20,000 nt of DNA from an uncultured virus (IMG/VR IMGVR_UViG_3300021958_000051) (Duplodnaviria; Heunggongvirae; Uroviricota; Caudoviricetes). The stretch spans positions 52,234 to 72,233 of the IMG/VR virus record IMGVR_UViG_3300021958_000051; one strand, written 5' to 3'. A program made the translations under genes and the position numbers. Below the pieces are notes generated by a model that was given only the letters and a program-made list of their open reading frames with translations, made no database searches and had not been told where the DNA came from. Below are positions 1 to 20,000 of the stretch, in pieces (position 1 is the stretch's first letter; the number at the start of each line of letters is the position of its first letter).

Positions 1-240
1 TCAAAAGCAAAGGAATGGATGACTAATATTCCTGACATTAAAGGTATATTTAAAACAAAGTCTTACGATGAACTTAGTAAAATTGTAAATGACTGGCTCA
101 ATGGCGACAACGAAGATGATGAAGGTACTGAAAAGTTTGGAAGTAATACTTCTAACGATGATGATACACCTAAATCAGGCGGTGGAAGCGGAAAATCTTA
201 TAATGACTTAGACGATGCATTCGCAGACTTGATGTCATAA
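1..240 (+). CDS. C-terminal part of a phage ssDNA-binding protein (T4 gp32-like), 5' truncated by the window
   Basis: Frame is open from base 1 (SKAKEWMTNIPD...). Acidic, Gly/Ser-rich linker ending DLDDAFADLMS, typical of gp32-like acidic tails. Lies just upstream of the recA/exonuclease/helicase cluster. Confidence 0.7.
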   Translation, partial: SKAKEWMTNIPDIKGIFKTKSYDELSKIVNDWLNGDNEDDEGTEKFGSNTSNDDDTPKSGGGSGKSYNDLDDAFADLMS

Positions 241-272
241 ATAAGCAATCAATAAAAGATTAATCTTTTTTC

Positions 273-302
273 GGGGAAGTATGAAAATACTTCCCCATTT
301 TT
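273..302 (+). terminator. Rho-independent terminator after the ssb-like gene
   Basis: Perfect 10-bp stem GGGGAAGTAT / ATACTTCCCC (273-282, 287-296) with a GAAA tetraloop, followed by ATTTTT. Confidence 0.85.
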
Positions 303-341
303 ATATTTATGTAGTGATAGATTACTAAAAAAGAGAAACAA

Positions 342-2495
342 ATGAATAATGTCACTGCAAATAGTATCGATAGACGTTTATTAAGAGAACAAATAAAAAG
401 AAAGATGTTGACTGAAGCAAGACACAATCTTGCGCAAAAAGTAATAGAAGAAAGATATGAAAAAGGAATAACTAGCCTGTCTATATTTGATTTTGCGCCA
501 AAAGAAGATATAAAAGAAATTATTAATTTTGCGCAGGAAAACTTAAATGAAGTTAAATATGCTGCAAGAATATTAAGAGAGCAAGTATACTCAGGTCAGT
601 TAACCAATTCTAAGCATAAAGTAAGTCAAGTATTAAGCAATGATATAGAGCTTAAAGGTCAAAAAATTAGACTTCATGAGATATCAGACTTTGCATTAGA
701 TATGCTTTTTGGTTTCGGTCCAATGTTAGGATTAATTCCTTTGCCGGGTTTTGAAATAGCAGGTAGTGGTATTGCTATAGCAGGATTATTGTATTATGGA
801 TATAAGTTATATCAAGCAGTTAGAGCTGAAGATGGTTTGGAAATATTCATACAGGGAATATCAGTTTTATTTGCAGCTGCTGCTGTCTTTCCAAGAGTTG
901 GAGCAGCTTTTGCTGCAGCAGCAAAAAAGGTATTTGATTTCTTTAAAGGCTTTAAAGGAGTCGCTTCAAAATCTTTATTGTCTGTTGCAACAGGAGGTGT
1001 TTCTAATGTGGTTGCAAAATTTGGTAAAGAAGCAGTAGAACAAGGGGCCAAGGAAGTAATTGAACAAGGAACAGTAAACGCTATGAAAGAACTTGGGGAA
1101 GAAATTATCACAAATCAAGAAACCCTTAAAAAAGGTGCTGAAATTGCTTCTAGCGGCGCGAAATATTTAGATTATGCCAAAGACTTATTAAAAGGAATGA
1201 AAGATGGTGCTGCAACAAAATATTTAGGAAAAATACCTGTTATTGGTCCTAAATTAAGTAGTATAGTTGATAATTTATTAGAAGTCTTCCTAGCGGGTGG
1301 GTCTAAATTAAAAGATATAATTATTAAGAATACAAAAACAATGGCAGAAGTTTCAGAAGTAGCTGTAAAAGAAGGTGTTGATAAAGTAGGTACTGGTGCA
1401 TTGACAACAATTGCAGTTGCGACTACCCAAGCTGAAAAAAAGGCAGCACAAGAAACTTTAGAAGCTTTAGCAAAAGAAAGTGATGAGCTAGCGGCCGCAG
1501 CACGTCAATTAGGTTATTTAGATGAAGCTTTCGAAACAGCAGCAAAAGCCACAACAAAAGGAAAATCTGGTGCCAAAGGAATTCACAAAGCTGGAGAAAA
1601 ACTTCTTGGTGAGTTTGATGTAGTAATGTCAAAAATGAGTCAAGAAGCTGCCAGTATAGGAAAAAACGCTAGTGGTGATGCAATTGAATTAGTACAAAGA
1701 GAAATATTTAAGGCAGGAGAAAAATTAGCAGGGGTTGGAATAAAAAATAAGTCAACATACGCAAGTGTAACAAAAATATATAAAGGACTATTTCAAACAG
1801 CACAAGATATTGCTGTTATATCAAAAACAAGTATATCATCTGCGATTAAAGAATTACCATCAGCGGCAAAAACTATAAATTTTGGGAATTTAAAGATAAC
1901 TGGTCAAGCCGTTACGAAAGGCGGATCTAAAGTTGTAATTAAAGAAATAGTAGAAGAAGAAGGTAAAATTATGGTGAGGGCAGTAGCAAAAAATGGTAAA
2001 GTATATGCAAGAGAAATGACAGGAGATATTGCCAAACAATTGTCTGATAAAGGTATTTTTAAATCTATTTTTGGTAAAATGAATAATAATTTAGGTCGAC
2101 AAGCAAAAGTTTTGGAAAGAAGAACTTTAAAAGCATCATTTTCAAGAACAGCTGCAAAAGAAGCAGAAGAAGCATCACTTAAACTTGCTGACGATATAAC
2201 AACACAAACAGTAGGTGAAATAACTGAAGAAGTAGGTCAAGTAGCAGCAAAAGTTACTGCAGAAAATGCAGACAGCGTTATTAAAACGCTTATATCTCCT
2301 GAAAAATTAATGAAGGCTGATTGGTGGGTAAAATTAACAGGAGGCCTCTGGAATACTTTCTTAAGCGGGCTAGATGTTTCTGGAAAAACTAAACTTTCTA
2401 GAGTTGTAGATTCACAATCTTCAGATTATTATAATGTGGATCGATCAGAACTTGATGAAACCCTTAGACGGAAAAGTTTAAAATTTTTATATTGA
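342..2495 (+). CDS. 717-aa hypothetical protein: LxE-rich N-terminus, hydrophobic helical hairpin resembling pre-toxin TG domains, long Ala/Lys/Gly-rich helical region; candidate virion-internal or ejected protein
   Basis: Long ORF with a purine-rich AAGAGA upstream. Hydrophobic segment DMLFGFGPMLGLIPLPG...SVLFAAAAVFPRVG at nt 687-902. Function is inferred. Confidence 0.6.
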   Translation: MNNVTANSIDRRLLREQIKRKMLTEARHNLAQKVIEERYEKGITSLSIFDFAPKEDIKEIINFAQENLNEVKYAARILREQVYSGQLTNSKHKVSQVLSNDIELKGQKIRLHEISDFALDMLFGFGPMLGLIPLPGFEIAGSGIAIAGLLYYGYKLYQAVRAEDGLEIFIQGISVLFAAAAVFPRVGAAFAAAAKKVFDFFKGFKGVASKSLLSVATGGVSNVVAKFGKEAVEQGAKEVIEQGTVNAMKELGEEIITNQETLKKGAEIASSGAKYLDYAKDLLKGMKDGAATKYLGKIPVIGPKLSSIVDNLLEVFLAGGSKLKDIIIKNTKTMAEVSEVAVKEGVDKVGTGALTTIAVATTQAEKKAAQETLEALAKESDELAAAARQLGYLDEAFETAAKATTKGKSGAKGIHKAGEKLLGEFDVVMSKMSQEAASIGKNASGDAIELVQREIFKAGEKLAGVGIKNKSTYASVTKIYKGLFQTAQDIAVISKTSISSAIKELPSAAKTINFGNLKITGQAVTKGGSKVVIKEIVEEEGKIMVRAVAKNGKVYAREMTGDIAKQLSDKGIFKSIFGKMNNNLGRQAKVLERRTLKASFSRTAAKEAEEASLKLADDITTQTVGEITEEVGQVAAKVTAENADSVIKTLISPEKLMKADWWVKLTGGLWNTFLSGLDVSGKTKLSRVVDSQSSDYYNVDRSELDETLRRKSLKFLY

Positions 2496-2520
2496 AAATT
2501 ATTCCGGAATAATGTATAAT
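2492..2520 (+). promoter_or_regulatory. Sigma70-type promoter for recA
   Basis: TTGAAA (2492-2497), 17-bp spacer, TATAAT (2515-2520); RBS AAAGGAG at 2538-2544. Confidence 0.75.
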
Positions 2521-2549
2521 TCTTTATGTTAATAGATAAAGGAGAATAC

Positions 2550-3704
2550 ATGCCAAGTGATGATTTTACTAAAGACTTAATTAAGTCTCTCAATAAAGAA
2601 AAAGGAGCAAGAGTAGCTTATAATCTTGCAGTTGATGATAGCCCAACCCATGTTAAACGTTGGATCAGTACTGGTAGTCAAATGTTAGATTATATTTGTG
2701 CCAATCAAAAAGATGGCGGTTTACCTGAAGGTCGTATTGTAGAAATATTTGGACCTCCCTCAATTGGTAAGTCCCATATAGCAACACAACTAGCTCGTTC
2801 GACCCAACAAATGGGAGGAATTGTTGTTTATATCGACACAGAAAATGCAACATCAGTTGATAATCTTCGTGCTTTAGGGGTAGATGTTTCTTCTCGTTTT
2901 GTTTATGTTGATACACATTGTACTGAAGAGGTGTTGTCAATAGCAGAAAAAACAATCTTAAAAGCAAAAGCTCTTGATAAAGACGTTCCCGTTACAATTA
3001 TTTGGGATTCTGTTGCTGCAACTTCACCAAAAGCTGAATTGTTGGGTGATTATGACAAAGAATCAATTGGACTTCAAGCCCGGGCAATTTCAAAAGGTAT
3101 GCGGAAAATAACAGGTGTTATTGGGCAAACTAATTCACTTTTGATATGCCTTAATCAAATCCGAACTAAAGTAGGTGTAATGTATGGTGATCCAACAACG
3201 ACACCAGGTGGTAAGGCAATTCCATTTCATAGTTCGATCCGGATTAAATTAGGCGCAGGACAACCGATTAAAGATGGTGATGATGTAATTGGTATTAATG
3301 TATCAGCAAAAACAATAAAAAATAAGGTTGCACCACCTTTCCGGGTTGCAAAGTTTCAAATACATTTTGGAAAAGGGATTGTTGAGCACGAAGAGCTTTT
3401 TGATTTGTTAAGAAAGCATGGCGAAGAGATAATTAATAATAAATCAATCAAGGTGTCAGGAAGTGGTCAATGGAAGAATTTTCAAGTTGTTTGTTGCGAG
3501 TCTGGTGAAGTTTTGATTGAGAAAAAATTTAGAAAAACAGCTTTTAATGAACTAATGAAAGATCCGGATTACAAACCTTATTTAGATCAGTTAGTAGAAA
3601 AAGCAATGGTAAAAGTTATGACAACAACTGACGGCGTTGATATCGATACAGAATCATTAGCAGAATTAGAAGCATTACAACAGGAAATGTTTGATAATGA
3701 ATAG
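2550..3704 (+). CDS. recA: RecA/UvsX-family recombinase
   Basis: ISTGS..LD, GGLPEGRIVEIFGPPSIGKS (Walker A), YIDTE, IIWDSVAA (Walker B), NQIR, TTPGGKAIPFHSSIRI, KNKVAPPF. Start moved from 2526 to ATG 2550 because AAAGGAG directly precedes it. Confidence 0.95.
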   Translation: MPSDDFTKDLIKSLNKEKGARVAYNLAVDDSPTHVKRWISTGSQMLDYICANQKDGGLPEGRIVEIFGPPSIGKSHIATQLARSTQQMGGIVVYIDTENATSVDNLRALGVDVSSRFVYVDTHCTEEVLSIAEKTILKAKALDKDVPVTIIWDSVAATSPKAELLGDYDKESIGLQARAISKGMRKITGVIGQTNSLLICLNQIRTKVGVMYGDPTTTPGGKAIPFHSSIRIKLGAGQPIKDGDDVIGINVSAKTIKNKVAPPFRVAKFQIHFGKGIVEHEELFDLLRKHGEEIINNKSIKVSGSGQWKNFQVVCCESGEVLIEKKFRKTAFNELMKDPDYKPYLDQLVEKAMVKVMTTTDGVDIDTESLAELEALQQEMFDNE

Positions 3705-4647
3705 ATGTCTTATAATAGACGCATACAATCTTTTTATAAGACATTATGTTGCGAATCCTGCAATGTCAAAAAACGGCGAACAAGTCGGTGGCATTGTAGG
3801 ATTTTACAATAACATGACAAAGTTAATTGACAAATGCAATCCCACAGATGTTTATGTTATTTGGGAAGGTGGCGGTTCTATTAGAAAAAAAGCAGTGTAT
3901 AAAGATTATAAGCGTCAATCTCGTCCGGTTAAGTTGAATCGATATTATGATGATATACCCGATACAATGGAAAATAGAAATTATCAAATTAAAACATTGA
4001 TAAAACTTCTAGATAACTTTCCGATCACACAGTTGTATGTAGAGGGATCCGAAGCCGATGATGTTATTGGATACCTATGTAAATATCGTTTTAAATCCAG
4101 GCCTAAGGTAATCCTTTCCTCTGATCATGATTATTATCAGCTGCTTGACAATTTGACGATAATTTATTCACCTACACTCAAGACATTTGTTAATGAAAAG
4201 TTTGTAATTGATAAATTCGGAATACATCCACAAAATTTTGCATTGGCAAAGGCAATTGTTGGTGATAATTCAGATAATATCCCAGGAGTTCCAGGTGCAG
4301 GATTTAAGACTTTAGTTAGAGAATACGGTCATCTATTTCAAAATCCTGAGTTTGATTCGAATCGATTTGAACTTTTTATTGAGAATTCTGTTAAAATGGA
4401 AAAATCAAAAAAGAAAATATATAAATCAATTAAAGAAAATGAAGATATGATTGAAAGAAATTTTAAAGTTATTAATCTAGATGTTGACAATTTGGCACAT
4501 TACCAAGTAAATAAGATTGAACAAAAACTTGAAAACCATCAAAAAACATATAATAATATAAACATACACAAACTACTAAATGAAAATGCAATTAATAGCA
4601 TTGACGTCTACAACACAAAAATAATTTATAATAGATTATTGAGGTAA
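3697..4647 (+). CDS. 5'-3' exonuclease / flap endonuclease (T4 RNase H, PolI N-terminal domain family)
   Basis: LIIDAYNLFIR, YKDYK..R, EADDVIG, ILSSDHDYYQL, AIVGDNSDNIPGVPGAGFKT (H3TH motif). ATG 3697 overlaps the end of recA. Confidence 0.92.
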   Translation: MNRCLIIDAYNLFIRHYVANPAMSKNGEQVGGIVGFYNNMTKLIDKCNPTDVYVIWEGGGSIRKKAVYKDYKRQSRPVKLNRYYDDIPDTMENRNYQIKTLIKLLDNFPITQLYVEGSEADDVIGYLCKYRFKSRPKVILSSDHDYYQLLDNLTIIYSPTLKTFVNEKFVIDKFGIHPQNFALAKAIVGDNSDNIPGVPGAGFKTLVREYGHLFQNPEFDSNRFELFIENSVKMEKSKKKIYKSIKENEDMIERNFKVINLDVDNLAHYQVNKIEQKLENHQKTYNNINIHKLLNENAINSIDVYNTKIIYNRLLR

Positions 4648-4651
4648 AAAT

Positions 4652-6040
4652 ATGAATATGACCCCCGACCATGTGGAAAGTTATTTTTCCAAATATGGAA
4701 GAACGTTTCAAGAAAAAATCTTCCAAGCAATGTTAACAGATCACACATGGTCTGCGCAAATGATTGAAGTAATGACCCCTGAATACTTTGAATTAAAGTA
4801 TCTATCTTATCTTTGTGATCGTCATTTTAATTTTTATCACAAATATAAGAATTTTCCAACAATGCAGCTTCTTGTTTCTATTATTAGAGATGAATTAACA
4901 ACAGGAGATGACGTCGTTTTACGTGAGCAAGTAATTGAATATCTTTCACGTGTTAAAAATTCGCCAAATCAAGGTGATTTAGAATTTGTTAAAGAAAAAA
5001 CTCTTGATTTTTGCAAAAAACAAGTATTACGTCAAGCTTTAGAAGACTGCGTACAAGCAATCACAGCAGAAAATTATGAGTCGGTTTTGAGTATCATGAA
5101 AGATGCTGTTTCTAAAGGTACACCTGCTACAATTGGTCATGATTTCTTTGAAGATTATGAAGCACGTTTTACTCGTTTAACTCGTATTTGCTGCCCAACA
5201 GGACTTGATGCATTGGACAAAAAAGAAGTTTTAAATGGAGGTCTTGCACGTGGTGAAATTGGAGTTATAACAGCACCAACAGGAGTTGGAAAATCTCACT
5301 GGTTGGTTCACTGTGGTGCTGAAGCTCTGAAGCGAGGCAAAAATGTTTTGCATTATACATTCGAGCTAACTGAAACAGCTGTAGGTGTTCGATATGACTC
5401 TCACCTTTGTGGTATTAACTCAACTGATGTGATCGAGAAAAAAGATGAAATTTTGAGTAGGTATGAAGGTAATGATTACGGTCGATTGATAATTAAAGAA
5501 TACCCAACTGGATCAGCAAGTATCGTGACTATTAAAAATCATTTAGAAAAATTGGCAATGAGAGACTTTAAACCTGGATTAATTGTAATTGATTATGCGG
5601 ATATTATGAGGTCAACACGTCAATATGATTCTTTGCGTCATGAACTTAAGTTGATTTATGAGGAATTAAGAAACTTAGCGATGGAACTAAAAATACCAAT
5701 TTGGACAGCATCGCAAGCAAATAGAGAAGCCTCTGATAAAGAAGTTGTAGGACTTGGCAATATGTCTGAAGCATATGGAAAAGCTATGGTTGCCGACGTT
5801 GTTCTTTCAATATCACGCAAACAATTAGAAAAAGCAACAGGAGCTGCACGCCTGTTCGTTGCAAAAAATCGTGCGGGACAAGACGGAATTCTATTTCCAA
5901 TTAGAATTGATACAGCAAGAAGTCATTTTGAAATAATTGACGATCCTAATTCACTTTCTGTATTGGACATGGTAGAATCCGCGCATACAGGCACCAAAGA
6001 CATGCTTAAGTCTAAGTGGAAAGAAATAACAGGAAAATAA
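4652..6040 (+). CDS. DnaB-like replicative helicase (T4 gp41-like)
   Basis: PTGLDALD, GGLARGE, APTGVGKS (Walker A), YTFEL, LIIKEYPTG, IVIDYADIM, WTASQANR, VAKNRAG; GAGG RBS upstream. Confidence 0.93.
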   Translation: MNMTPDHVESYFSKYGRTFQEKIFQAMLTDHTWSAQMIEVMTPEYFELKYLSYLCDRHFNFYHKYKNFPTMQLLVSIIRDELTTGDDVVLREQVIEYLSRVKNSPNQGDLEFVKEKTLDFCKKQVLRQALEDCVQAITAENYESVLSIMKDAVSKGTPATIGHDFFEDYEARFTRLTRICCPTGLDALDKKEVLNGGLARGEIGVITAPTGVGKSHWLVHCGAEALKRGKNVLHYTFELTETAVGVRYDSHLCGINSTDVIEKKDEILSRYEGNDYGRLIIKEYPTGSASIVTIKNHLEKLAMRDFKPGLIVIDYADIMRSTRQYDSLRHELKLIYEELRNLAMELKIPIWTASQANREASDKEVVGLGNMSEAYGKAMVADVVLSISRKQLEKATGAARLFVAKNRAGQDGILFPIRIDTARSHFEIIDDPNSLSVLDMVESAHTGTKDMLKSKWKEITGK

Positions 6041-6059
6041 AATTTATTGGAGAAATTAG

Positions 6060-8546
6060 ATGTACGATTACAACGAAGTGTATCAAGCCAGCCTTGAATA
6101 CTTTAACGGAGATGAATTAGCGGCTAGCGTGTTTGCCGGAAAATATGCCTTGCAAGATGCTGAAGGCAATTATTTAGAAAAAACACCAAAAGACATGCAC
6201 AAAAGGCTTGCTAAAGAATTTGCAAGAATTGAGGATAAATACCCAAATCCAATGTCAGAATTAGAAATATTTAGATTGCTGCATAATTTTGAATATATCG
6301 TTCCTCAAGGTTCTCCAATGAGCGGTATTGGAAATGAATCAAAGATACAATCTTTATCCAATTGTTTCGTAATACAGGCTCCTTATGATAGCTACGCAGG
6401 TATTTTAACAGCAGATCAAGAACAAGTTCAAATCATGAAGCGTCGAGGTGGTGTAGGTTTTGATGTTTCTACAATCCGTCCAAAAGGATTGTCTACTTCA
6501 AATGCTGCGAAAACAACTGACGGTATTGAAGTCTTTATGGAAAGGTTTTCAAACTCATGTCGTGAGGTCGCACAAGGTGGTCGTCGAGGCGCCTTAATGT
6601 TGTCTATCTCAGTTCATCATCCGCAAGTTATGGATTTTATTAAAATTAAGCGTGATCTTAAAAAGGTAACCGGTGCAAATATATCAGTTCGTGTAACAGA
6701 TGAGTTTATGAATGCGGTTAAGCATGGTGATCATTATCAGCTTCGATGGCCTGTTGAAAGTATAGCTGAAGGTGGCGGTGTTCCTGAAATCGAAGAGAAG
6801 GTACTTGCTCGAGATGTTTGGGATTCTTTAATTGAGTCTGCACATGCATCAGCAGAACCTGGTGTTTTATTTTGGGACACTGCAAAAAGGAACACGCCTT
6901 CTGACGTTTATGAAGGACAAGGATTTGGTTCTGTTTCTACTAATCCTTGCGGTGAAATTATACTTTCTCCGTATGATTCGTGTCGTTTAATGCTTGTTAA
7001 TCTTACATCTTTCGTACAAAATGCTTGGACACAAGAAGCTTATTTTGAATGGGGTAAATTTGCTAATATAGTTCAAAAAGCCCAACGTCTAATGGATGAT
7101 ATGATTGATTTAGAAATAGAACAAATTGACAAAATCATGGACAAGATACGTCGTGATCCCGAACCTGATGATGTTAAAGAAATCGAACTTAGGTTATGGC
7201 ATAAAATAAGACAAGCGGCAGGTGTAGGTAGAAGAACAGGATTAGGTATAACAGGTTTAGGCGATTGTATTGCAATGCTAAACCAGCAGTATGGAGATCC
7301 AGAATCGATCAAAACAACCGAAGAAATCTACAAATGGTTGGCTTTGAATTCATACGAGTCTTCAATTCAATTGGCAAAAGAACGTGGAGCATTTACATGT
7401 TGGATGCACGAAAAAGAAAAAGATCATCCGTTTCTTCAAAGAATTATTTCAAACTTGTTGCCTGAGCGTCAAGAAGATTATAAAAAATATGGAAGACGTA
7501 ATATTGCAAATACAACAACAGCCCCTGCCGGATCTGTTTCATGCTTGACACAAACAACAAGTGGCATTGAACCAGCTTTTATGCTTTACTATAAGCGTCG
7601 TAAAAAGGTTCAGAATAATGAAGAAGTGACTTTTGTTGATGACCTAGGTGATAAATGGACAGAGTTTTTGGTGTATCACCACAAATTTAAGGAGTGGATG
7701 GATCATTGGCATCTTGGAGACAATGAAGTTGACGATGTAATTCAGAATAGTCCGTATGCCGGAGCAACTGCAAATGAGATTGATTGGGTTGCAAAAGTAG
7801 ACCTTCAAGCAGCAGCACAAAAATGGGTATGTCATGCTATTTCAAATACAACTAACCTCCCTAACGATATCGATGTAGAAACTGTTAAAAAGGTATATAT
7901 GAAAGGTTGGGAGACTGGCTGTAAAGGAATAACAGTTTATCGAGACGGTTCTCGCTCCGGTGTTCTTGTCTCTGCTGATGAAAAGAAAGAAACAAAATTT
8001 GAACAACGATCTGCTCCAAAAAGACCTGAAGTTTTAGAATGTGATATTTTTCATACAAGTGTCAAAGGAGAACGCTGGGTTGTTATGGTTGGACTTTTGG
8101 AAGGTAAGCCTTATGAGGTATTAGGAGGTGAAGCAAAATTAATAGAAATACCACGCAAGTTAACTAAAGGAACATTGTCAAAACGTGTCTTTAAAACGAC
8201 AAACAGCAAGTATGACTTAACTGTAGGTGAAGGTGACGGAGAGCTTTCTATTAAGGATGTTGTTTCTGTATTTGATAATCCTAATCACGCAGGTTATACG
8301 CGAGTTATTTCAACTTCTTTACGTCATGGTGTACCAGTACAATTCCTTGTTGAACAAATGCAAAAAGATAAAAATGCAGATTTGTTTTCTTTTAGCAAGG
8401 TTATTTCACGTTGTTTAAAGACTTATATTAAAGACGGTACTAAGTCAAGTGTCAAGATATGTCAAAATTGTGGAGCAGAAGATAGTATAGTTTATCAAGA
8501 AGGCTGCGAAATGTGTAAATCTTGTGGAAGTTCCAAATGTGGATAG
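6060..8546 (+). CDS. nrdJ: Class II (adenosylcobalamin-dependent) ribonucleotide reductase with C-terminal TSCPD-like domain and Cys4 zinc ribbon
   Basis: SLSNCFV, RRGGVG, TNPCGEI (thiyl-radical Cys), TAPAGS, TTSGIEP, GCKGITVYRDGSR with no class Ia YY pair, C-terminal CQNC...EGCEMCKSCGSSKC. No nrdB adjacent. GGAG RBS. Confidence 0.88.
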   Translation: MYDYNEVYQASLEYFNGDELAASVFAGKYALQDAEGNYLEKTPKDMHKRLAKEFARIEDKYPNPMSELEIFRLLHNFEYIVPQGSPMSGIGNESKIQSLSNCFVIQAPYDSYAGILTADQEQVQIMKRRGGVGFDVSTIRPKGLSTSNAAKTTDGIEVFMERFSNSCREVAQGGRRGALMLSISVHHPQVMDFIKIKRDLKKVTGANISVRVTDEFMNAVKHGDHYQLRWPVESIAEGGGVPEIEEKVLARDVWDSLIESAHASAEPGVLFWDTAKRNTPSDVYEGQGFGSVSTNPCGEIILSPYDSCRLMLVNLTSFVQNAWTQEAYFEWGKFANIVQKAQRLMDDMIDLEIEQIDKIMDKIRRDPEPDDVKEIELRLWHKIRQAAGVGRRTGLGITGLGDCIAMLNQQYGDPESIKTTEEIYKWLALNSYESSIQLAKERGAFTCWMHEKEKDHPFLQRIISNLLPERQEDYKKYGRRNIANTTTAPAGSVSCLTQTTSGIEPAFMLYYKRRKKVQNNEEVTFVDDLGDKWTEFLVYHHKFKEWMDHWHLGDNEVDDVIQNSPYAGATANEIDWVAKVDLQAAAQKWVCHAISNTTNLPNDIDVETVKKVYMKGWETGCKGITVYRDGSRSGVLVSADEKKETKFEQRSAPKRPEVLECDIFHTSVKGERWVVMVGLLEGKPYEVLGGEAKLIEIPRKLTKGTLSKRVFKTTNSKYDLTVGEGDGELSIKDVVSVFDNPNHAGYTRVISTSLRHGVPVQFLVEQMQKDKNADLFSFSKVISRCLKTYIKDGTKSSVKICQNCGAEDSIVYQEGCEMCKSCGSSKCG

Positions 8547-8578
8547 ATAATTAAACTTATATTACATGGGAGCCAAGA

Positions 8579-9085
8579 ATGAATCTTACGAGAAATAAAT
8601 TAAGAAAACTAATTTTAGAAACACTTGAAGAAGCAAGATACACTGATCAAACTGCAGCGAGATACGGACAAGCAGGGGCTTTTGGCGGAGGAATGCTTGG
8701 CACAATTCCAGCTCCTGTTGCAATTGCAACAGCACCAGTAGGTGCTTATTTAGGCGAAAAAATTGGAACAATGATCGCAAATTACCGAGGCTTTAAGACG
8801 GGTCCAGTCCCAGCGGATGACCCTTTACACCCAGCTAATTTATTTGAGTTTGCACAAGCTGCTGAATTTAACCTTCAAAGAATTGAACAAAACATAAGAG
8901 AAAACGGAGGATTTGAAAATAAGATAGTTTACAGTGTAGATGATTTTGACATATTAGAAAATCCAGACACAGCGCTTCTTGTTACAATTATTGAAAAGTT
9001 AGGCCTAGCAGATCCTTCACCTATCATTTCAAAAGCAGTAAATTTTGTAAGCAAAATACCGGTAATTGGACCGATGCTTACTTAG
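8579..9085 (+). CDS. 168-aa hypothetical protein with basic/LxE N-terminal leader and glycine-zipper hydrophobic segment
   Basis: GGGAG RBS; MNLTRNKLRKLILETLEEAR N-terminus; GQAGAFGGGMLG...VGAYLGEKIG glycine zipper; ends SKIPVIGPMLT. Confidence 0.7.
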   Translation: MNLTRNKLRKLILETLEEARYTDQTAARYGQAGAFGGGMLGTIPAPVAIATAPVGAYLGEKIGTMIANYRGFKTGPVPADDPLHPANLFEFAQAAEFNLQRIEQNIRENGGFENKIVYSVDDFDILENPDTALLVTIIEKLGLADPSPIISKAVNFVSKIPVIGPMLT

Positions 9086-9108
9086 TTTTTAAATTTAAAT
9101 TTAATCTT

Positions 9109-9135
9109 AAGGCACATGTACATGTGCCTTTTTTT
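9109..9135 (+). terminator. Rho-independent terminator
   Basis: Perfect 22-bp palindrome AAGGCACATGTACATGTGCCTT (9109-9130) running into a T tract that ends at 9135. Confidence 0.8.
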
Positions 9136-9144
9136 GTGTATAAT
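9116..9144 (+). promoter_or_regulatory. Probable sigma70-type promoter for clpP
   Basis: TATAAT at 9139-9144 preceded by TG, as at recA. The -35 region is weak (ATGTAC/TGTACA) and lies within the terminator palindrome. RBS AAAGGAG at 9158-9164. Confidence 0.5.
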
Positions 9145-9169
9145 AAAAGTATAACACAAAGGAGTAAAA

Positions 9170-9772
9170 ATGCTTTGGACATTTAATACAGATCAAAGAA
9201 TTAAAGAATGTGAGTTAAGAGACAACCCAATTATTATCCGGGTAAATAAATTTGACGAACAAAGCGCACAAGAGTTTTGCACTAACATGTCTCTTGCGCA
9301 TTGTACAGGACAAGAAATCATACCTATCGTAATCGATTCATATGGTGGTCAAGTTTATAGCCTAATGAGGATGATTGGGGCAATTAAAGCATCTCGACTT
9401 CCTGTTGCAACAATTGTAGAAGGTAAAGCAATGAGTTGTGGGGCTATCTTGTTTTCTTTTGGCGAAGAAGGCAGAAGATATATGGATCCTCATGCAACTG
9501 TCATGATTCATGATGTTTCGTCTGGTGCAATTGGAAAAATTGAAGAAATCAAAGCAAACGCTAAAGAGTCAGAAAGGCTAAACGATCAAGTTTACGAAAT
9601 GATGGCACGTAATTGCGGTCAACCTGATGAATTCTTTAAAAATAAAGTCCATGAAATTGGTCATGCAGATCTCTATGTGCCACCAAAAGATGCAAAAGAA
9701 TGGAATCTGGCAAATCACCTAAGAATGCCAAAATTTGATATCAATATCAAAGTTGAGATGCAGTTTTCATAA
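9170..9772 (+). CDS. clpP: ClpP-family serine protease, proteolytic subunit
   Basis: IDSYGGQV (SPGG equivalent), GKAMSCGAIL (catalytic Ser), VMIHD (catalytic His), HADLY (likely catalytic Asp); strong RBS. Confidence 0.88.
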   Translation: MLWTFNTDQRIKECELRDNPIIIRVNKFDEQSAQEFCTNMSLAHCTGQEIIPIVIDSYGGQVYSLMRMIGAIKASRLPVATIVEGKAMSCGAILFSFGEEGRRYMDPHATVMIHDVSSGAIGKIEEIKANAKESERLNDQVYEMMARNCGQPDEFFKNKVHEIGHADLYVPPKDAKEWNLANHLRMPKFDINIKVEMQFS

Positions 9773-9815
9773 TAAATTAATCATATCCTCCTAATTATAA
9801 TAAAAGGGAGGAAAC

Positions 9816-10268
9816 ATGATTTCTGATTTATTATTAACATATATTGCTTGTACAAAAGCAACAGAAATGTGGTTCCATGCAGCTCATCACGTTACCAAAG
9901 GTAAAGGGTTTGCAGGGGACCACAATATTTTATATTCAAAAATATACGAATTGTTAGGCGATGACTATGATTCTTTAGTTGAAAAAGGTATCGGTCTTTT
10001 TGATGAAGAACAACTTGCTTGTCCTATATTAATATCTCAAATAGCATCTAAATTGTTGTCAAATTTCCAGTCTCCTGTTAATTGTAGTGATCATGAAATA
10101 GCAACAACAGGTTTACAGGTTTTAATTGATCATTTGCAAAGCTTAGAATACTTGTACGATGAGCTTGAAAATAGTGAATCGTTTACTATTGGATTTGATG
10201 ATCTTTTAGCTTCGATGGCAAATGAATATGAGAGATATATATACATGTTAAAACAACGTATTAAGTAG
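9816..10268 (+). CDS. Dps/ferritin-like four-helix-bundle protein
   Basis: HAAHHVTKGKGFAGDH..Y..IY....DDYDSLVE matches the Dps pattern H-W-x3-G-x2-F-x3-H...D-x3-E; C-terminal YERYIYML; RBS GGGAGG. Confidence 0.8.
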   Translation: MISDLLLTYIACTKATEMWFHAAHHVTKGKGFAGDHNILYSKIYELLGDDYDSLVEKGIGLFDEEQLACPILISQIASKLLSNFQSPVNCSDHEIATTGLQVLIDHLQSLEYLYDELENSESFTIGFDDLLASMANEYERYIYMLKQRIK

Positions 10269-10276
10269 GATAATAT

Positions 10277-11176
10277 ATGGCAATAGATAAGGTATTTTAT
10301 AACGAAGCTTCTGCAGCTAAATTAGGTTGGACACCTGAATGGTTTGGAGTCGAAGAATTTGATCAAAAGCTTGTAAAGGCAATTAGAGAATGGCAAAAAA
10401 AAGCAGGAATTACTCCTGATGGAATGTGTGGGCCTGGAACCCATAGAAGAATTATGGCAGAAAGATTGGCCAATATTGATGACTATGAGCCTGATTTAAT
10501 TCTTGAAAAAGATGAAAATTTTATTGTTCATCAAGGTAATTTTATTCCTATTGATTGGAAAAAAGTTGTTCTCTGGTCAGAACCCAATGGTTTGGCAATT
10601 GAAAAAGCTTATACACCTTATTTTGAAAAAAGAAAAATTAACATGTTTGTTAATCACTGGGACGTCTGTTTAGACTCTAAATCATGCGCAAGAGTTTTAA
10701 ATAATCGCGGCGTCTCAGTTCATTTCTGTATTGATAATGACGGAACAATATATCAACTACTTGATACAAATCATGCAGCGTGGCATGGAAGCACTAGAAA
10801 AGTTAATCATAGTTCAATTGGTGTAGAAATTGCCAATGCTTATTATCCAAAATATCAGTCTTGGTATAAGAAGAAAGGATTTGGAGAAAGACCTCTTATG
10901 GAAAATGCTGTTGTTCATGGAGGAAAACTTGATCCTTTTACTTGGTTTTATCCGGAACAAATTAAAGCCCTTCAGGCTTTATGGAAAGCAGTTCATGATG
11001 CAACAGGCATACCTTACGAATGTCCTGTAGACGCTAATGGAAATACATCAACAACAGTAGATAGAAAAGTAGCTGGCGGAACTTTTAAAGGTTTTGTTAG
11101 TCATTATCACGTGACAAAAAAGAAAATAGACTGTGCAGGATTAGATATCAAAAACTTGCTTAATGAAATTAAATAA
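10277..11176 (+). CDS. Endolysin: N-terminal peptidoglycan-binding domain plus Zn-dependent N-acetylmuramoyl-L-alanine amidase (Amidase_2)
   Basis: AIREWQKKAGITPDGMCGPGT (PG_binding_1-like); VNHWD, SVHFCIDNDGTIYQL, AWH, N..SIGVEI, SHYHV...KIDCAG (His/His/Cys Zn ligands as in T7 lysozyme-type amidases). Confidence 0.9.
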   Translation: MAIDKVFYNEASAAKLGWTPEWFGVEEFDQKLVKAIREWQKKAGITPDGMCGPGTHRRIMAERLANIDDYEPDLILEKDENFIVHQGNFIPIDWKKVVLWSEPNGLAIEKAYTPYFEKRKINMFVNHWDVCLDSKSCARVLNNRGVSVHFCIDNDGTIYQLLDTNHAAWHGSTRKVNHSSIGVEIANAYYPKYQSWYKKKGFGERPLMENAVVHGGKLDPFTWFYPEQIKALQALWKAVHDATGIPYECPVDANGNTSTTVDRKVAGGTFKGFVSHYHVTKKKIDCAGLDIKNLLNEIK

Positions 11177-11321
11177 AAGCAAGTCTAGGTTATAATTATT
11201 AAACGAGTAAATATTTGCTCATTTAAGTTTAGTTTGTTGAGTCATGAATGTTGCAGTTAGTCTTAGTTGAAAATATTAGTATGCGATGTTTTCTAAAATA
11301 TTTTTTAGGCAGAGGTAGATA

Positions 11322-14300
11322 GTGCCTAAAATTAATAGAAGAAAACTAAAAACTAATGACAAAATAATTGTAAAAGATAATTTCACAGGGGTTATAAGAA
11401 AAATAATCTTTCCCCACGAAACAGATTTTGGCATTGAAGGCGATTCAGAATTTGCTGAAAAAATTAGATTTTTTAACGGACTTAGTGGATCATTAACAAA
11501 CTTGACAGATGGTACGTCTTATTTAATTGCCGGTGCTGGAACTTCAATAACAACCGGTTCAAATGGCGCAATAACAATTGAAGTAGATGGAACTGGTGGT
11601 TCTGGTACAATAACAGGTGTCACGGCAGGATCTGGATTATCAGGTGGAGGAATATCTGGTGGAGTAACTCTTGATTTAGCCTTTGATGAACTATCATCAG
11701 TTACACCAACATTAAATGATACTTTAGCAACATTAGATTCTGACGAAACAACTCATCAGAGAACAACAATATCAGCATTGGCTACAATCCAAGCGGGGTC
11801 TGGTATTGGTTCAGATTCTGGGCAATTGATAGCTGACTTAAATAGTTTGACAGCAGGAACTGTTGTAGGTGCTGATTCTATTGCCTTTATTGATGCAGAT
11901 GATAATATAACAAAAAAAGATACAATAGGAGATTTTTTAACAGCGATCGCCGGGCCAGGTTTAGACGTATCAAGTAATCAATTAGTACCAGATTTAATTG
12001 AAGTAAGTTCTGCTGTAGTTGATGAGTCTGCTGATTATATTGTCATATTAGATTCAGATGATTCTTTTGCAACTAAAAGAGAAAGTATTGTTGATTTTAT
12101 GTCTGCAGTTGCAGGAACAGGACTTGCAGCTACATCCGGTCAATTATCAGTTGATTCTTCTGTTGTACCATTATTATCTACAGATAATACATTTACTGGC
12201 AATAATATATTTTCAAATGGTCTAACCGGATCATTACAAGAAGTTAGTGCAGGCAATCCTTATCTTTTAGCAGGTACAAATATTGTATTAAGTACTGCTT
12301 CAAATGGTCAAGTTACAATATCAGCAAGTGGTATTGCAGCCGGAGCCGCTGGATCTGATACTGAAATACAATTTAACGATGGTGGATCTTCATTAGGCTC
12401 AGATTCGACTTTTGTATTTGATAAAAATTCAAATACGTTAACGGTCCCTAACATGTCTGGATCTTTGACACAATTATCAGATGGAACATCTTATTTAATT
12501 CAATCCGGAGGAATTAGATTAACAACAGAATCAAATGGCTCAATTACAATATTTTCACCTGATTTTAACGTTGGGAATGGTTTAGATAGGAATGGAGATA
12601 CTTTAAGTGCAAACCTTAGGACAAATGGTGGACTAGAATTCTTTACTAATGAAATTCAAATTGATGATTCGATTGTTGCAACAATTAGTGGGTCTACTTT
12701 TACCGGCGCAGTTAATTTTAATCAAGGGTTGAGTGGCTCATTAACAAAATTAACAGATGGTTCATCTTATATTCAGGCAGGCGCAAACATACTTATAACG
12801 TCAGCATCGAATGGCGCTATTACAATAGCAGCAGCTACTGGCGGCGATTTAGGAACAATCACCGGCGTCACCGCCGGAACAGGTTTGACAGGCGGAGGTG
12901 CTAGCGGTATTGTAACGTTAAATATTGATAATTCTGTTGTTGCAACATTAACCGGTTCTATTTTTTCTGGAGACGTTGTAGCACAATCTGGTTTATCTGG
13001 GTCTTTACAAAGACTTTCAGATGGAACAACTAGATATTTGGTAGGTACAGGAAGTATAACTGTTTATACAGCTTCAAATGGTCAAGTTGTTGTAAGCGGA
13101 AGTGAATATACAGCCGGCACAGGTTTAAATTTAAATGGATATCAATTTTCAATAAATGATTCTGTTGTTGCTACATTAACCGGTTCACAATTTTCTGGAA
13201 ACATAGGCGTAACTGGGTCGATTGAAGCAACGTCATTTTTTAGCGGGTCAATGTTTAAAGCACCTGTTGTGTCAGGATCATTAACACAATTGCATGACGG
13301 AACTTCCTACCTAATAGCCGGTGCCAATATTTCAATAACAACCCAATCAAATGGTTCAATTATTATCACAGGTTCAGCTTCCGGTGGTGGAGGAGGCTCG
13401 ATCGGAGTTGTCTCCGGGTCAACTTCAATTGGGACAGTTTCAACGATCGCAGCATCAGACGGTTTTATTCTTAATGACGAAGGTAGTGGAAGAGCTGCCT
13501 TAACATCTTCAATTGGTATTGCTGAGGATGGCGATTACACAGATGGATTATTTACAGATTTCACGCCACAAACTCGATTAGGAATTGCAATTGACCGTTT
13601 TAATGAAATACTTAAACTTTTGGCACCTTCTCCTGCACCTGACCTGGATGATGTTGATGTTGATGTGGATGGAACAGATGCTTATCTTTCTTTTGGAACA
13701 TCAAATGACTTGGAAGGGGAAGGAACGCCTTATTACTCTGTTGATACAACAGCCGGTTTTTCTGCAGTCGATGTTAATGGTTTGTATCAAACAGCAACAA
13801 ACGGCAATAATTTAAGAGCAGCAATTTTTGCTGGAGCAACAAACATTGTAGGTGATCTAAATGAAGACGTTTCAGCTGATGGCACAAATTATCCGGAAAA
13901 TTCTTTTGGTAATGCAGATCAAGGTGAATTAAGACTAGAAATAAATGGAGCTGTAATTCACACAGTAGATTTAACTTCATTTACTGGCACCGGTGACCCA
14001 GGTAGCGGAACTGCTGTTACAAATTCAACTGGATCATGCTTTACTAATTTTTCTACTGCAGCCGATGGAACTTTAGACAATGGAACTGCATTTCCTAATT
14101 TTCAACATCGCACAGGAAAATATAAAATAATTGCAGCTGATCAAAGACAAGGATGGAATTATGCAAGAGTAATTCATGTTTATGGTTCAACAACAATTAC
14201 AACAAACTATATTGAATGGGTTAATGATGCTGATGCAAATGCATTGGCTGCTAGCGAAAACTCTTTGACATTTACCGGCGCAGGTTCTTTACACTTGTCA

Positions 14301-17084
14301 GGTATAGAATACTTTACCAACGGGTCAGCTGAATATTTAGTAAAAGTTGATAATGCGTATCGCAATATTTATGACACAACAAATATTTCATTTACTACCT
14401 CAACTGGTGGTTCTTTAAATACATCACCTAGTTTTTCAATTTCAGCACAATCAAAACCTACAATCGATACCGGTGCAGGAGAAGATCATACCAAAGCTCT
14501 GCACATCACAGGATCAGCATCAATAACAGCGACACAAATGTTGAGTGGTTCAATTACTGCTGGTGTCAGCGTAACGCATCCTTTGAAATCAAACCTGTCA
14601 AATTCAGGACAAGCTTCTGATGAAGGTATCCTTATATATAACCGGTCAAATACCTCAACAACATTAGTTGAAACGTTTTTAAGAGAAGATTATCGAATCA
14701 TATCAGGAGCTTACGATACACAGGCAAGCTTGACAGACGTTGGAAATGTATGGGATTCAACTGTACATATGACTGCATCAAATGGAGATCATACAAACGG
14801 ATTACAGTTTTTTAACCAACGTTTATATTCACCTACTAATACATTAAATAGCGGAGACTTTAGTACATTCTCAAACGGGCCCAGTGAAAACCCTGATTAT
14901 TCAGGAATTACAGGTCAGCGAACATTTTACAGGTGGTTTAGGAATACAACAGGATCGACCCAATATGATTTTTCAATTGCAATCAATGGATCCGGAACAA
15001 CCATTGTAAATGCTGCAACTGCCTTGAATAGCGGCCGAATTAGAGTTTTTGTAAAGTTTCCCTCAGATGGAACCAGAGAAACAGGATGGTTAGATCTAGC
15101 AACAGAATTTGTGCTTGATAGTTATGCAGATAATGATGGTGCTCACACAGCAAATGGAGGTTTATCTTTTGACTCAACCTTAAATGCAACAAATTACGTA
15201 ACTTTAGGTACAGTTGGTATTGGCAATAACGAATACATTGGATTAAGAATTGAAGCAGATGAAAGCTGGACAGGTTATGTAAGTCAAATCACAGTTTCTT
15301 TTGGTGCCGGAACAGGAACAATCACTGCAATACCTGATTTAGACGATATTGATTGTAATGATGACGGAACAGATTGCAATCTTTCATTTGGGTCTTCTAA
15401 GTCAATTACAGGTTATACTAATTCATCAACCGCAGCTGGCTTCACCGCGGTTGATCTTAACGGACTTTACCAAACAGCAACAAGCGGAAACAACTTAAGG
15501 CAGTCTGTGTTTCAACTCGATAGAATTGTCGAAGGTGATTTAAATGAAGATGTATCAGCAGTATCACCTGACTATGTTGCTAATAGCTTCTCAGATGCGA
15601 ACAGTGGTTCTCTGGCGCTTGAGGTTAATGGAAATACGGTTCATACTGTTGAAATAACAGGATCCTATAATCTAGTTGGTTCCGGAAACCCTGGGAGTGG
15701 AACCGGGACAAGCTTAAATGGGAATGGATCGGGTTTCTTTGATTTAAGTGTTTGGGCGCCTGCTGAATTTGATAATGATGTTCCTTATTATTTAGAAATA
15801 TATAGAACAGGCAAGTTTAGAGTTCATACTTCTGACCAAAGGAACGGTTGGAATTATGCACGTGTAGTTCACAGTGGATCTTGGGGTGCACGAGCAACAA
15901 ATTATGTTGAATGGGTAAATGATAATAATGCCGATGCACTAGGTTCAGCCGGCGTAGGAATAACATCTTTTGGTGATGATACATTTGCATATTCATCAGG
16001 TGTTAAGTTTTTTACATCGCCTTCTGGAAGTATTCTTTCTCGTATCTCAAACATTTATAAAAACGTTTATTCAGATAGCTCGAGCGCAATATCATTTATT
16101 AATCTTACAAATGCAACAGGTGCAAGAATAATTCAATCAGGATCAGGTTTATCATCAACAAAAAATACTGCATCTTCAACAGACTCATTGCAAACACTAA
16201 ATACAAATACAGATTCTCAAAACGAATTATTACACGTGTCTGGAACGGTTAATTTTAGTCAGTCAAAATCTTTACCTGGTGATTTTACAACTGCATATAA
16301 TTGTGCAGGTGGAATGAGATTTTTACATCCTTTTAAAACAACTCTAGACTTATCGACTCAAACCGCAACTGATCTTTTAGTTTGGACCCCTTCAGATACA
16401 TCATCTGTTAATTATAACGAGTATTTTACTGATGAAACCCATAGATTAGTTAGTGGATCATATGACACGCAAGCTAGCGTAACAGATTCCGGAAATGATT
16501 GGGATAGTGAAAATTCAATTAACGATACAGGTTCGTATCCTGCCTATGCAACAGGCATGCTGGTTTACGATACTTACATAATGTCTCCCAAGAAAGGTGG
16601 CTCATCTGGCGATTTTAGAAATAATGATGACGGTGGTTCAATTGAAGGCCCTGGCGGGAATCCAAATTATTCGACGCTGACAAACGGGACAAGAGAATAT
16701 TATAGAGGTTTTCTAAATCCAACAACAAATGATTTAGCAAGAATTACAATAATTCTTTATGGGTCTGGGACAATTGTCCCACTAACCACTTCCTTGGGGT
16801 CAAATGGAAACGTTCATGTAGAACTTAAAATCCCAGGTAAAACTGGATTTTTAGATTTAGGAACAGCATCTGCTGGATCTGGTAATATAAATGACGGTGA
16901 TGGTTGTCTTTTTGGTGATCCGGATGCAACAATAGATTCTGGTGGTGCAACAAACGTTTGTACGTTTAATGGAGCAACTGTTGATGGAACAGCCTCAGGA
17001 CAAGAGTATTTTGTAATAAAGATATCTGCTAGTGAAAACTGGACAGGTTATATTGACAGAATACAAGTGACGTGGAGTGGTTAA
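11322..17084 (+). CDS. 1920-aa giant virion structural / tail-fibre-like protein with internal repeats
   Basis: GTG start with GAGG RBS. Gly/Ser/Thr/Asp-rich, with TITGVTAGxGLxGG fibre-type motifs, six SGSL..L.DG.SY repeats and a tandem duplication of about 560-580 aa. Confidence 0.75.
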   Translation: MPKINRRKLKTNDKIIVKDNFTGVIRKIIFPHETDFGIEGDSEFAEKIRFFNGLSGSLTNLTDGTSYLIAGAGTSITTGSNGAITIEVDGTGGSGTITGVTAGSGLSGGGISGGVTLDLAFDELSSVTPTLNDTLATLDSDETTHQRTTISALATIQAGSGIGSDSGQLIADLNSLTAGTVVGADSIAFIDADDNITKKDTIGDFLTAIAGPGLDVSSNQLVPDLIEVSSAVVDESADYIVILDSDDSFATKRESIVDFMSAVAGTGLAATSGQLSVDSSVVPLLSTDNTFTGNNIFSNGLTGSLQEVSAGNPYLLAGTNIVLSTASNGQVTISASGIAAGAAGSDTEIQFNDGGSSLGSDSTFVFDKNSNTLTVPNMSGSLTQLSDGTSYLIQSGGIRLTTESNGSITIFSPDFNVGNGLDRNGDTLSANLRTNGGLEFFTNEIQIDDSIVATISGSTFTGAVNFNQGLSGSLTKLTDGSSYIQAGANILITSASNGAITIAAATGGDLGTITGVTAGTGLTGGGASGIVTLNIDNSVVATLTGSIFSGDVVAQSGLSGSLQRLSDGTTRYLVGTGSITVYTASNGQVVVSGSEYTAGTGLNLNGYQFSINDSVVATLTGSQFSGNIGVTGSIEATSFFSGSMFKAPVVSGSLTQLHDGTSYLIAGANISITTQSNGSIIITGSASGGGGGSIGVVSGSTSIGTVSTIAASDGFILNDEGSGRAALTSSIGIAEDGDYTDGLFTDFTPQTRLGIAIDRFNEILKLLAPSPAPDLDDVDVDVDGTDAYLSFGTSNDLEGEGTPYYSVDTTAGFSAVDVNGLYQTATNGNNLRAAIFAGATNIVGDLNEDVSADGTNYPENSFGNADQGELRLEINGAVIHTVDLTSFTGTGDPGSGTAVTNSTGSCFTNFSTAADGTLDNGTAFPNFQHRTGKYKIIAADQRQGWNYARVIHVYGSTTITTNYIEWVNDADANALAASENSLTFTGAGSLHLSGIEYFTNGSAEYLVKVDNAYRNIYDTTNISFTTSTGGSLNTSPSFSISAQSKPTIDTGAGEDHTKALHITGSASITATQMLSGSITAGVSVTHPLKSNLSNSGQASDEGILIYNRSNTSTTLVETFLREDYRIISGAYDTQASLTDVGNVWDSTVHMTASNGDHTNGLQFFNQRLYSPTNTLNSGDFSTFSNGPSENPDYSGITGQRTFYRWFRNTTGSTQYDFSIAINGSGTTIVNAATALNSGRIRVFVKFPSDGTRETGWLDLATEFVLDSYADNDGAHTANGGLSFDSTLNATNYVTLGTVGIGNNEYIGLRIEADESWTGYVSQITVSFGAGTGTITAIPDLDDIDCNDDGTDCNLSFGSSKSITGYTNSSTAAGFTAVDLNGLYQTATSGNNLRQSVFQLDRIVEGDLNEDVSAVSPDYVANSFSDANSGSLALEVNGNTVHTVEITGSYNLVGSGNPGSGTGTSLNGNGSGFFDLSVWAPAEFDNDVPYYLEIYRTGKFRVHTSDQRNGWNYARVVHSGSWGARATNYVEWVNDNNADALGSAGVGITSFGDDTFAYSSGVKFFTSPSGSILSRISNIYKNVYSDSSSAISFINLTNATGARIIQSGSGLSSTKNTASSTDSLQTLNTNTDSQNELLHVSGTVNFSQSKSLPGDFTTAYNCAGGMRFLHPFKTTLDLSTQTATDLLVWTPSDTSSVNYNEYFTDETHRLVSGSYDTQASVTDSGNDWDSENSINDTGSYPAYATGMLVYDTYIMSPKKGGSSGDFRNNDDGGSIEGPGGNPNYSTLTNGTREYYRGFLNPTTNDLARITIILYGSGTIVPLTTSLGSNGNVHVELKIPGKTGFLDLGTASAGSGNINDGDGCLFGDPDATIDSGGATNVCTFNGATVDGTASGQEYFVIKISASENWTGYIDRIQVTWSG
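11469..13370 (+). repeat. Six dispersed ~37-aa protein repeats (GLSGSLTxLxDGTSYLIAGxxIxITTxSNGxITI)
   Basis: Copies begin near nt 11469, 12210, 12447, 12717, 12981 and 13260, read directly from the translation. Confidence 0.85.
13638..17081 (+). repeat. Tandem intragenic duplication of a ~560-580-aa module
   Basis: Copy 1 13638-15305 (PDLDDVD...WTGYVSQITVSFG), copy 2 15333-17081 (PDLDDID...WTGYIDRIQVTWSG). Shared colinear motifs: TAAGFxAVDxNGLYQTAT, GDLNEDVSA, DQRxGWNYARV, TNYxEWVND, SGxYDTQAS. Confidence 0.9.
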
Positions 17085-18619
17085 TGGCAGGTAAAACCAA
17101 TACGTCGGCAACGTTTTTTGCTCAGAAAAAATTATTAGGTAAAGCTCATACCTCAAATCTTAAAACAGATGGTGAAGAACTTATTGGATCGAATATCCAA
17201 ACTGCGACATCACTTGTTTTTGGTGAAAAAATACCTTTGGCACCTGAAAGAACACTTTATCTTTTGCAATCTGCTTCTAATGATGACAATGCAACAGTAG
17301 AATATATACAATTCAATTTAGATGTATTGACAGGAACAACTTATGATGCAAATAATACAAATCCTGATGGAGGTGCAGGTTCTGATACAGGAGAAGATTC
17401 TCAAGTCGCAGGTCCTCATGCATATAAGTTTAGATTACCTTCTGACTATTCAAGTAGTACTTCAAATCCTAGGGCAGGCAATGGATTTTTTAATGATAGC
17501 GCACTCGTTCATGAAACATTAGGGATTGTTCAGTTAGTTCCGCCTTTCTTTTCGCAAGCTGCTCCTAATCCTTACATTGTTAAAATATATCAAGACGACG
17601 GTGGCGGCGGAGTTGGTAGTGAAATTCCGCTTCTTGATAATATTGATTGGAATGTAGACTTTTATAATGGGATTCTTTTTCTGCAAGACTATAATGCTTC
17701 AAAAATTCCAGCTTTCGCACGTGCATTTGCATATGTCGGAAAAATGGCAGAAGAAGTTATTGCATCTGGGTCTGGTGGATCTGGTGGCGGGGGTGGCTCT
17801 GGTGATGCTGCTGCAGAATATGTTTTAACAACTGCAACCGGTTCTTTGCCAAATGCCAAAGTTATTGAAGCAGGCACAGGTATCACAATCGTTACCGGTT
17901 CAAATTCAATTACAATATCATCATCAACATCAGCAATTAACGGTAGAGAAAAAACAACTTATTTTGTAACGTCATCACATACAGCCAATTCTGCTTTAAA
18001 CATATCTGGGCCGGATTTTTCAACTGTTCAATATGATACAAATAAAATTGATATTAATCTAAACGGTCAATTGCTGCATACTGGATCTTCTTCACAAGTA
18101 ATTGCAGGAGAAAGAGACTATTACTTATCCAATACTGGAAGTATTGTCTTTGGGTTTGATTTGGAAACAGATGACATTGTTGATACGATCATTAGTGTTG
18201 TAGGAGGTGGAAGCGGAGGAGGCGGCGGTGAAACAGCAGCATCTTATCTTGTTCTCGCAAATACAGGGTCTCTATCAAATGAACGAGCAATATCAATCGG
18301 TGCAGGATTAACTGCAACAGACGGCGGTGCTAACGGCAATTATTCTATTGTCAATAATAATGGCAATTATGTTTTTAACGAATATTTAGGACAAGGCAAT
18401 GGAACAAATACTTTATTTACACTCGATAATACACCAACAGCAAATAAAAACATTTCAATATTTGTTAACGGACTTTTGCAAATGCCGTCGACAGATATCA
18501 CGTCAGCACCTTTTCAAGACTATTCTGTTACCGGATCAAACATATACTTTACAACAGCATCTTTGCCTGATGCCGGCACAATTATTATGGCAAATTATAC
18601 AACAAACGACGCAATTTAA
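17084..18619 (+). CDS. Virion structural / tail-associated protein (~511 aa)
   Basis: ATG 17084 overlaps the upstream stop (TAATG) with GGAG RBS at 17074-17077. Gly-rich linkers, two A.YL.L...GSL.N.R/K.I..G.G repeats, and C-terminal tail-fibre-type domain GNGTNTLFTL...IFVNGLLQ...DYSVTGSNIYF...P..G..I...Y. Confidence 0.72.
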   Translation: MAGKTNTSATFFAQKKLLGKAHTSNLKTDGEELIGSNIQTATSLVFGEKIPLAPERTLYLLQSASNDDNATVEYIQFNLDVLTGTTYDANNTNPDGGAGSDTGEDSQVAGPHAYKFRLPSDYSSSTSNPRAGNGFFNDSALVHETLGIVQLVPPFFSQAAPNPYIVKIYQDDGGGGVGSEIPLLDNIDWNVDFYNGILFLQDYNASKIPAFARAFAYVGKMAEEVIASGSGGSGGGGGSGDAAAEYVLTTATGSLPNAKVIEAGTGITIVTGSNSITISSSTSAINGREKTTYFVTSSHTANSALNISGPDFSTVQYDTNKIDINLNGQLLHTGSSSQVIAGERDYYLSNTGSIVFGFDLETDDIVDTIISVVGGGSGGGGGETAASYLVLANTGSLSNERAISIGAGLTATDGGANGNYSIVNNNGNYVFNEYLGQGNGTNTLFTLDNTPTANKNISIFVNGLLQMPSTDITSAPFQDYSVTGSNIYFTTASLPDAGTIIMANYTTNDAI

Positions 18620-18636
18620 GGACAAGTGAGATAATT

Positions 18637-18864
18637 ATGAATATGAACACATTTCAAACATCAGATATTGGCATAGCCGCATATGTTATGATGAAAGGCC
18701 TTAAGTTAAAACAAGCGTCTAGAGGTCATAACGGCCGGTTTAGTTTTGTTTTCGATGATTCGCAAAATTTAGGAAAAGGATACGCTGTGGATTATGTAAA
18801 TTCAGAATCTGCCAAATTTGATGCCCATATGAAGAACCTAAAAAATATCTTATATAAATCTTAA
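18637..18864 (+). CDS. Small basic protein, DUF5659-like
   Basis: FQTSDIGIAAYVMMKGLKL....G...GRFSFVFDD pattern resembles DUF5659 proteins as I recall them (not searched). Start could be 18637 or 18643. Confidence 0.6.
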   Translation: MNMNTFQTSDIGIAAYVMMKGLKLKQASRGHNGRFSFVFDDSQNLGKGYAVDYVNSESAKFDAHMKNLKNILYKS

Positions 18865-18976
18865 TGACTCGAATATATAAGATCATTAGTCAAGTTAGTA
18901 GTTTCGTCCAGTTGATCACAGTATGCGCATAAAAGTAAAGTTTTTTACGAAACAAATTTAACAAAGGAGGAGTCAA

Positions 18977-20000
18977 ATGGCTTCAAGAACACAATTAAGA
19001 TTAGGACAATTGACCGGTTCATTTGGAACCGGCGCAATTAATGACCAAATCTCAGCTGCAGCGACAGGATCGATTGCAGTCACAGATTTAGAAGGAGTAT
19101 TATCTCATCTTGCAGGCGCAATTAAGCGTATTCACGGTGAAGATAGTTTCTCACAAAATGCGGCAGGTGAATTTGCAGTTTCTGTAGTACCTTCATCTGC
19201 AGATGGTGCAGCTCTCGGTAGCGCAACAAACGAATGGTCAGATCTTTATCTTGCCGATGGTGGTGTTATTAACCTCGGTAATGATCAAGACGTAACCATT
19301 ACACACGTTGCTGATACAGGCGTATTATTAAATGGTTCATCTCAAATTCAATTAAGAGATTCAGCAATCTTTTTAAATTCATCCGGAGACGGTGTTTTAG
19401 ATATTGAAGCAGATACCACTATTAATATTGGTAATGACAACTCAGGTGTTGCTATTTCTATTGGTCATTCAACCTCAGAAGTAACTGTTAATGATAATCT
19501 TACTGTAACAGGTGATTTAACAGTTAACGGTACAACTGTAACCTTAGACACAACTAACCTTCTTGTTGAAGATCCAATTATTGTTTTAAACAAAAATAAT
19601 TCTTCTGCAAATGGCCAAGGTGGTATTGCTATTGAACAAGGTGGATCAACAAGCGATTTAGTTTTTGGTCGCGTTGCTAATGATACTTGGGGTGTTGGTA
19701 CTAAAGACACAGCAGGCGGTACAGCAACAACAGTTGCTGATATGACATTGACTACTTTCCGTGCTGGAAAGCTTGAAATTGATGGTGCAAGTGATACAAT
19801 TGACGTGGTTAACTCCGATCTCACAGCAACCGCCGCTGGTAATTTTAAAGTAGATGCTGCTACTGACATCATTCTTGATGCAGATGGTGCTGATATTTTC
19901 TTTGATGATGCAGGCACACGTTTTGGTGGCATCAATATGAACGCTGGGGCGAGTTATCTGATTTTATCATCATCAGCTTGTAATAATATTGCTTTTGCTT
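18977..20000 (+). CDS. Tail-fibre-like structural protein, 3' truncated by the window (absent from the ORF track)
   Basis: Strong RBS AAAGGAGGAG, ATG 18977, open to the window end: MASRTQLRLGQLTGS...LGSATNEWSDLYL...NLTVTGDLTVNGTTVTLDTTNLLVEDPIIVLN...DIILDADGAD, motifs typical of phage fibre proteins. Confidence 0.82.
   Translation, partial: MASRTQLRLGQLTGSFGTGAINDQISAAATGSIAVTDLEGVLSHLAGAIKRIHGEDSFSQNAAGEFAVSVVPSSADGAALGSATNEWSDLYLADGGVINLGNDQDVTITHVADTGVLLNGSSQIQLRDSAIFLNSSGDGVLDIEADTTINIGNDNSGVAISIGHSTSEVTVNDNLTVTGDLTVNGTTVTLDTTNLLVEDPIIVLNKNNSSANGQGGIAIEQGGSTSDLVFGRVANDTWGVGTKDTAGGTATTVADMTLTTFRAGKLEIDGASDTIDVVNSDLTATAAGNFKVDAATDIILDADGADIFFDDAGTRFGGINMNAGASYLILSSSACNNIAFA

Follow-up and report, generated by a model that had tools for sequence, protein, structure and literature searches.

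The stretch of DNA analysed here (the window, 20,000 nucleotides) is the end of a 72-kb (72,233-base) contig that is 30% complete and derives from a large myophage. The contig carries what we take to be portal, capsid, neck, two sheath, SSB, RecA, helicase, ribonucleotide reductase, ClpP and amidase genes, the labels coming from the list of open reading frames (ORFs) and Pfam matches, with several assigned from the sequence itself. Its capsid protein is closest among cultured phages to that of Flavobacterium phage Immuto (45%), and a host clue is absent, since none of 600 pattern matches in a scan of GTDB genomes was confirmed. A ClpP-like protease, a 150-aa phrog_3636 protein that is presumably Dps-like, and an amidase with a peptidoglycan-binding domain (window 9170-11176) lie upstream of a fibre operon, as they do in most clade-1 relatives. 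The first gene of this operon encodes a 1,920-aa fibre-like protein, the last a small protein of the DUF5659 family, and a second fibre-like gene follows (Table 1). Leader 1 heads ~7.5 kb of coding sequence and leader 2 a single 1.7-kb gene, which in the near-identical contig L055 encodes 559 aa and is followed by a hairpin and a T run. An earlier note had placed giant tail-fibre genes behind both leaders; the description fits the 1,920-aa product but not the 559-aa one, and the tail-fibre label is based on composition, no fibre family having been matched in Pfam or PHROG. The DUF5659 gene is, as that note had it, the only small gene of the fibre cluster inside the window, but in L055 further small genes follow the fibre gene.

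Table 1. Features of the fibre region in window coordinates
Feature	Position	Strand	Basis
Late-promoter-like motif (ATAnTTA class), head of giant-fibre operon	11192..11198	+	Position; promoter role putative
Repeat tract 1 (AGTT/GTT), leader of 1,920-aa fibre-like gene	11226..11280	+	AGT density, shuffle test, relatives
Giant Gly/Ser/Thr-rich fibre-like protein, 1,920 aa	11322..17084	+	ORF list; GSTAN fraction 0.51
511-aa fibre-associated protein	17084..18619	+	ORF list; anchor of with/without-DUF5659 comparison
DUF5659 protein, 75 aa, basic, alpha/beta, candidate RNA-binding factor	18637..18864	+	Pfam, AlphaFold2 model, pI
Late-promoter-like motif of downstream fibre gene	18873..18879	+	Same position in relatives; function putative
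Repeat tract 2, including clade core GTTGA	18888..18941	+	AGT density; RNA fold z -0.39
Strong Shine-Dalgarno sequence (AAGGAGGAG)	18962..18971	+	Sequence
RTQ-type fibre-like gene	18977..20000, cut by window end	+	ORF list, near-identical contig L055

The DUF5659 gene is single copy on the contig and encodes 75 residues, or 73 from the second ATG, with a pI of 9.5 (K/R 10 vs D/E 6). Its by-eye family assignment was borne out by Pfam PF18903 (E 3.7e-9, 36.8 bits against a gathering cut-off of 23.6, profile positions 1-74 of 75), the only Pfam match up to E 1; there was no NCBIfam family, no PHROG family up to E 0.1, and nothing below E 0.39 in a PDB sequence search with a 133-row profile. A literature search for the name DUF5659 found no paper, and PF18903 has no function on record. 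The homologues comprise 246 close matches and 437 clusters at 50% identity, and among 50,697 records no cultured phage had the gene, one metagenomic record being matched. Across 113 diverse homologues T8, A14, F37, S56 and D62 are conserved at 92-97%, three aromatic positions at 97-99%, and positions 66 and 69 are K or R in 97% and 99%. The alpha/beta character proposed from the sequence is upheld by an AlphaFold2 model (pLDDT 90) with a strand-helix-strand-strand-helix-helix order and helices at 11-19, 46-54 and 57-74. Structure searches, which the earlier note had proposed for a nucleic-acid-binding fold, gave no clear match to RRM, KH, winged helix, PC4 or LAGLIDADG folds, the best values of any match for the monomer being E 0.21 with Foldseek and Z 5.2 (rmsd 2.9, 74 aligned). 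Among predicted structures of viruses the nearest neighbours are other DUF5659 members, from sipho- and podoviruses, and an Atlas structure search returned DUF5659 clusters only and, with these skipped, leads at a score of 0.75. Head-to-tail duplications of the domain (15 among the 150 representatives listed) suggest a probable dimer; one of them is predicted to fold at pTM 0.84, and a search of solved structures with the tandem model likewise gave nothing clear (best Z 4.1). A 1,459-aa protein (P0147) has 12 stretches matching the DUF5659 profile, possibly a repeat artefact.

The repeat leaders that flank the operon are well defined in the window. AGT occurs at 11182, 11206, 11226, 11231, 11240, 11255, 11259, 11265 and 11278 of the 145-nt gap 11177-11321, and at 18888, 18893, 18897, 18900, 18910, 18920, 18934 and 18939 (+ 18971) of the 112-nt gap 18865-18976, the latter lying just downstream of the DUF5659 gene. 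The existence of such leaders was thereby confirmed, as the two tracts, both non-coding, are the top two 70-nt AGT windows of the whole 72,233-base contig (8 and 7). When 25 leaders were tested against shuffles for [AC]GT[TC], both tracts ranked first at p 0.003, a third leader before the tail sheath gene reached p 0.003 likewise, and the reverse-strand control gave 0. Tract 2 begins 8 nt past the promoter-like motif and stops ~25 nt short of the Shine-Dalgarno sequence (SD); tract 1 lies 40-95 nt ahead of a fair SD and does not overlap it. A sigma-70 scan gave 25 sites vs 32.5 expected, none inside the leaders, and contigs from three RNA runs reach only parts of 19371-19834, none of them extending to either leader or to the DUF5659 gene. 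Two other candidates in these leaders were set aside: a conserved structure as the main element, for which long-range pairing occurs in five near relatives but with single-sequence z of -1.3 to +1.4 and unfavourable covariation, and a 24-codon upstream ORF (11248-11322) with its TAG overlapping the fibre GTG, which has indels in one relative and lies in another frame in L007. That ORF starts just past an ancestral-looking GTTGAGT site, and the 1,920-aa fibre of the window has apparently been extended at its N-terminus and acquired a new SD.

Relatives define the element more closely. From 236 loci, 128 were kept (at least 450 bases downstream, protein identity below 90%), and 96 of these non-redundant DUF5659 loci have a leader of at least 55 nt and a fibre-like gene no more than two genes downstream. 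The motif GT[CT]N1-3GTT, defined on these leaders and chosen after inspecting them, is found in 83 of the 96, where shuffles predict 16.6; of the remaining intergenic regions in these loci, 48 of 231 have it, with 33.6 expected. A later fibre query, whose loci overlap the first set in part, has it in 15 of 16 DUF5659-adjacent leaders (3.7 expected). AGT tracts are present as the earlier note said, but the conserved core is GTT/GTY and not AGT. Periodicity peaks at lags 5, 10 and 15 in the leaders and is missing from other intergenic regions, with a GTY spacing mode of 5; the DUF5659-linked leaders are unstructured (median fold z -0.25 to -0.39). The first motif lies a median of 8 nt behind a late-promoter-like heptamer, and three related contigs have ATA.TTA in 56 of their 182 leaders vs 27.2 expected. 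Clade 1 favours AGTT and GTTGA, and clade 2 favours CGTTCGTT or GTCCAGTT, then other 5-nt repeats.

Near relatives repeat the arrangement at both leaders. The leader 1 and 2 counterparts rank first in G003, G006 and G007 and tie for first in G001 with the first motif; with it the G004 leaders are unremarkable, and both G004 fibre leaders hold three copies of the refined motif. The leader of L059 is identical to the window's at 81 of 111 aligned bases, a figure inflated by gapped alignment of A+T-rich DNA, and the gene at 6 of 20 four-fold sites; the third-position row of L061, being out of frame, was left out of this comparison. In leader 1 of L008, L009, L011, L081 and L085 the tract abuts the start codon and the SD is at most GAG, L011 having nine tandem TAGTT units, and by our tally at least two motifs occur in 10 of 15 giant-fibre leaders of the window's N-terminal type. 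A further fibre gene behind the first one too has a long repeat-bearing leader in L237:8516-8621, L248:8502-8837 and the leader at G004:70527-74516.

Approached from the fibre, a search returned 35 RTQ-fibre loci, of which 24 are non-redundant, and all 24 have DUF5659 36-250 nt upstream. The protein with its leader occurs behind fibre, neck or major capsid genes and ahead of at least 14 fibre N-terminal families. The most direct comparison is anchored on the 511-aa gene, where 70 non-redundant loci divide into 50 with DUF5659 in the slot, 19 with none in view and 1 ambiguous. The 50 comprise 43 with the motif, 6 with a leader but no motif and 1 with no leader, vs 1, 17 and 1 respectively among the 19, whose downstream fibre is only weakly alike at its N-terminus (profile scores 1.5-12.4 bits) and is a putative equivalent by position. 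This comparison supports the link between protein and leader. G017 (89% complete) and G015 (78%) keep giant-fibre (38-39%) and 511-aa (42-44%) orthologues in the same order; hmmsearch --max found no DUF5659 in either, the motif is absent from all their fibre leaders and both tracts are missing. In six of six contigs of this kind the profile search gave no DUF5659 match, three of the six being about half complete; for G016, the one fully complete DUF5659-less relative, the absence is that of a profile match. Most of the 19 loci have a stable 5' hairpin in place of the motif, placed right behind the late-promoter motif in the MAYKFQ-type fibre leader (L394, L397, L398, L406, L408, L419, L421, L428, L434 and others), and the median fold z of the first 60 nt past the promoter motif is -3.3 in 15 DUF5659-less leaders vs +0.6 in 71 linked ones.

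The explanation tentatively preferred, at a little short of an even chance, is that DUF5659 is an RNA-binding dimer that coats the leaders, with the result that the mRNA of the downstream fibre is protected and expression of the giant-fibre operon is damped. A small and probably dimeric ssRNA-binding protein would be made from the last gene of the late fibre operon, and several copies would settle on the unstructured GUY/GUU repeats, at a step of ~5 nt, of both flanking leaders. On leader 2 the protein coat would shield the 5' end and keep a high-copy fibre message alive; it would most likely take over the role of the 5' hairpin of DUF5659-less relatives, because tract 2 begins where the 5' end presumably lies and does not reach the strong SD. 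Tract 1 of most relatives runs into a weak ribosome-binding site, so that binding there would damp translation and create a feedback loop on the operon encoding DUF5659, the net outcome being a set ratio of the two fibre types. We read the tracts as RNA sites because they are on the sense strand inside the presumed transcript, vary in number, keep to the start codon in leader 1 and give way to a hairpin in loci without the gene. DUF5659 is the most likely reader because it is the only constant gene, and the direction of the effects (5'-end protection downstream, repression of its own operon) is suggested by tract position.

The main rival, possible though less probable, makes DUF5659 a head/neck or fibre assembly factor that is inherited in one cassette with repeats read by the host (a ribosomal protein S1-type enhancer or an RNA chaperone) or serving just to prevent the leader from folding. 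It is favoured by the place where DUF5659 is most deeply conserved, between the major capsid gene and head-tail adaptor genes of phages with 35-68% G+C, a setting that has no such leader. In G010 (332 kb, 99% complete) and G012 (87 kb, terminal repeats) the single-copy gene lies between capsid and head-tail adaptor genes, as in other high-G+C phages, and in these two genomes motif-rich leaders are found neither next to the gene nor ahead of structural genes; LR756511.1 has it in yet another context. In all, 32 of the 128 loci fall outside the leader-plus-fibre rule, a few as threshold or truncation misses. L375, L383 and L418 have the gene and a giant fibre without the motif upstream; in G009 the motif is ahead of a fibre that lies two genes away. 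Of 44 DUF5659 genes that are themselves preceded by a leader, only 4 have the motif in it. The co-occurrence with repeat tracts that the earlier note asked for largely holds, in three upstream contexts, with at least 14 fibre families and with both elements absent where relatives retain the genes on either side, but some homologues, two near-complete genomes included, lack a repeat leader, an outcome that the note had counted against its proposal, and for the PF18903 family the link applies to a large part and not to all. Independent contrasts are also few: the DUF5659-less loci amount to about two lineages, and a quick tree has 4 changes of which well-supported branches force only 1, so that gene and leader may be co-inherited as one cassette. 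Leaders that are C-poor in one clade and C-rich in another are, moreover, what is expected if only unstructuredness were selected. Against this rival, each of the three groups has the GUY-N-GUU core in excess of shuffles of matched composition, and the motif is absent ahead of other fibre and capsid genes of these genomes that are served by separate promoters. A host reader leaves the loss of both tracts without the gene unexplained, and the near-invariant basic residues of DUF5659 also count against the assembly-factor reading.

If DUF5659 were instead a DNA-binding late-transcription regulator acting on direct repeats just past the late promoter, which is improbable, the opening of the tract ~8 nt past the promoter-like motif, the lag-10 periodicity of clade-2 leaders (one helical turn) and a pseudo-dimer with basic C-terminal helices would be accounted for. 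Against this, the main step is 4-6 nt, copy number is variable and inverted symmetry is absent; leader 1 tracts of relatives are pinned to the start codon and not the promoter, and the substitute in DUF5659-less relatives is a hairpin, an RNA-level feature.

Very improbable is binding of the repeats by another cassette protein, either unassembled fibre or an adjacent small helical protein, with DUF5659 a partner or bystander. An acidic 100-170 aa protein does adjoin DUF5659 in 53 clade-2 loci (L012-L134; 43 upstream, 10 downstream), is absent from G015 and G017 and is a possible partner; other small neighbours occur in clades 1 and 3, and T4 gp32 offers a precedent for autogenous control by a product (PMC3014915). 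The neighbours form unrelated clusters, however, and the fibres fall into 14 N-terminal families, DUF5659 being the sole constant. Least credible is a processive antitermination system (a nut-like loading site for long fibre operons), an antiterminator being one of the roles raised in the earlier note: leader 1 does precede ~7.5 kb of coding sequence, and clade-2 leaders resemble Rho loading sites, which are C-rich and unstructured, but antitermination is unsupported because neither leader has a terminator-like site, leader 2 serves a single gene with its own hairpin and T run, clade-1 leaders are G-rich over C, and neither a structured loading site (z -0.39, -0.60) nor an Rfam match was found.

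Control by a coat of DUF5659 would work like that of TRAP and T4 gp32, and the protein is a member of neither family. TRAP is all-beta, whereas the DUF5659 model has three helices, the leader core is GUU/GUY, and a ligand or ring is not indicated. Pfam to E 1, NCBIfam and a PDB profile search gave no sequence match to the TRAP/MtrB family; set against a TRAP target of (G/U)AG triplets spaced by 2-3 nt, TAG, GAG and AAG occur in clade 1 and the ~5-nt step is present, the enriched core being GTT/GTY in all groups. TRAP (MtrB) of Bacillus subtilis is a tryptophan-dependent 11-mer ring that reads (G/U)AG (PMC10327191), and the likeness consists in a small protein, a short-repeat array with a step of ~5 nt, leader RNA and translational effects, with binding by DUF5659 presumed. 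T4 gp32 acts on an unstructured, repeat-bearing or A+U-rich stretch over the ribosome-binding site (PMC3014915), and the tract overlaps that site in leader 1 of most relatives. Unlike the targets of gp32 and RegA, those linked to DUF5659 are late fibre genes, the tracts of leader 2 and of the window's leader 1 do not overlap the SD, and no pseudoknot is seen; homology to gp32 or RegA was not found (PHROG to E 0.1, PDB sequences). The nearest cultured phages by capsid, Immuto and Microcystis phage Mel-JY01, share a gp23-type major capsid protein (45-47% identity over the aligned part) but have no DUF5659 and no motif ahead of fibre-like genes; a few of their intergenic regions, before small non-fibre genes, reach p <=0.01 with a simpler motif.

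That a large group of jumbo phages, all uncultured, pairs a small basic DUF5659 protein with the repeat leaders of fibre messages suggests, from comparative sequence, a new type of RNA-binding regulator. Whoever reads the leader, the conserved repeat leader and its exchange for a 5' hairpin in relatives constitute a cis element undescribed in literature and Rfam searches. Were the regulator confirmed, DUF5659 (437 clusters) would have its first function, late structural genes of many uncultured phages would come under post-transcriptional control, and a programmable-looking RNA binder of 75 aa that targets a short repeat would become available. The wider proposition, which is unlikely as a whole, is that DUF5659 is a widespread repeat-reading RNA-binding family of unsolved fold, serving here as a protein cap that replaces a 5' stem-loop on the fibre mRNA and as a repressor of its own operon through the same repeats, a switch made of one protein that would set the fibre stoichiometry of the virion.

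Several leaders elsewhere have related features. Clade-2 leaders after DUF5659 (for example L020, L022, L024, L047, L123) contain C/T-rich 5- or 10-nt repeats with the anti-SD-like words CACCTC and CTCCTAT, which could possibly pair with the fibre SD as a translational switch. Shorter AGTT-rich leaders at G000:C1:31908-31959 and 20212-20269 and at G003:102362-102442, ahead of the first tail sheath gene, a signal-peptide-like protein and a 154-aa gene, are possible further targets. The SSB gene that ends at window 240, which we take to be gp32-like, has a leader (G000:C1:51587-51675, ~560-650 bases before the window start) with an (A/C)ATTAA array of sharp 7-nt period and 31 matches at lag 7. 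This separate array resembles the operator of UUAA(A) repeats through which T4 gene 32 is autogenously controlled (PMC3014915).
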